Below, one piece after another: positions 1 to 64,000 of a stretch of DNA of 64,000 bases; positions within the stretch are counted from its first letter, which is position 1; each line of letters starts with the position of its first letter. The notes below the pieces were generated by a model that saw only the letters and a list, made by a program, of their open reading frames with translations, had not been told where the DNA came from and searched no databases. The DNA is taken from the IMG/VR virus record IMGVR_UViG_3300021964_000039, positions 16,019 through 80,018 of that record; one strand, given 5' to 3'. The position numbers and the translations under genes are program-made. The stretch comes from a virus.

Positions 1-1
1 C

Positions 2-274
2 GGTATAGATGTCTTTAACAGTGTAGAGATGGTTAACCGTTGTTCTGTAAACATTGCCAATGAACTAATTAGAAATTACAGTGTAGATTATAACTGGCAA
101 AAGTACAAAGAGGTATACAAAACAGTTATTAATGAAAATAATTTGTTAGAAACAGATTGTATTATGTTTGGATTAGGCGGTAAAGAATATGCTGATTATA
201 ATAGAGGCGGTGATGTTAATAGAGTATGTGTGTCTGAATTAATAGGAGAAAAGATTAATGGCATTAGTAAGTAG
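2..274 (+). CDS. 3' part of a gene that begins upstream of the window; possibly a PLP-dependent transferase-like protein
   Basis: The frame is open from position 2 (GIDVFNSVEMVNR...) and overlaps the next start codon. The family guess rests only on the C-terminal YNRGG..NR motif and gene context. Confidence 0.4.
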   Translation, partial: GIDVFNSVEMVNRCSVNIANELIRNYSVDYNWQKYKEVYKTVINENNLLETDCIMFGLGGKEYADYNRGGDVNRVCVSELIGEKINGISK

Positions 275-1319
275 TCATAATGACTGGGATCCTTTAGAGG
301 AAATTTTTGTAGGAGTAGCGGATCACGCAAGAATTCCTACTATCGACGCAAGTACACATAGTTTTGGATTTGCAGACTTTTCTTATGATGATATTAAGGA
401 TTTAGAAGGACCAAGTCCGCAATGGGTTATAGATGAAGCAAATGAAGATTTAGATAACCTAGCAAATGAACTCCGTAAACTAGGTGTAATTGTAAGACGT
501 CCAGAAGCAATCGATCATTCAAAATCATTTAAATCCCCAGATTGGGAAACTACAGGTTGGTATACATATTGTCCAAGAGATTTATTATTACCTTTAGATA
601 ATTTAATCATTGATTGTCCGGGAGCAATGAGAGCAAGACAGTACGAAACACTTGCATATCGTGATTTCTTATACGATGTAGTAGATAACGGTGGAGAATG
701 GTTAAGTGCACCAAGACCTAGACTATTAGATAGTAGTTATCAACTAGATGATTTAAGTATTCCTACATTAACTAATGAAGAAATAGTTTTTGATGCTCCT
801 AATGTAGTTAGACTAGGTAAAGATTTAATTTATCAAGTTTCTAATTCAGGCAACTTGTGGGGATACAAATGGTTACGTAACTTGCTCGAACCACGTGGAT
901 ACCGTATCCACCTAGCAGAAAAATTTTATAGTTATTCACATTTTGATTCAACTGTAATTCCTCTACGTCCAGGACTGGTATTGTTTAATGGCGATCGATG
1001 TACTCCTGATTGGTATCCACCTATATTTAAAGATTGGGATAAGATCTTCGTGCCCGGAGATCAAGTGATTGATATAGGCACAAACTTAGAAAACGGTGTT
1101 AGTCCTTGTTCAAAATATATAGGTTTAAACATGCTTAGTGTTAATGAAGAACTTGTAATTATAGATGAAAATCAACAATATGTCAGAAAAGAATTAGAAA
1201 AACATGGAATTGAAACTATTGGATTGCCCATGCGTCAAGCAAGAACATTAAGCGGCGGATTTCATTGTGTTACATTAGATACAAAAAGAAAAGGACCCTG
1301 CGAGAATTATTTTGACTGA
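258..1319 (+). CDS. Amidinotransferase (glycine / inosamine-phosphate amidinotransferase, StrB1/AGAT family)
   Basis: N-terminal SHNDWDPLEEIFVG, CPRD, FDAPN (Asp), SHFDS (His) and C-terminal GGFHCVTLD (catalytic Cys). Confidence 0.9.
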   Translation: MALVSSHNDWDPLEEIFVGVADHARIPTIDASTHSFGFADFSYDDIKDLEGPSPQWVIDEANEDLDNLANELRKLGVIVRRPEAIDHSKSFKSPDWETTGWYTYCPRDLLLPLDNLIIDCPGAMRARQYETLAYRDFLYDVVDNGGEWLSAPRPRLLDSSYQLDDLSIPTLTNEEIVFDAPNVVRLGKDLIYQVSNSGNLWGYKWLRNLLEPRGYRIHLAEKFYSYSHFDSTVIPLRPGLVLFNGDRCTPDWYPPIFKDWDKIFVPGDQVIDIGTNLENGVSPCSKYIGLNMLSVNEELVIIDENQQYVRKELEKHGIETIGLPMRQARTLSGGFHCVTLDTKRKGPCENYFD

Positions 1320-2175
1320 TAGAGGCTATCATATACCTTATCTTGAATGGATGATCACAACTAGTTGTGATCTAGCCTGTCCAGGATGTGATAGATTTAT
1401 AGAATACGATCATAATTGGACTGAAAAATTACAAGACGTCAAACAGCGTATGGTTAAATGGTCAAAAAAGCTAGATCCAGATAATCTGACATTAATAGGC
1501 GGTGAGCCGTTAATACATCCTGATTTATATGATATTATTAAACATGCTGCAAAATGCTTTGACCACAGCACTATAGAAATATATACTAACGGACTTTTAC
1601 TACACAAAAAACCAAAATTATATAATACATTACGTAAGATTGGCAAAGCAAAGTTAAGTGTTACCTTACACAATAGGGATCCACAAATAAGAAAATGGAT
1701 TAATTATAACTTAGATAAACAATTTTTTCAAAAAGATAAATGGCGCAAAGTTGGAAAAAACTATTGGACTAGCGGAAATATTGAAATAGAAATAACCGAC
1801 CCCACCAAAGGCGGTTGGTATGAATACCGCAAGAAAGTTAATGGACAACTGAAGCCATGGAATGATAATAATATAGAAAGTAGCTATAGTAACTGTACAG
1901 CTAACATTTATCCTATCATTTATAATAATAAGTTGTACAAGTGCCCTCCTATAAGTATGTTACTAACACAAGCAAAAAAATATGGTTTGTTAAATGATAA
2001 AGATTGGGCACCTTATGTAAATTACACTCCATACAGTGTTGATGATAATTTAGAAGAATTTATTCAAAATATAAATTGTCCTCATGATATTTGCAATATG
2101 TGTCCTGCAAACCCTGTTCTTATAGAACAACCTGAGGCTGAAGTAAAGCATAATATGGAGAAATTAGTCATATGA
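1312..2175 (+). CDS. Radical SAM protein
   Basis: CDLACPGC (CxxxCxxC), GGEP, TNG, and C-terminal Cys residues (KCPP, CNMCP). Confidence 0.9.
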   Translation: MTDRGYHIPYLEWMITTSCDLACPGCDRFIEYDHNWTEKLQDVKQRMVKWSKKLDPDNLTLIGGEPLIHPDLYDIIKHAAKCFDHSTIEIYTNGLLLHKKPKLYNTLRKIGKAKLSVTLHNRDPQIRKWINYNLDKQFFQKDKWRKVGKNYWTSGNIEIEITDPTKGGWYEYRKKVNGQLKPWNDNNIESSYSNCTANIYPIIYNNKLYKCPPISMLLTQAKKYGLLNDKDWAPYVNYTPYSVDDNLEEFIQNINCPHDICNMCPANPVLIEQPEAEVKHNMEKLVI

Positions 2176-3344
2176 AAAAAATTCCTGTCTATGAGTTAAA
2201 CCAAGCTGGCAGAGTATTTTCATTACTCACAGAAAATTTTTCAAATGTTTTAAACTTTACATATGGACATAATAATTATGACACAAAAAAATCTCTATTG
2301 TTTATTGAATATGTTGGGTTAGACTTAGGTGTATTAGATACATTAAGAGAGCTTTCTCTAAACACAAAGAAAAAATTCTTCTTGGTTATTGACGATACAT
2401 ATGAAGGATTACTTTCAAAAGAAGTACTACAAAAACATTTAGAATATATAGAATCATTACACGAAGTAATAGACGAATTTATAATTTTATCAGCAAACAA
2501 AAGTATTTTTAATGAAATGGTAAATTTAGGTTATGAGAAAAACTTTATATACTTTAACACTCATTTATATCTTAGCAAGTACGATGGTATTGATATACAA
2601 AATTCTACTGTCAGTGAAAGTGATTTACTAAGAAAGAAAAAATTTCTTTGTTTGAATAGACAAGAAAGACTTCATAGGATACTAGTAGTAGACCATCTAT
2701 GTAAGACTAAGCAACAAAGGCATGGTTTTATTAGTTGTCCGTTGTCCGACTATGGACTTGCATTTGAAAAAAAATTAGATTCAAGTTACTCGGAAGTTTT
2801 ATTTTTTGATAAAGCATTATTAGATTACAAGTTCACTGATGAACAAAAAAATAGACTTAGTTCTATTTTACCTTTAGAATTAGACGTTCCAGATGAAATG
2901 CACAAAAGTTTGCGCAATGAAATGCCAGATACAAAAGCATATTTTGAAGAAAGTTATTTTAGTATAATCACTGAAGGTGATTTCTATACAGAAAACAAGC
3001 GCCAAATGTTCACAGAAAAAATTCTCAAAGCATTTATATATAAGCATCCTTTTGTAGTTGTAGGGTTGCCTGGCACATTATCATTGCTAAGAGAACATGG
3101 ATTTTTAACATTTCCGCAAATAATTGATGAGTCATATGATTCAATTGAAGACGATACAGAAAGATTAAATGCATGTTTAAGAGAGATTGACAAATTACTA
3201 TCTTTAAATATTCACGAACTGAAAGATTTATATGAAAGTATAAACCCTATATTAGAACATAATAGAAAACTAGTGCTACAATATAATGCAATGCCAGCCC
3301 CGTCTTTACTAGTTAATATTATTCAGCAGTGGTTTTATAATTAA
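2172..3344 (+). CDS. Conserved phage protein, possibly GT-B-like
   Basis: FLCLNR..R.HR, YFSIITE, TEKILK, HPF and SYD motifs; starts overlap with the upstream gene. Confidence 0.55.
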   Translation: MKKIPVYELNQAGRVFSLLTENFSNVLNFTYGHNNYDTKKSLLFIEYVGLDLGVLDTLRELSLNTKKKFFLVIDDTYEGLLSKEVLQKHLEYIESLHEVIDEFIILSANKSIFNEMVNLGYEKNFIYFNTHLYLSKYDGIDIQNSTVSESDLLRKKKFLCLNRQERLHRILVVDHLCKTKQQRHGFISCPLSDYGLAFEKKLDSSYSEVLFFDKALLDYKFTDEQKNRLSSILPLELDVPDEMHKSLRNEMPDTKAYFEESYFSIITEGDFYTENKRQMFTEKILKAFIYKHPFVVVGLPGTLSLLREHGFLTFPQIIDESYDSIEDDTERLNACLREIDKLLSLNIHELKDLYESINPILEHNRKLVLQYNAMPAPSLLVNIIQQWFYN

Positions 3345-4263
3345 GATGATTGACTATAAATTCTTTATTAGGTATATCAATTATTTCTAGTTCAGCTAAC
3401 ATAGCCTGTTTTTCTTCATCTTCTAAGTTTACAATATCTAATTCTCTTGGGTAAGTTAGGCAATTAATATACCATTCAAAATCATTATCTACAACCCAAG
3501 AATGCAAGTCGCCTAGCATGAAATAGTTGTTACGATGTAATACTGTATTAATTTGTAATTGATATTTTTGTGCTGTAGTCCATTCGACAAAATCTAATAT
3601 TTTATCCCAATTTGCACCTTCACGGACTAAAGAATTATTAGTGCCATATCCGTCGATACTAAGAATAAATTTTACACTTTTGAATTGATCAAATATTTTT
3701 GTATCTTCAGGAATAAACATTCCATTTGTGTTATATATCAATTCAACTAAATTTTTTTCTTCTACTGTATTAATTACATTTAAATGTCTATTTGTTATTA
3801 ATGGCTCCCCACCTAGAAATAATATTTTATTAACAGAGTTAGGCACATCAAAATCTTTAGTTTCTATTAGTTTGTATTTTGACTGACCAAAAATTTCTTC
3901 TTCTTTTTTAATCCAACTTGTACTAAATTCACTATTACATCCGTCACATGCTAAATTACACAAATTATCTAATCCAATTTCTAAGTACTTTAAACTTATC
4001 TCATTTGTATTATATTTTTCATTAAATTCTTGTCTTAGACTTTTATGTCCAATACTTTCTTCATAGTAACATTTTTCACATTCAGCAATGTATTCGTTGT
4101 TTTGATTTTTTTCTCGTAACTTTTCATATGCATCATTTAATAACACGTTATCTAAATTTCCATCAAATATGCCAATAGGCTCCTTAAACCTACAGCAAGG
4201 ATAAATTCTGTCTCCTGGCCTAATGTTTGTATGTTGCCAAAAAGCACTACATAGATGAGTCAT
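3319..4263 (-). CDS. Radical SAM protein with N-terminal twitch/SPASM-like domain
   Basis: CNLACDGC, GGEP, YNTNG, SIDG; N-terminal C..PCC..CxxC. Confidence 0.9.
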   Translation of the reverse strand: MTHLCSAFWQHTNIRPGDRIYPCCRFKEPIGIFDGNLDNVLLNDAYEKLREKNQNNEYIAECEKCYYEESIGHKSLRQEFNEKYNTNEISLKYLEIGLDNLCNLACDGCNSEFSTSWIKKEEEIFGQSKYKLIETKDFDVPNSVNKILFLGGEPLITNRHLNVINTVEEKNLVELIYNTNGMFIPEDTKIFDQFKSVKFILSIDGYGTNNSLVREGANWDKILDFVEWTTAQKYQLQINTVLHRNNYFMLGDLHSWVVDNDFEWYINCLTYPRELDIVNLEDEEKQAMLAELEIIDIPNKEFIVNHLNYKTTAE

Positions 4264-5152
4264 AAGGCACTCCGTGTTTTTTAAATAATTTTAATATTTC
4301 TTTCTCTAATAATTTTTCTTTTTCGTGATATGTAATGATATTAGTATTTGCTAGTAATGCTCGTTTGTAACTTTCTGTAAACATGGCAGGCGGCATATTT
4401 TCTTTTATATTTCTATAAGGATCAAAAATACTTGTTGTTTTTGAAATATTGTCATCTATATGTTCAACACCTAAATTAACCAAGCATGGTATCTGTAAAT
4501 CATTAGCATGTTGGTACACAATATCATAATTACAAATTACAGCGTCACAACAACTAACAATATAACCTAAATCATTAGATTTATAATCATTATTGGGTAA
4601 TAAATTTATATAGTTTACCTTGTCTGATAGAAATGTTTCTATGTGTTTAGCTGCTGTAGGTGAAAAACTGCGTAATTTTTTATCATACCACATATCTTCG
4701 GTTACTATAAATTCTTCTTGCCAATTATCACTTAAATAATATGGTGCAACCAGTACATTACTGAAATTGTTTTTGTTTTGGTCTTGGATATATTTTTCTA
4801 TTTGTAATTTTGTGTCTATAGTAGGCATATATGTTACAGGTGTTATGTATTGTTTTTTTCCTAATATGGTATAGCTAAGCCAGGCGTCTAAGCTAGGTTT
4901 GTTTTGTAGACATTCATACTGTGATTTATAATCTATAGTTGTTACTTCATTTGGAACAATTATATCTTCATAAACACGCTTATCTTCCATGGTCCAAAAT
5001 TTGTTACCTAATAGTGGGTTATTAAGGAATATACTATATTCTTGATCAAATATTACTGCAAAATCTTCACTATTTTCTGTATATTTTGCAAATATTTTTG
5101 CTGATATATAAGCAATAACATGATTACTATTTGTAAATAGAAACACTTTCAT
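4247..5152 (-). CDS. Hypothetical protein with a degenerate GT9 (heptosyltransferase)-like C-terminal motif
   Basis: CDAVICNYDIVYQHANDLQIPCLVNLG has the same spacing as the GT9 consensus ADLVIGNDSGPMHLAAALGVPTVALFG. Confidence 0.4.
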   Translation of the reverse strand: MKVFLFTNSNHVIAYISAKIFAKYTENSEDFAVIFDQEYSIFLNNPLLGNKFWTMEDKRVYEDIIVPNEVTTIDYKSQYECLQNKPSLDAWLSYTILGKKQYITPVTYMPTIDTKLQIEKYIQDQNKNNFSNVLVAPYYLSDNWQEEFIVTEDMWYDKKLRSFSPTAAKHIETFLSDKVNYINLLPNNDYKSNDLGYIVSCCDAVICNYDIVYQHANDLQIPCLVNLGVEHIDDNISKTTSIFDPYRNIKENMPPAMFTESYKRALLANTNIITYHEKEKLLEKEILKLFKKHGVPYDSSM

Positions 5153-5757
5153 ATGCCTGTAACTCCAACACTGAATCTGATTACTACTTTAGGTTCATCT
5201 GATAAATTTACAGTGAAGTGATTTCTCAAAAATCCTGGAAATATATAGACGGCAGATTCAGGAGTGTTATACATTTGGAAGTGTGAATTATATTTGTTTT
5301 CGGGTTTATTTTGTAAGTTTGAAAAATATTTGTTATCAACCACATGCTCAAAATTTATAAACCCAGAATTAGGAGCACTATGAACAAAATAATATCCCTG
5401 CCAAGTTGCATCACCGATATACGATTGTGTCAAACATCCAGGAGGAATAATTAGAAAATCCATATTAGTAAACGAAATATTATATCTTGTGTTTAAGTTT
5501 GTCCTATCATTAACTGCTTTAGACCAATCACTAATTTGCGGAGATTCGCAGAATTCTGCAAATGCAATATTATTTTGTAAATTATCAATAGATTGATATA
5601 CGTCAACACTGTGAATAGTATTGAAGTTTGCATGTTTTTGTGAAACGTCTTCTATCACACGGGAAATTTTAGGTTTAAACTGATTGTGCTCCAAAAACTG
5701 AAACACGTCTAAACTTATATCAAAAAGACTAATATTTTGTAAACCAGATTCATTCAT
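5149..5757 (-). CDS. Phage 2OG-Fe(II) oxygenase-like (TIGR02466-type) protein with degenerate metal ligands
   Basis: GYYFV..P.NSG.INF, IFPGFL.., N.S.EPKVVIRF; the expected HxH/HxD is absent. Confidence 0.55.
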   Translation of the reverse strand: MNESGLQNISLFDISLDVFQFLEHNQFKPKISRVIEDVSQKHANFNTIHSVDVYQSIDNLQNNIAFAEFCESPQISDWSKAVNDRTNLNTRYNISFTNMDFLIIPPGCLTQSYIGDATWQGYYFVHSAPNSGFINFEHVVDNKYFSNLQNKPENKYNSHFQMYNTPESAVYIFPGFLRNHFTVNLSDEPKVVIRFSVGVTGI

Positions 5758-5762
5758 AATTT

Positions 5763-5791
5763 AATGTAACATATTTAAATAGAAATGTCAA
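5763..5791 (-). promoter_or_regulatory. Sigma70-type promoter for the 5757 gene
   Basis: Minus strand TTGACA-17nt-TACATT, 5 nt before the ATG. Confidence 0.5.
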
Positions 5792-6684
5792 GAAAGATGT
5801 CATTTATGAATAGATTATTTACATTTGGATGTAGTCATACAAGATACAATTGGCATACTTACGCAGATTTTGTAGCTTTACGATATCCTATATTTCAAAA
5901 TTGGGGATTCCCAGGACTAGGCAATAGAGCTATAGCAGAAAGATTAGCAGAAGCAGTTGTATCACAGAGTATAAATGAAAACGACACAGTGATTGTTCAG
6001 TGGAGCAGTCATTTACGTAATGATTATGCTAAGACTGATGTTAAGAATGAACACGGAAATATGTGGTGGACAAAAGGACCTGTTTTTGCAGAACATAACA
6101 TCAAAAAATATGGCAAGAAATGGTTTAACGAATTTTGGGACGAAAAAGCATATCTTATTCATAGCCTCAACAATATAGTTTTAGCAATAAACACTTTAGA
6201 AAATATAGGATGTAAATGGTTAATGACAATGGGTCCAGATCTAAGTACTGTTCAAACATCAGGAGAGGATTGGAATACTGGCTCTGGAACTATTGATAAA
6301 TTTCCAGCAGATTTGATACACTACAAAAAATACATTTGGGAAACTTACAAACACAAATGGCTGCCGCCTATTATGCAAAAGAAAAAAGAATGGCCAGATT
6401 ATGATATGTGGTTTAAGTATGAAGGCAATGACAGCGGAAACACCGAAATATTTGAAATTAAGGGCGATAAATTTAAGGATCATCACATGAGTCCTGAACA
6501 ATCATATATGTATGCAGAAATAGTCATAGAAAAATTAGGCTTAGAATTGGAATTAACAGAAACTGATATAGAAATAATTAATTTTTACTTGGCAGCAAAT
6601 AAACAATATCCTGGTTGGGTAGATTTTATTGAATTTATACTTTCGACGCCATGGGCCTTAACACAAGCACAACACGGGATTTGA
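5785..6684 (+). CDS. SGNH/GDSL-like phage protein (true start may be 5806)
   Basis: FTFGCSHT, G.GN..I, VQWS...R.D and DHHMSP motifs. Confidence 0.55.
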   Translation: MSRKMSFMNRLFTFGCSHTRYNWHTYADFVALRYPIFQNWGFPGLGNRAIAERLAEAVVSQSINENDTVIVQWSSHLRNDYAKTDVKNEHGNMWWTKGPVFAEHNIKKYGKKWFNEFWDEKAYLIHSLNNIVLAINTLENIGCKWLMTMGPDLSTVQTSGEDWNTGSGTIDKFPADLIHYKKYIWETYKHKWLPPIMQKKKEWPDYDMWFKYEGNDSGNTEIFEIKGDKFKDHHMSPEQSYMYAEIVIEKLGLELELTETDIEIINFYLAANKQYPGWVDFIEFILSTPWALTQAQHGI

Positions 6685-6685
6685 C

Positions 6686-7246
6686 ATGAGTATACCTTTA
6701 ATTGGATTAGATAGAGACGGAACAATAAACATAGACAAAGGATATATTAAAGATCCTGCAGATTTTGAACCTATTCCAGGTAGTTTAGAAGCGATAAAGT
6801 TAATACGAGAAAAGGGTTACGATGTAGTAATACTGTCTAATCAAGCTGGGATAATGAAAAAAATTATGACAGAGATTGATGTAGATAGAGTAAACTATCG
6901 TATGTTAGAGATGTTAGGCCAAATAGGATGCCCTAACATCAATGGTTTATACTATAGTATGACTAATCTTAAAGAAGATATATATGCAAAACCTAATATA
7001 GGCATGTTTCAAAGAGCTGAAAAAGAAATTGGCGTAGATTGGAAGAACAGTTACTTTGTAGGAGACAAAATTAGTGATCTTAAAGCCGCAGTGAAGGCAA
7101 AATCAAAACCTATATTAGTCAAAACAGGACATGGGGAAGAAACCTTTACTAGACTAAACACATTTAGCCAAAAGGACCTGAAAAAAATTACACTAATTTA
7201 TGACAACCTACTTGCGTTCGCGGAAACATTACCCGTTGTAGAATAA
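6686..7246 (+). CDS. gmhB: D-glycero-D-manno-heptose 1,7-bisphosphate phosphatase (HAD IIIA)
   Basis: LDRDGTIN, SNQAGI, KPN.GM, VGDK.SD, LV.TG.G. Confidence 0.85.
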   Translation: MSIPLIGLDRDGTINIDKGYIKDPADFEPIPGSLEAIKLIREKGYDVVILSNQAGIMKKIMTEIDVDRVNYRMLEMLGQIGCPNINGLYYSMTNLKEDIYAKPNIGMFQRAEKEIGVDWKNSYFVGDKISDLKAAVKAKSKPILVKTGHGEETFTRLNTFSQKDLKKITLIYDNLLAFAETLPVVE

Positions 7247-7249
7247 ATA
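7244..7249 (+). promoter_or_regulatory. T4-type late promoter core TAAATA
   Basis: Lies just before the structural gene block; the same hexamer precedes most structural genes in this window. Confidence 0.6.
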
Positions 7250-7267
7250 CTATAACAAGGGTGAAGT

Positions 7268-7744
7268 ATGATACAACAACTAAGAAAAGGTTTAGATAGT
7301 ACAGTAGAATTTAACCGCACTAAAGGTTTCGCTACTGACCAAAAGTACCAAAAAATTTACGGCGAAACAAACATTGACGAATTTTTCTTAGGAGATTTTG
7401 CTTCAGCATTCTATACGATAAATGTACAACTTGATAGCGATCGGAAAGAAGTATTCCAAATGATTGTAACTGCAAGACCTCTTAAAGTAACTGTAAGTGG
7501 GTATGGCAGAGTAAGTACTGTAACAAAATTAGTTGACATTGGTGCTACTGCTGATATAAGCAAATGTTATATTACAGCAACACCAATAAGCACCGGCTTT
7601 GATGGTTGTAAGGTAGTATTGACTGCTAGATATTTTAATTGTATAGACCCATTACAACCACCTCCACCTGATGTAAAGACATTCGATAGTGATTTTGGAA
7701 GATTTGATACTACTAAAGTTACATTTGATGCAGAGGATATTTAA
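7268..7744 (+). CDS. Putative virion structural/adaptor protein, paralogue A1
   Basis: Similar along its length to 8899..9384 (GLD.T, KGF, GDFASA.Y). Confidence 0.6.
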   Translation: MIQQLRKGLDSTVEFNRTKGFATDQKYQKIYGETNIDEFFLGDFASAFYTINVQLDSDRKEVFQMIVTARPLKVTVSGYGRVSTVTKLVDIGATADISKCYITATPISTGFDGCKVVLTARYFNCIDPLQPPPPDVKTFDSDFGRFDTTKVTFDAEDI

Positions 7745-8899
7745 ATGGCAAAAGAAATTATAAATGAGGGAACAGTTGCTAATGACGGTACAGGCGATGC
7801 TTTAAGAGTAGGTGCAGTAAAGATCAATGCTAATTTTTCAGAGATTTACAATGCTATAGGAAATGGCAATACAGTTACTAGTGTAACTAACGCAAATGGT
7901 GAATTAGATTTACCATATAATGCTAACCAAGTTCATAAAGTTTCATTTAATGTTCCAGATCTTTCAACACTGAACACTATAGATCCAGCAACTTATCAAG
8001 GTGCAATTATATCAGTTACAAATAAAGGACAATTATTTGTTGCTCACCAAAACGCTTGGCGAGGTGTACTAATGGATGCCAGTCAATCGGCCATTCCCAA
8101 TTACACTGATCCTCTAAGCACAGTAGCATATAGTGGAGACTATGGTGATTTGCAAAATACTCCTAGCTTTGCAAATGTTCCTGTTGTGATAGATGACTTA
8201 CAAGATGTCGATACTACAAGTATTACACCTGCTACAGGAACTGTGCTTAAATGGAACGGCGCACAATGGGTACCAGGAGCTGATATTACAGCAGGAGGTA
8301 CAGGAGTAGATAGTGATACTTTAGACGGACAAGACGGAAGTTATTATCTAAACTACAATAACTTTTTCAACAAACCAACTTTAACACTTGCAGGCATACT
8401 TGCAAACGGCAATAGTGCTGATAGAGGTATTTTTCCAAACGCTAACAACCAATACAAACTAGGCGATGTAAACTTAGTATGGTCAGAGGTACATGCAACT
8501 ATATTTGAAGGAACTGCAACTTCAGCAGAATATGCTGACTTAGCTGAAATATATGAGCCTGATCAGGAATATCCAGCTGGCACTGTTGTATGCCTTGGTG
8601 GTGAAAAAGAAATTACAAAAAGTAATAGTGTTGCAAGCACAAAAGTTTTAGGAGTTATTTCCACTTTACCAGCATATTTAATGAACAAAAATGCAAAAGG
8701 CTTACCAGTTGCTTTGCAAGGAAGAGTCCCTTGTAAAGTACAAGGACCTGTTAGTAAAGGGGATATGCTAGTTAGTGGATTAGACGGTGTTGCTATTCCT
8801 ACAGCAGAATTTGTAGGTGGAGCTATGATAGGAAAAAGTTTAGAAGATCATAATGAAGATTCAATAGCTACTATAGAAATTGTAGTTGGAGTACGATAA
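7745..8899 (+). CDS. Tail fibre/baseplate-associated protein with C-terminal intramolecular-chaperone (peptidase G2-like) domain, paralogue B1
   Basis: N-terminal gp9/gp10-like AK..IN.GTVANDGTGD.LR....KIN.NF.EIY; C-terminal YADLAE..GVIST.PAYLMN..VALQGRVPCKV..KGD.LV. Confidence 0.75.
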   Translation: MAKEIINEGTVANDGTGDALRVGAVKINANFSEIYNAIGNGNTVTSVTNANGELDLPYNANQVHKVSFNVPDLSTLNTIDPATYQGAIISVTNKGQLFVAHQNAWRGVLMDASQSAIPNYTDPLSTVAYSGDYGDLQNTPSFANVPVVIDDLQDVDTTSITPATGTVLKWNGAQWVPGADITAGGTGVDSDTLDGQDGSYYLNYNNFFNKPTLTLAGILANGNSADRGIFPNANNQYKLGDVNLVWSEVHATIFEGTATSAEYADLAEIYEPDQEYPAGTVVCLGGEKEITKSNSVASTKVLGVISTLPAYLMNKNAKGLPVALQGRVPCKVQGPVSKGDMLVSGLDGVAIPTAEFVGGAMIGKSLEDHNEDSIATIEIVVGVR

Positions 8900-9384
8900 T
8901 GCCAGCTAAGTTTCGCACAGGATTAGATAATACTATACAATTAAATGATAGCAAAGGTTTTTCATTTGTAGGACCGTGGACTAAAGTTTATAGTAACACT
9001 GTAATGGATAGATTTTATGTAGGAGACTTTGCTAGTGCTACATATTTTGTTTCTGTCCAATTTGACAGCAATGAAAAAGAAGCTATGCAAGTAAATGTAG
9101 TAGCAAGTCCAAATCAAGCTGCACTCAATATTGTTGGCAGGACTGGAATAGATGCTGCAAAACTTGTTGATATTTCCGCAGTTATAAATGAAAGTTATTG
9201 TGAAGTTATATTAAATCCACAACCTGATTATGAAGGAAGTAAAGTTTTATTTTCTGCAATATATTCAGGTACTATAGATAGTTTGACACCACCAACAGCA
9301 ACAAGTGGTAGCGGGATAAATACTATTGATAATAGTACTGCAACTATTGATAATTCTAACGTGACGATTGACAGGACATCATAA
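8899..9384 (+). CDS. Putative virion structural/adaptor protein, paralogue A2
   Basis: Paralogue of 7268..7744. Confidence 0.6.
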   Translation: MPAKFRTGLDNTIQLNDSKGFSFVGPWTKVYSNTVMDRFYVGDFASATYFVSVQFDSNEKEAMQVNVVASPNQAALNIVGRTGIDAAKLVDISAVINESYCEVILNPQPDYEGSKVLFSAIYSGTIDSLTPPTATSGSGINTIDNSTATIDNSNVTIDRTS

Positions 9385-10436
9385 TGGCAAAACAACAACT
9401 TAATGTAGGAACAGTGGCTAATGACGGTACAGGTGATAATCTCCGTGCAGCAAATATCAAAATTAATGATAACACTAACGAGATATATTCTGCATTAGGA
9501 AATGGATCAAATTTACAAACTTTAGTTAATAATCAGCTAGAATTAGATGTTCCTGTAGATGCAAACAAAGTAAACAAAATTAGTTTTCATGTTGCATCAA
9601 CAGCAGCTTTAAACACAGTAGATGCAAGTGCATATCATGGAGCAATATTGCATAACCATCAAACTGGTACAATTTATGTTGCTCATGCAGGATCATGGAA
9701 TCCGTTGCTTATGGATACTAGTGGAGGACCTGTTACTAACTATACAGATCCACTCAGCACAGTTGCATATTCAGGAAGTTACACTGATTTAACAAACAAG
9801 CCGGCTTTTGCATTAAATGATATAGCAGATGTTGATACTGTTACTAATGCACCTAGTGCTGGAAGTGTACTAAAGTATGACGGTACTAAATGGGCTCCTG
9901 GTGTTGATGTAGCACAAGGTGGACAAGGAACGGATGCTGATACTTTAGATGGACAGGATAGTACATATTATTTAAATTATGCAAACTTAACAAATGTACC
10001 TACTACATATGCTTGGAGCACAATCACATCAACTCCGACTACAACTACAGGATACGGTATTGATAGCCTTTTTGATATAAAGAATGCTAATGAAATAATT
10101 GATATCAAAACAGGAGCATCAGGAACAGTAGTACATGATACAAGCAGTGCAAGTGTATTTTATCATACTTCAGTTGGTAGTAATTTCACTGCAAACTTTA
10201 CAAATTTACAAACAACTAACAATCGGGTCACATCGGTAGTTATTGCAATACAACAAGGTGCAACGGCTTATATTCCAAGTGCAGTCCAAGTAGGAGGCTC
10301 TCCTATTATCATCAAATGGCCTGGGGGATCTGCTCCGACCGGCAATGCAAATAAATTAGATATATTTTCGTTTAACATCTTTAGAACCGGTAATGCTTGG
10401 ACAAATCTAACAGGAATATTATCAACATACGGTTAA
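9384..10436 (+). CDS. Tail fibre/baseplate-associated protein, paralogue B2 with a different C-terminal domain
   Basis: Shares GTVANDGTGD, NYTDPLSTVAYSG and DTLDGQD with 7745..8899. Confidence 0.75.
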   Translation: MAKQQLNVGTVANDGTGDNLRAANIKINDNTNEIYSALGNGSNLQTLVNNQLELDVPVDANKVNKISFHVASTAALNTVDASAYHGAILHNHQTGTIYVAHAGSWNPLLMDTSGGPVTNYTDPLSTVAYSGSYTDLTNKPAFALNDIADVDTVTNAPSAGSVLKYDGTKWAPGVDVAQGGQGTDADTLDGQDSTYYLNYANLTNVPTTYAWSTITSTPTTTTGYGIDSLFDIKNANEIIDIKTGASGTVVHDTSSASVFYHTSVGSNFTANFTNLQTTNNRVTSVVIAIQQGATAYIPSAVQVGGSPIIIKWPGGSAPTGNANKLDIFSFNIFRTGNAWTNLTGILSTYG

Positions 10437-10487
10437 TTCTCAAGTAGATTTATCTAAGCATAAATATACTAAAGTGAGAATGTACTA

Positions 10488-11042
10488 ATGCCAGTTATTA
10501 ATGAACAATTTAAATCTGATTTTGGCTTCGAAAGCAATAACTTTACTGTTGACGAAAACGGCAACATTACTGCTAAGAAAATAGATGTTAAACAATTATT
10601 AATTGACGGTAATCCGTTTGTAGGTTCCGACCCTGATGAGCCTGTTGTTACCCCAGATCCTGACGATAGCACTATAGAATTTCCAACATCATTTGATAAA
10701 TTATTAGTCAAGGGACCTTTTGTAGTACGACTAGGAGATAGTAGTGAAGTATTAACTATTAGGGACGGAGTTGTAGTGTTAGCTAGTGACGATGGTGGCA
10801 CAATAGATAATATTGACATTGGATCTATAACACCAGCAGATGGTACATTTAATAATTTAGTTGTCAATACACAGGCAAATATTGCCAATATCACTGTTAC
10901 AGGCACAGCCGCTGTGACAGGCACAGCACAATTTACAAACAATATTGAAATAAGTGCAGATCCTACTAACCTTAACCATGCAACACGTAAAGACTATGTA
11001 GACACACAGATTTCAGCATTTGCTATAGCATTTGGAGTTTAA
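10488..11042 (+). CDS. Putative virion structural protein
   Basis: G.IDN..IG..TPA.G.F fibre motif, HATRKDYVD, C-terminal AFAIAFG; TAAATA at 10461. Confidence 0.6.
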   Translation: MPVINEQFKSDFGFESNNFTVDENGNITAKKIDVKQLLIDGNPFVGSDPDEPVVTPDPDDSTIEFPTSFDKLLVKGPFVVRLGDSSEVLTIRDGVVVLASDDGGTIDNIDIGSITPADGTFNNLVVNTQANIANITVTGTAAVTGTAQFTNNIEISADPTNLNHATRKDYVDTQISAFAIAFGV

Positions 11043-11047
11043 CTTAA

Positions 11048-14000
11048 ATGGCAAAAAGAAAAATAGAAAATTATATATTTTATCCGGGATTAGGATTAAA
11101 CGATAATCTTTATCCTAACGCATACTGGTTATTAGAAAATAATAAATCTTTCATACAAGAAGAAGTTGTTGCATGGATACAAGCTCAAGTAGATGCTGGA
11201 GTAGTAGGGTTTGTTGGATATACTTATAATACAGAAAAATGTAAGAGAGACACTGGATATGTAATTGATGCTTGGTTAACTGATTTAAGATATGGTGGAA
11301 ATGCTAATATTTCTAAAGTTGTTAGTTACTATTGGGATCAAGATGTAGCACAAGTTGACGGAAGTCGTACTCCAGAAATTGAAGTTTATAAGTTTCTTAA
11401 AGACACATTAATTACAAATCATATTTTAACAAATAACAGCTATAGTGCGTCTAATACAGTACTTCCTCAAGTTATAGATACTAATTACACATCGGAATCT
11501 GGAGCATCTAATAGAATTATTGAATTAGCAAATATAGTTATAAATGTTATTACAACAGGACTAAGTGCGCTACCTAGCACAATATTTACAGGTGTAGGTC
11601 ATATAAAGATGCCTGGAAAATATAGGCTAGAAGATCTTTTAATTATCACAGATGCTACTGCTAACGAAATTATTTACAATTTTGCAGCACCTGGATTAGG
11701 TGGCTCAGTCACATACGAAAAAAAATCAGACGACGATTTCCCTACATTTATTGATACAGCAGATTATGTAACCACACTTAAATTACAAAAAAATACGGCA
11801 TCTTCTAGTGCAGATAATGAAATACAATTATTTTCGGAAGAAAAAGAAATACGTACAAGACCTTTTGATTTTGGCACTGATGCTATTGAACGTATGCGTA
11901 TTGCGCCTCCGCTATCAATGCTTGACGCTGACTTTGAGTACGGCTTACAGCCTACTAAATGGAGTGCTATTGGCATAATGCGCGGGTACCCTAGTGTGTA
12001 CGAAATACCTGGGACAGATTTAGATATAGTCTCAGTTACTACTGATGCTTCAGCAGGAACTGGCGGAGTTGGCCAATCAAAGATTACTGTTACGACAGTG
12101 TCTAAACATAATTATACCAATGAAACAGCAGTGGTAATTAAAGGCCTTGAACCAGGTATAAGTGGTGCTTTACGAGCTGAAGGAAGTTTTGTTCTAACTG
12201 ATGTTATAGATGAATTTACATTTACTTATTTTGCAAAATCGAAAGTGGGATCTGCTCAAGGAGAAGATTTAGGTACTAATTTTACCTTGCTAAGGGAAGC
12301 AGGTTTTTATACAGGATCAGCAATAGGTAGCCCAGATTGGACTATAATTAGCCAAGGTACTAGTGGAAATATAACCCCGCAGTTTGCTTCACCTTTAGGT
12401 AGTACAAGATTAACAATGGTGTCAGGCAGTGATGTCCCTGAATTAGGAGCACCAATATCAAACCCTACGTATTTTCCTACTGGCACACAAGTTACAGGTG
12501 TAACAGGAACAGATGGTATTAACTTTGTAGGGTTACCTGGAGCAGATATTAACGCAGGAGATACAATAGCAACTTTCGGTGACGTATCAGGAATACAAAT
12601 AGGTCATGCTGTTGATAACGGAACTGGAGATGCACTTTTTGTGACTAATGTAGCTGGAAACAGTGTTACATTTGATCAGCAATTTACAGACACATTTACA
12701 GCTGCGTACGGAGAATTTACAGGAGTTTCGGGAACTACAGTAGCAGGTACTGGAGCAGGAGCTCAATTTGATATAAGTAAATCAGGCAATGTATATTCTA
12801 TAGACGGAATAAATGGCGGAGCATCTTATAAGAAAGGTGACGCAATATTATTACCTGGCGATCTGTTAGGAGGTTCTACTCCAACAAATGATGCAACAGT
12901 AGTAGTTACTAGTGTAACAGGAGGATCAATCACAACAGCCGACATAACAGGCACTGCTTTTTCCGGAGATTTAGTATATACAGGAATAACATTAGGATAT
13001 CAAAACGGAAATGGTAATGGTCCTGTAGATTTTGACGTCACTTTAGAAGATAATGTCTATTCTGTTACAGTTTCTTCACCTAACACGAGTACAGGTTTTG
13101 CACAAGGAGATCTTCTTTTTATACAAGGAACTTCGTTCCCTCCAACAGGAAATGCAAGTAATGATTTAACTATTAAAGTTACTAGTGTAGGAGCCAGCGG
13201 AGAAATTTTAAATGTTACAGCAAGTGGTACTGCGCCAGATGTAGAAGTTGACTATGCTAGTGTTTCTTACACAACTACCGGAGCAGGTGTAGGTTTAGAT
13301 ATTGATGTGCAAAAGCAAGGTGTAATATATTCAAACGTATTCTTAAGAAGTGCAGGTAGCGGATTTACTACAAGTGATACTGTAACAATTAGTGGTGTAG
13401 ATCTAGGAGGTATTACACCTGATAATGACATCAAGTTACGAATAGTTGAAGTAGATGGATCGGGTGCAATTATTAGTTTTGATGTAGAAGGTACTGATTT
13501 ATCAAGTGCTGCTGTTGCTGCTAATAGAGACACGGTATTCAAGACAGCACAAATATTGTCTGGAGTAAATGCCGAATTTGAAATAACTAATGACGGAACA
13601 ATTTACACAGTAAGTGACATAACAAACGCAGGAACGGATTACGGCACAGACCAAACATTCCTAATTCCTGGTACTGTACTAGGAGGTGCAACTCCTACAA
13701 ACGACCTAACATTACAAATAACTCAAGTGGACGGAAATGGAGCTATTATTTCAGTGACACCGAGCGGAGTGTCACCGGCAATTCCTTCGTCATTTACCAA
13801 TATTACAGGAGTTAATTTGCCAAATAACGGAGCTGGTGCAACGTTTGACATTGTAAACAGCAACGGAACCTATACTATCACTGTTAATGAAGCGGGTTTA
13901 AACTATCGTGAAGGCAATCAAATTAGCATTGACGGTGCTGATCTAGGAGGTGCCAATCCTGCAAATAACGCAACTGTTACAGTACAAACAACTACTATTA

Positions 14001-16867
14001 CTGACGGTGTCGGAACTGCAACAATCACAGGTTCAGGATTTATAGGCAATACTATAAACTTTATTGGTTCTGTGACTTTGAGTGAACCATCTATACTAGC
14101 AGTACCATCACTAACAAACATTAATTTTGAAGCCTTAGCAACAATACAAGTTACTTGGCCATATGCTCATGGACTTATTCCGGGCAATAGCTTTATTGTT
14201 ACCCAAACTAGTGATGATAACTCAAATAATCACGATTTGGTTGCAGGATCATACCTTGTAACAAGTGTGCCTGCAAGTAATGTTATTACCTATCAAGCAA
14301 GAGCTGAAGGATTTATAGATGATACTGGTATTGATAGTACAGGAACTAGTGCTGGAGTAGGAACAATTGAGGCTACTATATATCCTAGACCTGATAGCTT
14401 TTTTGTACATAGACCATTTGATGGGGGCGTACAATTAGGCACAGGCGGACCGCAACACGGTGCACAGGCAATTCGTCAGAGCAAGAAATATATTCGTTAT
14501 CAGTCAGGTAAAGGTATTATGTACACAACTGGTGCACTATTTGCACCAAGTTATGATTTGTTAAGTGTTACAGCAGATGGTGTAGAAGTAGGGGCAACAA
14601 TAACTTGCGTAACAGACGATACAGATCACGGATTACAAATCGGCGGCATTGTGCGATTAATAGGTATTAATACTCCGGGATATAATAGTGGTGCAGAAAC
14701 TGCTGTACCGCCACAATTTGATTATACTGTTACTAATATTATAGATGAAAGAACATTTACAATTACAGCACAACGTAGACTAGGACACAATATTGCAGAA
14801 CTAGGATTCGGAGCACAAGTTAGTGTTGTAGAATGGCATGGAGCTACAGTACGTTCAGGAATATTTGACGATCAAAACGGTATTTTTTGGGAATATGACG
14901 GAAGAAATTTAAATGTAGTGCAGAGAACCGCTACAAGACAGCTTGCAGGTACTATTTCATGTACATCTGACAGCAATTTAATAATAGGCACTAACACAAG
15001 ATTTAGAGATCAGATCAAAGCAGGAGATAGGATTGTTATCAAGGGTATGACCCATGTAGTCACCAATTGTGTTAATCAAACAAGAATGACTGTAACTCCA
15101 GACTTTAGGGGTGTTAGTAACGTAACAGCCGCAAAGGCAAGTTTGATTGTTGACAAAAAAATTAGACAAGATGAGTGGAACTTGGACAAATTAGATGGCA
15201 ACGGACCTAGCGGTTATGATATGGATCCAGCAAAGATGCAGATGATTGGAATACAATATTCATGGTATGGTGCAGGATTTATTGATTATATGGTCAGAGG
15301 TAGTGATGGTAATTTTGTTTACTGCCACAGAATCAGAAATTCAAACGTAAATACCGAAGCATATATGAGGTCAGGTAACTTACCAGTTCGTTATGAAGTA
15401 ACTAATGAGGGTACACCTGGAAAACTACGGTCTAACATGTCTATATCAGATAATATTATACCACTTGAAGATGCAAGTTTCTTTCCTAATTCAGGCACTG
15501 TTTACATAGATAACGAGATGATGAGATATACAAACAAAGCAGGTAATGATCTAATTGGCGTAACAAGAAGTGCAACATTAACAAACTTTTCCAGTGGAGC
15601 AACTCGTAACTATACAGCAGGACCTGCTGATGCACATGCAGATAATACTGGCGTAGTTCTAATTAGTAATACTATTACTCCTAACATTAGTCACTGGGGT
15701 AGTGCTTTCATTACAGACGGTAATTTTGATGATGACAGAGGATATATTTTCTCATACACAGAATCCGCACTAGAAATTAGTACTACTAGAAGGTCAGCAT
15801 TTCTAATGCGACTTGCACCTAGTGTTAGTAACGCTATTGTAGGAGATCTAGGAGAACGTGACCTACTTAATAGAGCACAGTTATTACTACAAGGTATTGA
15901 GATTACATCAGATGGTTTTGATGGTTCTAATAATCCAATTCAAGGTGGTATTGTTGTTGAAGGCATACTCAATCCAAAAAATTATCCTGTCAATCCTGAC
16001 GACGTTGTGTGGTCAGGACTAAGCACACAGGCCCAAGGTGGTCAGCCTAGCTTTACCCAGATTGCATCTGGAGGCGGTATTAACTGGACAGGTGGAGCAA
16101 CACAAACTACTGCTGCTGTAAACTATCAGGGCGATATGACGGTAACAGGTATTCAAAATAGTTTTGAAGTTGATGCACAAGGCCAAGGTAGAGATGACTA
16201 TGTTTGGGTTTTAGATAGTGTAATCCAGGCACAGGGTTTGCGAGCTGGCATGGTATGTAATACACCGCCATTTAACGGATTGAGGGTAACTGGTATTGGT
16301 AATTTAGATCCTGCCTTCGGAGACAGGCAACTCTTCTTTACCAACGACGCATCTAACACAGGCACAACTTATCCTCCTGGTGCTTTAAGCCTTTCATTTA
16401 CATTTGCTACTGCACAAGGAAAAACTCCTGTAGCATATTTTGAAAAAGCCAGCTGGGATGCTAGTAATGCAGATGCTAACACTGAAGTTGATCCAGCAGA
16501 CACACAGTTTCCTGCAGGTACTACGGTAAACACTATTAGTAATCAAAAATTTGGTTCTACTGAATATGTAGAAGTTACATTTAACAATAGTTCAACTACC
16601 ACTTTACAGGGCGGCAGCACTGTTACATTCCTATTTGGACAACCTGCATACGCACAACCAGGAGAAACTGTATTTTCATTTATTGCACAACCAGGAGAGC
16701 GGGCCGATTTGACGTTAGAGTCTCTTAAGGAATTAACAAACACCACACTAGGTGGTAGAGGTACTTTCCCTAATGGTCCTGACGTACTTGCTATTAATAT
16801 ATATAAAGTTTCAGGATCAGCTACAAATGGTAATCTAATTATACGTTGGGGAGAGGCTCAGGCTTAG
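11048..16867 (+). CDS. Large virion structural / tail fibre protein (1939 aa)
   Basis: G/T/S-rich, KC.RD.GY..D motif, internal beta repeats, structural gene context. Confidence 0.75.
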   Translation: MAKRKIENYIFYPGLGLNDNLYPNAYWLLENNKSFIQEEVVAWIQAQVDAGVVGFVGYTYNTEKCKRDTGYVIDAWLTDLRYGGNANISKVVSYYWDQDVAQVDGSRTPEIEVYKFLKDTLITNHILTNNSYSASNTVLPQVIDTNYTSESGASNRIIELANIVINVITTGLSALPSTIFTGVGHIKMPGKYRLEDLLIITDATANEIIYNFAAPGLGGSVTYEKKSDDDFPTFIDTADYVTTLKLQKNTASSSADNEIQLFSEEKEIRTRPFDFGTDAIERMRIAPPLSMLDADFEYGLQPTKWSAIGIMRGYPSVYEIPGTDLDIVSVTTDASAGTGGVGQSKITVTTVSKHNYTNETAVVIKGLEPGISGALRAEGSFVLTDVIDEFTFTYFAKSKVGSAQGEDLGTNFTLLREAGFYTGSAIGSPDWTIISQGTSGNITPQFASPLGSTRLTMVSGSDVPELGAPISNPTYFPTGTQVTGVTGTDGINFVGLPGADINAGDTIATFGDVSGIQIGHAVDNGTGDALFVTNVAGNSVTFDQQFTDTFTAAYGEFTGVSGTTVAGTGAGAQFDISKSGNVYSIDGINGGASYKKGDAILLPGDLLGGSTPTNDATVVVTSVTGGSITTADITGTAFSGDLVYTGITLGYQNGNGNGPVDFDVTLEDNVYSVTVSSPNTSTGFAQGDLLFIQGTSFPPTGNASNDLTIKVTSVGASGEILNVTASGTAPDVEVDYASVSYTTTGAGVGLDIDVQKQGVIYSNVFLRSAGSGFTTSDTVTISGVDLGGITPDNDIKLRIVEVDGSGAIISFDVEGTDLSSAAVAANRDTVFKTAQILSGVNAEFEITNDGTIYTVSDITNAGTDYGTDQTFLIPGTVLGGATPTNDLTLQITQVDGNGAIISVTPSGVSPAIPSSFTNITGVNLPNNGAGATFDIVNSNGTYTITVNEAGLNYREGNQISIDGADLGGANPANNATVTVQTTTITDGVGTATITGSGFIGNTINFIGSVTLSEPSILAVPSLTNINFEALATIQVTWPYAHGLIPGNSFIVTQTSDDNSNNHDLVAGSYLVTSVPASNVITYQARAEGFIDDTGIDSTGTSAGVGTIEATIYPRPDSFFVHRPFDGGVQLGTGGPQHGAQAIRQSKKYIRYQSGKGIMYTTGALFAPSYDLLSVTADGVEVGATITCVTDDTDHGLQIGGIVRLIGINTPGYNSGAETAVPPQFDYTVTNIIDERTFTITAQRRLGHNIAELGFGAQVSVVEWHGATVRSGIFDDQNGIFWEYDGRNLNVVQRTATRQLAGTISCTSDSNLIIGTNTRFRDQIKAGDRIVIKGMTHVVTNCVNQTRMTVTPDFRGVSNVTAAKASLIVDKKIRQDEWNLDKLDGNGPSGYDMDPAKMQMIGIQYSWYGAGFIDYMVRGSDGNFVYCHRIRNSNVNTEAYMRSGNLPVRYEVTNEGTPGKLRSNMSISDNIIPLEDASFFPNSGTVYIDNEMMRYTNKAGNDLIGVTRSATLTNFSSGATRNYTAGPADAHADNTGVVLISNTITPNISHWGSAFITDGNFDDDRGYIFSYTESALEISTTRRSAFLMRLAPSVSNAIVGDLGERDLLNRAQLLLQGIEITSDGFDGSNNPIQGGIVVEGILNPKNYPVNPDDVVWSGLSTQAQGGQPSFTQIASGGGINWTGGATQTTAAVNYQGDMTVTGIQNSFEVDAQGQGRDDYVWVLDSVIQAQGLRAGMVCNTPPFNGLRVTGIGNLDPAFGDRQLFFTNDASNTGTTYPPGALSLSFTFATAQGKTPVAYFEKASWDASNADANTEVDPADTQFPAGTTVNTISNQKFGSTEYVEVTFNNSSTTTLQGGSTVTFLFGQPAYAQPGETVFSFIAQPGERADLTLESLKELTNTTLGGRGTFPNGPDVLAINIYKVSGSATNGNLIIRWGEAQA
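12745..14035 (+). repeat. Five degenerate ~75-90 aa protein repeats (approximate bounds)
   Basis: Recurring G.GA.FDI...Y.V...G..Y..GD.I.I.G..LGG.TP.ND.TI.VT.V...G.I pattern. Confidence 0.75.
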
Positions 16868-17231
16868 GCTTTTGACTATCTCCAGGACCAATTCTGTAGT
16901 TATCTTCTACACTATCTGCGGTGCTTACTTCTGTAATACTACTGTTAGGCATCATTGCTTCTAATTGATGAGGCATCAATGGAGGATTGTGCCAAGTATC
17001 GCCTTCCTTTAAATGTACCTGCTTTAGTTCTGCTGTTTCGGTGTCAATATACCTTAACAAAAATTGTCCGCTGTTTACAAACCATGTTTCGTCTTTTTCT
17101 TTATGAAAATGCATACTAAATTTATTACCTGGTTTGGTAAACACTAACAGTTTACCGCAATAATTTTCAGTAGAAGCAAAAATTAATTCATATCCCCAAC
17201 CCTTTTCAACCATACCGCTTAGTCTTGTCAT
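16839..17231 (-). CDS. Cupin, sugar-isomerase-like
   Basis: VEKGWGYE, SMHFH..KDETW, PH, EVST. Confidence 0.75.
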   Translation of the reverse strand: MTRLSGMVEKGWGYELIFASTENYCGKLLVFTKPGNKFSMHFHKEKDETWFVNSGQFLLRYIDTETAELKQVHLKEGDTWHNPPLMPHQLEAMMPNSSITEVSTADSVEDNYRIGPGDSQKPKPEPLPNV

Positions 17232-18043
17232 TTTGTGTCCTCTTTTATATAATCTAGCACATTTGTAAATTTGTAATCTATGTGAGACTTTAATTTATCC
17301 AAGTTCGCACATGTATAATATTGATATTGCGATTTTAGTTGCTCAGGCATCGGTATATAATTGATATTACAATTATACTTTTTCTCATATGCTTTTGCTA
17401 TGCTTTCAAAACTGGTAGGTAATCCTGTCCCTAAATTAAATATTCCTGATACATCTTTTGACATAAATTGTTCATGAATGTTGCAGACGTCGCCTACATA
17501 TACAAAATCTCTTTTACATTCACTACTATTTTCAAATAATACAATTTCGCCTTCTTGGGCTTGTTTTTTAAATTTACTAATGGGGCTTGCTTGATCTAAT
17601 TTGTGATCCTCGTGCGGACCATAAACATTAAAGTATCTAAATCCTTGAACTAAGATGTCAAAGTCATTGTGGAGAGTTACAAATCTATCAAACAAATATT
17701 TGCTCCAAGCATAAGGACTTTGAGGCAATAATGGAGCATCTTCTACAAAATGCTTCCATGGTCCATATACACTTGCACTACTAGCATACTGCAAATTAGT
17801 ACCTTGCATATCACAAATTTGTAGTAACCTCATACTAAAGTCCAGATTCTGTTGCATTACAAGCTCAACGTCTGTTTCAGTTGTACTGCTAATCGCACCT
17901 AAATGAACAACCCAATCATAAGCAGAACAGTCAGGAACTGTGTTAGGTACGTAATCCCAAACTTCAACATCATGCGATGCTTGGAGATGTGCAACCATAT
18001 TTTGTCCAATGAAGCCTTGATGTCCTGTAATGAGTATTTTCAT
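17228..18043 (-). CDS. hldD: ADP-L-glycero-D-manno-heptose 6-epimerase
   Basis: TGHQGFIG, HLGAISSTTE, YASSASVYG, YAWSK, RYFNVYGPHEDHK, RDFVYV, YQYYTCA; adjacent to hldE. Confidence 0.85.
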   Translation of the reverse strand: MKILITGHQGFIGQNMVAHLQASHDVEVWDYVPNTVPDCSAYDWVVHLGAISSTTETDVELVMQQNLDFSMRLLQICDMQGTNLQYASSASVYGPWKHFVEDAPLLPQSPYAWSKYLFDRFVTLHNDFDILVQGFRYFNVYGPHEDHKLDQASPISKFKKQAQEGEIVLFENSSECKRDFVYVGDVCNIHEQFMSKDVSGIFNLGTGLPTSFESIAKAYEKKYNCNINYIPMPEQLKSQYQYYTCANLDKLKSHIDYKFTNVLDYIKEDTK

Positions 18044-19287
18044 GCTTGGTACCTTTTAAGAATATTTGTTGTACTATAGTTTTCTCTATGAGGAAATATT
18101 ATAACCTGGGCAATATCGCTGCCAACAACTTCTTCTGAATTATAGTCTCCGCCCTTCACTATAACATCTGGTTCTAATTCCTTAATTAATTTATACGGAG
18201 TGTCTTCATCAAAAATAATAACTTCGTCTGCAATGTTTAAACTTTCAATAAACTCTTTACGTTCTTGTTGATTTAATTTTGGCCTATTAGGACCTTTTAA
18301 CCTACGTATGCTTTCGTCGCTGTTTATACCTACTATAAGGCGGCGTCCTTTACTCTTTGCAAACTTTAGTAATTCAATATGTCCTACGTGTATAATATCA
18401 AAACAACCATTAGTAAATACTATGCCTGTATTAAGATAATCTTTTGTAACAGCAACTACACCTCTTTGTTCTACTGTTCTAGCACTAGCATAGCAAGCCT
18501 TACGACATGCTCCTGGTATATCAATACCTTGTTGATATAGATGTGCTATTACAGCTAGTACTGTATCTCCTGCACCTGTAACATCTGCAACTTCAATTGC
18601 TTCTTCTTTGTAGTGCCAAGTTTCTCCTAGTTTATTAACAACATAAAGACCATCGGAACCTGCTGTAATTACTAACCAACTCCAGTTAAATTCTAATAAT
18701 TTTTGTTTAGCAATTTCAATATTAAACTTTCCGAACCACTGCTCATATTCTTTCATATTAGGTTTAATTAGGAAAACATTTCTATAAATTTCTGGTCCTT
18801 GTTTAGGATCAACAAATACATTTTTTGTAATATTTACAATTTGGGTAATTAAATCATAATCAACAGTGCCTTTATTATAATCACTTATAAGAACGGTATC
18901 TTCTTTAGACAAGCCTCTGATGAGACGTTCACGTATATTACCGTTGTAATGATCTTCTCTATCCCAGCGCATAATATGTTGGCCGTTAGATCCAACTAAT
19001 CTAGTTTTGGTAGTTGTAACCAAAGCATCATGATCTATCTCGGCTTGAAGATTAGTATTTCCAACTAACTCGATTATTTTGTATCCTTCTTTATCGGATG
19101 CAATAGCACCAAATAGAGATACATTATTATCCAATGAAAATAAGTTTACTGCTAAATTTCCTGCACCTCCTAAACTAAATGTTTGAGATTCTTCTAGCAA
19201 AATTGGAACAGGAGCTTCAGGACTTATTCGGGTCGTGGACCCTGTAATCCACCTATCTAACATTAAATCACCGTAAACTTTAAACAT
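18040..19287 (-). CDS. hldE: Bifunctional heptose-7-phosphate kinase / heptose-1-phosphate adenylyltransferase
   Basis: GDLMLD, RISPEAPVP, GGAGN, SDYNKG, DVTGAGDT (PfkB); FTNGCFDIIHVGH, KGGDY, STT (nucleotidyltransferase). Confidence 0.93.
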   Translation of the reverse strand: MFKVYGDLMLDRWITGSTTRISPEAPVPILLEESQTFSLGGAGNLAVNLFSLDNNVSLFGAIASDKEGYKIIELVGNTNLQAEIDHDALVTTTKTRLVGSNGQHIMRWDREDHYNGNIRERLIRGLSKEDTVLISDYNKGTVDYDLITQIVNITKNVFVDPKQGPEIYRNVFLIKPNMKEYEQWFGKFNIEIAKQKLLEFNWSWLVITAGSDGLYVVNKLGETWHYKEEAIEVADVTGAGDTVLAVIAHLYQQGIDIPGACRKACYASARTVEQRGVVAVTKDYLNTGIVFTNGCFDIIHVGHIELLKFAKSKGRRLIVGINSDESIRRLKGPNRPKLNQQERKEFIESLNIADEVIIFDEDTPYKLIKELEPDVIVKGGDYNSEEVVGSDIAQVIIFPHRENYSTTNILKRYQA

Positions 19288-19293
19288 ATTTTA

Positions 19294-19322
19294 ATTATAC
19301 ACTTTTTGTTAACTTTAGTCAA
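19294..19322 (-). promoter_or_regulatory. Sigma70-type promoter for hldE (leaderless)
   Basis: TTGACT-17-TATAAT, then 6 nt, then ATG. Confidence 0.8.
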
Positions 19323-19755
19323 GCATAGATAAGACGTCTATTACAGTTTGTAGCTTTGTTTGATTTGTTTTGTTTTGTAAAGTATTACGCAAACCTTGAT
19401 GTAAAGGTTTTGGCCACGAACCTAAACTTACCCAAGCGTAACCAGTATGTTCGTCATTTAATAAAGGTATAAATTCGTTATCTACTAAACAAAGGTAAGT
19501 ATGAAAAAGGAATTTTTCATCATTAGAAATAAATGTTTCTAGAGGAATAGTTTTGAGTATTTTATGGCTATTGCCTATTTCTTCTATGATTTCTCGTTGT
19601 AACCCCTCCCAAGGTGTTTCGTGGTCTTCTGTTGTACCACCTACTAACCCCCAAAGATTATTTTGTTTGCCTTTTGCTCTATAAAGGAAGAGAAATCTCT
19701 CTGTAGATTTACTGAAAAAAAGTGCACCACTACATACTATCTTACTATCTTGCAT
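19315..19755 (-). CDS. NUDIX hydrolase (ORF extends to 19806; start at 19755 preferred to avoid overlap)
   Basis: Nudix box GGTTEDHETPWEGLQREIIEEIG. Confidence 0.85.
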   Translation of the reverse strand: MQDSKIVCSGALFFSKSTERFLFLYRAKGKQNNLWGLVGGTTEDHETPWEGLQREIIEEIGNSHKILKTIPLETFISNDEKFLFHTYLCLVDNEFIPLLNDEHTGYAWVSLGSWPKPLHQGLRNTLQNKTNQTKLQTVIDVLSMLD

Positions 19756-19765
19756 ATAGTAATTA

Positions 19766-21196
19766 TCAAGAGAGCGAAATTCTCCAACTGCCTCTTGGAT
19801 AGTCACCGTCTACACTTAACAACCATTCATTACCATTCCATCTATATTGTGTGCTGGTATTAATATTTGTTGTATATACAGGAGTATATGCACTATCATC
19901 AATATTATTTTCACTGGAATCAAATACTATACGCCAATTGTTTCCATTCCATTCAATAATATCATTTGCACCTGCAACAAAATCTGTGCCATCTGCATTT
20001 TTCCATGCATCCGGACCATCAGTGTTTTCATCGCTGCCTATATTTTCTAATAATAATAATCTTATACCATTTGATTTTATATTAGAAGGATTGAAATTAG
20101 TAGGATCTATAATATAATCCACTGTTGTTTTACCCTCAATAGTACTATTATCTGGATAAGTGTCTGTGTCCCAATTAATAGAAAGTTTTGTCGGATCTAT
20201 CAAATTAAGACTAAATGTACCCACAATTTGATTGCCGGTGTCAATTTGTGTTAGATAAATTGTACTCACGCCTGCACTATAACTGCCAGGGTGTGCATCT
20301 AACACTCCTCGCCAATCAATATTACCTACTACATTTTTGTCAATGATTTGTGCAGTATCACCATCAATATACACACCATAATTTTGATAGTTAGTTGCTT
20401 CTACTTGTGTTGTGTAATCTGTTTGAGCTATTACACCTCCGAAATCGTTACGTACCTTGCCTGATTTTATACTATCGTCGTATGCAATAACATCAGGCAT
20501 GCTAAGTCCTAGATCAATTTCACCTGTGTCTTCATTGAATATACTTGCAATTATATTTGTTACTACTCCTAACTTTTTAACCTTTACAGGTGGAGATATG
20601 TATATAGGTGTAGAAAATTGTAGTGTTGCAATATCTATTTCAGAATCAACTCCTACCGGAATACTTCTATTACTAAATGTTACATCCTCTAAATTCACAA
20701 CTGTCAAACTTGTCCAATCTACAAAATTGTCAGTGGTTTGGATTTCTAAACTAGGATTAAACAACGTTAGTATTTGTTCAAGTATCTGAAGTTTTTGTTC
20801 TGTATTTGTACTCCAAATATCAGCATTTATTGTAAGAGTATACGGGGTAGGCATCAAACGTTCAACTGTATAGTTCTTTCCCTGGTAATCTAAATACTCT
20901 TCGCTATTTTCATCATATGCACGTTCCCGTATGTGTAGTTTACTTACATAACTAGCATCGGCTGTTCTTTCTCTATCCATAGCCAAATTATTAATATGTA
21001 TTGCTATACGAGGAGCAGACGGAATTTTATTTTCGCTATTGTCTCTGATAATACCAGCAACTTGTCTAGTTAAGTCACCATATGTTACTGGTATTTTTGT
21101 AAGATTTCCCTTACCATCAGAATACTCAAAATTACTCAAAAGTCTAACCATTTGAGTAACATAACGTCTAATCTGTCCGTCGTAGAAATACTGCAT
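19766..21196 (-). CDS. gp15: Tail sheath stabiliser/terminator (T4 gp15-like) with C-terminal extension
   Basis: YFYD.QIRRY, IPVTYG, PTPY.L, QILEQIL..FNP. Confidence 0.8.
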   Translation of the reverse strand: MQYFYDGQIRRYVTQMVRLLSNFEYSDGKGNLTKIPVTYGDLTRQVAGIIRDNSENKIPSAPRIAIHINNLAMDRERTADASYVSKLHIRERAYDENSEEYLDYQGKNYTVERLMPTPYTLTINADIWSTNTEQKLQILEQILTLFNPSLEIQTTDNFVDWTSLTVVNLEDVTFSNRSIPVGVDSEIDIATLQFSTPIYISPPVKVKKLGVVTNIIASIFNEDTGEIDLGLSMPDVIAYDDSIKSGKVRNDFGGVIAQTDYTTQVEATNYQNYGVYIDGDTAQIIDKNVVGNIDWRGVLDAHPGSYSAGVSTIYLTQIDTGNQIVGTFSLNLIDPTKLSINWDTDTYPDNSTIEGKTTVDYIIDPTNFNPSNIKSNGIRLLLLENIGSDENTDGPDAWKNADGTDFVAGANDIIEWNGNNWRIVFDSSENNIDDSAYTPVYTTNINTSTQYRWNGNEWLLSVDGDYPRGSWRISLS

Positions 21197-21199
21197 AAC

Positions 21200-22117
21200 T
21201 TAGATATTGTTTATAGCGTTTATGATATCATCAACTGTAGAGCCAGAACCTGCAGCAGGAAGAGCATCTTGTAATTCTTCAATAGGAATCATTCTCTTCC
21301 ATTGGCCATCAATATAGAAATTATTTTCATGATTATCTCTATCATAAACCCAAAGACCATTTGCTCCGTCTGTCTCAACGTTTATAGCTCCGCCTACAAC
21401 TTTATTTGCATCTGCTAAATCAGTGGTTGTATCAGTTGCAAGTGATGCTAGTTGGTTATTAGCAACTCTAGCAGTTCTATAACCTCCGCTACCTACAATT
21501 CTTACAACACCGTCTAGTCTTGCTTCCCATTGCATAGCTTGGTCAACTGTTACAACACTAATACCACTACCATCTGTAGGAGCTGCATTAAAGACTAAAC
21601 CACCTTTAGTATTTGAAGTGTCATTGTCATACCCAGCTTCTAGGTAGGCTTGGTTTACAACAAAATTATCATTTAATCCAAAACCATTTCCTGCTGCAAC
21701 TTTAACTTCTGCATTAATAGGTCTGCCAAAATTCCATTCGCCGGAAGCGCCTAGCCCAGGGTCAAAACTTAGTTGACCAGTCCCTAAGTATAGAGTAGTT
21801 CCGCTTAAATATAAGTCTCTAAATTTAAACGCAGAGCTACCTAAGTCGTATGCTTCGTCTGAATCTGGAATTAAACTTCCGAGTATATTTTGTCCGCTAA
21901 CTGGTGGATTATCACCAAATGTATTAAAGGCACTACTAATATCTATAGTATTACCTCCGGTAATTGTAAGATTAGATCCGTTTAAACTAATAGTTTGATT
22001 GTCACTATCAGCTGCACTTTCTAAAGTTTGCACTCTCCCGTCAAGGTCGGAAAAGTTACCATCAAGTTCGGCAAATGTTAGCTCGCTCCCTTTGGTATTT
22101 CTAAGTGTGATTGGCAT
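21200..22117 (-). CDS. Fibre-like virion protein
   Basis: ITLR..KGS.LT.AELD.NF N-terminus; IP....YDLGS...FRDLYLS motif. Confidence 0.6.
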   Translation of the reverse strand: MPITLRNTKGSELTFAELDGNFSDLDGRVQTLESAADSDNQTISLNGSNLTITGGNTIDISSAFNTFGDNPPVSGQNILGSLIPDSDEAYDLGSSAFKFRDLYLSGTTLYLGTGQLSFDPGLGASGEWNFGRPINAEVKVAAGNGFGLNDNFVVNQAYLEAGYDNDTSNTKGGLVFNAAPTDGSGISVVTVDQAMQWEARLDGVVRIVGSGGYRTARVANNQLASLATDTTTDLADANKVVGGAINVETDGANGLWVYDRDNHENNFYIDGQWKRMIPIEELQDALPAAGSGSTVDDIINAINNI

Positions 22118-22141
22118 TATATATCTCCTTTATGTTGCTAA

Positions 22142-23332
22142 TCAATTGTCTGGTTTAGCTCTTAGAGCCTTACTCAAACTTTGCCTTTCGGGTACTGTTT
22201 CTCCCCCTATGTTATTTGTACTGGTATTATTTATGAATTTACCTTTTTGGTGGTTTCTAGTATCTGTGTTAGACAATGTTACTCTAACATCGTCAACAAT
22301 CTTCAACCATCTGTTTCCATCAAATCTAAACATTCTTTTAGGCAAAAAATCTGTTCTTAAGAAGTAGTCACCCTTGTCAGCATTGTTAGGAAAACTTATC
22401 CCCATGCCAAAATTTGCTCCGTTAGGTGCTTCTTCTGTTCCTAATAAATATCCTTCATATCCTAGTTTAGCAGGTTTGTGTGCTAATTTTTCGGGATTAA
22501 TATTTGCTGTATACCCTTGTATAACATATGCAGGTGAAACATATGTTCCTGGATCAGTCCCAGGCTGAGTTGCATCGACATCAATACTTCCATCTTCATT
22601 TGTAGCTAGTGTATAATAATGACTAATATCATATCCACTTTCTGGTGCATCTGCTTCTGCCTGTGCAACTACCGCATCATTAATTTGCATTTCTTTTTCA
22701 AATGTAGACAATACATCTCTTAAAGTTTCATTAGTATCTTCACCTGCTGGCAAATCAAGTATTTCTTTAAATTCTTGTCCGTCATATATTTGCTTCATTT
22801 TTAATCTATATAAATGAGGATACCAAGTTGGCGAAAATCCTTCAGACGCTCTACTTACATCATCAATTACATAGAAACGCTTTAGAGCAACACTGAAATC
22901 GTTTAATGCATATTCATCTTTTAGATGCGGCAATTCTATAACATCACCGGGCATTAATTTTCTTCCTATAGTTTTGACACTATTTCTAATATGAACAGTC
23001 ATGAATAGTGTGTCGTTATCAAGAAACAACCCAAATTGACTGAGGTTGAAATCTATATCCTGTACATTGTAAATGCCGCGCAATGTGTAAATGTCCGGAT
23101 CATACTTTCTATCTCTATTTTCTAAGAATAGTAAATCTTGAATATTTGTTTCTGCAACGCTATTATACCTAGGTGAATCTGCTGTTGCGTCTTCACTTTC
23201 AGGATTTTCGGGACCTAAGTATTTGTGTACCAATACATCGGTGCCGCCGACAGTAAACATTTCTAAGATTTGTCTATCTAGAAATTCATAATCTTTTCCG
23301 CGTTCAGGTTTGTATAAACTAAGTCTTGGCAT
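22142..23332 (-). CDS. gp14: Neck / head-closure protein (T4 gp14-like)
   Basis: LFLENRDRKY, LSQFGLF, GDVIELP; divergent from gp13. Confidence 0.7.
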   Translation of the reverse strand: MPRLSLYKPERGKDYEFLDRQILEMFTVGGTDVLVHKYLGPENPESEDATADSPRYNSVAETNIQDLLFLENRDRKYDPDIYTLRGIYNVQDIDFNLSQFGLFLDNDTLFMTVHIRNSVKTIGRKLMPGDVIELPHLKDEYALNDFSVALKRFYVIDDVSRASEGFSPTWYPHLYRLKMKQIYDGQEFKEILDLPAGEDTNETLRDVLSTFEKEMQINDAVVAQAEADAPESGYDISHYYTLATNEDGSIDVDATQPGTDPGTYVSPAYVIQGYTANINPEKLAHKPAKLGYEGYLLGTEEAPNGANFGMGISFPNNADKGDYFLRTDFLPKRMFRFDGNRWLKIVDDVRVTLSNTDTRNHQKGKFINNTSTNNIGGETVPERQSLSKALRAKPDN

Positions 23333-23337
23333 ATGTA

Positions 23338-23354
23338 TATTTATTCGATAAATA
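23338..23354. promoter_or_regulatory. Back-to-back divergent late promoters (TATTTA-ttcga-TAAATA)
   Basis: Two TAAATA cores facing gp14 (-) and gp13 (+). Confidence 0.7.
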
Positions 23355-23372
23355 CTAATGGAGAATATAACT

Positions 23373-24131
23373 ATGTCAGCACACGCTACACAAAAACAAG
23401 AAATTTTTGATTATGTAAATGCATTTTTAGGCGGCGGAATGGTCGATGTTGAACTTGATCCTATCCACTACGAAACGGCATTGAAGAAAGCGTTATCTAA
23501 GTTTAGACAACGATCAGACAATAGCGTCGAGGAAAGCTACTTATTTTTTGATACAGTAGTTGATCAAAACGAATATACACTACCTAACGAAGTTATAGAA
23601 GTACGCAAAATATTTAGAAGAAGTGTGGGTTCAAGAACAGGCGGCGGCGATGGCGGAAGTATCTTTGAGCCATTCAATCTTGCTTATACAAACACCTATC
23701 TATTAGCAAGTTCAAACATGGGAGGACTAGCTACATATGATTTGTTTAGTCAATATCAAGAATTAGTCGGCAGAATGTTTGGATCATTTATTGAATTTAA
23801 ATGGAATAGTACCTCCAAAAAATTAACACTACTGCAACGTCCTAGAGCAGAAGAAACGCTTATGTTGTATGCATACAACTATAGACCAGACAGTGAATTA
23901 CTTAATGACTACCTTGCAAGCCAATGGATTAAAGACTATACGCTTGCAGGCTGTAAGTATATGCTAGGCGAAGCTAGAGAAAAATTTGCTACTATCGCTG
24001 GACCACAAGGTGGTACTAGTCTTAATGGTGCAAGTCTTAAAGCCGAAGCCCAGGGCGAAATGGAAAAATTAGATCAAGAAGTGTCACTTGCTGTTTCAGG
24101 TGGTACAGGATATAGTTTCTTAATAGGTTGA
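23373..24131 (+). CDS. gp13: Neck protein (T4 gp13-like); start at 23373 follows GGAG
   Basis: LG...VDVELD, WIKDY.LA..K..LG..R.KF....GP.GG..LNG. Confidence 0.85.
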   Translation: MSAHATQKQEIFDYVNAFLGGGMVDVELDPIHYETALKKALSKFRQRSDNSVEESYLFFDTVVDQNEYTLPNEVIEVRKIFRRSVGSRTGGGDGGSIFEPFNLAYTNTYLLASSNMGGLATYDLFSQYQELVGRMFGSFIEFKWNSTSKKLTLLQRPRAEETLMLYAYNYRPDSELLNDYLASQWIKDYTLAGCKYMLGEAREKFATIAGPQGGTSLNGASLKAEAQGEMEKLDQEVSLAVSGGTGYSFLIG

Positions 24132-24156
24132 CAAATCCTTTTGTATATCGTATAAT
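24128..24156 (+). promoter_or_regulatory. Consensus sigma70 promoter
   Basis: TTGACA-17-TATAAT upstream of the dNMP kinase. Confidence 0.85.
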
Positions 24157-24183
24157 ATGATATAGTATAAGGAAAGGTTAATC

Positions 24184-24795
24184 ATGGTAATTGGAATCTG
24201 TGGACTAATAGGCAGCGGCAAAGATACGGTCGCAAAATTTCTAATAGAAAATCATGGATATGAAAAAATCTCTTTTGCAGATTCATTGAAAGATGGTGTT
24301 TCTACTGTTTTTGGATGGGACAGAGAAATGCTTGAAGGACAAACTGATGAATCTCGACAATGGAGAGAAGAACCTGATGAATTTTGGTCCAAAGAAACAG
24401 GCAAAAAAATTACTCCACGTTTAATTTTACAACTTTTTGGAACCGACTGTATGCGTAACGGATTTTATGATGGCATATGGGTAAGTTTAACAAAAAAGAA
24501 AATATTAGAAAATCCGGAAACAAACTATGTTATACCTGATGTTAGATTTTCTAATGAAGCACAAATGATTAAAGATATCAACGGAAAAGTATGGAGAATA
24601 CGTAGAGGTCCTGATCCAGTTTGGTTTCGTATGTATCAAGACATAGGTGTAGAGCCAACGGACGTACACGAAAGTGAATGGAGATGGGCAAATGTATCAT
24701 TTGATACTATTGTTGATAATTTTGGCACCATAGATGATCTCAAAAATCTGGTTTCAAATCACCTTGCTTCCACCGAACTCCTTCTTTCTGCATAA
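24184..24795 (+). CDS. Deoxynucleoside monophosphate kinase (T4 gp1-like)
   Basis: GLIGSGKDT, SFAD.LK, TPR.ILQ.FGT, DVRF.NE, H.SE. Confidence 0.9.
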   Translation: MVIGICGLIGSGKDTVAKFLIENHGYEKISFADSLKDGVSTVFGWDREMLEGQTDESRQWREEPDEFWSKETGKKITPRLILQLFGTDCMRNGFYDGIWVSLTKKKILENPETNYVIPDVRFSNEAQMIKDINGKVWRIRRGPDPVWFRMYQDIGVEPTDVHESEWRWANVSFDTIVDNFGTIDDLKNLVSNHLASTELLLSA

Positions 24796-25078
24796 TACGT
24801 TGGCAGTTTGCACATATAGTTTTTAAGTTTAAAGGCGAGCAATTATTCAAGTTTCCATCAACATGGAAAACATTAAATTGTTCAGGATGTGTAGATTTAT
24901 AATTACACTTCTCACAGAATGACTTTTTTTTGTATCCTGCTTGTTTCCATTTAGGTATACCGTGACTAACACCTCCATGCGTTAAACACATCTCGCATTT
25001 TTTCCTATAGTAAATTTTATTACCTTTTTTGTAATTTATTGCCGCTGGTCTAAATCCGCATACACATAATGGTCTCAT
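24740..25078 (-). CDS. Small Zn-binding HNH-like endonuclease
   Basis: CxC, CxxC, CEKC, HVDGN..N....NL.TICANC. Confidence 0.75.
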   Translation of the reverse strand: MRPLCVCGFRPAAINYKKGNKIYYRKKCEMCLTHGGVSHGIPKWKQAGYKKKSFCEKCNYKSTHPEQFNVFHVDGNLNNCSPLNLKTICANCQRIMQKEGVRWKQGDLKPDF

Positions 25079-25191
25079 ATTGTATTTACCTCACCTTTTC
25101 ATCACCTTTTTTCGGTGTTAACAGTACTGATTTTTCTATCTGATGGCTAAATAACATTAATAAAGAATTTTGAATTCATAGGAGAATTATA

Positions 25192-28100
25192 ATGGCATTG
25201 ACATCACCAGGAGTTCAGGTTAGTGTAATAGACGAAAGTTTTTATACTTCAGCACAACCAGGAACAGTTCCAATGTTGCTTGTAGCGTCAGCACAAGACA
25301 AAGCAAATGCTGCTGGAACAGGCATAGCACAAGGAACAAGACAAGCAAACGCTGGTAACCCATATCTAGTTACAAGTCAAAGAGACTTAGTAGAGTTATT
25401 TGGTGAACCAGTATTTTATACAGATACAAATAACAATCCAGTACATGGCGGAGAACTTAATGAATATGGACTTCAGGCTGCATATTCATTATTAGGTGTT
25501 AGTAATAGAGCATATATTGTTCGTGCAGACATAGATCTAGCATCACTAACTCCTAGTGCTAACGCTCCTGCTGCAAATCCGCAATCAGGAGAATATTGGT
25601 TTGATATTGCAAGTTCTTTGTACGGAATTTTTGAATGGAACGGCAATGCTGTAACAACTACTAATGGACAAACATTCACAAATAAGACTCCTAGAATTAT
25701 AAATGCACAAGGTGATGTTGTAAACTTTAGTACAGGAGATTATACTCCTAAAGCGTCTATTGGTGCTATTGGCGAATATGCCTTAGTAACTGTAACAAGT
25801 GTAAACAAGTTATGGTATAAGAATAGTGCTGGAACATGGGTCACAGTTGGTAGTTCTGCTTGGACAGCAAGTTGGCCAACAGTAAGAAGTGGTACAAGTA
25901 ATCCAACAATTAATCCTGCAGATTCATTTGATATCAACAGTACACCAATTACAGGTTGGGGAGGAAACTCCGTAACTGATCTTGCAGGCTATATTAACTC
26001 ACTTAGCTTAGGTGCTGGCGGTGCAGGTGCAGTAACAGCAGCCGTTGTAGACAACAGACTAGAGCTATACAGCGCAGGTAATCCTGTAATAATTGGTGCA
26101 GGAACAGGTACTATACTTTCAGATCTTGATATTACAGCTACTACATTCCAAGCTCCTGCATTGCAAATTAGCACACATACTAATGTACCACAGTTTAAAT
26201 CAAATGGTACTAATAATCCAACAGGTTCTATATGGGTTAAGACTACACAACCAAATGGCGGCGCAAAATATAGCGTTAAGCGTTGGAATGCAACAACAGC
26301 ACTTTGGGAAGCACTATCATCACCAATATATGATACAAACCATGCTGCACTGTATGGTTTGGATGTAGCTGGCGGTGGCAAGAATTTACCAGTTGGGTCA
26401 ATTTATATTCAAAGCAATCCAACAGAAGATAGTCCAACAGAAGCTTCATTTAAGATTATGCGTAGAGCAGTTTCAGGTGATACAGCAGTAACTAGTGCAG
26501 CAATTACAGGACTAAGTGTTACTGGCGGAGCCGGCGGCGGCGCAGTATACAACTTTGATATTCAAGAATCAATTGTTGGTAATTCAGCCCTTAATCCTGC
26601 AATCACTGTAACATTTACTGCTACAAATGCAGCTACAGATGCAGAAGATATAGCGGCAGCTATTAACAGCGCAGGCTTTGTAAATATTGTTGCAAGCGTA
26701 GATAGTTCTAATAAACTTAGTATAGCACATACAGCAGGCGGAGAGTTCCGTATTGCAGACACTGACGGAGCACTAGCAGATATAGGTTACACAGCATTTA
26801 ATAATGCAACCTCAACAGGCACACCTAATCTTTATGCCGCACCAGCAGGTGATACAACAAATGATTTTGTAGCAACAAACTGGAATGTACTTTCATATAC
26901 AGCAAGCGTAGATGCTCCAACTTCGTTAACAGATAACAATACACTATGGTATAATAGTGTAGTTGATGAAGTGGACATTATGGTACATAACGGCAGTACT
27001 TGGGTAGGATACTTAGATTCTACAAGTCCATACTATGCCGCGCAAGCAGGTAATCAAACCGATCCTGTAGGACCAATTGTTTCTGCAACACAACCTGAAG
27101 AGCAAAGTGATGGTAGCGATCTTAAAGAAGGTGATATTTGGATTGACACTTCTGATTTAGAAAACTATCCTAGAATTTACAAGTATAATGCAACATTGTT
27201 AAGATGGATTGAAGTTGATACTTCAGATCAGACTACAGAAGATGGCATCTTATTTGCAGATGCACGTTGGACTGATGCAGGATATGATGCAACTAATGTA
27301 GCATCTAGTATTACAGACTTGTTGGTTAGTAATTACTTAGATCCAGACGCTCCAGATCCTGCACTTTATCCAAGAGGAATGTTATTATGGAATACACGCA
27401 GAAGCGGATTTAATGTTAAGAGATTTGTAAGAAACTACATTGATTTAACAACAACTAACCCAAGATTTAACAATGAAGATATGAATGATCTAACAACAGG
27501 TCAAAAATATTATCCACATCGTTGGGTTACTGAATCAGCTAACCAAGCAAACGGAGCAGGATCTTTTGGTCGCAATGCTCAACGCAAAGTGATTGTACAA
27601 GCACTACAAGCTGAAATAAACAGTAATGAAGAAATTAGAGATGAACAGTCAAAGCAATTTAATATTATTGCTACTCCAGGCTATTCAGAACTAATTGGAG
27701 AAATGGTAACACTTAACTATGACAGAGGATTAACAGCATTTGTACTTGGTGATTCCCCTGCAAGGCTAACAAGTGATGCTACTTCATTGTCAGAATGGTC
27801 AACTAATGTAAACCAGGCAGTTGAAGATAATTCAAACGGGCTAGTTAGTTTTGACGAATATTTGGCTGTGTTCTATCCATGGGGTATAACATCAGACAAT
27901 GCAGGAAATAATATTGTTGTTCCACCAAGTCATATGATGCTACGTACTATTGCATTAAGTGACCAGGTTAGCTTCCCATGGTTTGCACCAGCCGGAACTA
28001 GAAGAGGAAATATTACAAATGCAACTGCTGCAGGTTTTGTAAACAGTGAAGGAGAATTTGTAAGTATATCTCTAAACGAAGGACAGCGAGATACACTTTA

Positions 28101-28509
28101 TTCAAATAAAGTCAATCCTATATCATTCTTAACTGGTGCAGGTTTGGTTAACTTTGGACAAAAGACTAGAGCTCCAAATGATAGTGCATTAGATAGAATT
28201 AATGTTGCTAGATTGGTAATTTATTTGAGATCACAACTACAGTCATTGTCAAAGCCGTTCATATTTGAACCAAATGATAAGATAACTAGAGATGAAATAA
28301 AGCAAGCTACAGAAAGCCTATTATTAGAACTAGTAGGACAAAGAGCATTGTATGACTTCTTAGTTGTATGCGATGAAACTAACAATACTCCAGCTAGAAT
28401 TGATAGAAATGAACTATACTTAGACATTGCTATTGAACCGGTTAAAGCAGTTGAGTTTATTTACATACCTCTTAGACTTAAGAACACCGGAGAAATTGCG
28501 GCTCTTTAA
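25192..28509 (+). CDS. gp18: Contractile tail sheath protein (1105 aa, with large insertion domains)
   Basis: MALTSPGV.V...DES; PWFAPAG.RRG; INVARL; FEPND; NNTP..IDRNEL; late promoter at 25148 and AGGAG RBS. Confidence 0.95.
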   Translation: MALTSPGVQVSVIDESFYTSAQPGTVPMLLVASAQDKANAAGTGIAQGTRQANAGNPYLVTSQRDLVELFGEPVFYTDTNNNPVHGGELNEYGLQAAYSLLGVSNRAYIVRADIDLASLTPSANAPAANPQSGEYWFDIASSLYGIFEWNGNAVTTTNGQTFTNKTPRIINAQGDVVNFSTGDYTPKASIGAIGEYALVTVTSVNKLWYKNSAGTWVTVGSSAWTASWPTVRSGTSNPTINPADSFDINSTPITGWGGNSVTDLAGYINSLSLGAGGAGAVTAAVVDNRLELYSAGNPVIIGAGTGTILSDLDITATTFQAPALQISTHTNVPQFKSNGTNNPTGSIWVKTTQPNGGAKYSVKRWNATTALWEALSSPIYDTNHAALYGLDVAGGGKNLPVGSIYIQSNPTEDSPTEASFKIMRRAVSGDTAVTSAAITGLSVTGGAGGGAVYNFDIQESIVGNSALNPAITVTFTATNAATDAEDIAAAINSAGFVNIVASVDSSNKLSIAHTAGGEFRIADTDGALADIGYTAFNNATSTGTPNLYAAPAGDTTNDFVATNWNVLSYTASVDAPTSLTDNNTLWYNSVVDEVDIMVHNGSTWVGYLDSTSPYYAAQAGNQTDPVGPIVSATQPEEQSDGSDLKEGDIWIDTSDLENYPRIYKYNATLLRWIEVDTSDQTTEDGILFADARWTDAGYDATNVASSITDLLVSNYLDPDAPDPALYPRGMLLWNTRRSGFNVKRFVRNYIDLTTTNPRFNNEDMNDLTTGQKYYPHRWVTESANQANGAGSFGRNAQRKVIVQALQAEINSNEEIRDEQSKQFNIIATPGYSELIGEMVTLNYDRGLTAFVLGDSPARLTSDATSLSEWSTNVNQAVEDNSNGLVSFDEYLAVFYPWGITSDNAGNNIVVPPSHMMLRTIALSDQVSFPWFAPAGTRRGNITNATAAGFVNSEGEFVSISLNEGQRDTLYSNKVNPISFLTGAGLVNFGQKTRAPNDSALDRINVARLVIYLRSQLQSLSKPFIFEPNDKITRDEIKQATESLLLELVGQRALYDFLVVCDETNNTPARIDRNELYLDIAIEPVKAVEFIYIPLRLKNTGEIAAL

Positions 28510-28552
28510 TAGCTGAAGAAATGTGATAAATAATAGTAACAGGAGATATTAA

Positions 28553-29179
28553 ATGGCTATTTCAACACTATCAAAATTAACTGTGCCGCTAGATAGCGAT
28601 AACAGTGCAACTAATCAGGGCTTATTAATGCCTAAGTTGCAGTATCGCTTTAGAGTGACACTGGAAAACTTTGGTGTGTCGACTCCTACAACAGAGCTTA
28701 CAAAACAAGTTATGGACGTTACTCGTCCAACAGTATCGTTTGATCAAATTACTCTTGATGCATATAACTCACGTGTGTATTTGGCAGGTAAGCATACTTG
28801 GGAGCCGATTACACTTAACTTGCGTGAAGACGTAAACAATAATGTACAAAAACTTGTTGGCGAACAGTTACAGAAACAATTCGACTTCTTCGAACAGGCA
28901 AGTGCTGCATCAGGTATAGATTATAAGTTCTTAACAAGAATGGAAATACTTGACGGTGGTAACGGTATAAATGAACCAAATGTATTAGAAACTTTTGAAT
29001 TATACGGTTGTTACATAGAAAATGCAAATTATAACAGTTTAAATTATACAACTAATGATCCTGTTAATGTAACACTACAAATACGTTATGATAATGCTAT
29101 CCAATCACCACAAGGTACAGGTATTGGTACAGCAATCGGACGTACTACAAATACTTTAGTTACCGGCGGCGGCCTATAA
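28553..29179 (+). CDS. gp19: Tail tube protein
   Basis: Follows the sheath gene; RFRV, YLAGK.TW..I, L.GC, Y, YD motifs; TAAATA at 28527. Confidence 0.85.
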   Translation: MAISTLSKLTVPLDSDNSATNQGLLMPKLQYRFRVTLENFGVSTPTTELTKQVMDVTRPTVSFDQITLDAYNSRVYLAGKHTWEPITLNLREDVNNNVQKLVGEQLQKQFDFFEQASAASGIDYKFLTRMEILDGGNGINEPNVLETFELYGCYIENANYNSLNYTTNDPVNVTLQIRYDNAIQSPQGTGIGTAIGRTTNTLVTGGGL

Positions 29180-29201
29180 TAACAAAATAATAGCCAATAT
29201 A

Positions 29202-29227
29202 GAAAGGGGACTTAGTCCCCTTTCCTT
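29202..29227 (+). terminator. Intrinsic terminator
   Basis: GAAAGGGGAC-tta-GTCCCCTTTC hairpin after gp19. Confidence 0.75.
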
Positions 29228-29267
29228 ATGATTATATACGTACTTTAAACATAAGATAAATAATAGT

Positions 29268-30359
29268 ATGGCAGGTAACAATAATTTTGCAGACAATTTA
29301 CTATCGGGTCTCCTAAATCCTAAAGGAAATTTAGGTGATTTCCAACATGCGGCACGTCTTTATGTTGATGATTATTTCAGGTTAGCACCTAAAACTAAAT
29401 TTCTATATTTTGTTAACTGGAAAATAAATGAAGAAGTACAACAACTTTTTCTTAAAGGAGCCCAGCAAAAACATTTATTAGAAGCTGCTCTACTTGTTAA
29501 ATCTATTGATTTGCCGTCATTAGACATGCGTGTTGAAACAAAGAATTCTTACAATAGAAAGAAGAATTACCATACAGGCATAACCTATGATCCTATAAAT
29601 GTTACAATGCATGACGATAATTATAGCACAACAACTGCTTTACTAGAAGCATATTACAGATACAACTATGCTGACGGTAATGCACTTAAAGAACAAAACG
29701 ACCCAAGGTATGCATCTAGAAATACATACGGTAATAGTGAAACTAGAAAATATAAGTACGGATTAGATTATAGTTATGCTAATAATCCTTTACAGATTAA
29801 AAGACCTTTCTTTGATAGTTTTGATATATACCAATTTTCGAGAAAATTCTTTACAAAATTTAGTTTAATAAATCCTATCATAACTAATATTCAACACGAT
29901 ACCATGGACCAGTCTGATGGACAAACACCATCACAAAATAGATTTTCACTAATGTACGAAGCAGTAGTATACGGCCAAGGAGAAATTAAAGATGGTGATC
30001 CTGCAGGATTTGCTGAAATACATTATGACAAAACACCAAGTCCTCTAAGTTTAGAAGGTGGTGGTATTTCAAGTTTCTTTGGCTCAGGAGGAGCAATTGA
30101 AGGCGTAGGGAAATTGGGATTATTACTAGGTGGTGAAAACCCATCTTTGTTGACAGCTGCTATAGTTGCAGGTAACCTTGCAAATAACTCAAAAGATTTA
30201 GATAGCGAAAAATTTAAAGCTGAAGCGACTGCAATAACAATCAATCAAATAACAAGTATTCAACCTGAGGATGTTTCTGGACAATATTCAAGTATAAGTG
30301 CTGATATTCCAGTAACTGGTAATGAACCAGTCACATCAACAGACCAAAGGAAAGCATAA
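29268..30359 (+). CDS. Tail tube-like / baseplate tube initiator (gp54/gp48-like)
   Basis: VKSIDLP, NSYNRK, YDP....HDD, LINP.I; position after the tube gene. Confidence 0.6.
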   Translation: MAGNNNFADNLLSGLLNPKGNLGDFQHAARLYVDDYFRLAPKTKFLYFVNWKINEEVQQLFLKGAQQKHLLEAALLVKSIDLPSLDMRVETKNSYNRKKNYHTGITYDPINVTMHDDNYSTTTALLEAYYRYNYADGNALKEQNDPRYASRNTYGNSETRKYKYGLDYSYANNPLQIKRPFFDSFDIYQFSRKFFTKFSLINPIITNIQHDTMDQSDGQTPSQNRFSLMYEAVVYGQGEIKDGDPAGFAEIHYDKTPSPLSLEGGGISSFFGSGGAIEGVGKLGLLLGGENPSLLTAAIVAGNLANNSKDLDSEKFKAEATAITINQITSIQPEDVSGQYSSISADIPVTGNEPVTSTDQRKA

Positions 30360-30370
30360 GGAAGACAAAA

Positions 30371-30745
30371 ATGCAAACAGACTACAATGAAGCAATTATA
30401 AGTAAAAAAGATAGTGCAGATTCTGTTGTTGGTTACTTTGATACATATTTTGATGCACCTATTTCATATGCACAAAATGAATTAGATGCTGTAGTAGGAT
30501 TTTTCCAAAATGCAGGCTTTGGACAAGAGTCAGCAACTAGTATCGCAGGAGTATTGTTGTTTCAAGCAAAATTAGAAAATGTTCCAGTAATGAAACTAAT
30601 TGATACATTAAAGCAATACACACCTCCACAACTATCACAAGTAGTGAGCCAGATTGTAAATAATTATAGATCTAATACTAGTGCAATAGGTTACAAAAGT
30701 GACAGACCACCTAGTGATTATGCAAGTAGAAACATAAAGGCTTAA
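30371..30745 (+). CDS. Hypothetical protein
   Basis: ORF with RBS in the structural operon. Confidence 0.6.
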   Translation: MQTDYNEAIISKKDSADSVVGYFDTYFDAPISYAQNELDAVVGFFQNAGFGQESATSIAGVLLFQAKLENVPVMKLIDTLKQYTPPQLSQVVSQIVNNYRSNTSAIGYKSDRPPSDYASRNIKA

Positions 30746-30747
30746 TA

Positions 30748-31182
30748 ATGGCCAAATTCGCTCAGGGTAAGTTTAAACCCAAAAATCCTGACAAATATAT
30801 GGGAAACAGAACTCCTACTTATCGCAGTAGTTGGGAATTTGCATTTATGAGATTTTGTGATGAACATCCTAGTGTATCAAAATGGGCTAGTGAGAGTATT
30901 AAAATTCCTTATAGGAATCCATTAACAGGTAAGCAAACAATTTATGTTCCTGATTTTTTTGTAGTATATATTGACAAAAAAGGAAAACAACGAGTTGAAC
31001 TAATAGAAGTCAAACCCGAAAATCAAACTATAAGAGAAAAGTTAGGTAGAAGCAAAGCAAATCAGGCGCATTGGGTTTTGAATCAAGCAAAATGGGAAGC
31101 GGCTAGAGCATATTGCAAACAAAAAGGAATATTCTTTAGAATAGTAAACGAGTCTGATATATTTCATAACGGAAGAAGATAA
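30748..31182 (+). CDS. gp4: Head completion nuclease (T4 gp4, TnsA-like)
   Basis: PKNP.KY.G, YRSSWE..FM..CD, WASE...IPY, YVPDF, IEVKP, N.AKW.AA. Confidence 0.92.
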   Translation: MAKFAQGKFKPKNPDKYMGNRTPTYRSSWEFAFMRFCDEHPSVSKWASESIKIPYRNPLTGKQTIYVPDFFVVYIDKKGKQRVELIEVKPENQTIREKLGRSKANQAHWVLNQAKWEAARAYCKQKGIFFRIVNESDIFHNGRR

Positions 31183-31799
31183 TGGCAATTATGGTAAAAG
31201 ACCCCTACCACGCAACATTTATACATATTGCAAAAACAGGAGGCAGTAGCGTTACTGTTTGGTTAAAAAGTAATTTTGATGTGTATACTACAAAAACTAA
31301 GATGGGCGCAGATGTATACCAAACTAAAAGAGTATTTGATACAGATAATATTGGTTGGACGTTTTGTACAGTAAGAAATCCTTGGAGGATTGCAGTTAGC
31401 TGGTATAGTTTTTTGTGCTTACAAAATCAAGGACGTATAAAGCATGTATTAGAATCAGATCAGGTGTTATCAAATAAGAAAAAATATAATTTAGATTATT
31501 TGTATGCTGAAAAAAGTAGATTAGAAAAAGGGTTTGAAAGATGGGTAACGTATGGACTAAGAACACCTTTGTGGAAAAAAGCTGAACAGTGTGATTATGT
31601 TATGAAATTAGAAACCATACATAGAGATTTCAAAGAAGTACAAAAAAGATTAGGATGCTATACAGTGTTACCTCATCTTATGAGAAGTGATATTAACCGT
31701 GCAAGTTGGCAGTCATACTATACAAATAAAGAAACTATAGATATTGTAGCAAATCATTACAAAAAAGATATTGAACTGTATGGGTACGACTTCAGCTAA
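31182..31799 (+). CDS. Sulfotransferase (Sulfotransfer_2-like)
   Basis: FIHIAKTGGSS (5'-PSB), VRNPW...VSWY (3'-PB), Y..DI...GY.F. Confidence 0.8.
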   Translation: MAIMVKDPYHATFIHIAKTGGSSVTVWLKSNFDVYTTKTKMGADVYQTKRVFDTDNIGWTFCTVRNPWRIAVSWYSFLCLQNQGRIKHVLESDQVLSNKKKYNLDYLYAEKSRLEKGFERWVTYGLRTPLWKKAEQCDYVMKLETIHRDFKEVQKRLGCYTVLPHLMRSDINRASWQSYYTNKETIDIVANHYKKDIELYGYDFS

Positions 31800-31823
31800 A
31801 TAGTAGTATATTATGGAAGTGTC

Positions 31824-32318
31824 ATGACTAAAAAATTAGAAGAATTATTAAATTTACCTGATAGTAAAGAAATAATAGACGAAGCAAAAACAAAAGAAAC
31901 AAAAACCGAAATTGTTGAATCAGAACAAACAATTAGAGACATTGCCGAGTTTGATAAAATTGCTGGAGCTTTACCTAGTGTAAAAGGTTTAGGCGAAAAA
32001 GCAGACGTAGAGTTAGATGATATTGCACAACGGGCTTTAAGCAGTTATGAAGATTTAATGGATCTAGGAATGAATGTTGAAAGCAGATACAGTGGCAGGG
32101 TATTTGAAGTTGCAGGTAGTATGTTAAAAACTAGTTTAGATGCAAAAGTTGCTAAACTAGATAAAAAACTGAAAATGATAGACCTACAACTTAAAAAAGA
32201 AAAATTAGATAAAGACAGCTCATCAAGCGACGGTGACCTTGTTAACGGGGAAGGCTATGTTGTTACAGATAGAAACAGCCTACTTGAACGGTTAAAAGGC
32301 ATGCAGAATGATAAATAG
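31824..32318 (+). CDS. gp16: Probable terminase small subunit
   Basis: Helical protein with R.FEVA..ML and C-terminal DRNSLL; upstream of gp17. Confidence 0.6.
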   Translation: MTKKLEELLNLPDSKEIIDEAKTKETKTEIVESEQTIRDIAEFDKIAGALPSVKGLGEKADVELDDIAQRALSSYEDLMDLGMNVESRYSGRVFEVAGSMLKTSLDAKVAKLDKKLKMIDLQLKKEKLDKDSSSSDGDLVNGEGYVVTDRNSLLERLKGMQNDK

Positions 32319-32339
32319 TTTATAAGATAGGATGTTACA

Positions 32340-32897
32340 ATGAAAACATTTAAAGATTTTTTGACAGAAGGCAAAAAGACCTATAGTTTCAAAATTGGTA
32401 TTGCGGGTCAGTTGCCTGAAAACATAGAAGATACTTTAGAAACTTGCTTGGAAAAATACAATATAGTAAATTTTTCTAAGTCAAAGACAACTCCTATACA
32501 AGAAAGACCACTAGATTTTCCGCAGTTACAAAATATGGAAGTAACTTATTTTGAAACTGAAGTAAATTATCCTACTACTGTACAGGTAATGCAAGAGTAT
32601 TTGGCAAGAGGTTGTGATATTGATCAAGGACACATTATTGTTCGTAGTCCTGATGAACCACAAGAGCTTTATCAAGCACCTAAATCAGAAGAACCTTATG
32701 AAGCAATGCTTACAAAAGAAGATATGGGCGGTGAGAGCGCACAAGATAGTGTAGCCGGAAATCGTGTTATGGACCTGCTTAAAGAGCTAGAAGTAGCTAG
32801 AAAAGAAAGAGGACATGACGGTGCTGAAGGTGCTCCAACTGGTGAATCAAGTGATATTACACTAGAAACAAACGACAAAAGCCCGATAGGAAGTTAA
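32340..32897 (+). CDS. Putative internal head protein with T4-type capsid-targeting sequence
   Basis: N-terminus MKTFKDFLTE resembles the T4 IP CTS (MKTYQEFIAE); late promoter at 32312. Confidence 0.55.
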   Translation: MKTFKDFLTEGKKTYSFKIGIAGQLPENIEDTLETCLEKYNIVNFSKSKTTPIQERPLDFPQLQNMEVTYFETEVNYPTTVQVMQEYLARGCDIDQGHIIVRSPDEPQELYQAPKSEEPYEAMLTKEDMGGESAQDSVAGNRVMDLLKELEVARKERGHDGAEGAPTGESSDITLETNDKSPIGS

Positions 32898-32899
32898 TT

Positions 32900-33667
32900 A
32901 TGGAATTAAAAAATTTACTACAACAAATGAAAGACATTGAAACTGCAGAGGCATTAAAAGAGAATCCTATGCCATCAGGAATGCCTCCAATGGGTGCTCC
33001 ACAAATGGACCAAGGATCTCCAGTTTCAATGAATGTAAGTCTTAATGCTAGTGGAAAAGATCACGTTGAAGATTTAATAGATATGATGAAAAACGCTGGC
33101 TTAGGTAGTGCAAAAGAAGTAGATCAAGATATGATGCCTGTAAGACAAGATATGGAAAGACTACAAAAAGTTTTTTCTAAAGGTGATGATAAAGATGGTA
33201 AACTTGATTTAGATATAGATGGTGATAATCAGCCTGATTTAGATACCGAAGGTTATGACAACGAACCTGAAGATGAATATCAAGATACAGAATATATGAC
33301 TAAAGATTTGTCAGGTGGCCTAAATAGAGAAAAAGATAAACATGCATTGAGAGCAAAAGATCCAGCAATTCATGTAGAAGATATTAAAGCAATTCTTCAA
33401 TCAGCATTATCTGAAAAAATGAAGAGCAAAAAAAGCAAAAAACCAAATGATGGTAATCTCGCAAACAATGCTAAGCCATATGATAAAGTAACAAGAGCAG
33501 ACGTTATTGCAGGAGCTACTGGCAATGACGAAATGGGCGGCAAGAAAAAGAAAAGTGAAGACATTGCTATTGAAGGCCGTGGCAAGAAAAATAAAAAGAA
33601 GATGGAAGATATAAAAACTGTCGAAGGCAGAGGACGCGGCAGAGGACGCGGCAAAGGAAAAAAATAA
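32900..33667 (+). CDS. Putative internal head/core protein with an acidic middle and a K/R/G-rich tail
   Basis: Low complexity; MMKNAGL motif; ends in EGRGRGRGRGKGKK. Confidence 0.5.
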   Translation: MELKNLLQQMKDIETAEALKENPMPSGMPPMGAPQMDQGSPVSMNVSLNASGKDHVEDLIDMMKNAGLGSAKEVDQDMMPVRQDMERLQKVFSKGDDKDGKLDLDIDGDNQPDLDTEGYDNEPEDEYQDTEYMTKDLSGGLNREKDKHALRAKDPAIHVEDIKAILQSALSEKMKSKKSKKPNDGNLANNAKPYDKVTRADVIAGATGNDEMGGKKKKSEDIAIEGRGKKNKKKMEDIKTVEGRGRGRGRGKGKK

Positions 33668-33670
33668 ATC

Positions 33671-33697
33671 AATAGCGCCGGAAGGCGCTATTTTTTT
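33671..33697 (+). terminator. Intrinsic terminator
   Basis: AATAGCGCC-ggaa-GGCGCTATT followed by a T run. Confidence 0.9.
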
Positions 33698-33711
33698 GGT
33701 TAAATACTTTC

Positions 33712-35292
33712 ATGAGTAAATCACTTGACGGCGTATTAACTAAAAAAGCCAATCAAAAAGAAACATATTCTGAAGAGCAAATTGCAGACATAATGGCGTG
33801 TATGGATCCTGCTGATGGATATCTATACTTTGCACGTAAGTTTGCATTTATACAGCATCCGGTAAAGGGCAAATTACTTTTTGATCCTTTTGAGTACCAA
33901 GTAAGGTTATTACACAGTTATCATAATCATCGATTTAACATCAATATGTTGCCAAGGCAGACAGGTAAAACTACCTGTGCGGCAATATATCTTATATGGT
34001 ATGCAATGTTTCATCCTGACCAAACAATATTAATTGCAGCTCACAAATACACAGGCTCACAAGAAATCATGCAACGCATACGATATGTTTATGAAACCTG
34101 TCCTGACCATATTCGTGCAGGTGTTACAAATTATAATAAGGGTAGTATTGAATTTGAAAATGGATCACGTATAGTAAGTGCAACTACAACGGGCAACACA
34201 GGACGTGGTATGTCCATATCATTACTATACTGTGACGAGTTTGCATTTGTACAACCTAATATTGCAGACGAATTTTGGACTTCAATATCTCCTACACTTG
34301 CAACAGGTGGTCGTGCTATTATTACAAGTACTCCTAACTCAGACGAAGATACATTTGCCAATATTTGGAAACAAGCAGAACAAAAATTTGATGAACATGG
34401 CAACGAAAGTGATACAGGTGTAAACGGATTCTTTTCATTTACTTGTCATTGGAATGAACACCCTGACAGAGATGAAGAATGGAAATCGGCTGAAATTGGG
34501 CGTATTGGTGAAGAAAGATTTAGACGAGAATATGGATGCGAGTTTCTAGTATTTGATGAAACATTAATCAATAGCATACATCTTGTTACTATGGAGGGAA
34601 TAAGTCCTATATTAAACATGGGCCAAACAAGATGGTATAAAAAACCTACTAGCCAATACACATATGCAGTAGCTCTTGATCCTAGTATGGGCACCGGAGG
34701 CGATTTTGCAGCAATACAAGTTTTTGAATTACCTACATATAAACAAGTAGCTGAGTGGCAACACAACCAAACTGCTATACCCGGGCAAATACGTGTACTG
34801 GCAGATATTTGCAATTACATAAAACAAGAATGTAAAACAGATACAAATATATACTGGAGTGTAGAAAACAATGGAATTGGTGAAGCGGCACTAATTGTAA
34901 TAAATGATTTCGGAGAAGAGAATATATCCGGGATGTTTGTAAGTGAACCTATACGCAAAGGACATGTTCGCAAATTCCGTAAAGGATTTAACACTACGCA
35001 CAGTACCAAAATTACTGCATGTAGTAGATTAAAAACTATGATAGAAAATGATAAGATGTCTGTGTGTAGTAAACCTTTAATATCTGAATTAAAAAATTAT
35101 GTTGCCACAGGAAGTAGTTATCAAGCAAAAGTAGGTCATAACGATGATTTAATAAGTGCAACATTGTTAGCATTAAGAATGATGGCAGTAATGAAAGATT
35201 GGGATCCGCGAGTGTATAATACATTTACGCAGGCAGAGTCAGATGAGGATTATGACCCGCCAATGCCTATATTCATTACTAACAGTTATTGA
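33712..35292 (+). CDS. gp17: Terminase large subunit
   Basis: PRQTGKTT (Walker A), LLYCDEFAF (Walker B), TSTPN, FRREY.CEF, DPS.G.GGD, ENN, HNDD. Confidence 0.95.
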   Translation: MSKSLDGVLTKKANQKETYSEEQIADIMACMDPADGYLYFARKFAFIQHPVKGKLLFDPFEYQVRLLHSYHNHRFNINMLPRQTGKTTCAAIYLIWYAMFHPDQTILIAAHKYTGSQEIMQRIRYVYETCPDHIRAGVTNYNKGSIEFENGSRIVSATTTGNTGRGMSISLLYCDEFAFVQPNIADEFWTSISPTLATGGRAIITSTPNSDEDTFANIWKQAEQKFDEHGNESDTGVNGFFSFTCHWNEHPDRDEEWKSAEIGRIGEERFRREYGCEFLVFDETLINSIHLVTMEGISPILNMGQTRWYKKPTSQYTYAVALDPSMGTGGDFAAIQVFELPTYKQVAEWQHNQTAIPGQIRVLADICNYIKQECKTDTNIYWSVENNGIGEAALIVINDFGEENISGMFVSEPIRKGHVRKFRKGFNTTHSTKITACSRLKTMIENDKMSVCSKPLISELKNYVATGSSYQAKVGHNDDLISATLLALRMMAVMKDWDPRVYNTFTQAESDEDYDPPMPIFITNSY

Positions 35293-35303
35293 TAAATAGT
35301 AAT

Positions 35304-37751
35304 ATGAATATTGATATAGTTGCACAAGATTTATTTGATAAGATAAGAGGAACATTTCCTAATATTACAATAGGAGATGAAATGGGTTCGGTTGTAAACG
35401 AACCTGCAAAAGCAAGATTTTTTGAATTTTCATATAATCCTGTTACAGATGATAAAGTAAGCATAAGTTTATCAGGTAAAGACGGAGTTAGTGTAATGTA
35501 TTCAAAAAACATTGTTGCAAGTGATATTCAAGAAGACAAGGACAAATGGTATAACTTTCTCAGAGAGCTTAGACAATTTGCAAGAAAAAGACTTTTGAAT
35601 TTTGACACGAGAGATATAACAAAAAGTAATTTAAACAAAAGAGATTATCAATATTTGGCAAAAGCATCTGGAGAGGATACAATGACTGAATCTAAATTAT
35701 ACGGCACAAGCAGACTTAGTTATCAAGACGTTGATGGCGCAAGGCTTGTGATAAAGCATAACAAACCTGTAAACCAAGACTTAGCAGCAGGCAGAACGCA
35801 AAATATTAGTAGCATATACATAGAAAGTTCTGAAGGAGAACGGTTTAAGTATCCGTATAAACATTTAACAGGTGCAAGAGCAATGGCACGCCACGTTGCA
35901 GAAGGCGGAAATGCATATGATGACTTTGGTAAACACATTGTAGGATTATCAGAAGAACTATCAAAATTGCGTAAATTTAAAAATTATATGTCCAGGTCAT
36001 CTGTCATGGCAGAAGGATTAGCTGATTATTTGCCAACAGTAAATGAAAGAATACAGTCAGTCAAAAAGACAATAGAAAATCTACAGAAAAAGTCATACTA
36101 TGATACATTTAAAGAAACATACCAAGCTCCAGTATTAGAAGACGTTCCCCTAGAAGTTGCAGAAAACTGGATCGATCAACTTACTATCCGCCAGTTTAAT
36201 GAGGAACTAAAAGATATATTCCCTTATATATACAATCTTGTTAGCGAAGCTTCACTAGCAGAAGAAATTGGCCCAGAAGAACTATTAGGCGAAGAAAGAG
36301 ACGATGAAAAAATTGCTAAAGAATTAATGCAAAAAGGCTATGACAGCGACAACAGTGATGAAGAACTTCAAAATGCAATGATTGAGCTAGGCTACGGAAA
36401 ATATATGACTCGTGACCGTGATCTTATTGGTGATGTGTTAGATAGACTACACGATATGACTCATGGAGAAGATGACGGCCAGCCTAGTTCATATGACGAG
36501 TATCAAGATTTGTATGGTGGTGACGAAGACTTTGGCGGCTACGACGAAGCAATCGAATCTAGCATAGAAAGGTTAATGGGCCAGTTTGGCGAAGCTGATA
36601 AAACAGATGTATTGTTCCAAATTGAAGACGAGGATGGCGACAAGTACGAAGTTGTAAAATACATGGGCAAGGTTGTTGCATTTGATGCAAATCCAGAAGA
36701 ACTGTCAGGTGGCGGAATGGGTCCATATGAGTATGATCCAAAGACTGGTACTATCGAAACTGAAAACGGTCCTAAGAAAACAAGAAAAATTGACGACCAA
36801 ACATTTGGCGAAGCAGGTGATGAAGGCGGAATGAAACAAGCCCAAATAGAAGTACAAGATTGGTTTGAAAAATTCAACGAATACAAAGGAACAAATGGCG
36901 ATGATCTAGCACAAGGATGGATACGTGCTACATTAGATACAGGCATTATGGCAGATGCTTATGACGAAAACGAAGTTGAAGCATTTAACAAAATGAAAGG
37001 TTATCCAACAGACGAGATTGATACAAGTTGGCAAAAAGATGACTTTGCAGACTTTACTTCAAATAAATCAGGTGCTAGTCCAATAACAGCCGCAATGTTT
37101 TCTACAATTAATGCTATAATGGACAAATACGGTATAGATGAAGAAGATGTCGATGATATGTCAAAAGCGGATGATCCATCATATGGCAAACCTGGTATGC
37201 GTGATGAAAGCGACGACACAGATTCTAAAGAACAAAAGACACCATTAGGCGAATTCATACTATCATATTACGATAGGCAATCAGGCGAATTTCCAAAAGG
37301 CGAAACTGCCGTATTAACCATGATAGAAAAAGATTACGGTGAAGAGTTCATAGAACCCGCAAAGGCGTTCATAGAATCAATATACCAAGTAGTTGAAAAA
37401 GTTAACAATAGTTCAGTAGAACCAATGGATGCTACTGATATGCAAGAAGAAGAAGGCAGAGAACTAAACGATGCTGACAAAAAAGTCATGCAAAAACTAA
37501 CCAGCATGGTTAAACAAAAGCAAAAAGAAATGCAAGACGCAAGAAAAGGCGGATATGACGAAGACGCAAGAATGATTGCGAGTCAACTAGAAGACTTCTA
37601 CAGTATTGCTGAACTAATCAAAGGCAATAGACCAATGGGCTTAGACAATTCAGTAATGGATCTAGTACATGATATGTACGACGAAGTTGGTGCAAAGTTT
37701 GATGAAGGCAACGAAGAACTAGATAGAATTAGAGGATTAGCCGGACTTTAA
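35304..37751 (+). CDS. Large acidic late protein; putative internal head polyprotein (start moved to ATG 35304)
   Basis: TAAATA-N5-ATG; modular acidic C-terminal half; ends in ELDRIRGLAGL. Confidence 0.55.
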   Translation: MNIDIVAQDLFDKIRGTFPNITIGDEMGSVVNEPAKARFFEFSYNPVTDDKVSISLSGKDGVSVMYSKNIVASDIQEDKDKWYNFLRELRQFARKRLLNFDTRDITKSNLNKRDYQYLAKASGEDTMTESKLYGTSRLSYQDVDGARLVIKHNKPVNQDLAAGRTQNISSIYIESSEGERFKYPYKHLTGARAMARHVAEGGNAYDDFGKHIVGLSEELSKLRKFKNYMSRSSVMAEGLADYLPTVNERIQSVKKTIENLQKKSYYDTFKETYQAPVLEDVPLEVAENWIDQLTIRQFNEELKDIFPYIYNLVSEASLAEEIGPEELLGEERDDEKIAKELMQKGYDSDNSDEELQNAMIELGYGKYMTRDRDLIGDVLDRLHDMTHGEDDGQPSSYDEYQDLYGGDEDFGGYDEAIESSIERLMGQFGEADKTDVLFQIEDEDGDKYEVVKYMGKVVAFDANPEELSGGGMGPYEYDPKTGTIETENGPKKTRKIDDQTFGEAGDEGGMKQAQIEVQDWFEKFNEYKGTNGDDLAQGWIRATLDTGIMADAYDENEVEAFNKMKGYPTDEIDTSWQKDDFADFTSNKSGASPITAAMFSTINAIMDKYGIDEEDVDDMSKADDPSYGKPGMRDESDDTDSKEQKTPLGEFILSYYDRQSGEFPKGETAVLTMIEKDYGEEFIEPAKAFIESIYQVVEKVNNSSVEPMDATDMQEEEGRELNDADKKVMQKLTSMVKQKQKEMQDARKGGYDEDARMIASQLEDFYSIAELIKGNRPMGLDNSVMDLVHDMYDEVGAKFDEGNEELDRIRGLAGL

Positions 37752-37770
37752 TAGTTTGGCTAATCTTTTT
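37733..37770 (+). terminator. Intrinsic terminator overlapping the stop codon
   Basis: AGGATTAGCCGGACT / AGTTTGGCTAATCTT stem followed by a T run. Confidence 0.75.
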
Positions 37771-37800
37771 CAAAAAAATCAATAATTTAGCAGAAAGTGG

Positions 37801-37829
37801 TTGACTTATGCTAAATAATATCGTATAGT
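37801..37829 (+). promoter_or_regulatory. Sigma70 promoter with a nested late promoter for gp32
   Basis: TTGACT-17-TATAGT; TAAATA at 37812-37817 lies inside the spacer. Confidence 0.8.
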
Positions 37830-37892
37830 ACATAATGTGCTATACAAATTTAGGCACAGTCATAAAGGCAAAACATTAAGGAGGCATATATT

Positions 37893-38900
37893 ATGGCATC
37901 ACTAGCAGAAATTAGAGCAAAGCTCAAAGAACAAGAATCGAGAACAGGTGGCAATTCAAATACCCCTGGCGATAACGCAATTTACCCATTTTGGAATATG
38001 AAAGAAGGCGAGAGTTCAACTCTACGTTTCCTTCCTGATGGTAACTCCGATAATACTTTCTTTTGGACAGAACGTTTAATGATTAAACTTCCGTTCGCTG
38101 GTATTAAGGGCGAAACTGATTCACGTCCTGTACAAGTACAAATTCCATGTATGGAAATGTACGGCGAGACATGTAATATTCTTAACGAAGTGCGTGGCTG
38201 GTTCAAAGATCCGAGTCTAGAAGACATGGGTCGTAAGTACTGGAAAAAGCGTTCTTATATTTTCCAAGGCTTTGTAACAGACAACCCATTAGCCGATGAT
38301 AGTACTCCGGAAAATCCAATCCGTAGATTTATTATTGGTCCACAAATCTTCCAGATCATTAAGCAGGCACTTATGGATCCAGATATGGAAGAACTACCAA
38401 CAGATTACACTGCTGGTGTTGACTTCCGTCTTAACAAAACAAGTAAAGGCGGTTATGCAGACTATTCAACATCTAACTGGGCACGTAGAGAACGTCCACT
38501 AGGTGATGCAGAGATGGCTGCTGTAAACCAAAATGGTTTATTTAATTTAAGTGATTTCCTACCTAAAAAGCCAGGTGAAGTAGAAGTTAAAGTAATGCAG
38601 GAAATGTTTGAAGCGTCAGTAGATGGTGAAGCATATGATCCAGATCGTTGGAGTCAATATTTCCGCCCAGCAGGGATGCAAGCACGTACAGGTGATCCAA
38701 ATGTTTCATCGACAAACGGTACTGCTACTTCTAGATCCGAACCTGTAGCACAACCAACGCCAACGCCGGCACCTGCTCCAGTAGTAGAACCTGCACCTGC
38801 TCCAGAGGCAACTCCGGCAGCAACGACTGAAGCTGCACCTACAGAAGGTGGTAATGCTCAAGACATTCTAGCAATGATTAGAAGTCGTCAAGGACAATAA
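37893..38900 (+). CDS. gp32: Single-stranded DNA-binding protein
   Basis: LRFLPD, YWKKRSY, G.DF.L.K....GYADY..S.W; Pro/Ala-rich linker. Confidence 0.88.
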   Translation: MASLAEIRAKLKEQESRTGGNSNTPGDNAIYPFWNMKEGESSTLRFLPDGNSDNTFFWTERLMIKLPFAGIKGETDSRPVQVQIPCMEMYGETCNILNEVRGWFKDPSLEDMGRKYWKKRSYIFQGFVTDNPLADDSTPENPIRRFIIGPQIFQIIKQALMDPDMEELPTDYTAGVDFRLNKTSKGGYADYSTSNWARRERPLGDAEMAAVNQNGLFNLSDFLPKKPGEVEVKVMQEMFEASVDGEAYDPDRWSQYFRPAGMQARTGDPNVSSTNGTATSRSEPVAQPTPTPAPAPVVEPAPAPEATPAATTEAAPTEGGNAQDILAMIRSRQGQ

Positions 38901-38911
38901 TAATATATTAT

Positions 38912-38990
38912 GACAGCTATTAACGAAACCGAAGTAGAGATTCACGGTTTACCTGTCAAAACTTCAAAAGTTAATAGCTGTTTGCTTTTT
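38912..38990 (+). ncRNA. Putative structured cis-regulatory RNA / attenuator upstream of uvsX
   Basis: Perfect 12-bp stem ACAGCTATTAAC/GTTAATAGCTGT enclosing an AAACCG/CGGTTT stem, followed by a T-rich tract. Confidence 0.5.
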
Positions 38991-39006
38991 GGTTTAGGAG
39001 AAATAA

Positions 39007-40092
39007 ATGGCAACGAAGGCTTTTGATCCGACAAAGTTTCGGACACAATTAACAAAATCCATTACAGGCATGAGTGCAGGATTTAACGATCCTACTGATT
39101 GGATTTCAACTGGTAATTTTGCACTCAATTATCTTATCTCAGGAGACTTCAACAAAGGTGTTCCGATGGGTAAGGTAACAGTGTTTGCTGGTGAATCCGG
39201 CGCAGGTAAATCATATATCTGTGCAGGTAACATTGTGAAACACGCACAAGATCAAGGCATCTTTGTAGTACTAATTGACTCAGAGAATGCACTTGATGAA
39301 TCGTGGCTACATGCATTAGATGTAGACACGTCAGAAGAAAAACTACTCAAACTAAACATGTCGATGATTGATGATGTTGCTAAAACTATTTCAACATTCA
39401 TGACAGACTACAAAACAATGGCAGAAGAAGACCGTCCTAAGGTACTGTTTGTAATTGATAGTTTGGGTATGTTATTAACACCTACTGATGTTGATCAGTT
39501 TAACAAAGGTGATATGAAAGGTGATATGGGTCGTAAGCCTAAAGCACTAACATCGCTTGTACGTAACACAGTTAACATGATTGGCTCACATAATGTAGGC
39601 TTAGTATGTACTAACCACACTTATGCATCACAGGATATGTTTGATCCAGATGATAAGATTTCAGGCGGACAAGGCTTTATCTATGCATCAAGTATCGTAG
39701 TTGCAATGAAGAAATTGAAACTAAAAGAAGATGAAGACGGTAATAAAGTCAGTCAAGTTATGGGTATCCGTGCAGGATGCAAAGTTATGAAAACACGTTA
39801 TGCAAAACCGTTTGAAGGTGTGCAGGTAAAGATTCCATACGAAACAGGTATGAATCCTTACAGCGGACTATTTGAATTGTTTGAAGCAAAAGGTGTTGTA
39901 GAAAAACAAGGTAATAGATACAAATACACAACAATCGACGGCGAAGAAGTACTTGAATATCGTAAAAATTGGACAGGAAATCTACTTGACAAAGTTATGT
40001 TAGAATATGCAAATAAGGAGTCTTTGGTAAATACCTCTGATGATGCAGAAAATGACACATCTAATGTTGAGGAGCTAGTCGATGCTGAATGA
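39007..40092 (+). CDS. uvsX: RecA-like recombinase
   Basis: GESGAGKS, IDSENA, VIDSLG, TNHTY, SGG.G..YASS. Confidence 0.92.
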   Translation: MATKAFDPTKFRTQLTKSITGMSAGFNDPTDWISTGNFALNYLISGDFNKGVPMGKVTVFAGESGAGKSYICAGNIVKHAQDQGIFVVLIDSENALDESWLHALDVDTSEEKLLKLNMSMIDDVAKTISTFMTDYKTMAEEDRPKVLFVIDSLGMLLTPTDVDQFNKGDMKGDMGRKPKALTSLVRNTVNMIGSHNVGLVCTNHTYASQDMFDPDDKISGGQGFIYASSIVVAMKKLKLKEDEDGNKVSQVMGIRAGCKVMKTRYAKPFEGVQVKIPYETGMNPYSGLFELFEAKGVVEKQGNRYKYTTIDGEEVLEYRKNWTGNLLDKVMLEYANKESLVNTSDDAENDTSNVEELVDAE

Positions 40093-40318
40093 AGATCAGA
40101 TTGCCGATTTGTGGTTAGTATTTAAAGATTGTTTAGACAAAAAACAAGTTGAAGTAGCAGCAGAAAAGTTTATTGACTTTCTTGCAGATTATGGTGTATC
40201 AGATGAAACATTACGTGAAGTAATAGGAACTGATGCAGAACTTGAGGAAGCAATTACATACTACTTAGACGATGACGGTGTAGATGATGATGACGATTAC
40301 AATGAATGGGATGACTAA
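40082..40318 (+). CDS. Small acidic hypothetical protein
   Basis: Coupled ORF with RBS (GAGGAG). Confidence 0.65.
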   Translation: MLNEDQIADLWLVFKDCLDKKQVEVAAEKFIDFLADYGVSDETLREVIGTDAELEEAITYYLDDDGVDDDDDYNEWDD

Positions 40319-40773
40319 TGGGTTGGTACTCTGAAGTATCTAGAGACATAAGCAAAATACCCGATGCTATACATTTTTTCGAAGCAGAATTAGAAGAAGC
40401 GAAAAAAGAATGTAGATTAAGCGGTAATGTTGAACGTGCTTCTTCGTCTATGCCAGGAATTGTAGAACATAGATTTAATCAACTTCAAGAAATTGAAGCA
40501 ATATTAAATTATATGAATATAGAGCTACGCAGGTTGCGTAGCTCATTTTTCAAAAAATATCTCGAAAACTACCAACGAGCTCTGTCTAGTCGTGACGTAG
40601 AAAAATACGTTGACGGCGAGGCAGACGTTGTTGACTATGAAAAGATTATCAACGAATTTGCACTAATGCGTAACAAATGGTTAGGTGTTCTAAAAGCACT
40701 TGATCAAAAGCAATGGCAGATTACTAATATTGTAAAATTAAGGGTTGCAGGCATGGAGGATGCTTCGCTTTGA
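40318..40773 (+). CDS. uvsY: Recombination mediator
   Basis: Helical protein; KYVDGE, K.WQI.N.VKLR; follows uvsX. Confidence 0.8.
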   Translation: MGWYSEVSRDISKIPDAIHFFEAELEEAKKECRLSGNVERASSSMPGIVEHRFNQLQEIEAILNYMNIELRRLRSSFFKKYLENYQRALSSRDVEKYVDGEADVVDYEKIINEFALMRNKWLGVLKALDQKQWQITNIVKLRVAGMEDASL

Positions 40774-41459
40774 TTGATACTTACATAATTAGAATGAAAG
40801 GTAATGCCATATCAGAAGATCTTGCTAGTGAATTAGTAGCATCATTAGAAGCAAATGATATTACACACAATTTTTTCGATGCAATTCACGGTGATCAAAT
40901 TGAAGATTGTTGGCAAAGGCAAGGTTTAAAGTTTTTTCATAAACTAAAGCCTTCCCGTAAACTACCTGGAATTAAAGGTTGCTTCTTAAGTCATTATATG
41001 TTATGGCTCAAGTCATTTAATGAAAATAAACCTTTGTTAATATTTGAACACGATGCAATCGTAGTCAAACCTATCTCAGAAAAAATAATAGATTTACCTT
41101 ACGATGTGTTAAATTTAGACTTTGCTAGTAGGGTAGTAGAAAACTATCATGATTATGTTAAGCAAGATTTTGGCACATCAATACACAAATGGGTGCCACA
41201 ACCAACGACAAAAGGGCTATCGTCTAAACTAAACAAAGCAAGTATTAAAGGTTTACATGCTTATATTATTAAACCGCAAGGTGCAAAACGTTTGACAGAT
41301 TATATAAGACGTACTGGAGTTTTGCCAGCAGATATTGCTGTTAATTCTATAGCTTGTGACTTGCGATATACAAAAACTTGTTATGCAATGGTAAATCCTA
41401 AATACTGGATAGATGCAAAAAACGGATCAAAGCATTCCTTTACAAGAGCTAAACCATGA
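40770..41459 (+). CDS. Glycosyltransferase family 25-like
   Basis: FDAI.G, GCFLSHY.LW, IFEHDA, AYII.P.GA..L. Confidence 0.85.
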   Translation: MIDTYIIRMKGNAISEDLASELVASLEANDITHNFFDAIHGDQIEDCWQRQGLKFFHKLKPSRKLPGIKGCFLSHYMLWLKSFNENKPLLIFEHDAIVVKPISEKIIDLPYDVLNLDFASRVVENYHDYVKQDFGTSIHKWVPQPTTKGLSSKLNKASIKGLHAYIIKPQGAKRLTDYIRRTGVLPADIAVNSIACDLRYTKTCYAMVNPKYWIDAKNGSKHSFTRAKP

Positions 41460-42091
41460 ATATTGCTTGTGTATTAAAAGTACAAAAGAGTAAGAATGCT
41501 ATCTATACTACTGAATGGGTTGATAAACTTTACAGAGGTGTGAAACGTAATTTAGATACAAAGTTTAATTTCTATTGCTTAACAAATGTAGAAACCAAAT
41601 ATGATGATATTCCATTAACTTCCGAAAGCGACGGATTTTGGAATAAAATAGAATTATTCAAAAAAGATTTATTTCAAGGACCGACTTTATATTTAGATTT
41701 AGATGTAGTTATTTGTAATAATATAACAAATCTTGTATACAATATGCGCCGTCATAAGTTCTTAATGACAAAAGAACCTTATAAACAAATTAGTAATAGT
41801 AGTATTATGTTTTGGATAGGAGACTACAGCTACCTTTATAATAATTATATTGCTGACCAAAAAAATATTTGTGCAGAATATTCAAGAGTACCTAGGTATG
41901 GTGATCAGGCATACATTGCAGAAAATGTAAATCATAATTTTGTTGAAGAAATTGATCCAACTGCAATTAATTGGAAACATCATGAAGTGAAAACAGAAAT
42001 TAATAATCCTAAGTTTTTGATTTTCACAAGTAAACACCAAAAGCCTAGCAATAACAAAGACTTAAAAATAGTGAGAAAGAACTGGATATGA
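41456..42091 (+). CDS. GT-A glycosyltransferase
   Basis: WNKIELF, LYLDLDVVI (DxD), NSSIM.W, GDQAYI. Confidence 0.8.
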   Translation: MNIACVLKVQKSKNAIYTTEWVDKLYRGVKRNLDTKFNFYCLTNVETKYDDIPLTSESDGFWNKIELFKKDLFQGPTLYLDLDVVICNNITNLVYNMRRHKFLMTKEPYKQISNSSIMFWIGDYSYLYNNYIADQKNICAEYSRVPRYGDQAYIAENVNHNFVEEIDPTAINWKHHEVKTEINNPKFLIFTSKHQKPSNNKDLKIVRKNWI

Positions 42092-42627
42092 AAGCACGAG
42101 AAAGAGTTATTCAACATATACCTAAAGGAGCAATTGGTGTAGAGATAGGAGTGCATCTAGGAGATTATTCGCAAAGAATACTAGATATATCTAAACCTAA
42201 ATTATTATATCTTGTTGACCCATGGACGGTATTTCATAACGACGAACACGCCGACTCGTGGTACGGTGTGAATAATGTTAATCAAAAAATTATGGACGAA
42301 CGCTATGAATTAGTTCTAAATAGATTTGCAGATAATGATGCTGTAAAAGTAATTAGAGCAAAATCTACTGATGCTGCTGATACTTTCGAAGACTTTAGTT
42401 TAGATTATATTTACTTAGATGGCGATCATTCTTACGAGGGCGTATGTGCTGACTTTGACGCTTATTTTCCTAAATTAAAGCGTAAAGGATTTATATACGG
42501 AGATGATTATATTGCAAATAATTGGTGGGGTGCAGGTGTGATTGATGCAGTGCATAAAAATCTCCACGAAAAAGATCTGCAAGTTGTGTTTATAACTGAA
42601 TCACAATTTTGTATTCAAAAGTTGTAA
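42088..42627 (+). CDS. Class I SAM methyltransferase (Methyltransf_24-like)
   Basis: VEIGV..G, VDPW, DYIYLDGDHSYE, GDDY. Confidence 0.85.
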   Translation: MKARERVIQHIPKGAIGVEIGVHLGDYSQRILDISKPKLLYLVDPWTVFHNDEHADSWYGVNNVNQKIMDERYELVLNRFADNDAVKVIRAKSTDAADTFEDFSLDYIYLDGDHSYEGVCADFDAYFPKLKRKGFIYGDDYIANNWWGAGVIDAVHKNLHEKDLQVVFITESQFCIQKL

Positions 42628-43298
42628 TTAAATATATTCAAATCTCTACCGTACAGGCGTTCAACTATACGTCTACTATGTTTTGTATAAACATTTCTAT
42701 AGTTCGGTAGAGATACATTGCTAATATTTCTTATTGGCATTGCTACTTTACTTCCGGTGATTTGCTTTATTTTTTCAAATTCTGTTGCTAAGTTTTCTAA
42801 TTTAATAATATTATCTACTACTATCTTACCATCTATTGTAACATAATCACACATATTAGCCCACGAAGCTAAGTCTCCTTCGCCGCCCGGATAAAAAATT
42901 TTCATGTTACCGTCAAATATTGTCCATGGTTTATGCAAATAATTTTCAACCCATGCGTCAAATCCTTTATGCCAAACTGCAAGTTCATCTTTGACTTGGC
43001 CATTCTTATCTGCTAACTTGTTTATATGAATTTCTAAAATTTGTTTTCTGTATTTGTAAAAACTTAAAGCTCTGTCAAAAGGATTTCGTATTATTGTAAA
43101 GCTAGGCATGTTAGTATTAACAGTAATTAGGTCCGAATGTGTAATCGGAGCATGTATTCTTTCATTTAATTTGCCGTAAGTTTGTTTATACCAACGTCTA
43201 ATACTTGTACCTGCAGCTTTAGGTATGTGAACAAACAAAATTGGGTTGCAATTATTTTTGTTTGTTTTTGGCCAGTAGCTCATTTTTCGTATTCCCAT
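42615..43298 (-). CDS. Sulfotransferase (Sulfotransfer_2-like)
   Basis: FVHIPKAAGTS, IRNPFDR.LS.Y, Y.RD...FNY.F. Confidence 0.85.
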   Translation of the reverse strand: MGIRKMSYWPKTNKNNCNPILFVHIPKAAGTSIRRWYKQTYGKLNERIHAPITHSDLITVNTNMPSFTIIRNPFDRALSFYKYRKQILEIHINKLADKNGQVKDELAVWHKGFDAWVENYLHKPWTIFDGNMKIFYPGGEGDLASWANMCDYVTIDGKIVVDNIIKLENLATEFEKIKQITGSKVAMPIRNISNVSLPNYRNVYTKHSRRIVERLYGRDLNIFNYNF

Positions 43299-43909
43299 TT
43301 TGAAGGATCATACAATGGATTTTTCCAAAATAATGATTCTAATTCTTCATCCCAAACAAATGTATCTAATTCATTTGTAATTTTGTATCTACATAAATTT
43401 AAATCCCATCCTACATTTCCATAAGGAAGTTTGTCTTTAGGAGGACTTAATTCAAACAATTCAATGTGGTAATTATTTTTTTCGGCTAATTTAGAAAAGA
43501 ATTGCGGGTAAGGATGCCAACAACTTCCGGCCGCAGCATGATCTAATCTTTTTTCTGCTTGAGGAACCCAATGCACTATATAAGTTCCAACTTTACAAAG
43601 CTCATGCACACATTTCCAAAATGTTCTCTGTACAGTTACGTGTTCACTAGTTCCAATATTTGTAATAAAATCAAATGTATTGTGTCCTGACAATGATTTA
43701 ATTTGATAAGCTGCATTATCTAATCTTAGATCAATTGGTATAGCACCATCTTCTGCATTGATATCAACACTAGTATACGACTTAGCACCGTTTGTTAGAT
43801 ATTCATCTCGATAGCATCCTGCTTTTGATCTCTTATTTCCAAATTCTAATATGTCAAAATTTTCGTAGTCGGGATATAACCGCGAAGTATATTTAGGTAT
43901 TGTTTCCAT
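43280..43909 (-). CDS. SAM methyltransferase-like protein
   Basis: ILEFGN, YTSVDIN, FDFITN.GTSEHV. Confidence 0.7.
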   Translation of the reverse strand: METIPKYTSRLYPDYENFDILEFGNKRSKAGCYRDEYLTNGAKSYTSVDINAEDGAIPIDLRLDNAAYQIKSLSGHNTFDFITNIGTSEHVTVQRTFWKCVHELCKVGTYIVHWVPQAEKRLDHAAAGSCWHPYPQFFSKLAEKNNYHIELFELSPPKDKLPYGNVGWDLNLCRYKITNELDTFVWDEELESLFWKNPLYDPSKWEYEK

Positions 43910-43926
43910 TATTTTCCTTCCGCAAA

Positions 43927-43940
43927 TATTTAGTTAAATA
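43927..43940. promoter_or_regulatory. Back-to-back divergent late promoters (TATTTA-gt-TAAATA)
   Basis: Lies between the divergent methyltransferase genes. Confidence 0.6.
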
Positions 43941-43960
43941 CACATATAAAGGACATACCA

Positions 43961-44539
43961 ATGGAAATACAAAAGAAAAAATATAAATGGCTTAATAGTT
44001 GGAACTTACCGTGGCACACTAGTGATAGAAAAGAACGGTTTGAAATATTAGATAACTATTTAGAAAGTCCTCCTAGATCAATACTTGATATAGGTTGTGG
44101 ACTTGCAAGAGAGTCAGAATATTTCCAAAAAAAATATGGTACTGAGTTGTATTTGCTAGATGGTGATTTTGATCAAACAAAAGAAAAGCCCAGAGATAAT
44201 CAATGGGGCAGTGCAGAATCATTTAGATTCTATAGTCCAGTGCAAGAATTATTAGATTCATATGATAGCAGGAATATAGATTATACATTTGTAGATGCGT
44301 TGAATCCTGTTATCCATCCTGATAAGAAGTTTGATGTAATTTATAGTTTACTAAGTTGTGGGTTTCATTATCCAGCATCTACATATAAAGGTTTAATACA
44401 AATGCATTCTAATAATGAAACAAAAATAATAATAGATTGTAGGTTTGATACATTAGAATCTCAAAAACAAGACTTTGAAATAATAAAAATTATAAAAGAA
44501 TATGACCATTACTATAAATTAGAAATAAAATTTAAGTAG
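43961..44539 (+). CDS. SAM methyltransferase
   Basis: ILDIGCGLA, FDVIYS..SCGFHYP. Confidence 0.8.
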   Translation: MEIQKKKYKWLNSWNLPWHTSDRKERFEILDNYLESPPRSILDIGCGLARESEYFQKKYGTELYLLDGDFDQTKEKPRDNQWGSAESFRFYSPVQELLDSYDSRNIDYTFVDALNPVIHPDKKFDVIYSLLSCGFHYPASTYKGLIQMHSNNETKIIIDCRFDTLESQKQDFEIIKIIKEYDHYYKLEIKFK

Positions 44540-44565
44540 AATAATATACGCACATAAATATTGGT

Positions 44566-45336
44566 ATGAAACAGATTGTATTAGTCACAGGCGGTTTTGA
44601 TCCTCTTCATTCAGGGCACATTGAATATTTCAAAGCTGCAAAAGAACTTGGAGACGAATTACATGTTGGATTAAATAGCGACGAATGGCTTATTAATAAA
44701 AAAGGTAAACCATTTATGCCATTTAAAGAACGACTTACTGTAATTGAGAATTTAAGTGTAGTAGATAGAGTCATCTCATTTGACGACAGTGATGGTAGTG
44801 CTTGTGGTGCAATATATAAGACAATAGCAACTCACGGAGATATAAAAGTCATATTTGCTAATGGTGGCGACAGAACTAACACTACTACACCTGAATATAA
44901 AACCTACGGCGATATATCTAACGTAGAATTTGTATTTGGTGTGGGAGGCGAAGATAAGAAAAACTCAAGCAGTTGGATCCTTAAAGAATGGAGTCAGCCT
45001 ACCACCGAGCGTGCCTGGGGAAGATACACTGTGCTAGACAAAGGCGATGGTTGGCAAGTAAAACAACTTGCGTTCGATGCAGGTAAAGAATTAAGTGATC
45101 AAAGACACAAAAAACGGTCAGAACACTGGCATGTTGTCGAAGGCGAAATCAAAATGGAACTAGAAGAATATAACGACTGGGTAAAAGTTACTAAAATTCT
45201 TAGATCCGGTGATAGTATAGATATTCCAATACGCTCTTGGCACAAAGCAACTAATATAGGAGATAAACCGGCCAAAGTTATCGAAGTTTGGCTCGGTAAC
45301 GAATTATCAGAAGACGATATAGAAAGAAGAGACTAA
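44566..45336 (+). CDS. Cytidylyltransferase-like domain fused to a mannose-6-phosphate isomerase-type cupin
   Basis: TGGFDPLHSGH, NSDEWL..KKG, FANGGDR, SSS; ERAWG.Y, LS.QRH..RSEHW.VV.G, EVW.G..L.EDDIER. Confidence 0.85.
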   Translation: MKQIVLVTGGFDPLHSGHIEYFKAAKELGDELHVGLNSDEWLINKKGKPFMPFKERLTVIENLSVVDRVISFDDSDGSACGAIYKTIATHGDIKVIFANGGDRTNTTTPEYKTYGDISNVEFVFGVGGEDKKNSSSWILKEWSQPTTERAWGRYTVLDKGDGWQVKQLAFDAGKELSDQRHKKRSEHWHVVEGEIKMELEEYNDWVKVTKILRSGDSIDIPIRSWHKATNIGDKPAKVIEVWLGNELSEDDIERRD

Positions 45337-46010
45337 TGAAAGTATTTGTAGGATATGATACAAGAGAAGATATCGCATATCAAGTTTGTAAACATAGTAT
45401 ATTAAGATACCAACCTGAGGCTGAAGTTTATCCTTTAAAACAACAAGAATTAAGAGATGCCGGTTGGTATACTAGACCTATTGATAAACTTGCAAGCACA
45501 GAATTTACCTTCACACGATTTTTGGTCCCTGAATTATCTCAATTTAACGGCTGGGCAGTCTTTATGGATTGTGATATGATATTAACAACAGACATCCAAG
45601 AACTATTTGACCAAGCAGACGATCAATATGCAGTCATGTGTGTCAAACATGATTATAAGGTTAAAGAAGGTACAAAGATGGATGGTCAAAAACAAACTGT
45701 TTATCCGCGCAAAAATTGGTCAAGTATGGTGCTATTTAATTGCGGACATCCTTCAAATGCAGTATTGACACAGCAACTTGTTAATGATCCTGAAGTTAAT
45801 GGTGCCTACTTACACAGATTTAGTTGGTTGAATGATGAAGAAATTGGCGAACTAGATCATACTTGGAACTACTTAGTGGGTGTGTATAACGACATAGAGT
45901 CACCAAAGCTCATACACTATACAGAAGGCGGTCCATGGTTTGAAAATTACAGATACTGTGAATTTCATAATTTATGGAAGCAACAACTACAGGAAATGAT
46001 GAATGACTAA
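45336..46010 (+). CDS. GT-A glycosyltransferase (GT8-like)
   Basis: VGYD.RE, STEFTFTRFLVP, FMDCDM, YPRKNWSS, HYTEGGPW. Confidence 0.85.
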   Translation: MKVFVGYDTREDIAYQVCKHSILRYQPEAEVYPLKQQELRDAGWYTRPIDKLASTEFTFTRFLVPELSQFNGWAVFMDCDMILTTDIQELFDQADDQYAVMCVKHDYKVKEGTKMDGQKQTVYPRKNWSSMVLFNCGHPSNAVLTQQLVNDPEVNGAYLHRFSWLNDEEIGELDHTWNYLVGVYNDIESPKLIHYTEGGPWFENYRYCEFHNLWKQQLQEMMND

Positions 46011-46809
46011 AAAACAAATGTTATTTGTTGACAGAGAAGATGCAATAGTAAAGTGTCTTGCTGAGTCAACCACAGCAAACTTTATCGATGCTAATGAGAG
46101 AGACAAATATCCAGACATACCTTTTGGTATACGTAGTATGACTAAGCGTAAATTAATACGTGCTTTGTGGAAAGAAAAAAGAGATTTCTACTACATTGAC
46201 ACAGGCTATTTAGGAAATTTAGGTAAGAGGAAAGATTATCATAGACTTGTAAAAAACAATGTTCAACATGTGGATACAGTGTTAGACGTTCCAGCAGACA
46301 GGTACGAAGCATTATGTGAAAGATATCCTTATGTAAGATATGTAGGCAGAAGAAACTTAAATGGCGGACCTATCCTACTAGTTACACCTAGTGATAAACC
46401 TACAAAATTCTATAACATAGATCGTAAACAATGGGTAGAGTCAACTGTCAACGAAATAAGAAAATATACAGATAGACAAATTATCGTTAGGGATAAACCA
46501 TTACGCAGAGATAGAGTACAAGATGGTAGTATCATACAACAATTTAAAAAAGATAATATACATTCGTTAGTAACTTATAATAGTATTGCTGCTGTAGAAG
46601 CTGTACATTTTGGAATACCTGCTTTTTGTTTAGCACCTAATGCAGCATCGCATGTGTGTTCTACAAATTTAAGTGAAATTGAAAATCCTAAATATCCTGC
46701 AGATATCGAAGTTATACGCTTGTTACGGTATCTTTGTTATTGTCAGTACACTCCAGCAGAACTGGCAAATGGGTACGCTCTAAGAATTCAAAAGGAACTT
46801 GGCCTATGA
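46003..46809 (+). CDS. Capsule-biosynthesis (KpsS/KpsC-like) GT-B protein
   Basis: YIDTGY, R.KP, VTYNS.AAVEA...GIP. Confidence 0.6.
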   Translation: MTKKQMLFVDREDAIVKCLAESTTANFIDANERDKYPDIPFGIRSMTKRKLIRALWKEKRDFYYIDTGYLGNLGKRKDYHRLVKNNVQHVDTVLDVPADRYEALCERYPYVRYVGRRNLNGGPILLVTPSDKPTKFYNIDRKQWVESTVNEIRKYTDRQIIVRDKPLRRDRVQDGSIIQQFKKDNIHSLVTYNSIAAVEAVHFGIPAFCLAPNAASHVCSTNLSEIENPKYPADIEVIRLLRYLCYCQYTPAELANGYALRIQKELGL

Positions 46810-47744
46810 CTCAAATGACAGTTTATTCTTATTTAAAATGTATACCGCCTGGGAATAAAAATCAAGAAAAGCCAGCTATACTAAAGAACTTTATAAAAGG
46901 AGTGAAAGCAGTTGGAGACATAGGGCAAATATACGATGATTACAATTGGCGCAAATCAGACGTAGCTATCATACAAGGTTTTGTTCATGAAAAAAGTAAA
47001 AACGTACCTCACTTGCAACTACGTAAATCAATTTTGGATCTACAAAAACAAAATGATGGTAGAACAATAATTGCTGATGCAAATTTATTTTTGTATGCAG
47101 ATCAAGGTAATTCAAAAACTTATCTACGTTATAGCTATGATGGCATCTTTCCTAATACAGGAGAATATTGTGATGATAACCCTAATCCAGATCGCTGGGA
47201 CAAAATTAGCACAGATTTAGGAATACATTTGAAGCCTTGGAAGACAGGAGGAAAGTATGTTTTGATTTGTTGTCAACGTGACGGCGGCTGGAGTATGCAA
47301 GGAAATAGGGTAGTTCCGTGGGTTAACAGTATTATTAGAGCAATCAAGGATTATACAAATAAACCTATTAAAATTAGATTTCATCCTGGCGATAAGAAAA
47401 AAGACCAGCATATGAGATACATATGGAGACTACATAGAAATAAAGTAAAGTTTTCACAGCCTAGCAGCACATTATTAGATGATTTACAAGATGCTCATTG
47501 TGTGATCAATCATAACAGTAGTCCTGGAGTTGTAGCAGCCATAGAAGGCGTACCAGTATTCTTGTTAGATCCTAACCGTAGTCAAGCAAAAGACGTTGCT
47601 AATCAAGATCTACGTAACATCGAAAATATCCAAAACTTTGATAGAGAATTATGGATACAGCGTGTAGCACAAAGTCACTGGACATTAGACGAGCTGAGTA
47701 ACGGACAGGCATGGGAACATATGAAAAAATATGCAAGGAAATAA
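46806..47744 (+). CDS. Capsule-biosynthesis (KpsS/KpsC-like) GT-B protein (start ATG 46806)
   Basis: IRFHP, VINHNSSPGV.A.IEGVP, QW/HWT..E...G. Confidence 0.6.
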   Translation: MTQMTVYSYLKCIPPGNKNQEKPAILKNFIKGVKAVGDIGQIYDDYNWRKSDVAIIQGFVHEKSKNVPHLQLRKSILDLQKQNDGRTIIADANLFLYADQGNSKTYLRYSYDGIFPNTGEYCDDNPNPDRWDKISTDLGIHLKPWKTGGKYVLICCQRDGGWSMQGNRVVPWVNSIIRAIKDYTNKPIKIRFHPGDKKKDQHMRYIWRLHRNKVKFSQPSSTLLDDLQDAHCVINHNSSPGVVAAIEGVPVFLLDPNRSQAKDVANQDLRNIENIQNFDRELWIQRVAQSHWTLDELSNGQAWEHMKKYARK

Positions 47745-47745
47745 A

Positions 47746-48591
47746 ATGGATATTACTTTAGTTACTACATTCCACCAAGAAGGGTTGGATCTTTACGGTC
47801 AAAGATTTATAGATAGTTTTGCAAAAAATATAGACAAACAAATTAAGCTGCTAGTATATGCAGAAAATTGTAGTCCTGTAAATCCAGATCCAGATCAAAT
47901 TAAAATATTCGATCAATTTGAAGCATTACCTAAATTAAATGCCTTCAAATCACAGTGGGGAGATGTACCAAAAGCCAACGGGATTCCACCTGAAGATATT
48001 AAAGCAAGACGTCCTAGAGATTGGCATAAAGCATTTAAATGGGACGCCGTGCGTTTTGCGAACAAAGTATATGCTGTGTTAGATGCTTATGAAAGAAGTA
48101 AAGACTGGTGTGTTTGGATAGATGCAGATGTATTTGTACACAGTGAATTAAGTTATCCAAACTTTACTAAATTGTTACCAAACGATAAATGGATTACATA
48201 TGTAGGTAGGGGCAAAGGATCACAGACATGGCCCGAATGCGGCTTCTACGGACTAAACAAAAATAGTGATATATGTAACTTGTTTGTTGAAGAATTCCAA
48301 AGAATGTATGAAGATGCTGATAACGGAATATTTAAACTAGATGAATGGCATGACAGTTTTGTGTTTGGCCATATATTAAATATTATGAAGCAAGATCATG
48401 ATAACGTGCATGATTATTCATCTGACATATATGTGAATACAGCCAAGACCGGTGGCGGCGGCCACCCATTTATAAACAGTGTACTAGGTAATTATTTTGA
48501 TCATATGAAAGGTGCTAGAAAAAAATTAGGAAAAAGTAATCGGAAAGATTTGATGTCTGGTAGATCGGAATCTTATTGGAATGAAATTTAA
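47746..48591 (+). CDS. GT-A nucleotide-diphospho-sugar transferase-like protein
   Basis: VTTF...G...YG, WDAVRFA.KV, WIDAD (DxD), ECGF, EWHDS, DHMKG. Confidence 0.7.
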   Translation: MDITLVTTFHQEGLDLYGQRFIDSFAKNIDKQIKLLVYAENCSPVNPDPDQIKIFDQFEALPKLNAFKSQWGDVPKANGIPPEDIKARRPRDWHKAFKWDAVRFANKVYAVLDAYERSKDWCVWIDADVFVHSELSYPNFTKLLPNDKWITYVGRGKGSQTWPECGFYGLNKNSDICNLFVEEFQRMYEDADNGIFKLDEWHDSFVFGHILNIMKQDHDNVHDYSSDIYVNTAKTGGGGHPFINSVLGNYFDHMKGARKKLGKSNRKDLMSGRSESYWNEI

Positions 48592-49429
48592 CTTATGGAG
48601 AAAGTATGGTGCGCTTAATTCTAGCCCTGTTTTTGACGCCTTTCACACTGGCGCTAATGCTCTTGGGCATGATGTTGTGTGTGATAGTGATGATGGGGTT
48701 GATGTTATTTGGAGCGTACTTTGGAACGGTCGTATGGGTGGAAACCGTGCTATTTGGGAAAGGAACGTTTCACAATCCAAACCGACCATCGTACTCGAAG
48801 TCGGCGGGATCACTAGAGGATCCACTTGGAAGGTAGGACTAAATGGGATTAATAGAGATGCTTACTTTGGGCCTATGGGGAACGATAGTAGTCGTGCTAA
48901 TCTTCTCGGACTTGATGTAAAGCCTTGGCAAACTGACGGTGATCATATACTAATATGTGGACAACACGATAAAAGTTTACAATGGCACGGAATGCCAAAG
49001 ATGAGCCAATGGCTTATAGATACCATTGATCAAATTAGAAAACACACGGATAGGAAAATAATTTTTCGGCCACATCCAAGATGCCAACTACCTAGTATAG
49101 AAAATGAATTTGATAATGTTGTCAGACAACGTCCGATACAACTTCCTCGCACTTATGACGATTTTGATATAAATTTTTCAAATGTATATGCAACAATAAG
49201 TTACAGTAGTAACCCAGGAATACATAGCGTTATAAATGGAGTGCCTGCGTTTGTTAGTGCAAGCTCATTAGCCTTTCCGGTAGCAAATAATATAAATGAC
49301 CTTTCTGTTATAAACGATCCAAAATGTTTTGATAGACGTCAATGGGTTAACGATTATGCATGGACTGAATATACATTAGAAGAAATATCTCAAGGTTTTC
49401 CACTTAAACGCTTGACTTCTTTGCTTTAA
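48581..49429 (+). CDS. Capsule-biosynthesis (KpsS/KpsC-like) GT-B protein
   Basis: GQ...S, FRPHP, SYSSNPG..S.I.GVP; paralogue of 46806..47744. Confidence 0.6.
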   Translation: MKFNLWRKYGALNSSPVFDAFHTGANALGHDVVCDSDDGVDVIWSVLWNGRMGGNRAIWERNVSQSKPTIVLEVGGITRGSTWKVGLNGINRDAYFGPMGNDSSRANLLGLDVKPWQTDGDHILICGQHDKSLQWHGMPKMSQWLIDTIDQIRKHTDRKIIFRPHPRCQLPSIENEFDNVVRQRPIQLPRTYDDFDINFSNVYATISYSSNPGIHSVINGVPAFVSASSLAFPVANNINDLSVINDPKCFDRRQWVNDYAWTEYTLEEISQGFPLKRLTSLL

Positions 49430-49440
49430 TCTTGTATAAT
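49412..49440 (+). promoter_or_regulatory. Sigma70 promoter (leaderless)
   Basis: TTGACT-17-TATAAT, then 6 nt, then ATG at 49447. Confidence 0.8.
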
Positions 49441-49446
49441 AGCATT

Positions 49447-50703
49447 ATGTTTAACAAAGAACCCACTTGCATTGAAGATTGCTTAGAAATCTTAACCGGA
49501 TTCCGCTGCTATCGCGATCAAGAATTTATCCTTGATACAAATGACGGAACAATTCTATACTCTATAACTAGACAAATTTCTAGAGGACTTGCTCTTACTG
49601 ATAGACAAAAAGATGTAGTTGTGCAGAAATTAAATGGTTATAAAGATCAATTTGATAAAGCTGAGATTCCGCTTGATGAGTGTTTAAATAATCTTAGACA
49701 ACCGTTAAGAGAAATTGACAGGAGCACATATATTAAAACTGTTGAACACAAAAATGAGAAATATATATGTGTTAGATTCCCGTTCAATAAGAAAACAATT
49801 ATTCTTATAGAAGAACTAAGGATTAAAACGCCTAACAATGAATATATTCACGAACGTGGTAAACATACCCATTTATTTAAATTGAATGAAGTAAACATAT
49901 TTGCAATATTAGAAAAATTTAGCAAGAAAAACTTTGAAATAGAAAAAGAATTATTAGATTGTTATGGAACATTGATGGAAATGAAAAATAATAAACACAA
50001 GTATGTGCCTGGCATTTATGGACTTGAATTAAAGAATATGCCGCAAGAAGCAATTGATATTATTGTTAGTGATGTAGGTCAACCTACAATAGATAACTTG
50101 GCCATACTTAAAGATAAAGAAGATATGTACGGACTAGATCATTTTGACGATGTAGACTTAAAAAGAAGTATTTCACAATTAACTTCATTATCTGCAAAAG
50201 TAGTAAAAAGGAAAAGCAATCATATTCAAATAGATCCTAAAGAATGGAATCTAAAAGATGTGTTTGCAATGTTAATAGAACTTCAAAGATTTCCTTTGCA
50301 AATCATTCTAAAAAATGGTAACGAATATAAAAATTTATCTCAGTCTCATAAATGCTTGAAGTATATTATAGATGAGAGCGATATAGGAGTAATATTTAGG
50401 TTAGATAATAACAAAGAAGAAAATATTTCCTTTAATCAATACATTAAAGATAACAAATTAAATTCTACGGTTGCAATTACTCAAAAAGTTGTGTATACTA
50501 ATACTAGTAAAATAACAAAACCTTTAATTGATTGTGGCTGGCAACCTAAGGCAGTATTACGGTTAGGTAGTGAAAATACTAGTACTGAGGTTTCAGCATT
50601 TGTTAGTGATTGTGATTTAGACGTCCATTATGACACAGAGGTATCTCCTTATCTAAGCACTTCATATAGAGGTATTGGTCAAGGTCGTATTGAGAAAATA
50701 TAA
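49447..50703 (+). CDS. Hypothetical protein upstream of uvsW
   Basis: Long ORF; start set from promoter spacing. Confidence 0.7.
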   Translation: MFNKEPTCIEDCLEILTGFRCYRDQEFILDTNDGTILYSITRQISRGLALTDRQKDVVVQKLNGYKDQFDKAEIPLDECLNNLRQPLREIDRSTYIKTVEHKNEKYICVRFPFNKKTIILIEELRIKTPNNEYIHERGKHTHLFKLNEVNIFAILEKFSKKNFEIEKELLDCYGTLMEMKNNKHKYVPGIYGLELKNMPQEAIDIIVSDVGQPTIDNLAILKDKEDMYGLDHFDDVDLKRSISQLTSLSAKVVKRKSNHIQIDPKEWNLKDVFAMLIELQRFPLQIILKNGNEYKNLSQSHKCLKYIIDESDIGVIFRLDNNKEENISFNQYIKDNKLNSTVAITQKVVYTNTSKITKPLIDCGWQPKAVLRLGSENTSTEVSAFVSDCDLDVHYDTEVSPYLSTSYRGIGQGRIEKI

Positions 50704-52161
50704 ATGGCAAGTTGTAAACTTATTATAGAAGACGAAGTAAACATTAAGTTAGAAGGATTAGAAGTAGACGTTAGACGTAAACTTTCTAATGCTCTTAAAT
50801 TTGAAGTGCCATATGCAAGGTATATGCCGCAATATAAATTAGGTCGATGGGACGGTAAAGTTGCATTTTTTGGTATTGGCGGTACTGGATATGTAAATCA
50901 TTTAGATACTATAACACAAGTTTTGCAAAAAAATAATGTTGAAATTATAGACATTGAAGACAGACGACAACCTATTCAATTAAACTTTAGTACAATTACA
51001 GAAGAGTTTTGGGGCGACACATGTTGGCCCAAAGGACATCCTGCTGAAGGTCAACCAATACGCTTGCGTGATTATCAAGTCGAGGTAATCAATAACTTCA
51101 TGCAGACTCCGCAGGCACTGCAAGAAGTAGCAACTGGAGCAGGTAAGACTATCATCACAGCTACACTGAGCAAAATCACAGAACCATACGGGCGTAGCCT
51201 TGTTGTAGTTCCAAATAAGAGTTTGGTAACACAAACTGAAGAAGATTACATTAACTGTGGTTTAGATGTAGGTGTATACTTTGGTGATAGAAAAGAGCTA
51301 GGCAAGACTCATACAATATGTACTTGGCAAAGTCTTAATATTCTTGATAAGAAATTTAAAGACGGAGAAGCAGTATTGAGTCTTGCTGAATTCTTAGAGG
51401 GTGTAAGTACAGTGATTATAGATGAAGTTCATCAAGCAAAAGCAGAAGTACTAAAGAATTTACTAACAAGAAATTTACGTAATGCTCCAATTAGATGGGG
51501 ACTTACTGGAACGATACCGAAAGAATCTTTTGAATTTGAAAGTATACATGCCAGTATAGGACCTGTCATTGGGCAAGTAAGTGCAAAAGAATTACAAGAT
51601 AAAGGAGTTCTTTCTCAGTGTCATGTAAATGTTGTTCAGTTATTGGACACAGTTGAACACAGAGATTATCAATCAGAATTAAAATATCTTGTTACAAATA
51701 AAGACAGAATATCATATATAGGCAAATTATTAAACAATATTAAAGAATCAGGTAACACACTGATACTTGTGGATAGAATCTCAGCAGGTGAAATGCTACA
51801 AGAACTTATACCAGGATCAACTTTTGTAAAAGGTGATGTAAAACTAAAAGACAGAAAAGAAGCATACGATGAAATTAACACAGGAACTAACCATGTGGTT
51901 ATTGCAACCTATGGAGTTGCCGCTGTTGGTATTAATATTCCTCGCATTTTCAATCTCGTCCTTATTGAGCCTGGCAAAAGTTTTGTAAGAGTTATTCAAA
52001 GTATAGGCAGAGGCGTAAGAAAGGCAAAGGACAAAGACTTCGTACAAATATGGGATCTTACAAGTACTTGTAAGTTTGCGAAGCGGCACCTTACCCAAAG
52101 GAAGAAATTCTATAAGGAGGCGCAATACCCATTTACCATAGAAAAGGTAGATTGGAATTAA
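50704..52161 (+). CDS. uvsW: SF2 DNA helicase
   Basis: WDGK, LRDYQ, ATGAGKT, DEVH, GLTGT, QSIGRG.R. Confidence 0.92.
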   Translation: MASCKLIIEDEVNIKLEGLEVDVRRKLSNALKFEVPYARYMPQYKLGRWDGKVAFFGIGGTGYVNHLDTITQVLQKNNVEIIDIEDRRQPIQLNFSTITEEFWGDTCWPKGHPAEGQPIRLRDYQVEVINNFMQTPQALQEVATGAGKTIITATLSKITEPYGRSLVVVPNKSLVTQTEEDYINCGLDVGVYFGDRKELGKTHTICTWQSLNILDKKFKDGEAVLSLAEFLEGVSTVIIDEVHQAKAEVLKNLLTRNLRNAPIRWGLTGTIPKESFEFESIHASIGPVIGQVSAKELQDKGVLSQCHVNVVQLLDTVEHRDYQSELKYLVTNKDRISYIGKLLNNIKESGNTLILVDRISAGEMLQELIPGSTFVKGDVKLKDRKEAYDEINTGTNHVVIATYGVAAVGINIPRIFNLVLIEPGKSFVRVIQSIGRGVRKAKDKDFVQIWDLTSTCKFAKRHLTQRKKFYKEAQYPFTIEKVDWN

Positions 52162-52162
52162 T

Positions 52163-52669
52163 ATGAGAATAATGACATTAGATAACGAATGTTTTTTGCT
52201 GAATAATCTTCCTGACGAATTACAAGACGATATTAGATTTGCAGTATTAGATAATTCAGATCCAAAAAATCCTGACTTCTTTTTCATTCCTTTAATTTTC
52301 TTAGAATCATTTACTGCACCAGCAATGGTTATGGAAATTAATGGGAAGGAAATAATGATGCCAGTTGATTGGAGCATAGCAGTTGGGGATAGTCATAGCG
52401 GTAATGACTTAGAAGTTCTTCCACTTACAAGTATAAACGATAGAGGATTTGAAGCATTCTTATTCAATCCTTTGACTAGTTTCAAAACAGATTTTGGAGA
52501 TATAAAAATTACACATTTCTATAATGATGTAAAATGGTATTTTCCAAAAACAAAAAACGGACAACTATTAGCTATCCCTTTAACCGAAGGAGCTAATCCT
52601 TTATGTGCGTACTTTATTAAAGATATATCACGTCAAAGTGAAATTATAGAATATGCCAAGTTGTTATAG
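52163..52669 (+). CDS. Hypothetical protein
   Basis: Coupled to uvsW. Confidence 0.7.
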   Translation: MRIMTLDNECFLLNNLPDELQDDIRFAVLDNSDPKNPDFFFIPLIFLESFTAPAMVMEINGKEIMMPVDWSIAVGDSHSGNDLEVLPLTSINDRGFEAFLFNPLTSFKTDFGDIKITHFYNDVKWYFPKTKNGQLLAIPLTEGANPLCAYFIKDISRQSEIIEYAKLL

Positions 52670-52680
52670 GAGATATAATT

Positions 52681-52848
52681 ATGGACTATGTAATACTACA
52701 AGAAAAAATTACAGAAAAATTTATGGAAATAGCAAAAGGATGTTCACCCGGCAATAACTGGATTCTAGGCGCTACAAACAGAGTGCCTCAAGTTCTAGCA
52801 GAAATAGCAACAGAGGTAGTAAAGGAATATGAAAATGAAAGCAGGTAA
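52681..52848 (+). CDS. Small hypothetical protein, 55 aa (not in the ORF track)
   Basis: AGGAG RBS; MDYVILQEKITEKF...ESR*. Confidence 0.55.
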   Translation: MDYVILQEKITEKFMEIAKGCSPGNNWILGATNRVPQVLAEIATEVVKEYENESR

Positions 52849-53179
52849 GATTTGGGGTCAGACAGAACTTATTCATGCTAACGGTGTACTTGAGTTCCAC
52901 CGTATTGAATACAAAGCAGGATACAAATGCTCAGAGCATGAGCATCAGTATAAATGGAACGGATTCTTTGTTGAATCGGGCAAGATGCTTGTTCGAGTTT
53001 GGCAAGATGATCAAGGGCTAGTTGATGAAACTATCCTTGAAGCTGGAGACTTTACACAAGTAAAGCCTGGCAAGATTCACCAGTTTGAAGGTTTGGAAGA
53101 CGGTGTCGCTTTTGAACTATACTGGGCGGAGTTTAACCACGATGACATTGTTCGTCGTACTTCAGGCACAAAGACATAA
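52829..53179 (+). CDS. Cupin-fold protein
   Basis: GKIWG.T, CSEH.H..KWN.F.V.SG, PG..H.F, FELYW. Confidence 0.75.
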   Translation: MKMKAGKIWGQTELIHANGVLEFHRIEYKAGYKCSEHEHQYKWNGFFVESGKMLVRVWQDDQGLVDETILEAGDFTQVKPGKIHQFEGLEDGVAFELYWAEFNHDDIVRRTSGTKT

Positions 53180-53190
53180 CGGAGAGAAAT

Positions 53191-54483
53191 ATGTTAGAAA
53201 AACTATTCGGTCTATCAAAGGCCGGTACTACAGTGAAGACAGAAGTAATGGCAGGTATTGCTACGTTTCTTACAATGGCTTACATTACTGTTGTCAATCC
53301 AGCTATCCTTTCAACAGAAGGATCAGGAATGGCATTTGGCGCTGTATTCACAGCCACAATTATTGCGGCAATTATTGGTACATTGATTATGGGATTATGG
53401 GCTAACTGGCCTGTAGCACTAGCACCAGGTATGGGATTAAATGCATTCTTTACGTTTGGTGTAATTTTTGGTATGGGTTATACATATCAACAAGCGTTGG
53501 CTGCTGTGTTTGTAGCAGGTTTGGTGTTTATTGCGTTAAGTGTAACACCAGCACGTAAGTACATTATTAATAGTATTCCTAAGTCAATGAAGTTAGGCGT
53601 AGGCGCAGGTATTGGTCTGTTCCTTGCGATCATTGGACTTAAGAATGCCGGTGTTGTTGTTGACAACCCTGCCACACTTGTGGGACTTGGTGATGTAACA
53701 AGCTGGCCTGTACTATTGACAGGACTTGGCTTTATTATCATGGCCGTGTTAGATAAACGTAAAGTACCAGGCGCAATTATCCTTGGTATTCTTGCTGTAT
53801 CAATTATTGCATGGGTTACCGGGATTGCAAATCTTGGAGGTTTAGCAGGCGCTATTCCAAATCCAGATCATGCATTTAGTATGGACTTTAGTGCTTTGTT
53901 TACAGCTGGATTCATAGGTGTAGCATTTGCATTTTTGTTTGTAGACTTTTTTGACACAGCAGGCACACTTACAAGTGTTGCAAATTTAACAGGCAAAGTA
54001 AACGAAGACGGTGAAGTAGAACAAATTGATCGTGCTTTATTAGCTGATTCAGTTGCTACAACAGCAGGTGCGTTAGTTGGTACAAGTAACACTACAAGTT
54101 ATATTGAAAGTGGTGCTGGTATTAAAGAAGGCGGCAAAACTGGACTTACAGCAGTCACAGTAGCAGTACTATTTGGTGCTTGTTTATTCTTTGCTCCACT
54201 AGCACAAAGCATTCCTGCTTTTGCTACAGCACCTGCTCTCATATTTATTGCAACTTACTTTCTACGTAATGTTGCAGATATTGATTGGAGTGATGTTACA
54301 GAATATGCTCCAGCAGTATTGGCGGCAGTGTTAATGCCGTTAACATTTAGTATTGCACACGGAATAGCATTAGGCTTTATTGTATATGCAGTTATAAAGG
54401 CATTGAGTGGCCGTACTAGTGATTTAAATATAGGTAGCATTGCTATTGCTGTTATAAGTGTAATTTACTTTACAGCAGTTTAA
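53191..54483 (+). CDS. NCS2/AzgA-family purine permease (host-derived auxiliary gene)
   Basis: TE..AG..TFLTMAYI..VNP.IL, APGMGLNAFF, DFFDTAGTL, GTS.TT.YIES.AG...GG.TGLTA; many transmembrane helices. Confidence 0.92.
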   Translation: MLEKLFGLSKAGTTVKTEVMAGIATFLTMAYITVVNPAILSTEGSGMAFGAVFTATIIAAIIGTLIMGLWANWPVALAPGMGLNAFFTFGVIFGMGYTYQQALAAVFVAGLVFIALSVTPARKYIINSIPKSMKLGVGAGIGLFLAIIGLKNAGVVVDNPATLVGLGDVTSWPVLLTGLGFIIMAVLDKRKVPGAIILGILAVSIIAWVTGIANLGGLAGAIPNPDHAFSMDFSALFTAGFIGVAFAFLFVDFFDTAGTLTSVANLTGKVNEDGEVEQIDRALLADSVATTAGALVGTSNTTSYIESGAGIKEGGKTGLTAVTVAVLFGACLFFAPLAQSIPAFATAPALIFIATYFLRNVADIDWSDVTEYAPAVLAAVLMPLTFSIAHGIALGFIVYAVIKALSGRTSDLNIGSIAIAVISVIYFTAV

Positions 54484-54761
54484 TGGGAAACTTGATACCT
54501 AATCAACCTTTGATATACGAGCGTAGCAACGGTGTTGTTTACGCTCGTTATCGAGACTCTCCACATAATACAATACCAAGGTGGATAGTTGGCGGTGACC
54601 CTTCAAGTGTTTCGGAAGCACAAGGAGAACTATTAAATTACAATGAATGGCTTAAATTATGCGATCTTTCCAAAAACAACCCAACACTTGAAAAATTACT
54701 TGACAAATTAGTTACAATGTATTATATTATTAAACATGACTCAGACAAAACTTCCAATTAA
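54483..54761 (+). CDS. Hypothetical protein
   Basis: Coupled ORF; IYER..GVVYAR. Confidence 0.6.
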   Translation: MGNLIPNQPLIYERSNGVVYARYRDSPHNTIPRWIVGGDPSSVSEAQGELLNYNEWLKLCDLSKNNPTLEKLLDKLVTMYYIIKHDSDKTSN

Positions 54762-55188
54762 AGATATACTAGCAGCAATTGACATGGGTGCAAAAAACGT
54801 CTGGGATGAAATAACAGACGAAGAGCGCAAACAGGTTAGTTTCTGGTTACTTAATAGATACGTAAGTTCAGTAAACGGAAATAGAGAAAAACAAGAGCTT
54901 GCGGTTTTCAAAACTAACGAGTATTACAATAAACATTATATGGATATTAGTAAACATCCAAAACTCCAATGGCAATTACTATGTATGAGTGGCAACACAA
55001 AAAAGATAGAATTTCATCAGTGGATTGGGCATAAGAAAAAAGGCAATAGCAATTCAAATGGTGTAAAGTTACTTGCACAATTATATCCTAATATGAAACA
55101 AGACGAGGTAGAACTACTTGCTAGAATATCTACAAAAGCCGAACTCAAACAACTGGCTAAAGAACATGACATCGAAATCAAACTCTAA
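54736..55188 (+). CDS. Possible clamp-loader small subunit (gp62-like)
   Basis: F.LNRY.S, LL, F..WI..KK, LYP pattern. Confidence 0.5.
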   Translation: MTQTKLPIKDILAAIDMGAKNVWDEITDEERKQVSFWLLNRYVSSVNGNREKQELAVFKTNEYYNKHYMDISKHPKLQWQLLCMSGNTKKIEFHQWIGHKKKGNSNSNGVKLLAQLYPNMKQDEVELLARISTKAELKQLAKEHDIEIKL

Positions 55189-55864
55189 ACCATATGTATG
55201 CGAATATTGTAATACTGGATACACACGAGAAAAAACTCTTGCAGTGCATATGTGTGAACAAAAACGTAGAGCATTACAACGAAATGAAAAGAGAGTAACA
55301 CTTGGGTATTATGCATTTAACCAGTTCTATAAATTAAGCGCAGGTGCGAAAAAAGAAAAAACATATGAAGAATTTTGTAAATCTCCTTACTATAATGCTT
55401 TCGTCAAGTTTGGTTCGTTTATCAATAATGTGCGTCCCCTATATCCTGAGCGTTATATTGATCATGTTGTGACTAGCGGAGTTAAACTTGATCACTGGTG
55501 TAGAGAAGAGATGTATGAAAAATATGCTATAGAGCTTATCCTTAAAGAAGATGTTACAACAGCTTTAGAACGTAGTGTACAAACTATGTTAGAATGGGCA
55601 AGTGAGAATGAACCTGCGCCCTGGAATCATTACTTTGATCATATCAGTTTAAATAGAGCGGTTTGGCATATAAAGGACGGTAAGATTTCTCCTTGGCTCA
55701 TATTAAATTGTAGTAGCGGTAAGGAAATGCTAAGTAAATTGAATGACGAGCAACTAAATCTGATTTATCATATTATGAACCCAGAACATTGGGCTATGCG
55801 ATTTAAGAGAAATCCAAAAGATGTAGAGTTAGTCAAGGAAATAGTGAAAGAGAGTAAATTATGA
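55166..55864 (+). CDS. Zn-finger (CxxC...HxC) hypothetical protein
   Basis: YVCEYC...HMC; start ATG 55166. Confidence 0.6.
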   Translation: MTSKSNSKPYVCEYCNTGYTREKTLAVHMCEQKRRALQRNEKRVTLGYYAFNQFYKLSAGAKKEKTYEEFCKSPYYNAFVKFGSFINNVRPLYPERYIDHVVTSGVKLDHWCREEMYEKYAIELILKEDVTTALERSVQTMLEWASENEPAPWNHYFDHISLNRAVWHIKDGKISPWLILNCSSGKEMLSKLNDEQLNLIYHIMNPEHWAMRFKRNPKDVELVKEIVKESKL

Positions 55865-56289
55865 AAATACTAATTTTTGGTCTTCCGGGATCAGGAAAAA
55901 GCACCCTTGCAGAACCTTTTGCAGACTTATTAGGTGGTGTTTGGATCAATGCCGACAAAGTAAGAGAAAAATACAACGACTGGGACTTTACTCCGGAAGG
56001 ACGTATTAGACAAGCTCAACGTATGAAGCACTTGGCAGACGGAGTAGTTATGTCAGGAAAAATTGCCGTAGCAGATTTTGTATGTCCAACAGAGCAAGCA
56101 CGTTTAGAGTTTGATCCTGATTACACCGTATGGATGGATACTATTACAGAAGGTCGATTTGAAGATACGAATAAGATGTTTGAAAAACCAGCTTCATATA
56201 ATTATCATGTTGCTAATTGGTTTGATGACACACATGTTCAACTATTAGAAGTTGTCAAAAATTATATGAAGAGCAATGGAAAAAGTTGA
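55861..56289 (+). CDS. cysC: Adenylylsulfate (APS) kinase-like protein
   Basis: GLPGSGKSTLA, NAD.VR, DF..EGR, FVCP...R, FEKP. Confidence 0.75.
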   Translation: MKILIFGLPGSGKSTLAEPFADLLGGVWINADKVREKYNDWDFTPEGRIRQAQRMKHLADGVVMSGKIAVADFVCPTEQARLEFDPDYTVWMDTITEGRFEDTNKMFEKPASYNYHVANWFDDTHVQLLEVVKNYMKSNGKS

Positions 56290-56488
56290 AAAGAAACGGC
56301 ATCTTGCTAAAGCCGTCACTTGGAGAATAATAGCAAGTATTACAACAGCAATAATAGCATTTACATTTGGATTACCCCCAAAAGCAGTAGGTGCAGTATT
56401 TGTTGCAGATTTAATTATTAAGTTTTTGATGTATTATGCCCATGAAAGGTTATGGTACAAACACATAAAGTATGGAGTTAAAGAATGA
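56276..56488 (+). CDS. DUF2061-like small membrane protein
   Basis: R.LAKA.TWRI, YYAHERLW. Confidence 0.85.
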   Translation: MEKVEKKRHLAKAVTWRIIASITTAIIAFTFGLPPKAVGAVFVADLIIKFLMYYAHERLWYKHIKYGVKE

Positions 56489-56898
56489 GTTTCGATTGGC
56501 AAAAACCTACAGCAGAAATGTTAGGAAGATGGCAGCCGTGGCATGATGGTCACACTGCCTTATTTAAGAAAGCATTACTAGAAACAGGACAGGTGTGTAT
56601 TATGATACGTGACGTAGGAGGTATTGTAGGGCAAGATGCAGGCGGTGGACGTACAGTTGCCCAAACTGATAATCCATTTGATTACGACACAGTAGTTGAA
56701 AATATTAAATCAGGATTAGCAGAACATGACTTTACATACGGTGAAGAGTATGTTATAATGCAAGTGCCAAATATTGTTGACATTAGTTATGGCCGAGGTG
56801 TAGGTTATACATTTACACAACACGACTTAGGCGAAGAAATACATAATATTAGTGCTACACAAATTAGAGCTAAATTAAGAGAAGAAGGTAAACTCTAG
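56485..56898 (+). CDS. Minimal HIGH-superfamily nucleotidyltransferase
   Basis: GRWQPWHDGH, NPF, YGRGVGY, ISAT.IR. Confidence 0.8.
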   Translation: MSFDWQKPTAEMLGRWQPWHDGHTALFKKALLETGQVCIMIRDVGGIVGQDAGGGRTVAQTDNPFDYDTVVENIKSGLAEHDFTYGEEYVIMQVPNIVDISYGRGVGYTFTQHDLGEEIHNISATQIRAKLREEGKL

Positions 56899-57470
56899 TG
56901 CCGGATATTGATATAGATTTTGCAGATAGGTCTATTATACTAGATAAGATAATGCATCGTGTTGCTAAACTTGACAACGAAAAGAAGCACAACACAGGAA
57001 TCTATGTCACAGAAATTCCCCACAACCCAATAGATAAATTAAGCACAATTGATTATAAGAGTGCAGAAGAACGTGGATACTTTAAACTAGATTTTCTTAA
57101 TGTAAGTATATACAAAGACATAAGAAATGACGAACACCTAACAGAACTAATGGGTCACGAACCTATGTGGGATTTGCTTACTTACAAAGAATTTAGTGAT
57201 CAATTATTTCATGTTGCTGGACATCATACGGTATTACAAACTATGAAACCTTCAACTATTGAACAATTAGCAGCTGTATTAGCTATAATCCGTCCAGCCA
57301 AGAGGCACCTAGCGAACGAAAGCTGGGAGACGATAATGAAGGAAGTTTGGATTAAACCTGAAGAAGGTTATTACTTTAAGAAAGCACATGCGATATCATA
57401 TGCGATGGCTGTTGTTGTTCATATGAATTTAATTTGTGAAAAGATTAGTGCGCAAAGTGCTGGTAGCTAG
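56898..57470 (+). CDS. dnaE: Miniature DnaE (family C polymerase)-like protein
   Basis: PDIDIDF, KHNTGIY, GYFKLDFL, LA.IRP, YYFKKAHAISYA in only 190 aa. Confidence 0.75.
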   Translation: MPDIDIDFADRSIILDKIMHRVAKLDNEKKHNTGIYVTEIPHNPIDKLSTIDYKSAEERGYFKLDFLNVSIYKDIRNDEHLTELMGHEPMWDLLTYKEFSDQLFHVAGHHTVLQTMKPSTIEQLAAVLAIIRPAKRHLANESWETIMKEVWIKPEEGYYFKKAHAISYAMAVVVHMNLICEKISAQSAGS

Positions 57471-57838
57471 TTTTTTGGTTTCCTTACCAACTGCACACTT
57501 TTACGTTTAATTCTCTTTACCACTAGGTTATTTAAATTCACTGCAGGTCCAATTGTAACTTTTACATCTTTAGAATTCATTGTTATAATAGAATAATTTA
57601 AATTTTGTATTTCTGAGCGCAAGAAAATATTTATGGGAATCATTCGATTGGATTCCCACCACCAAGCATTTCCTAATTCAATTAATCTGTGTTTATCCTC
57701 ATCCGTTTTCAGCATGGTGTATACATACATGCTTGTCACGTATTGGTCCTGATTAATTATAATACCCACATACTCTTGGCCCCCGTAAGTAACAACGGAC
57801 AAAAATGGAAAGTTTTTTTCAATATCTTTTAATAGCAT
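57467..57838 (-). CDS. Conserved phage hypothetical protein
   Basis: EYVGII.N, WWWESNR.IPINIFL. Confidence 0.7.
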   Translation of the reverse strand: MLLKDIEKNFPFLSVVTYGGQEYVGIIINQDQYVTSMYVYTMLKTDEDKHRLIELGNAWWWESNRMIPINIFLRSEIQNLNYSIITMNSKDVKVTIGPAVNLNNLVVKRIKRKSVQLVRKPKN

Positions 57839-57858
57839 TGTTTCCGATAAATATGTTT

Positions 57859-58635
57859 ATGCAAATTACACCTAGATATTTAGTCAATAATAGAGTAACC
57901 GTCATAGCAGATATGGCGGGATTAGTCACGGAGTATAAACAAGTGTATCAGAGACATTTAATGGCCTATAGAGGCATAGACAACACATTACAATTTAAGA
58001 TCCTAAATTCAGATCAAAAACCAATTGATTTGTCCGGATACGAAGTTATATTTCAAGCATTTAATGAAAGTAAATCACTTACAATTAATAGGACTGCAAC
58101 AATTAATCCTAACATCAAAGGACTTACTGAAGTCGTAATAAGTGAAAACGATTTACTTAATTATAAAGATCAATACCTTTCTTACAGTTTGCATTTAGTT
58201 GATGAGCTTACTAAACAAAAAACTATTACATACAGCGACGCTAGTTTTGGAGCTTGCGGCACAATAAGTATTGAAAGTTGTGCTTACCCTGGTCCAAAAG
58301 AAAGTTATGAAGTTTCTACATTTGTACAAGACAATGATAGTTATTGGTATACAGAATCTGTAGAAGCTGAACCTGCAATTAATGGTAATGAAGCATTACA
58401 CACTGTTGTATTCTATACTGATGGTTATGATGGCGATATCACAATACAATCAACTTTAGAAAATAGTATAGACGGTTCTAGTATTGTAAATTGGGCCGAT
58501 GTAGATGTATTATCTTTTGATGGCACTGAAACCACTCCTGTGCCTTATAACTTTTACGGAGTTTATAGTTATTTACGATTTGTTGCATCAAAAGATCCTG
58601 AGAACAAGATAATCAAAATATTAGTTAGAAATTGA
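57859..58635 (+). CDS. Late, probably structural, hypothetical protein (start ATG 57859)
   Basis: TAAATA-N5-ATG; YRGIDN..QF...N.DQKP. Confidence 0.6.
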   Translation: MQITPRYLVNNRVTVIADMAGLVTEYKQVYQRHLMAYRGIDNTLQFKILNSDQKPIDLSGYEVIFQAFNESKSLTINRTATINPNIKGLTEVVISENDLLNYKDQYLSYSLHLVDELTKQKTITYSDASFGACGTISIESCAYPGPKESYEVSTFVQDNDSYWYTESVEAEPAINGNEALHTVVFYTDGYDGDITIQSTLENSIDGSSIVNWADVDVLSFDGTETTPVPYNFYGVYSYLRFVASKDPENKIIKILVRN

Positions 58636-58664
58636 TTGACTTTTAACACTTACTAAGCTATACT
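58636..58664 (+). promoter_or_regulatory. Sigma70 promoter (leaderless) for primase
   Basis: TTGACT-17-TATACT, then 6 nt, then ATG. Confidence 0.8.
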
Positions 58665-58670
58665 ATTAAT

Positions 58671-59654
58671 ATGAGTGTAATAAGTGATACAGTTCTGACA
58701 TACTTACCAGCCAAGAGGAAACAAACTCCTAGTGGTTGGCTATCCTTTAACGCACAGTGTTGCCATCACAATGGACACAGTGCAGACACTCGCGGTCGTG
58801 GTGGCTTGATTGCTAACCCAGATGGCGGCATTAGCTATCACTGCTTTAACTGCGGCTTCAAAGCAAGCTGGCAACCGGGCAGGAACTTCTCACACAAGTT
58901 GCGTAAACTCTTACAATGGATGGGAGCACCTGACGATGTAATCAACAAGGTGGCACTTGATGTAATGAGAGAGAATGAAGGCGTACAAGCAAAAGAACGT
59001 ATTGCTGAACTGCCTTCATTCAATACTGTCCCGTTGCCAGAAGATGCTGTCAAGATCACAGACATTACAGACTTTACAAAATTTAGTATGGCTGTACTTG
59101 AATATATGGCTCAACGAAGTCTGAACGTAGATGATACAGACTATTATTGGAGCCCAAGCCTAGGGTACCGTGATAGATTGATCATACCCTTCTATTACGA
59201 AGGTAGGGTGGTAGGTTGGACTGGACGTTCAGTAGTACCTGACAAGAAACCCAAGTACCTAACAGAAGTACAGCCTGGATACGTATACGGACTAGATGAG
59301 CAACGTCATAGCAAAGTGTTTGCTATTGTATGTGAAGGTCAGCTTGACGCTATACACGTAGAAGGTTGCGCACTAGGAGGGTCAGAAATTTCAGATCAAC
59401 AAGCAATGCTACTCAACAGACTACAGAAGCAGATCATTGTAGTACCTGATAGAGACAAGGCAGGGTCCAAGCTCGTTGAACGAGCAATTGAACTAGGGTA
59501 CTCAGTAAGTATGCCAGAGTGGGCACCAGACGTAAATGATATTGGAGATGCTGTTGATAAGTACGGTAGACTATATACACTGCATAGCATTGCTACTAGC
59601 ACTGATGAGTCTCCTTTGAAAATTAGATTGCGAGCAAAAAAATGGTTTACTTAA
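58671..59654 (+). CDS. gp61: DNA primase
   Basis: Zn ribbon (CC..YHCFNC), RLIIPF, GR, KY, TOPRIM motifs CEG.LDA and PDRD.AG. Confidence 0.9.
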   Translation: MSVISDTVLTYLPAKRKQTPSGWLSFNAQCCHHNGHSADTRGRGGLIANPDGGISYHCFNCGFKASWQPGRNFSHKLRKLLQWMGAPDDVINKVALDVMRENEGVQAKERIAELPSFNTVPLPEDAVKITDITDFTKFSMAVLEYMAQRSLNVDDTDYYWSPSLGYRDRLIIPFYYEGRVVGWTGRSVVPDKKPKYLTEVQPGYVYGLDEQRHSKVFAIVCEGQLDAIHVEGCALGGSEISDQQAMLLNRLQKQIIVVPDRDKAGSKLVERAIELGYSVSMPEWAPDVNDIGDAVDKYGRLYTLHSIATSTDESPLKIRLRAKKWFT

Positions 59655-59764
59655 AGAAATTATGGAATATTGTATCTTGGCCTTATGCTAAGATTAAAGA
59701 AGAAATAGAATTTAGACGAAAGGTAAAGGAACTCCGCAAGAAGGATCCGTTTATATACAAATGA
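59642..59764 (+). CDS. Small basic protein, 40 aa (not in the ORF track)
   Basis: MVYLKKLW...ELRKKDPFIYK*; overlaps both neighbours. Confidence 0.55.
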   Translation: MVYLKKLWNIVSWPYAKIKEEIEFRRKVKELRKKDPFIYK

Positions 59765-60711
59765 TAACTTGGGGTATGGTAGGTAACAGCCATGACGCTA
59801 GTCTAGCTGTATTTGATGATGATAGATTATTATGGGCAAGTCTTGCAAAAGATTTCTCCGGAATTAGTAATGACCCTAACTTCAATTGGACACAATTAGA
59901 AGTTGCACGACAGAGCTATGGACCGCCTTCTAAGGTTATCTGGTATGAGCGTCCACTACTCAAGACACTGCGTCAATGGAGAGCAGGACAGGGTTGGTTA
60001 CTAGAGGAAAATAACATAAAGAAATATCTTCAACGTTGGGGCATTGATTGCAAAATTGAGTATACTCAGCATCATGAATCTCATGCGGCTTATGCTTACT
60101 ATACACAGCCTCATGATGATTGTGCTATTATTTGCTTAGATTCAATAGGTGAATTTGAGACCCTAACCATATGGCACGGAAAGAACGGCAAGCTCAAGAA
60201 GATATACAGCCAAGGGTATCCACATAGCCTAGGACTTTTCTATAGTGCTATGACACAACGCTTAGGCCTTGTACCACAACGTGACGAATATCTTGTAGCC
60301 CAGATGGGAGAAAAAGGCGACCCTCATAAATTTATTGATATATTAAGACAAGATATTATAAATTTCAAATATGGGTCTCCAAAGATAACATTGAAAGAAA
60401 ATTTACATAGAGGGTGTCGTTGGTGGATGCCCGAAATATTAGAAAATGATTATAATAACTTAGCTGCTTCTGTACAACTAATTTTTGAATATTGTATAGT
60501 AAATCTATCGCACTATACCAAAAAACAAACAGGGTCAGAAAATTTAGCTCTAGCTGGCGGTGGAGCCCTAAATAGACAAGCAGTTGATAATATATCAAAA
60601 CAATGGAATCATGTATGGGTTCCAAAGAATCCGGGAGACCCCGGAAGTTGCATAGGCGCTGTACTTGCAAAACGGCAAACATTTGTTGATATATCCAAAG
60701 TTTGGTATTGA
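59761..60711 (+). CDS. Carbamoyltransferase (NodU/CmcH) N-terminal Kae1-like domain only
   Basis: HDAS, HHESHAAYAY, LD..GE, SLGLFY, EY, AGG.ALN, PGD.G..IGA; no C-terminal YrdC-like domain. Confidence 0.85.
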   Translation: MITWGMVGNSHDASLAVFDDDRLLWASLAKDFSGISNDPNFNWTQLEVARQSYGPPSKVIWYERPLLKTLRQWRAGQGWLLEENNIKKYLQRWGIDCKIEYTQHHESHAAYAYYTQPHDDCAIICLDSIGEFETLTIWHGKNGKLKKIYSQGYPHSLGLFYSAMTQRLGLVPQRDEYLVAQMGEKGDPHKFIDILRQDIINFKYGSPKITLKENLHRGCRWWMPEILENDYNNLAASVQLIFEYCIVNLSHYTKKQTGSENLALAGGGALNRQAVDNISKQWNHVWVPKNPGDPGSCIGAVLAKRQTFVDISKVWY

Positions 60712-60736
60712 CGTAAACAACTAAAGACTATATAAT
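60708..60736 (+). promoter_or_regulatory. Sigma70 promoter (leaderless) for helicase
   Basis: TTGACG-17-TATAAT, then 6 nt, then ATG. Confidence 0.8.
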
Positions 60737-60742
60737 AAACAC

Positions 60743-62167
60743 ATGACTAGACAAAATACAGATTACGGCTACGACATACAAAAAGTTTATTTAGAAATGA
60801 TGCTAACAGACGCAGAGTCGTTTGTCAGATGTCAAGCAGTTTTTGACGATTCTGTTTTCGATAGAAAGCTACAACCGTCTGCAAAATTTATAAATGAATA
60901 CGTAGTAGAACATAATGCTATGCCTACATTCGATATGGTAAATGCTGCAACTGACAGTAATTTAAAGCATCCAGGTGAATTAGCAGAAAATCATTATGAC
61001 TGGCTATTAATGGAGTTTGAAACATTTAGTAGACATAAAGCATTAGAAGCAGCTATTCTTACTAGTGCTGATTTGCTTGAGAAAGGTGAATATGGTCCAG
61101 TTGAAGACTTGGTTAAGAAAGCTGTTCAAATTGGTCTTCAAAAAGATCTTGGTACTGATTATTGGGCAGATCCTAAGAGCCGTTTGGAAGCGATCAAAGA
61201 CAAGAACGGACAAGTAAGCACAGGCTGGCCTGCACTTGATAAGAAATTATTTGGTGGGTTCAACAGAGGAGAGCTGAATATATTTGCAGGTGGTAGTGGT
61301 TCGGGTAAGAGTTTGTTCTTAGCAAACTTAGGTGTGAACTGGGCACTGGCAGGATTGAATGTAATCTATTTGACATTTGAACTTTCAGAGAACTTGGTGA
61401 GTATGCGTGTAGATAGTATGACTACAGATATTCCAAGCAGAGACATCTTCAAGAGCATCGACGATGTTGAAATGAAAGTTAAGATGATTGGTAAGAAGTC
61501 AGGTGCGTTCCAAGTTAAGTATATGCCAACAGGCAAGAATGCAAACGATATACGTTCGTATTTGAAAGAATATGAGATTAAGACAGGCAAGAAAGTAGAT
61601 GTGCTACTTGTAGACTACTTGGATTTGATGCATCCTATTGCGGCTAAGATTAGTGCAGAAAACTTGTTTGTTAAGGACAAATATGTGTCAGAAGAACTAC
61701 GTAACTTGGCTATGGAACTAAACTGTTTGTTTGTTACAGCATCGCAGTTGAACAGAAGCTCAGTAGAAGAGATTGAATTTGATCACTCGCACATCTCGGG
61801 TGGTATATCTAAGATCAATACAGCAGACAACTTGATTGGTATCTTTACTAGTAGAGCTATGCGAGAGCGTGGGCGTTATCAGATACAGTTAATGAAGACA
61901 CGTTCAAGTTCGGGTGTCGGACAAAAGATTGATCTAGAGTTTGATGTAGATAGTTTACGTATACGTGACTTAGGTGAAGATGAAGAATATCAAGAATTTA
62001 ATAAGCGTAAGTCAACAGTGTTTGATCAAATTAAACGAGGCGGGCAAACTCCAGAACCTGAGCAAATAAGAGAAGATCCTAGCGAAGGTGATACAGTAGG
62101 AAAAATTAGAGCGCAAACAGATAGTACAAAGTTAAGACAGTTTCTTAATAATTTAGGTGATGAATAA
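60743..62167 (+). CDS. gp41: Replicative DnaB-like helicase
   Basis: STGW..LD, GGSGSGKS, VDYLD, TASQLNR, TAD, KTR. Confidence 0.92.
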   Translation: MTRQNTDYGYDIQKVYLEMMLTDAESFVRCQAVFDDSVFDRKLQPSAKFINEYVVEHNAMPTFDMVNAATDSNLKHPGELAENHYDWLLMEFETFSRHKALEAAILTSADLLEKGEYGPVEDLVKKAVQIGLQKDLGTDYWADPKSRLEAIKDKNGQVSTGWPALDKKLFGGFNRGELNIFAGGSGSGKSLFLANLGVNWALAGLNVIYLTFELSENLVSMRVDSMTTDIPSRDIFKSIDDVEMKVKMIGKKSGAFQVKYMPTGKNANDIRSYLKEYEIKTGKKVDVLLVDYLDLMHPIAAKISAENLFVKDKYVSEELRNLAMELNCLFVTASQLNRSSVEEIEFDHSHISGGISKINTADNLIGIFTSRAMRERGRYQIQLMKTRSSSGVGQKIDLEFDVDSLRIRDLGEDEEYQEFNKRKSTVFDQIKRGGQTPEPEQIREDPSEGDTVGKIRAQTDSTKLRQFLNNLGDE

Positions 62168-62592
62168 TGCTACGAAAAATTAAATCTACAGAAAAACATT
62201 TGATAGTAAATGATCCTGTCAGACCGCACATAGAATTTGAGTGGAGAGTTTCAAACGGCAGAGAAATTTATATATTAGAAGATGATAATACACAAGAAAT
62301 TAAGGCTGTTATTTGTGTTGCATATACAGATGAAATTCCTACAAATGAAGATGATATGAATAATGTAGGTGATAAAGTTGCTGTGTTCTATACTGTATGG
62401 AGTCATGCAAAAGGAGCAGGTAGAGATATTGTTTTCGCTGTAGCAAATCATATTAAAGAAAATAAACCAAAAGTCGTGTATTATGTTACACTAAGTCCTT
62501 TAACTGATATGGCCAGAAACTTCCATATTAAGAATGGAGCAAAGTTTTTGAATAGACATTTAGATTGTCAAAACTTTGAATATTATGTATAA
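62167..62592 (+). CDS. GNAT-fold protein with malonyl-CoA decarboxylase-like motifs
   Basis: AVFYTVWS..KGAGR, TLSP, FHIKNGA. Confidence 0.55.
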   Translation: MLRKIKSTEKHLIVNDPVRPHIEFEWRVSNGREIYILEDDNTQEIKAVICVAYTDEIPTNEDDMNNVGDKVAVFYTVWSHAKGAGRDIVFAVANHIKENKPKVVYYVTLSPLTDMARNFHIKNGAKFLNRHLDCQNFEYYV

Positions 62593-63284
62593 TGAAGTTT
62601 ATAGATGAAAAGAAAACATTTGAACTTAATGAAAATGCAAAATTAGAAATTGTATACATTAACGATAGTCCCTATCATTATATTCAAATTACCGACTTCT
62701 ACAAACATCCAAAGTTAGTAAACGAATTAGCACACACTATTCCTTTATCCAATGACCCTGATATGGCAGGAGGTCTACCGACTGGTCCAGACAGTGGTAG
62801 AATAAATGCTACTTACAATTTAACACACTTTACAGAATACTTTGGTGATATAATTAGTGAACACTTTGAGCCTACACTATCTCTTAGACCAGGAAAAGAA
62901 GAGAGTTTGAGAGACTGTCTTAGTAGAACAACATTTATGATCAACGTAATGACAGGTAACAATCTGCCTGTTAGATGTCCCCATGTAGATACATTTGAAG
63001 ATGGCTTTTATGCAGCCAGCATAGGTTTAACACCACCTAGCGAATGTAAAGGAGGCACAGCATTCTATAACTTTACAGGTGAATTTCCTTCACCTGAAGC
63101 AGCAGTTGAAGATATTACAGAATATATGTCGGATAGTGCTGGTAATTGGAAAATGATCCATTTAGCAGAGCTTGCTTGGAATAAGTGTATTATCTATCCT
63201 AGTAACTGGTGGCATCATGCATATGTAAAGCCTGGCTGGTTTACAAACGGCAGTTATAGACTAACACAACAAATGTTTATCTAA
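62592..63284 (+). CDS. 2OG-Fe(II) oxygenase-like protein (DUF6445-type)
   Basis: PHVD (HxD), GGTAFY, N..I.Y....H, RLTQ. Confidence 0.75.
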   Translation: MKFIDEKKTFELNENAKLEIVYINDSPYHYIQITDFYKHPKLVNELAHTIPLSNDPDMAGGLPTGPDSGRINATYNLTHFTEYFGDIISEHFEPTLSLRPGKEESLRDCLSRTTFMINVMTGNNLPVRCPHVDTFEDGFYAASIGLTPPSECKGGTAFYNFTGEFPSPEAAVEDITEYMSDSAGNWKMIHLAELAWNKCIIYPSNWWHHAYVKPGWFTNGSYRLTQQMFI

Positions 63285-63377
63285 TTTGTCAAAATTATCT
63301 TTGTGGTATTTTCAAAAGCTAAATACTCTGCGTTGGAAGCAACGACTAGGCATTTAGAAAAACACAAAGAGGCTAAC

Positions 63378-64000
63378 ATGGCAACAGATTTAGAAAACAT
63401 ACAAAGGCTATTAGATAGATTCAAAAGGCCTATCCCACCCGGAGACGAATATCAAAATCGTTTAGCTGAAGAATTTGAGCTCATTCTCTCTCAGCGATTC
63501 ACTGATTACTTCCTACAAATCTGCGACATTATAGACATTACCTCGGACCTAACTCACATGACACGTGGGTCAGCAGGGTCGAGCCTAGTCTGCTACTTGT
63601 TGGGTATTACAGATGTAGATCCAATAGAGTGGCGCATACCTGTGGCACGGTTCATGAACCCTTTGAGGGACGACTTACCGGACGTGGATATAGACTTTGA
63701 ACATCATCGACAGACGGAAGTCATGGAAAGGATATTCCGCAAATGGCCCGGCAAGACCGCACGACTAAGCAACTACGTCACCTACAAAGAAAAGTCAGCT
63801 CGTAGAGAAGCTGCTAAACGTTTAGGTGCCACAGGTAATCTTCCACGCAACTTTACCTACGAATCAGTAGGAGTTGATCCCAAAGAAGCCAAGCGTATAG
63901 AACGCAAGCTCATGGGCAAGAAGAGAGCAATATCAAAACACTGTGGAGGCATCGTAATGTTCACTAGGCAACTACCTAAATCACTAATATCACAAGACAA
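63378..64000 (+). CDS. dnaE: PHP-less DnaE-like DNA polymerase, runs off the window end (not in the ORF track)
   Basis: RL.EE..LI....F.DYFL, TRGSAGSSLVCYLLGIT.VDP, RFMNP.R.DLPDVDIDF, SKHCGG. Confidence 0.9.
   Translation, partial: MATDLENIQRLLDRFKRPIPPGDEYQNRLAEEFELILSQRFTDYFLQICDIIDITSDLTHMTRGSAGSSLVCYLLGITDVDPIEWRIPVARFMNPLRDDLPDVDIDFEHHRQTEVMERIFRKWPGKTARLSNYVTYKEKSARREAAKRLGATGNLPRNFTYESVGVDPKEAKRIERKLMGKKRAISKHCGGIVMFTRQLPKSLISQD

Follow-up and report, generated by a model that had tools for sequence, protein, structure and literature searches.

Gene X, a mosaic late gene of an uncultured marine jumbo phage (35304..37751 on the + strand of the 64,000-nucleotide stretch analysed here, the window), encodes a protein of 815 amino acids with a C-terminal peptide of the type that, in the same phages, also ends the protein encoded in scaffold position, i.e., between the genes for the T4-type prohead protease and the major capsid protein. 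This peptide, common to the gene X family and the scaffold-position proteins, is our main new result. The explanation we favour, and consider probable, is that the gene X product is a tail-tagged prohead cargo whose folded domains are swapped by phages as DNA cassettes. A conserved N-terminal domain of about 330 residues is followed by a flexible acidic linker, a string of small folded domains and a C-terminal peptide of 10–12 residues. The T4-type prohead protease of the lineage may trim the tag and perhaps cut the linkers, and the surviving domains may enter the host along with the DNA.

Genomic context and protein family

The genes are ordered sheath, tube, gp4-like, TerS, two small proteins, large terminase subunit (TerL; 33712..35292, + strand; Pfam Terminase_6N and Terminase_6C) and gene X. 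The ATG start codon of gene X at 35304 lies 11 nt past TerL and matches the N-termini of homologues. A terminator-like hairpin is located upstream of TerL (33671-33692), and a sigma70-like promoter is found only after gene X (37801-37829); gene X, which codes for a late protein, thus shares a transcription unit with TerL. Gene X is followed by the genes for a gp32-like SSB and UvsX, with UvsY also downstream, and the order TerL-X-SSB-UvsX is kept from PA5oct to Phosso. On the other side of TerL is a sister mosaic gene for a disordered-looking protein of 255 residues (32900..33667, + strand), with internal LIDMMKNAGLGS and YDNEPEDEYQD..LSGGLNREK motifs.

The gene X family comprises at least 1761 clusters at 50% identity and more than 3000 at 90% identity. 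Its carriers are jumbo myoviruses distant from T4, mostly marine and uncultured, with contigs of up to 335 kb; the cultured relatives with the gene are PA5oct, Sinorhizobium phage Phosso and Vibrio phage 2.275.O. In tblastn comparisons, PA5oct (in which the family member is gp278 / EST35_0206) and its relatives are 27.6–27.9% identical to gene X over residues 1-315 (E about 1e-28). Searches of Pfam, NCBIfam and PHROGs with the whole protein and with each module returned only PHROG 13484 ('virion structural protein'), which matches residues 20-251 only (E=3.3e-17); Pfam gave no match in the entire protein at E<=0.01 and none in its pieces at E<=1. Several homologues carry LysM, and Zn-ribbon-like and other modules also occur in the family.

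The N-terminal domain

The N-terminal domain (residues 1-330; 35304..36293, + strand) consists of an alpha+beta part and then a helical bundle, and is 50–70% identical across the family. It was modelled by AF2 with a mean pLDDT of 85.6. Residues 3-17 form a helix packed into the domain (pLDDT 94) and are conserved as part of it. Fold searches gave nothing convincing, with partial helices only (best PDB Foldseek E 0.036, VIA-align wide Z 6.8), and an ESM Atlas search with this domain and the mobile cassette described below gave unnamed viral clusters only. The alignable DNA of orthologues ends exactly at 36294, the edge of the domain. As the initial annotation had predicted, orthologues have a conserved scaffold, the N-terminal ~330 residues, and C-terminal modules are gained and lost; these modules are also replaced and even permuted.

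Folded domains of the C-terminal half

The C-terminal 485 residues are acidic (D+E 25%, K+R 11%), with a net charge of about −65. In the models, four units of this half fold confidently or fairly confidently, separated by poorly modelled linkers, and the whole protein has at least five folded units. The models thus indicate that the modules are more than acidic peptides, namely folded domains. Family searches for a recognisable activity in these units were negative, a structure search with the 485-residue model gave generic helical hairpins only (Z 8.2 or less), and a search of the rest of the 80-kb contig gave no paralogue of a module.

The first segment is the acidic linker (residues 331-433; 36294..36602, + strand), with a net charge of −21 and pLDDT below 50. 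At its end is the family motif φ-E-x-x-φ-E-x-x-MGQF[GAS][ED] (residues 421-430, nt 36564-36593). Next comes module B (residues 434-503; 36603..36812, + strand), small and beta-rich, modelled with six strands at pLDDT 64–89 and ending in DDQTFGE. The mobile cassette follows (residues 507-635; 36820..37208, + strand; 389 nt), a helical segment of net charge −18 running from EGGMKQAQIEVQDW to DDPSYGKPGMRDE; residues 506-625 are modelled as a compact domain with pLDDT 94–97. The 'FPKGET' mini-domain (residues 642-703; 37227..37412, + strand), equally compact in its model over residues 643-702 (pLDDT 94–96), is present in most family members and was found in 228 of 287 collected proteins. Module E (residues 723-800; 37470..37703, + strand) is modelled as three long helices (pLDDT 60–88) and precedes the C-terminal peptide.

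Exchange of domains as DNA cassettes

The proposal of the initial annotation that the C-terminal half is assembled from cassettes is strongly supported. The cassette at 36820-37208 is 99.5% identical at the nucleotide level (387/389) to positions 8485-8873 of another locus, L007, of which the sheath, tube and TerL genes are only 66–70% identical to those of the window. The L007 copy has sharp junctions, is flanked by unrelated sequence and sits inside another gene (P0265), the positional counterpart of the sister mosaic gene; one module was thus found in another late protein, as had been predicted. In nine further loci the cassette is 82–91% identical, with TerL and the N-terminal domain at 67–78%; across 11 loci the cassette (82–99.5%) is always closer than TerL (67–78%). 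It occurs in at least five protein architectures, twice in tandem. We rejected the idea that the cassette is an intein or homing element: it has neither splice-junction residues nor an endonuclease, and it stays in the protein as a well-folded domain.

A second kind of exchange is seen in the contig coding for P0001, which is 90.9% identical to the window at the nucleotide level over 29328-36276. Its protein is 81–99% identical over residues 1-430 and 86–90% over residues 642-815, and the block between them (residues 431-641) is replaced. The left breakpoint of this replacement is the MGQF motif and the right one the FPKGET domain; module B is absent from the 99%-identical P0001.

Each segment of gene X has its own closest relatives. 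Module B is 80–93% identical in P0002, P0003, P0005 and P0287, with N-terminal domains 28–67% identical (in P0287, 28% for the N-terminal domain versus 80% for module B), and P0274 has 39% in the N-terminal domain versus 80% in the cassette. Module E is 86–90% identical in P0001, P0005, P0008-12 and P0018, of which the N-terminal domains range from 59 to 99%; further incongruent segments combine 59–61% in the N-terminal domain with 88–90% in module E. At the DNA level, the module E region (37462-37707) is 88% identical to locus L071, and a match to about 70 loci begins at 37227, the start of the FPKGET domain. In P0014-16 and P0046 the domains stand in a permuted order. Breakpoints were located in the DNA at 36294, 36594, 36820, 37208 and 37227, and the density of HSP endpoints peaks at about residues 330, 448, 506, 633 and 695-721. 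The domains of the string are swapped between phages as in-frame DNA cassettes and are also traded between gene X and the mosaic gene across TerL; because of these exchanges, each segment has its own phylogeny. Exchange takes one of two routes: homologous recombination within the FPKGET domain and the MGQF helix, which act as conserved anchors, in the case of P0001, and illegitimate in-frame insertion at domain edges in that of the 389-nt cassette.

A C-terminal peptide common to gene X and scaffold-position proteins

The last residues of gene X, DEGNEELDRIRGLAGL (37704..37748, + strand), form a scaffold-type terminal motif, a putative prohead-targeting tag. In the family, 203 of 241 members end in E-φ-x-R-[IM]-[RK]-x-L-A-G-[LI](R); the proteins of PA5oct and Vibrio phage 2.275.O are without the tail, whereas in Phosso gene X ends in ARLRKLAGI and the scaffold homologue in HELRRLAGIEK. 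Among scaffold-position proteins, 119 of 120 end in [VI][DE][IL][RK]RLAG[LI][NK]. In genome G001 the strict motif occurs in only two proteins, those of gene X and of the scaffold position, in both at the extreme C-terminus. The scaffold-position gene is separate from gene X, encodes 362–470 residues and lies in the head module, whereas gene X follows TerL. No homology extends across the protein bodies (best BLASTP match of gene X with the L097 scaffold, E 0.059 over 30 residues).

Assignment of the scaffold-position protein (gp22 position; PHROG 10922) as scaffold is based on gene position, absence from the mass spectrometry (MS) list of virion proteins and helical, charged character. In PA5oct the head module is ordered portal, two further genes, protease, a 368-residue protein ending in VEELRRLAGIK and the major capsid protein, and the 368-residue protein is the only member of the module off the virion MS list. 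Comparison of the scaffold family with T4 gp22 by hhalign gave a probability of only 4%, the scaffold profile found nothing among PDB sequences, and gp22 ends differently from the lineage motif φ-x-R-φ-x-x-LAG[LI].

The like ending of the scaffold-position protein in these phages leads us to read the C-terminal peptide as a tag for loading into the prohead. The tail of gene X would bind the same site in the procapsid interior as the scaffold tail, on the major capsid protein or the portal, and with such a tag the protein would travel into the head as cargo. Judging from the sequence, gene X thus probably encodes a prohead-targeted cargo protein that is loaded into the prohead. The virion or prohead association expected by the initial annotation is supported indirectly, by the scaffold-type tail and by the presence of the PA5oct homologue (predicted mass 56 kDa) on the virion MS list, where it is flagged ESI-MS/MS (PMC7318152). 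That list holds 93 products with 7 'virion-unrelated enzymes' among them, and the neighbouring SSB-like and UvsX proteins are flagged too. The 'structural protein' label in MIJ3 was discarded as virion evidence, as it is transferred, not measured, and MS identified only four proteins there (PMC6892783). The T4-type, Glu-specific prohead protease (PF03420) is encoded by relatives, on contigs of all three cultured ones (PA5oct, Phosso and Vibrio phage 2.275.O) and of three out of five marine carriers of gene X; no protease, scaffold or capsid genes were found in the 80-kb contig of the window, which is 22% complete.

The same peptide could instead belong to a protein that helps to assemble the prohead core or the portal-terminase vertex and is not delivered as an effector, docked by its tail, with an acidic, DNA-repelling spacer that tolerates any inserted domain, and expelled or degraded at maturation like the scaffold. 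Co-transcription with TerL, the tail in common with the scaffold-position protein and an N-terminal domain as conserved as TerL are in keeping with this role, as are the strongly negative charge and about 100 poorly modelled residues, features of scaffolding proteins. However, well-folded domains (pLDDT 94–97) are unexpected in a mere spacer, and a spacer would not spread a domain at 99.5% nucleotide identity across diverged phages and into other genes. The LysM, Zn-ribbon-like and other modules of the family suggest functional payloads, and in PA5oct it is the gene X homologue that is on the virion list and the scaffold-position protein that is off it. We therefore regard an assembly factor as unlikely.

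Glutamate sites and short DNA repeats

The initial annotation interpreted gene X as a polyprotein cut at xGE and other Glu sites, of which the codons (TTTGGCGAAGC and ATTAGGCGAA) would double as recombination microhomologies, allowing acidic, possibly DNA-mimicking effectors to be exchanged, released and injected. The motifs it named are all present: LLGE (residues 327-330), THGE (386-389), QFGE (427-430), TFGE (500-503), MRDE (632-635), DMQE (712-715), KFDE (798-801) and the terminal ELDRIRGLAGL (805-815). Five of the seven sites (330, 430, 503, 715 and 801) have a hydrophobic-x-Glu sequence and are situated within inter-domain linkers or at their borders. As domain boundaries, those at 330, 503/506, 635 and 715, and more weakly 430, fall on measured mosaic junctions, but those at 389 and 801 do not. 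Two of the four sharply resolved junctions come directly after a Glu (E430 and E635), and relatives possess a T4-type Glu-specific protease. On the other hand, Glu is so frequent in the C-terminal part (11.5%) that modules with this residue at their end are easily had: two or more of four junctions after Glu have a P of about 0.07, and identity blocks tend to stop on the commonest codons. Nor do the poorly modelled linkers hold an excess of [LIVMF]-x-E sites (5 observed against 4.9 expected).

Both DNA repeats are also where they had been reported, each occurring only twice in the window, in frame. The 11-nt repeat TTTGGCGAAGC is found within the MGQFGEA family motif, which contains the first 'FGE' (36585..36595, + strand), and at the C-terminal end of module B, in TFGEA (36804..36814, + strand), 6 nt before the identity block of the cassette. 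The 10-nt repeat ATTAGGCGAA forms the final codons of the N-terminal domain, in LLGE (36284..36293, + strand), and recurs as PLGE within the FPKGET domain (37244..37253, + strand). Each repeat has one copy in one of the conserved anchors on either side of the P0001 replacement. A tandem or internal duplication was rejected as the source of the two FGEA sites, since the first belongs to the MGQF motif found throughout the family, and module B constantly ends in the second in other carriers too.

A role of these repeats as cleavage-site codons serving recombination is not supported. The reading frame contains 21 families of direct repeats of at least 10 nt, three of them 12-mers. Compared with 500 codon shuffles of gene X, 11-mer pairs number 10 in the whole frame versus 4.7±3.1 (P=0.08) and 3 in the C-terminal part versus 2.1 (P=0.34), and 12 nt, the length of the longest exact repeat, is also the commonest maximum among the shuffles; the micro-repeats are no commoner than codon shuffles yield. 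The best-resolved cassette, too, speaks against exchange at the 11-mer itself, as its identity starts 6 nt past it, at a spacing that differs in the other carrier, with flanks unrelated between carriers. A constant xGE bordering the cassette is absent both before and after it in 25 different contexts. The conserved N-terminal domain, FPKGET domain and tail argue for one tethered working unit, at least initially, and no module matched a known DNA mimic or anti-defence family. The polyprotein in this form is unlikely, and the interpretation as a whole is partly supported.

Other possible roles

External decoration of the capsid or neck, with the N-terminal domain as anchor and the variable domains displayed for adhesion and shuffled as in Hoc-like or fibre proteins, would suit a hypervariable domain string typical of exposed phage proteins, LysM in several homologues and peptidoglycan-binding modules in sister proteins. 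We consider it improbable: the extreme C-terminal motif is held in common with an internal assembly protein, and structure searches gave no Ig-like or other known decoration folds. In addition, the neighbouring ORF at 32340 starts with MKTFKDFLTE, and N-termini of this type in the sister proteins flanking TerL resemble the T4 capsid-targeting sequence.

A replication or recombination accessory upstream of the gp32-like SSB, UvsX and UvsY, with an acidic linker and tail recruiting partners like SSB tips, is very improbable, for although the conserved synteny and the disordered acidic region with its conserved C-terminal tip recall the SSB layout, 142 nt with a promoter-like site part gene X from gp32 while it abuts TerL, the tip motif matches the scaffold-position protein and no replication protein, and gene X is without nucleic-acid-enzyme or OB-fold signal.

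Comparison with known systems

As a tail-tagged cargo protein, the gene X product is a variation on the theme of T4 internal proteins and polyvalent proteins. For T4, targeting peptides (cf. the N-termini of the TerL-flanking proteins), C-terminal processing of Alt and hypervariable internal proteins are on record (PMC9026906, PMC3012670). As with the T4 internal head proteins IPI, IPII, IPIII and Alt, otherwise unrelated cargo would be brought into the scaffolding core by a short peptide at one end, related phages have hypervariable sets of cargo, and the lineage has a gp21-type Glu-specific protease; Alt, with propeptides at both ends, is a precedent for a C-terminal one. Unlike the N-terminal 10-residue sequence of T4, the tag of gene X is C-terminal and common to the scaffold-position protein, and gene X is without an N-terminal, Glu-ending propeptide of about 10 residues of the T4 type, which gp21 cuts off. 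Its product is large, combines several domains, a conserved N-terminal one among them, and is strongly acidic, whereas the T4 internal proteins are basic; it varies by domain swaps inside one gene, whereas T4 swaps whole small genes. For gene X, packaging is predicted from the sequence and cleavage is a possibility. The charge, unlike that of the basic T4 internal proteins, would disfavour residence of the gene X product in the packed DNA, and LysM in some homologues would fit an exposed or periplasmic role better.

A single polyvalent protein carries two to fifteen domains that differ widely in biochemical activity (Iyer et al. 2017, PMC5512222). Polyvalent proteins resemble the gene X product in joining unrelated domains in a combinatorial network of architectures, in predicted delivery with the DNA and in possible proteolytic processing. 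BFVD lists one homologue under the name 'Large polyvalent protein-associated domain-containing protein'. Unlike polyvalent proteins, gene X has no detected signature domain (zincin-like MPTase, ArdC-N, DarB-type methylase-helicase or LPDs, sought in gene X and 55 family members) or recognisable enzymatic activity, and any processing would be by the prohead serine protease instead of an internal metallopeptidase.

Phage scaffolding proteins bind the coat by their C-terminal ends, P22 being the classic case, and encapsulins load cargo via C-terminal peptides. In gene X, too, a short C-terminal peptide after a flexible region is the only element common to scaffold and cargo, and this peptide would bind to the inside of an HK97-fold shell; unlike those peptides, its motif is lineage-specific and described from sequences. 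Modular shuffling in T4-type genomes, with hyperplastic regions and mobile regulatory cassettes, has reportedly been described by Repoila and colleagues in 1994 and Arbiol and colleagues in 2010. There, as between MGQF and FPKGET in gene X (residues 431-641), recombination at short conserved sequences replaces a variable block. Gene X differs in that the exchange happens within a gene, keeps the reading frame and concerns protein domains; it also takes place between non-orthologous genes without flanking homology.

Implications

The string of gene X gives direct evidence of recent intragenic gene flow at the domain level between phages with core genes only about 70% identical, including movement between different genes. 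More tentatively, the tail might be a portable capsid-loading tag for scaffold and cargo alike, and the genes flanking TerL might be libraries of swappable effector domains that are loaded into the head, freed by the protease, delivered to the host and traded as in-frame cassettes of about 390 bp. The phages concerned would be a clade of jumbo phages from sea and soil that is abundant worldwide. A tail that serves as a loading tag would provide a simple sequence rule to predict which proteins of uncultured jumbo phages travel in the head, and a candidate tag to package foreign proteins. The family is very large, with thousands of clusters, and its exchanged domains are prime candidates for functions in host interaction or counter-defence.

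Gene X and its neighbourhood

Gene X (35304-37751, plus strand) is a single open reading frame of 815 amino acids, and its start codon lies 11 nt past the stop of the gene for the large terminase subunit, TerL (33712-35292, plus strand; Terminase_6N and Terminase_6C matches). It is followed by 142 nt with a sigma70-like promoter match (37801-37829), and then by genes for a gp32-like SSB, UvsX and more recombination proteins. Upstream of X, the gene order in the window is T4-like: head-tail adaptor, dNMP kinase, tail sheath, tube, tube-like protein, gp4-like head-closure protein, sulfotransferase, TerS-like protein, a 185-aa protein, a 255-aa protein, a hairpin, TerL and X. The strong terminator-like hairpin (33671-33692) has a perfect 9-bp GC-rich stem followed by a T-run and separates the 255-aa gene from TerL, suggesting that TerL and X are a transcription unit of their own. 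The context of X is one of late and packaging genes. The window belongs to an 80-kb IMG/VR contig with an estimated completeness of 22%, in which no prohead protease or major capsid gene was found.

The 185-aa protein (32340-32897, plus strand) begins MKTFKDFLTE, which we take to resemble the capsid-targeting leader of T4 internal proteins; its residues 1-113 match PHROG 14802 ('virion structural protein'). PA5oct gp279, located between TerL and X, begins MKLFEVFTLYE, and the collected protein P0282 begins MIFQEFTVNE. The disordered-looking 255-aa protein (32900-33667, plus strand) contains an internal LAGL-type motif, LIDMMKNAGLGS, a YDNEPEDEYQD...LSGGLNREK motif and a C-terminal Arg-Gly/Lys tail. 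The pair formed by a LAGL motif and E-Y-x-N-E-P...LSGGLNxPK is found again in P0265-P0285, and Phosso gene 410 has a related LAG-type/N-E-P pair.

The closest cultured relatives, all distant, are the Pseudomonas jumbo phages PA5oct and MIJ3, Sinorhizobium phage Phosso and Vibrio phage 2.275.O. They have the TerL-X-SSB-UvsX synteny, with similarity to X limited to its first ~315 residues (26-34% identity). Clustering at 90% identity divides the family into more than 3000 clusters, and clustering at 50% into 1761; its members come mostly from marine metagenomes, on contigs of up to 335 kb, and are ~430 to ~1280 aa long. Residues 1-330, the N-domain, are 40-70% identical across the whole family. 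About half of the members have the motif phi-E-x-x-phi-E-x-x-MGQF[GAS][ED], to which the 'QFGE' of the initial annotation belongs, and the 'FPKGET' unit of ~60 residues is present in 228 of 287 collected proteins; outside these elements and the C-terminal peptide, the sequence is variable. Many homologues have Cys-rich, zinc-ribbon-like inserts right behind the MGQF motif (for example in the contexts ..MGQFADSVCEECGNP and ..MGQFSEAANDCDETC), and others contain LysM domains (P0055-P0063, P0093).

Predicted structure of X

AlphaFold models of X regions, with family alignments as input, are confident for the N-domain (residues 1-330, mean pLDDT 85.6) and poor for the acidic stretch that follows (331-433, pLDDT below 50). 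Towards the C-terminus, the models contain a small beta domain (434-497, pLDDT 64-89), a helical domain (506-625, 94-97), the FPKGET unit (643-702, 94-96) and three long helices (723-812, 60-88). Since these folded units are separated by short low-confidence linkers (498-505, 630-642 and 704-717), the chain of modules described in the initial annotation is real, but the modules are predicted folded domains rather than acidic peptides. Searches with the N-domain and C-terminal models matched no solved structure convincingly. Among 55 diverse members, Asp114, Glu129, His152, Arg164, Glu179, His197 and Asp206 of the N-domain (35304-36293) are invariant and His187, Arg180 and Glu174 nearly so; they concentrate in IKH..RT..I.SIYIES..GERFKYP.KHL.GARAMARH and could form a catalytic or metal site.

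Exchange of domain cassettes

At the level of sequence, exchange of domain cassettes in X is demonstrated. The sister contig encoding the X protein P0001 is 90.9% identical to the window over 7 kb of DNA, and the two proteins agree at 99% of positions in residues 1-330, 81% in 331-430 and 86-90% in 642-815. Residues 431-641, in between, are replaced: P0001 lacks module B, which adjoins the acidic linker, and has a helical domain of 27% identity. The breakpoints lie directly behind ..LMGQF[G/A]E and directly ahead of KEQKxPLGEF, both anchors conserved in the family, a sign that the block was exchanged by homologous recombination within them. Along X, the closest relatives differ segment by segment: module B is 80-93% identical to carriers whose N-domains are 28-67% identical, the helical domain 79-92% (N-domains 57-66%) or, in another carrier, 80% (N-domain 39%), and module E, behind the FPKGET unit, 88-90% (N-domains 59-61%). 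Some proteins have the domains in another order, for instance P0014-16, where FPKGET precedes the helical domain.

Four or more other protein architectures, without the X N-domain, also contain the helical domain, sometimes in tandem. The expectation that modules would turn up in other late proteins was borne out for this one in contig L007, where it lies within a 507-aa gene (P0265) between TerL and the TerS-side genes, the counterpart in position of the window's 255-aa reading frame. Window positions 36820-37208, the cassette coding for this domain, are identical to L007 8485-8873 at 387 of 389 bases, whereas the sheath, tube and TerL genes are just 66-70% identical and the cassette flanks are unrelated on either side. 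Ten more loci carry the cassette at 82-96% identity, and their TerL and N-domain sequences reach 67-78%. Judged from these identities, a ~130-codon in-frame domain has been moved by recent horizontal transfer, also between non-orthologous genes. The cassette carriers P0270 and P0272 end in a basic C-terminal module with Cys residues (..RARHNCDNPGPKTKARYWSCRKW; PHROG 7595, unknown function), which stands in place of the LAGL tail in the X-family member P0174; it looks like a further module common to the two gene families.

All seven motifs that end in Glu, and ELDRIRGLAGL at the terminus, occupy the residues that the initial annotation gave them, and both of its DNA repeats are in place, in frame, each just twice in the window. 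End-points of protein matches (HSPs) concentrate near residues 330, 448, 506, 633 and 695-721, and DNA-level breaks lie at 36294, 36594, 36820, 37208 and 37227. LLGE (330), TFGE (503, junction at 506), MRDE (635) and DMQE (715) thus lie at or a few residues from junctions, and the block replaced in P0001 has its left boundary at QFGE (430), but THGE and KFDE are unsupported as boundaries. Junctions do not fall at Glu as a rule: of four sharply resolved ones, two follow Glu, one Asp and one Ser (given a Glu content of 11.5%, P ~0.07 for at least two of four, a figure subject to bias in favour of common codons). The two ends of the cassette are the same in all 25 distinct contexts, ..[NDE]-E-G-x-[MF]KQAQIE at the start and DDPSYxKPxMR at the finish; the sequences beyond them are unrelated and have no xGE in common. 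The proposal that cleavage-site codons double as recombination microhomologies is therefore unsupported.

Nor are the micro-repeats special. The X reading frame contains 21 families of direct repeats of at least 10 nt, three of them exact 12-mers; it has 10 pairs of 11-mers against 4.7 ± 3.1 in 500 codon shuffles (P = 0.08), its C-terminal part 3 against 2.1 (P = 0.34), and its longest repeat is 12 nt, where shuffles give 11-13 nt. The two repeats are simply FGEA and LGE recurring in a protein of 11.5% Glu. The X linkers hold no excess of hydrophobic-x-Glu (T4 gp21-type) sites (5 observed, 4.9 expected).

The C-terminal peptide and the role of X

The most informative feature of X is its C-terminal peptide. 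Whatever precedes it, E-phi-x-R-[IM]-[RK]-x-L-A-G-[LI](R) ends 203 of 241 family members. In the head module of PA5oct, the portal gene is followed by those for two small proteins, the prohead protease, a 368-aa protein and the major capsid protein, which is the T4 order gp20-67-68-21-22-23. The 368-aa protein ends VEELRRLAGIK and is the sole member of the module without an ESI-MS/MS flag, which is what a scaffold would show. The protein in this scaffold position ends DLDRLTKIAGIRK in Vibrio phage 2.275.O, HELRRLAGIEK in Phosso, and VVELKRLAGLK, VIDIRRLAGLN and VINIRRLAGLN in three marine contigs also carrying X; [VI][DE][IL][RK]RLAG[LI][NK] ends 119 of its 120 homologues. The strict motif is found just twice in a 167.5-kb relative (0.2 times in shuffles), at the extreme C-terminus of the scaffold-position protein and of X; with a relaxed pattern, the gene immediately upstream of TerL also matches, in both genomes. 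T4 gp22 itself lacks the motif, and sequence comparison gave no similarity between the body of X and the scaffold-position protein. That the terminal peptide alone is common to the two is as expected of a docking tag.

The Phosso homologue of the scaffold-position protein (L124; Phosso record 245307-246719), whose gene is not directly behind the protease gene, carries the annotation 'DNA double-strand break repair Rad50 ATPase', which is probably a false positive due to coiled coil. A 270-314-aa protein upstream of the prohead protease (L005 592-1404, L097 541-1452, L098 492-1436) begins M..(K/R)..LE..LE.L(V/L)N(E/N)D, the scaffold begins MLDALK.LFEN, and several cassette carriers begin MRDILDALE.I or MDFRELLNKLD; these similar amphipathic N-termini might be a second, N-terminal targeting signal.

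In X, a conserved domain is followed by a flexible acidic linker, then by exchangeable folded domains and a terminal peptide that is again conserved. We infer that the peptide would dock X inside the procapsid in the same way as the scaffold's own end, so that X would be loaded as cargo. Relatives of the phage encode a T4-type protease; possibly, the tag is removed, the prohead protease cuts the linkers and the host receives the domains. Three points argue against such a fate, like that of T4 internal proteins: the strong negative charge of X, the tail-less X proteins of PA5oct and Vibrio phage 2.275.O, and the weakness of the sole proteomic support, a 93-product list with non-structural enzymes among its entries. 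X could instead be an assembly factor, an external decoration or a replication accessory, rivals to the reading as docked cargo.

Coat-binding C-termini of scaffolding proteins and the cargo-loading peptides of encapsulins are precedents for a docked terminal peptide. The closest are the T4 capsid-targeting sequence (CTS) with its hypervariable internal proteins, and T4 Alt, which has a propeptide at each end (PMC9026906, PMC3012670); polyvalent multi-domain injected proteins are also a known concept (PMC5512222). Hypervariable, tag-loaded head proteins are likewise known as a concept. By its sequence features, X falls in neither family: it lacks the N-terminal CTS of T4 internal head proteins and has none of the signature domains of polyvalent proteins. 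What is new is the large uncharacterised X family itself, an inferred C-terminal tag common to X and the scaffold, and documented transfer of cassettes, within and between genes, at near-identity.

Follow-up and report, generated by a model that had tools for sequence, protein, structure and literature searches.

Organization of the locus

Only two types of enzyme, Sat and CysDN, are known to serve sulfate activation, and SAR11 and SAR86, which are among the most abundant marine bacteria, have been described as lacking both. The locus described here raises the question whether a sulfate-activating enzyme of another kind is encoded beside an APS-kinase homologue in a phage. The window, that is, the whole stretch of DNA analysed (64,000 nucleotides, positions 16,019 to 80,018 of record IMGVR_UViG_3300021964_000039), comes from a giant phage of estuarine or marine origin. 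The features of concern were as follows:

55861-56289, + strand: kinase, a lid-shortened APS-kinase homologue of 142 aa (Pfam APS_kinase)
56276-56488, + strand: DUF2061 small membrane protein of 70 aa with two hydrophobic helices (hairpin) (PF09834)
56485-56898, + strand: NT, a HIGH-superfamily nucleotidyltransferase of 137 aa with HxGH and ISxT motifs (motifs, predicted fold)
31182-31799, + strand: Sulfotransfer_2 protein of 205 aa, candidate PAPS consumer (PF03567, 27.3 bits, cut-off 22)
42615-43298, - strand: Sulfotransfer_2 protein of 227 aa, candidate PAPS consumer (PF03567, 44.9 bits, cut-off 22)

The first-pass annotation had described three overlapping genes for a CysC-like protein, a DUF2061 protein and a 137-aa HIGH enzyme, and all three open reading frames were found on the plus strand as listed. 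The motifs it had named in the NT were likewise in place, GRWQPWHDGH at residues 14-23 and ISATQIR at residues 122-128. As read from the sequence, the kinase gene overlaps the upstream gene by ATGA and the DUF2061 gene by 14 nt, the DUF2061 gene overlaps the NT gene by ATGA, and the NT gene overlaps the next gene by TAGTG; the kinase, DUF2061 and NT genes are translationally coupled. Because more than 6000 proteins matched the NT and the gene order was kept in 73 of 80 phage loci, the three genes are real and not chance open reading frames.

The APS-kinase homologue

Because the kinase passed the Pfam APS_kinase threshold (PF01583; 31.1 bits, cut-off 21.1) but missed the NCBIfam equivalog cut-offs (26 versus 127), its sequence is best assigned to a divergent APS-kinase subfamily. 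Its closest solved relative by sequence was the APS kinase 2yvu (E 4e-6), for which the family profile reached 1.6e-13. The AF2 model of the kinase (pLDDT 92) matched 2yvu from Aeropyrum with a VIA Z of 16.7 (rmsd 2.1, 134 residues aligned), followed by M. tuberculosis CysC (15.7) and by human PAPSS1 and the Aquifex enzyme (15.0 each). Gluconate kinases came close behind (14.9), and the scores were far lower against NRK1 (9.8) and dephospho-CoA kinases (10.1-10.7).

Across 17 homologues, the P-loop (G7-K13) and residues D32, R35, F43 and R48 were invariant. The latter four aligned with Asp480, Arg483, Phe492 and Arg497 of M. tuberculosis CysC, which bind APS (PMC4373884). Compared with CysC (PF01583; 4bzq, 2yvu), the phage protein thus has the P-loop, the catalytic Asp, both phosphosulfate-binding Arg residues, the adenine-stacking Phe and the fold, but it is 142 aa long as against about 175-200 aa, the first Asp of the LDGD motif is replaced by Asn so that it reads xNAD, and the lid is shortened. 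The lid of CysC, a stretch of about 30 residues that folds over the active site, carries a second stacking Phe and a Lys; the phage kinase is missing about 25-30 lid residues and is shorter in the part that follows strand 4. A second stacking Phe may be held by the conserved segment RFEDTNKMFEKP (kinase residues 99-110), which was left unaligned by HMMER. We regard the kinase as a lid-shortened APS-kinase homologue with a conserved APS site.

Sequence and predicted fold of the NT

NT family members measure 124-137 aa, and in addition to the two motifs above the phage protein carries IRD (41-43), NPF (63-65), VPNI (94-97) and YGRGVGY (102-108). It had been pointed out that ATP sulfurylases of the Sat type belong to the same HIGH superfamily and are about three times longer, and this held (roughly 390 aa). 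Pfam gave sub-threshold matches only (CTP_transf_like, E 0.052; ATP-sulfurylase, E 0.079), and the score against PF01747 (Sat) was 12.8 bits, below the cut-off of 24.3 and covering residues 17-47 only. When the NT profile was compared with genuine Sat by hhalign, 23 columns around HxGH were aligned at a probability of 5%, and the idea of a truncated Sat was dropped, as the HxGH alone had aligned. The QxRNPxHxxH motif was not found in the NT, GRWQPWHDGH having no RNP. An equivalence of the NT loop to the GRDHAG loop of Sat is conjectural, and the Asp of the GRD-like loop is not invariant (YGRGVGY in the window versus YGRDVGY in the family consensus). Relative to Sat (PF01747; Thermus 1v47, yeast Met3), the NT is therefore alike in superfamily, in the proposed reaction, in its HxGH and ISxTxxR-type motifs and in the fold match given below, and differs in having no significant sequence relationship, no QxRNP, no strict GRDHAG loop and about one third of the size.

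The nearest relative by profile was the archaeal NMN adenylyltransferase 1f9a (E 2e-10), and the NCBIfam archaeal NMNAT family was matched at E 2.6e-5. The scores stayed below the cut-offs of NF002243 (23.9 bits, cut-off 127) and TIGR01527 (18.2, cut-off 181), and the HMMER alignments to NMNAT relatives ended at residues 85-91. The motifs GRxQPxHxGH and ISxTxxR are characteristic of NMNATs of the archaeal, NadM and NadR types, and in the alignment to 1f9a the NT has both GRFQPxHxGH (as GRWQPWHDGH) and ISxTxxR (as ISATQIR). Single-sequence searches of Pfam, NCBIfam and PDB were sub-threshold and non-discriminating; several homologues were annotated NMNAT by JGI, and matches in the protein atlas were only to generic 'cytidyltransferase-like' viral clusters. 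The AF2 model (pLDDT 89.8) gave no Foldseek match in PDB at E <= 1e-3, the weaker matches being to NMNAT, pantothenate synthetase, PPAT, TyrRS and Sat. A comparison of the fold with Sat, NMNAT and PPAT, as the first-pass annotation had suggested, did recover the Thermus Sat catalytic domain (VIA Z 8.4 over 119 residues), but NadM NMNAT (10.2) and PPAT (9.6) scored higher, with M. jannaschii NMNAT at 9.0. Judged by sequence and predicted fold, the NT appears nearest to archaeal/NadM NMN adenylyltransferases and not to Sat, the fold alone being indecisive.

These similarities bring in a quite improbable reading in which the pair of kinase and NT would be a split NadR-like system of NAD salvage, the kinase turning NR into NMN and the NT acting as a small NMNAT, e.g. 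in countering NAD-depleting host defences. The motifs, best matches and JGI labels of the NT speak for it, but the kinase is of the APS type with conserved phosphosulfate-binding Arg residues and reached only Z 9.8 with NRK1. Moreover, between strand 4 and ISxT the NT presumably has about 25-30 residues fewer than M. jannaschii NMNAT, and in NMNATs this segment binds NMN, the large second substrate. Set beside the NMNATs as a group (1f9a, 2qjt, 1ej2), with which it has GRxQPxHxGH, NPF and ISxTxxR in common, the NT falls short by about 30-40 residues, has a brief conserved Y-G-R-x-V-G-Y loop in place of the stretch that follows strand 4, and has APS/PAPS genes rather than NAD genes as its genomic partners.

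The rank of PPAT as second-best fold match likewise favours a very improbable reading, that a different 3'-phospho-ADP compound is made by the pair, either as an analogue of PPAT plus dephospho-CoA kinase or through a nucleotide-activated sugar or glycerol phosphate for glycans. Glycerol-3-phosphate cytidylyltransferases are similar in size to the NT, and glycan biosynthesis genes are abundant in the window. Against this, the kinase keeps the Arg residues that bind the sulfate of APS, the neighbours of the pair are sulfur-nucleotide genes rather than CoA or glycan genes, and the pair is accessory in SAR11. A replacement of PPAT/DPCK was rejected, canonical CoaD having been present in 5/5 bacterial genomes tested.

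ATP-sulfurylase chemistry, for its part, fits the modelled NT: HIGH-superfamily enzymes bind an NTP by its beta and gamma phosphates through HxGH and ISxTxxR and release PPi, and the NT model can be aligned with the Thermus Sat domain.

Linkage of the kinase and the NT

A check for fusion or co-occurrence with the kinase across phages had been proposed, and both were seen. The family phrog_10255 is a kinase+NT fusion, most of 178 longer NT homologues were APS_kinase+NT fusions of 250-285 aa, and the kinase gene preceded the NT gene by no more than 1 kb in 73 of 80 phage loci and in as many of 80 bacterial loci. Some phages and Bacteroidota had an NT without an adjacent kinase. Apparent fusions of the NT to chorismate synthase, DHQS and UCH were read as assembly chimeras and set aside.

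Among the annotated neighbours of the pair in the 80 bacterial loci, aprBA, cysQ, a sulfotransferase gene and yeiH were recurrent, and no NAD-related family was found, which speaks against NAD salvage. In lineages other than the SAR11 family, a cysQ gene was directly upstream of the pair in 14 loci (CysQ by TIGR01331, 288 bits, above the cut-off of 228.8), a Sulfotransfer_3 gene in 10 loci, and a YeiH-family putative sulfate exporter was encoded 1-4 kb from the pair in five loci.

The DUF2061 protein matched PF09834 over residues 10-60 (46.7 bits, cut-off 23.1). Its gene was situated between those of the kinase and the NT in 28 of 80 related phage loci but in one of 80 bacterial loci, and it is thus an optional phage-side insertion. 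Searching longer DUF2061 homologues revealed no fusion with CysC; only two of 61 Bacteroidota genomes had DUF2061, in uninformative neighbourhoods, and the literature contained incidental mentions only. The protein would perhaps serve in membrane tethering.

Both sulfotransferases noticed at first, at 31182 and 42615, were real Sulfotransfer_2 matches, and the latter gene adjoins methyltransferase and GT25 genes. The reported absence of sat from the window extended to the whole 80-kb record, in which PF01747 had no match. As for CysD, PF01507 (PAPS_reduct) was without a match in five related phage records, of which two are 92% and 100% complete, and the two near-complete relatives had neither Sat nor PAPS_reduct. 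For an autonomous PAPS route feeding sulfation by the phage it counts that two sulfotransferases are carried, but the link of the pair to them is loose, because their genes are 13-25 kb from the trio, none of the 80 phage loci had a sulfotransferase or cysQ homologue closer than 10 kb to the pair, and the families searched were absent from three phages: a 92%-complete relative (G001) had no Sulfotransfer_2 or Sulfotransfer_3 match, and Salvo and DLP_6 had no match to Sulfotransfer_3, the only sulfotransferase family searched there. Co-occurrence with sulfotransferases across phages, for which a check had also been proposed, was thus not observed at this distance.

Distribution in SAR11 and SAR86

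APS reductase is kept by many SAR11, and sulfotransferase genes occur in SAR11 and SAR86. In SAR11, ATP sulfurylase has been published as missing from most members despite AprAB, and cysC and aprA had the same distribution in seven strains, none of which had sat (PMC5069961 Table 3). In 27 genomes of one SAR11 family, the NT and AprB were both present (19) or both absent (8) in every case (Fisher p = 4.5e-7, uncorrected for phylogeny). The pair abutted aprM-aprBA in 15 SAR11 loci, in two different arrangements, and Sat was found in one of the 19 NT-carrying genomes and was absent from the other 18. Joint inheritance of a single island may account for part of the co-occurrence of the NT with aprBA. 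Since seven SAR11 genomes encoded a Sulfotransfer_3 protein but neither the pair nor Sat, a sulfotransferase alone does not require the pair. In these bacteria the pair is accessory and varies together with AprB although NadC and NadD are present, which again argues against NAD salvage.

SAR86 presented a different pattern, the NT being nearly core (56 of 61 genomes) and Sat absent from all 61. Neither CysD nor a strong PAPS_reduct match was found in SAR86, AprB was absent from its genomes, and strong sulfotransferase matches were obtained in five of six genomes tested. AprB was also absent from the phage relatives tested. Since SAR86 and the tested phage relatives lack AprB, Sat and CysD yet have sulfotransferases, they need to synthesize APS from sulfate. 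For NAD salvage, on the other hand, it counts that NadC and NadD were absent from the six SAR86 genomes tested, of which four had PnuC, and that such genomes with a nearly core NT need some NMNAT. PnuC was 7 kb from the pair in one genome and distant or absent in the others, and SAR86 holds another NMNAT candidate, a conserved CinA-like+HIGH protein of 371-378 aa, which weakens the case.

An unlikely alternative closer to the preferred one would keep the NT in APS metabolism, not as a classical ATP sulfurylase but as an ADP sulfurylase (APS:phosphate adenylyltransferase), an APS-consuming-only subunit or a regulator of the kinase. Neighbourhoods centred on APS and PAPS would suit any APS-handling enzyme, and the physiological need of SAR11 is the breakdown of APS downstream of AprBA. 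However, the PPi-releasing motifs HxGH and ISxTxxR are intact in the NT, and the need of SAR86 and the tested phage relatives for APS made from sulfate goes against an enzyme of this kind.

Proposed function

Taken together, we favour the NT as a putative third, minimal kind of ATP sulfurylase which would make PAPS with the kinase, and we give this reading a probability of about 0.6. It is from genomic context that the argument for a sulfate role is drawn, and we infer from it both the sulfate specificity of the NT and its coupling to the kinase. The minimal ATP sulfurylase beside a CysC-like kinase suggested in the first-pass annotation found considerable independent backing in the fusions, the neighbourhoods and the phyletic distribution among SAR11, SAR86 and further marine bacteria; its kinship was revised, as the NT is not a shrunken Sat and its nearest relatives are NMNATs. 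No description of a novel ATP sulfurylase of this type was retrieved from the literature.

In the proposed mechanism, sulfate would be activated by the kinase and the NT as a module of two enzymes, in effect a minimal PAPS synthase in split form. The NT would have arisen from NMNAT-like HIGH-motif adenylyltransferases by loss of about 25-30 residues in the second-substrate stretch, and would transfer the AMP moiety of ATP onto sulfate, yielding APS and PPi in a reversible ATP-sulfurylase reaction. The kinase would phosphorylate the 3'-OH of APS (APS + ATP -> PAPS + ADP) and thereby pull the unfavourable first step forward. In hosts without Sat/CysDN, the phage module would feed the phage's own sulfotransferases, and in SAR11 the NT would catalyse the reverse reaction (APS + PPi -> ATP + sulfate), completing AprBA-dependent sulfite oxidation.

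Such a module would be closest in layout to the bifunctional PAPS synthases (metazoan PAPSS1/2, 1x6v; Aquifex Sat-APS kinase, 2gks), in which an APS kinase likewise stands beside or is fused to a HIGH-superfamily adenylyltransferase; in the fused homologues the kinase is N-terminal and the transferase C-terminal, the same order as in PAPSS. It differs in that the transferase half has 124-137 aa instead of roughly 390 aa. Sat carries an N-terminal PUA-like domain, for which the NT is too short, and the NT fails PF01747 and aligns to Sat at HxGH only. In addition, the phage kinase is without most of the lid, and the halves are separate genes with the DUF2061 gene between them.

Implications

We consider it slightly better than an even chance that the NT family makes up a third class of ATP sulfurylase, so far unrecognised and derived from NMNAT-like ancestors, which together with the lid-less kinase provides the sole sulfate activation in SAR86 and giant marine phages and the 'missing' enzyme for AprBA-made APS in most SAR11. 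The candidate NT is possibly the ATP sulfurylase that SAR11 has been reported to lack and that was not detected in SAR86. If so, the pathway of SAR11 from organosulfur through sulfite to sulfate would be completed, with a gain of substrate-level ATP in the ocean's most abundant heterotroph, and the source of PAPS in SAR86 and giant phages would be explained. Phages would then carry a self-contained supply line for sulfation, a minimal scaffold would be added to those for sulfate adenylylation, and the gap would be filled by a tiny protein mis-annotated as 'cytidyltransferase-like'.

Gene organization of the phage locus

The positions given in the first-pass annotation for three overlapping genes were confirmed, and these ORFs formed a segment of a longer run of translationally coupled genes. 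The features concerned, together with the sulfotransferase genes of the same phage, are as follows.

55861-56289 (+), lid-shortened APS-kinase homologue of 142 aa (the kinase), joined to the upstream gene by ATGA
56276-56488 (+), DUF2061 small membrane protein of 70 aa, overlapping the kinase gene by 14 nt
56485-56898 (+), HIGH-superfamily nucleotidyltransferase of 137 aa (NT), joined to the DUF2061 gene by ATGA
56898-57470 (+), DnaE-like fragment of 190 aa (phrog_11778 'DNA polymerase', E 2e-60; weak Pfam DNA_pol3_finger), starting 1 nt inside the NT stop codon (TAGTG)
30748-31182 (+), protein with a TnsA-like endonuclease N-terminal domain (PF08722, E 1e-23), ending at the start of the first sulfotransferase gene
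31182-31799, Sulfotransfer_2
42615-43298, Sulfotransfer_2

The DnaE-like gene followed NT in many related phage loci. The source is an 80-kb IMG/VR phage record with a CheckV completeness of 22%, pointing to a giant phage with a genome of roughly 360 kb, and the public sequencing runs containing this stretch were mostly estuary and marine metagenomes. The two sulfotransferases reported earlier were correctly assigned and sit amid glycosyltransferase, methyltransferase and heptose-pathway genes. The reported absence of sat held for the whole 80-kb record, in which the Sat model had no match, and neither Sat nor PAPS_reductase-family genes were found in two near-complete phage relatives.

The kinase resembles a minimal APS kinase

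The kinase scored above the Pfam APS_kinase threshold, and the top matches of its family profile were exclusively APS kinases (E 1.6e-13 to 1e-9). Its AF2 model (pLDDT 92) matched Aeropyrum APS kinase best (Z 16.7), followed by M. tuberculosis CysC (15.7), the kinase domains of human PAPSS1 and Aquifex Sat-APSK (15.0) and gluconate kinases (14.9); dephospho-CoA kinases (10.1-10.7) and human nicotinamide riboside kinase (9.8) scored much lower. The P-loop, D32, R35, F43 and R48 were invariant across 17 homologues, among them phage, SAR11 and SAR86 proteins. In HMMER alignments these four residues corresponded to Asp480, Arg483, Phe492 and Arg497 of M. tuberculosis CysC, which hold the ribose, phosphosulfate and adenine of APS (PMC4373884). 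Unlike CysC and other APS kinases, however, the protein has xNAD in place of LDGD and a lid that is cut down. From sequence and model, we read it as a probably genuine but minimal APS kinase. The kinases linked to apr genes in the SAR11-type loci examined (L114 9511-10005; L090 9511-9999) carry a 27-residue insertion exactly at the canonical lid position, which is missing in the phage, SAR86 and cysQ-linked versions.

NT is related to NMNATs

NT belongs to a large family (6100 proteins at 90% clustering, 998 representatives at 50%) with invariant or near-invariant GRxQPWHxGH, GQVxIxVRD, NPF, VPNI, Y-G-R-x-V-G-Y and ISATxIR. Public annotation is generic ('cytidyltransferase-like', 'NMNAT' or 'hypothetical'), and a literature search found no paper describing it. 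The confident AF2 model (pLDDT 89.8) matched NadM NMNAT (Z 10.2), PPAT (9.6), M. jannaschii NMNAT (9.0), Thermus ATP sulfurylase (8.4, 119 residues) and NadR (8.1), a spread of fold matches that does not decide the substrate. The pair of kinase and NT might be read as a PPAT/DPCK analogue, but CoaD was present in 5/5 genomes tested, which argues against it.

In profile comparison, the nearest solved proteins were NMNATs (1f9a, E 2e-10). The alignment with the genuine Sat profile was limited to the HxGH helix, and a shortened Sat was thus ruled out. Compared with NMNATs, NT is about 25-30 residues shorter between strand 4 and the ISxT motif, where it has a short Gly/Arg loop instead; it appears to be an NMNAT-like enzyme that has lost this stretch. 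It is there that the relatives presumably bind their large substrate, and a small anion could fit in its place.

In the NT tree (FastTree, midpoint root, support 0.76-0.998), phage sequences formed a single clade, sister to a SAR11 and marine-Alphaproteobacteria clade and apart from SAR86. This placement is a hint that the host or a donor was alphaproteobacterial. Two MAG contigs labelled Gammaproteobacteria and Legionellales (L107, L137) encode a kinase and NT 56-70% identical to those of the window; their NTs fell inside the phage clade, and the contigs themselves may represent phage DNA that was binned with the MAGs.

Kinase and NT are linked in phages and bacteria

In 73 of 80 phage loci, and likewise in 73 of 80 bacterial loci, the kinase lay at most 1 kb upstream of NT. 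The two are fused in PHROG 10255, and the majority of longer NT homologues were APS_kinase+NT proteins of 250-285 aa, including gp32 of Xylella phage Salvo and one protein of Stenotrophomonas phage DLP_6. From these fusions and this adjacency, we infer that both would act in a single pathway. DUF2061 intervened in 28/80 phage loci versus 1/80 bacterial loci and is therefore an optional addition on the phage side. In a 395-aa homologue (P0389), a DUF4118 membrane domain is fused to both APS kinase and NT, a second, independent tie of the module to a membrane element besides that of DUF2061 in the phage.

NT also occurred alone in some phages and in Marinoscillaceae. A T4-like phage contig (L037 8014-11828) encodes a 157-aa NT that is flanked by a UvsX-like recombinase region on one side and a DnaB-like helicase on the other, and no kinase is close by. 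The solitary Marinoscillaceae NT (L120 3660-9200), with no adjoining kinase, adjoins a PLP-dependent decarboxylase; a metallo-beta-lactamase+rhodanese protein, possibly a persulfide dioxygenase, lies 2.5 kb away, again a sulfur-flavoured context.

In a scan of species-representative genomes, the pair was chromosomal in SAR11, SAR86, other marine Alpha- and Gammaproteobacteria, Marinoscillaceae and Marinimicrobia. Its four recurrent bacterial neighbourhoods all concern sulfur nucleotides: it abuts aprM-aprB-aprA, convergently or divergently, in 15 SAR11-type loci; in 14 loci it is immediately preceded on the same strand by bona fide cysQ (PAP phosphatase; 288 bits against a cut-off of 228.8); in 10 SAR86-type loci the gene immediately upstream of it encodes a Sulfotransfer_3 protein; and a YeiH-family putative sulfate exporter lies 1-4 kb away in 5 SAR86 loci. 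No NAD, CoA or flavin genes were found among the subset of neighbour families that was annotated. A conserved 115-aa ORF without family match stood between aprA and NT in every apr-linked locus (L114 10390-10740 (-); 15 loci), accompanying aprM-aprBA in both arrangements.

Phyletic patterns in SAR11 and SAR86

Among 27 SAR11 genomes, each at least 80% complete, from the GTDB family of one SAR11 genome, NT was present in exactly the 19 bearing AprB and in 0/8 without it (Fisher p 4.5e-7, uncorrected for shared ancestry). Sat was found in 2/27, only one of them carrying the pair, and CysD in none of five bacterial genomes tested. This agrees with reports that most SAR11 have AprAB without ATP sulfurylase (bioRxiv 10.1101/2022.09.23.509140) and that cysC and aprA are identically distributed across seven cultured strains, all of which lack sat (PMC5069961 Table 3). 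Seven SAR11 genomes encode a Sulfotransfer_3 protein of about 575 aa, yet have neither the pair nor Sat; an argument from PAPS demand is therefore not universal.

NT was present in 56/61 SAR86 genomes and Sat in 0/61. AprB was absent in 2/2 genomes tested, and 6/6 lacked a strong PAPS_reductase or CysD match; 5/6 had strong sulfotransferase matches. With sulfotransferases, APS kinase and CysQ present and Sat, CysDN and AprBA all missing, an organism needs another source of APS, and the always-linked adenylyltransferase is the obvious candidate. NT might instead serve SAR86 as its NMNAT: NadC and NadD were absent from the six genomes tested and PnuC was present in four, so an NMNAT of the NadM/NadR kind must exist. 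A separate candidate for this NMNAT, however, is a conserved SAR86 protein of 371-378 aa, whose N-terminus weakly resembles CinA/PncC and whose C-terminal part is a HIGH nucleotidyltransferase with GRFNPIHSGH...ISSTILR (L181 1486-2601 (-) on a complete SAR86 chromosome; also G098, G101 and G124), and the pair is accessory in SAR11 despite the presence of NadC and NadD.

A candidate ATP sulfurylase

We consider NT somewhat likely, at a probability of roughly 0.6, to be a new kind of ATP sulfurylase. The minimal ATP sulfurylase proposed by the first-pass annotation is partly supported: it gained from the pair linkage, neighbourhoods and phyletic patterns, while the affinity to NMNATs, the NTs that occur alone and the loose tie to the phage sulfotransferases weigh against it. 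NT would catalyse ATP + sulfate <-> APS + PPi, and the kinase APS + ATP -> PAPS + ADP. Known Sat/CysC systems overcome a strongly unfavourable first step through the pull of the kinase and of pyrophosphatase; such a pull would account for the obligate pairing and frequent fusion. Beside AprBA in SAR11, NT would run towards ATP and sulfate. The two Sulfotransfer_2 enzymes of the phage would draw on the PAPS; in the phages, however, sulfotransferase genes are not adjacent to the pair, and the sulfotransferase families searched were not found in the 92%-complete relative G001, Salvo or DLP_6. The proposed activity is open to standard assays and concerns a gap that has been pointed out in the sulfur metabolism of SAR11.

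Follow-up and report, generated by a model that had tools for sequence, protein, structure and literature searches.

In this study, we analyzed a window of 64,000 nt (positions 16,019 to 80,018 of IMG/VR record IMGVR_UViG_3300021964_000039) from an uncultured estuarine giant phage. At positions 56898..57470 on the forward strand, it carries a gene for a 190-aa protein with a GTG start codon, annotated here as the C-terminal subunit, binding Mg2+ and template, of a split minimal DNA polymerase III (Pol III) alpha. The GTG at 56898 is the earliest start available after an in-frame stop codon, so that the protein cannot begin earlier than (M)PDIDIDF. This agrees with the original prediction made from the DNA letters, according to which the gene begins exactly at an MPDxDxD motif. 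The TAG stop codon of an upstream gene for a 137-aa protein shares one base with the GTG, and this TAGTG stop/start overlap (56896..56900, forward strand), as read from the sequence, points to translational coupling of both genes; AGAAGG is located 9 nt upstream. The GC content of the gene (0.34) is the same as that of its flanks and thus gives no sign of a recent transfer. A scan for sigma-70 promoters and terminators remained at chance level (25 found vs. 21 expected).

Replication-module neighborhood

The stop codon of the C-subunit gene is overlapped by 4 nt by a convergent gene on the reverse strand (57467..57838), which encodes a 123-aa protein of unknown function matching PHROG 11637 (E 1.9e-31) and having no match in Pfam. 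A reverse PHROG 11637 gene directly follows the C-subunit gene also in Atu_ph07, PA5oct, RaK2, Phosso, and Vibrio phage 2.275.O; it is a synteny marker of the C-subunit family. Further downstream, the forward strand carries the genes for a DNA primase (58671..59654; PHROG 47, E 1.8e-40) and a DnaB-like replicative helicase (60743..62167; PHROG 19, E 2.5e-69), both assignments being backed by synteny with the relatives. The order C subunit, reverse PHROG 11637 gene, structural protein, primase, and helicase is common to five isolates, and the C-subunit gene is thereby located in a T4-type replication module as in group 2.2 jumbo phages. A family B polymerase (PF00136) had no match on the 80-kb contig; in the related marine contigs G001 and G006, its gene and that of the C subunit are about 150 kb apart, which would place it outside of the contig studied here. 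According to CheckV, the completeness of the 80-kb contig is 22%, from which a genome size of about 360 kb results.

Conserved motifs and predicted fold

All three catalytic aspartates, which the original prediction had described as kept, are present (D3, D5, and D65), and each of the named motifs could be located on the forward strand. The PDIDID motif (56901..56918; residues 2–7) contains the metal-binding residues D3 and D5, while D7 is the third aspartate of the motif. The palm strand motif KHNTG (56985..56999; residues 30–34) includes H31 and G34, and residues 30–36 were modelled as a strand by AF2. The motif KLDFL (57084..57098; residues 63–67) provides the third catalytic aspartate D65. 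In the finger region, LAAVLAIIRP (residues 124–133) runs into the motif IRPAK (57288..57302; R132, P133, and K135), and YYFKKAHAISYA (residues 158–169) includes the motif KKAHAISYA (57378..57404; K161, H164, and A169), the latter being conserved to 90% or more among 81 aligned sequences. The aligned family members reach down to identities of about 30%; D3, D5, K63, D65, R132, and P133 are invariant among them, and D7, H31, G34, K135, K161, and H164 are conserved in at least 90% of the sequences. By HMMER, PDIDID aligned with MPDIDIDF of Mycobacterium tuberculosis DnaE1 (residues 413–420), KLDFL with KMDFL, and KKAHAISYA with FNKSHAAGY of the same protein. D3 and D5 are equivalent to D401 and D403 of the Escherichia coli enzyme, and D65 corresponds to E. 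coli D555.

The AF2 model of the 190-aa protein reached a pLDDT of 95.9, and its best 16 Foldseek matches were all Pol III alpha. Structural comparison with VIA resulted in Z scores of 9.4 to Taq Pol III alpha (residues 461–841), 9.3 to the M. tuberculosis enzyme, and 8.9 to the E. coli enzyme (residues 400–781), these Z scores of 8.9–9.4 resting on 180–188 residues; the best unrelated chain reached Z 3.2. In VIA-align, the 190 residues span residues 400–781 of E. coli Pol III alpha, and by HMMER, residues 1–12, 51–135, and 148–171 correspond to residues 413–424, 567–664, and 763–788 of M. tuberculosis DnaE1. From these spans it follows that the protein has lost the thumb and some of the fingers and that nothing comes after the fingers. 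The predicted removal of thumb and finger segments was thus confirmed, the thumb being deleted and the fingers in part. Also in line with the prediction of a protein lacking the PHP domain, the RGS motif, the clamp-binding motif, and the OB region, the chain ends with the fingers, and a PHP domain (PF02811) was matched neither in the 190-aa protein nor on the whole 80-kb contig. The palm is present with its second half only, and the protein has less than one fifth of the length of cellular DnaE. In Pfam, nothing scored above threshold; the finger domain PF17657 alone appeared with 16.1 bits below its cut-off of 22, its positions 50–79 aligning with residues 107–136.

Family members and purifying selection

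The protein matched PHROG 11778 with an E value of 2e-60, residues 3–182 aligning with positions 8–194 of the 197 profile positions. Homologues with 36–50% identity were found in 96 isolate-phage records, all of the RaK2/121Q/GAP32/PA5oct/Atu_ph07 type, with RaK2 ORF124, PA5oct gp264, and Atu_ph07 gp074 as examples. In IMG/VR, there are hundreds of relatives with 67–77% identity, and metagenomes contain more than 8000 clusters at 90% identity, with 417 representatives at 50% identity. From marine phages through RaK2, the length of the family members is about 185–200 aa. P0064 and P0116 are located on contigs of 303 kb and 306 kb, of which the 303-kb contig with P0064 represents the nearest long relative.

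In 2021, these proteins were described from sequence as the "split minimal DNA polymerase III alpha" found in jumbo phages of group 2.2, i.e. T4-related phages similar to RaK2, PA5oct, and Atu_ph07 (Iyer et al. 2021, Viruses 13:63, PMC7824862). The 190-aa protein almost certainly belongs to this C-subunit family, and it is one further member of an enzyme already published. Our literature searches yielded neither biochemical nor genetic tests of members of this family, nor a report on the activity of the enzyme after 2021.

Relaxed selection or frameshifts in orthologues had been named as signs of a pseudogene, and a check for both was negative. Among 80 metagenomic orthologues, 79 were intact, and these 79 start at [M]PDxDxD with ATG (71), TTG (7), or GTG (1). 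The median Nei-Gojobori dN/dS was 0.14 (397 usable pairs), and the family is thus under purifying selection. That the gene is a pseudogene remnant of a full-length dnaE might be suspected from its small size and the absence of most domains. Against this stand the intact orthologues with the same start, the low dN/dS, the invariant catalytic residues, the constant length, and the large number of metagenomic clusters, and we regard this explanation as ruled out for practical purposes.

N-terminal partner gene and natural fusions

A separate N gene for a protein of about 170–185 aa was found in every complete or long relative that was checked, namely RaK2, PA5oct, Atu_ph07, Phosso, Vibrio phage 2.275.O, and two marine contigs of 237 and 275 kb. 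Its product, of the PHROG 11127 type and represented by PA5oct gp196 and RaK2 ORF162, matches PF07733 at positions 18–98 only, which is the RGS part, and ends (...REFLR) just ahead of where PDxDxD would start. The N and C genes are 30–180 kb apart in the relatives; on the marine contigs G001 and G006, the N gene is located 120–122 kb downstream of the C subunit. Both halves occur in the same phage genera, with almost identical record counts at the genus level. In addition, rare natural fusions of 375–376 aa exist (P0233, P0272, and P0273), in which a single PF07733 match spans the junction. The model of the fusion (pLDDT 95, pTM 0.91) folds as one Pol III core, and its structure matches Pol III alpha and PolC with an E value of 2e-8.

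On the 80-kb contig, no N subunit was found. As the N gene of the relatives is 30–180 kb away, it is expected outside of this contig, and since the contig represents 22% of the genome, we infer a partner gene in the remaining part of this phage genome. Several ways were used to reach it in close relatives. None of 26 IMG/VR contigs carrying a second, 548-aa DnaE (see below) contained an N subunit, but their downstream reach is about 37 kb at most; all end before the distance of about 120 kb at which the gene would be expected, which represents a lack of coverage and no demonstrated absence. When the ends of G005 and G029 and the starts of G009 and G010 were mapped on G001, a gap of about 16 kb without overlap was left, and the N subunit was not reached. 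A second query with the 548-aa DnaE yielded short contigs only, again without reaching the N subunit.

Joining of the halves by intein trans-splicing was considered and ruled out. The C half opens with M-P-D, without an IntC and without Cys, Ser, or Thr at position +1, and no IntN tail was found on the N half, the N piece of G001 ending with ...DWREFLR. As intein halves are absent and position +1 is occupied by Pro, trans-splicing is not possible, and any assembly is necessarily non-covalent. The N genes of the relatives, the matching genus counts, the natural fusions, and the lack of inteins all support the earlier proposal of one piece of a split polymerase without an intein.

A second, PHP-less DnaE in the same module

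At 63378..63998 on the forward strand, 5.9 kb downstream of the C subunit, a second, independent PHP-less DnaE is encoded, which is cut by the contig end (PF07733 positions 14–225, E 7e-41). It bears both RGS and PDVDIDF, and its full-length relatives have 548 aa with the entire PF07733 and a finger domain. Its best match in the isolate database is the uncultured huge phage LR756508.1. This RGS-containing reading frame was considered as the missing N half and rejected, since it has its own PDVDIDF and its complete relatives comprise the full PF07733 and finger domains. Pairwise similarity between the 548-aa DnaE and the C subunit is confined to the 8-residue PDxDIDF motif.

In at least 11 related contigs, the gene of the 548-aa DnaE follows that of the C subunit at a distance of 5–10 kb downstream; the C subunit and a contiguous DnaE coexist in one module. 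Among relatives, the 548-aa DnaE is 80–97% identical vs. 67–77% for the C subunit. Its distribution is patchy, and it is missing from both near-complete relatives with an N subunit. In the C-subunit tree, the lineages with the 548-aa DnaE are scattered, and the N-bearing G001 is nested among them with 87–88% identity. All 12 C subunits accompanied by the 548-aa DnaE keep all key residues (12/12), with an uncorrected pN/pS of 0.28. Samples with contigs positive for the 548-aa DnaE also contain N-subunit contigs of matching divergence.

Proposed function and alternative explanations

Taken as a whole, the most plausible reading, which we consider probable, is that the 190-aa protein and an N protein of about 180 aa form a two-chain, intein-free accessory mini-Pol III alpha. 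The C subunit would contribute the palm aspartates D3, D5, and D65 and the shortened finger helices (IRP, KKAH..YA). It would be inactive alone and would pair non-covalently with the N protein, which would supply the first palm part and the R-G-S nucleotide-binding loop. Since the R-G-S loop is located on the N protein and the aspartates on the C subunit, two chains would together form the active site. At about 370 aa, such a core would be devoid of PHP, thumb, clamp-binding motif, and OB domain. Such an enzyme would most likely be an accessory, poorly processive DNA polymerase that works alongside the main replicase of the phage in filling gaps, in repair, or in handing off primers. Without thumb and clamp contact, binding of primer-template may be poor, for which reason we infer polymerase activity rather than assert it. 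The contiguous DnaE of this lineage could furthermore make the split enzyme redundant, which counts against this reading.

A heterodimer of N and C might also form without being a templated DNA polymerase. It could instead add nucleotides as a terminal transferase, work as a primer-independent synthase, or produce a nucleotide signal or a DNA modification, as many other Pol-beta-fold nucleotidyltransferases do. The missing thumb, clamp-binding motif, and OB domain would suit an enzyme of this kind, and the weak, non-significant matches of the fusion below the C-family polymerases were Cid1-type terminal uridylyltransferases. Moreover, other polymerases are at hand, as the relatives have a family B polymerase (PMC7824862) and the lineage studied here has the contiguous DnaE. 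However, R132-P133, K161, and H164, which face the template and the incoming dNTP in Pol III alpha, are invariant or nearly so, the gene is always located within the primase-helicase module, and replicative C-family polymerases are the sole significant structural matches, so that we consider a non-templated enzyme unlikely. Even less can be said for the stand-alone nucleotidyltransferase which the original prediction had offered as an alternative. All three carboxylates are present, the protein is confidently folded in silico by itself, and the partner gene was not seen on the 80-kb contig. In Pol-beta-fold enzymes, however, the triphosphate is bound by the G-S loop, and here this nucleotide-binding loop is located on the other protein. 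The split cuts through the catalytic core, with the G-S loop on one side and the DxD strand on the other. The N and C genes are found together in phage genera and are fused in some lineages. Activity of the 190-aa protein alone is thus disfavored and very improbable.

The second DnaE raises a further explanation, in which the N partner has been lost and the C subunit docks on the 548-aa DnaE, is being replaced by it, or serves as a non-catalytic DNA-binding factor. This would account for the position of the 548-aa DnaE close downstream in the related contigs, for the 26 contigs having this DnaE and no N subunit, and for its absence from both near-complete N-bearing relatives. On the other hand, the palm of the 548-aa DnaE is complete with its PDVDIDF and has only the 8-residue motif in common with the C subunit, and the accompanying C subunits retain their key residues under the pN/pS given above. 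The scattered lineages with the nested, N-bearing G001 argue in the same direction, as do, in a weak and circumstantial manner, the N-subunit contigs in the same samples. We hence give loss of the partner only a slight chance and retain the two-chain mini-Pol III alpha as the preferred reading. Going beyond this reading, one may speculate that the T4-type replisome of this lineage runs on C-family enzymes, the 548-aa DnaE having displaced the family B polymerase while the split mini-Pol III was kept for a specialized task; such a displacement and division of labor appears rather unlikely to us.

Comparison with known systems

The C subunits of RaK2, PA5oct, and Atu_ph07 resemble the protein studied here in length, PDxDxD start, invariant residues, the primase-helicase module, and the convergent downstream gene. 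It differs from them in belonging to an estuarine/marine lineage, and neither the N subunit nor the family B polymerase is located on its contig. Phages with the split version were described to lack other Pol III domains (PMC7824862); in contrast, a contiguous 548-aa DnaE coexists with the split C subunit in this lineage. With both in one module, the published statement needs to be qualified, and one may ask how many polymerases work in such a phage. DnaE proteins of about 550 aa (PHROG 405-like) share with the C subunit the C-family palm and fingers, the lack of PHP, and the replication module, but they are single chains that have RGS and PDVDIDF together with a thumb region and the finger domain in full.

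With cellular Pol III alpha (E. coli 2HNH, Taq 2HPI/3E0D, and M. tuberculosis DnaE1 5LEW) and PolC, the C subunit has in common the Pol-beta-like palm with its three aspartates as well as the first helices of the fingers. Compared with cellular Pol III alpha, the RGS part of the palm resides on another protein, and there is no clamp-binding, OB, or tau-binding part. If assembled as proposed, the family would represent the smallest known C-family polymerase core, with an active site shared by two separately encoded chains, and it is very abundant in aquatic metagenomes. The split enzyme has been put forward as a model of the ancestral Pol III module.

Polymerases encoded in pieces are also found elsewhere. 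T4-like gp43A/gp43B is a split family B polymerase. In the phages MIJ3 and PA5oct, the family B polymerase is split by an intein and an HNH gene (PMC6892783). The pieces of these phage enzymes are likewise encoded separately and assembled after translation; they differ in belonging to another polymerase family and in being adjacent pieces parted by mobile elements, whereas the halves of the mini-Pol III are 30–180 kb apart with a break devoid of a mobile element. The cyanobacterial DnaE-n/DnaE-c is similar in that a C-family polymerase is made from two distant genes. There, a full-length enzyme is joined by a split intein, while the phage enzyme is minimal and is broken at another point, after the G-S loop and ahead of the DxD strand.

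Gene Position and Start

The source of the window is an 80-kb IMG/VR virus contig, of which it forms the final 64 kb; CheckV rates this contig as 22% complete, which implies a jumbo phage with a genome of roughly 360 kb. The original prediction had placed a mini-DnaE at 56898-57470 that starts at the MPDxDxD motif, and an ORF of 190 aa with a GTG start was found on the plus strand at exactly these coordinates. The GTG has one base in common with the TAG stop codon of the upstream gene (TAGTG), AGAAGG is located 9 nt 5′ of the start, and because no other start codon separates the GTG from the preceding in-frame stop, the protein truly starts with (M)PDIDIDF. All further motifs listed earlier were present, namely KHNTG (residues 30-34), KLDFL (63-67), IIRP (130-133), and YYFKKAHAISYA (158-169).

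Domains, Fold, and Selection

In Pfam, the sole match of the mini-DnaE was the finger domain PF17657, which remained below threshold (16.1 bits vs. a cut-off of 22). No PHP domain was detected on the whole 80-kb contig, in agreement with its predicted lack. HMMER searches against solved structures aligned the protein to M. tuberculosis DnaE1 in three islands, i.e., residues 1-12, 51-135, and 148-171 with chain residues 413-424, 567-664, and 763-788, respectively. Therefore, the thumb has been deleted together with part of the fingers, as had been proposed, and nothing follows the fingers.

An AlphaFold2 model of this protein, the C subunit, was built from 81 sequences and reached a pLDDT of 95.9. 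The top 16 PDB matches obtained with Foldseek were all Pol III alpha (16/16). With VIA-align, Z scores of 9.4, 9.3, and 8.9 were obtained for Taq Pol III alpha (residues 461-841), M. tuberculosis DnaE1, and E. coli Pol III alpha (residues 400-781), while the next unrelated chain scored 3.2. D3, D5, K63, D65, R132, and P133 did not vary in the 81 aligned sequences. D3 and D5 are the first two aspartates of PDxDxD, which are equivalent to the catalytic D401 and D403 of E. coli; D65 corresponds to D555. PolC retains only the first two aspartates of this motif.

Among IMG/VR orthologues with 67-77% identity, 79 of 80 carried an intact ORF of 185-196 aa starting with [M]PDxDxD (start codons: 71 ATG, 7 TTG, and 1 GTG). 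The median dN/dS was 0.14 (5-95% range 0.08-0.19; Nei-Gojobori, 397 pairs with unsaturated dS), and the gene is under purifying selection. A pseudogene, for which relaxed selection or frameshifts in orthologues had been named beforehand as the signs, is ruled out by the intact ORFs together with this ratio.

A Separately Encoded N Subunit in Relatives

A search of complete relatives with PF07733 revealed a separate gene of ~170-185 aa far from the C half, which covers only positions 18-98 of the domain, i.e., the R-G-S-loop part, and belongs to PHROG 11127. This N half was found in RaK2 (ORF162; 33 kb from the C half), PA5oct (gp196; 44 kb), Atu_ph07 (gp316; 182 kb), Vibrio phage 2.275.O (30 kb), and Phosso. 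In the marine relative contig G001 (237 kb; C subunit 68% identical), the genes for C half, N half, and a family B polymerase map to 61.2, 183.1, and 210.8 kb, respectively; a second one, G006 (275 kb), carries them on the opposite strand at 237.8, 117.4, and 87.8 kb. The N protein of G001 ends with ...GLDWREFLR and its C protein starts with MPDIDIDF; in cellular DnaE the segments matching these ends are contiguous.

The numbers of phage records with C and N halves match almost exactly, genus by genus: 34 each for Escherichia, 8 each for Erwinia and Salmonella, 4 each for Yersinia and Xanthomonas, and 11 and 10, respectively, for Klebsiella. Furthermore, both halves are naturally fused in three rare metagenomic protein clusters (P0233, P0272, P0273; 375-376 aa) from contigs of 2.4-5.9 kb. 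The fusion gives a single PF07733 match (positions 12-121) spanning the junction and matches Pol III alpha and PolC (E 2e-8). Its AlphaFold2 model has a pLDDT of 95 and a pTM of 0.91, with low confidence confined to the 10-residue joint. These fusions are the obvious single-chain choice for expression or structure work. As to intein pieces, the C half has no IntC segment, with Pro following Met, and the N half has no IntN tail. Separate N genes, co-occurrence, natural fusions, and the lack of IntC and IntN thus support the proposal of a split polymerase without intein. Since the break separates the G-S nucleotide-binding loop from the DxD strand, within the Pol-beta-like catalytic core, neither half should be active alone, judging from established knowledge of the superfamily.

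The complementary RGS fragment, searched for as proposed, was absent from the 80-kb contig, which is shorter than the expected distance of ~120 kb, and also from 26 contigs carrying the second DnaE described below, none of which extends that far. We infer an N subunit outside the contig, because this subunit goes back to the ancestor of the group as a whole, because the N-bearing G001 nests among lineages with the second DnaE (87-88% identity between their C subunits and that of G001), and because 12 of 12 C subunits of lineages with the second DnaE keep all key residues. Weak support comes from samples in which contigs with the second DnaE are accompanied by N-subunit contigs of matching divergence.

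A Second DnaE Gene

Another DnaE-like gene, DnaE548, starts at 63378 on the plus strand and runs off the contig end (63378..63998). It carries RGS and PDVDIDF, and the part in the window matches PF07733 positions 14-225 (E 7e-41). In relatives, the protein has 543-548 aa, lacks PHP, and comprises complete PF07733 plus the finger domain; full-length copies are located at L101:10076-11722 and L066:10755-12386. These features make DnaE548 an independent core on a single chain, and with a PDVDIDF of its own it is excluded as the missing N half; only an 8-residue motif is common to it and the C subunit.

In at least 11 related contigs, DnaE548 comes shortly behind the helicase module, at 5-10 kb from the C subunit on its downstream side. 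Its occurrence is patchy: positive contigs are dispersed across the C-subunit tree, and it was not found in the near-complete G001 (237 kb) and G006 (275 kb). Its identity among relatives is 80-97% (aa) vs. 67-77% for the C subunit. Many independent contigs of the clade (e.g., L095, L100, L110, L111, L118, L131, and the window) end in or within a few kb past DnaE548. This suggests that assemblies recurrently break here, owing either to near-identical stretches that several strains have in common or to variability further downstream.

Relatives and Gene Neighborhood

The mini-DnaE matches PHROG 11778 ("DNA polymerase") over its whole length (E 2e-60). By tblastn, genes with 36-50% identity were found in 96 isolate-phage records, all from RaK2/121Q/GAP32/PA5oct/Atu_ph07/Phosso-type jumbo phages; in metagenomes, the family comprises >8000 clusters at 90% identity (lower bound) and 417 representatives at 50%. 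The Alishewanella phages Slicko01 (OQ508956.1) and Slickus01 (OQ508957.1), closely named sisters of 141 kb, were also matched, the former by the C half and the latter by the N half. As their size is under the usual 200-kb jumbo cut-off, the split enzyme is probably not confined to jumbo genomes.

The window, Atu_ph07, PA5oct, RaK2, Phosso, and Vibrio phage 2.275.O share the order mini-DnaE, convergent ~120-aa gene (PHROG 11637), virion structural protein, primase, and DnaB helicase. Here, the PHROG 11637 gene (57467-57838, minus strand; 123 aa, function unknown, no match in Pfam) overlaps the C-subunit stop by 4 nt. As the convergent arrangement is kept from marine phages to these isolates, its product may have a functional connection with the mini-polymerase.

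Upstream, PHROG 10255 ("kinase", 230 positions) is split over 55861-56898 into ORFs 55861-56289 (positions 2-118) and 56485-56898 (positions 123-228), with a 70-aa hydrophobic ORF (56276-56488) in the gap; what other phages encode as a single chain seems here to be two genes plus an insert. Between primase and helicase, a gene for a 316-aa protein (59761-60711, plus strand) is inserted, whose match to PHROG 1601 (Nol-like carbamoyltransferase; 528 positions) is confined to the first 323 positions; isolate relatives have none or different genes at this place.

Proposed Function and Comparison with the Described Split Enzyme

The C subunit almost certainly belongs to the split minimal Pol III alpha family, and an N+C heterodimer is likely to form. 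In such a two-chain C-family core of ~370 aa without thumb and clamp part, the C subunit would be the metal- and template-binding chain, while the N chain would supply the nucleotide-binding loop by non-covalent assembly. The most likely role of the core would be that of an accessory, distributive DNA polymerase within the primase-helicase module.

The split enzyme was already described for group 2.2 jumbo phages by Iyer et al. (2021; PMC7824862), who suggested that it and the family B enzyme cooperate in one-strand synthesis or repair; in the literature thereafter, no paper testing it was found. The gene at 56898..57470 is a further member of this family. The same authors remarked that other Pol III domains are missing from phages that have the split version, and the presence of the split C subunit together with DnaE548 qualifies this remark.
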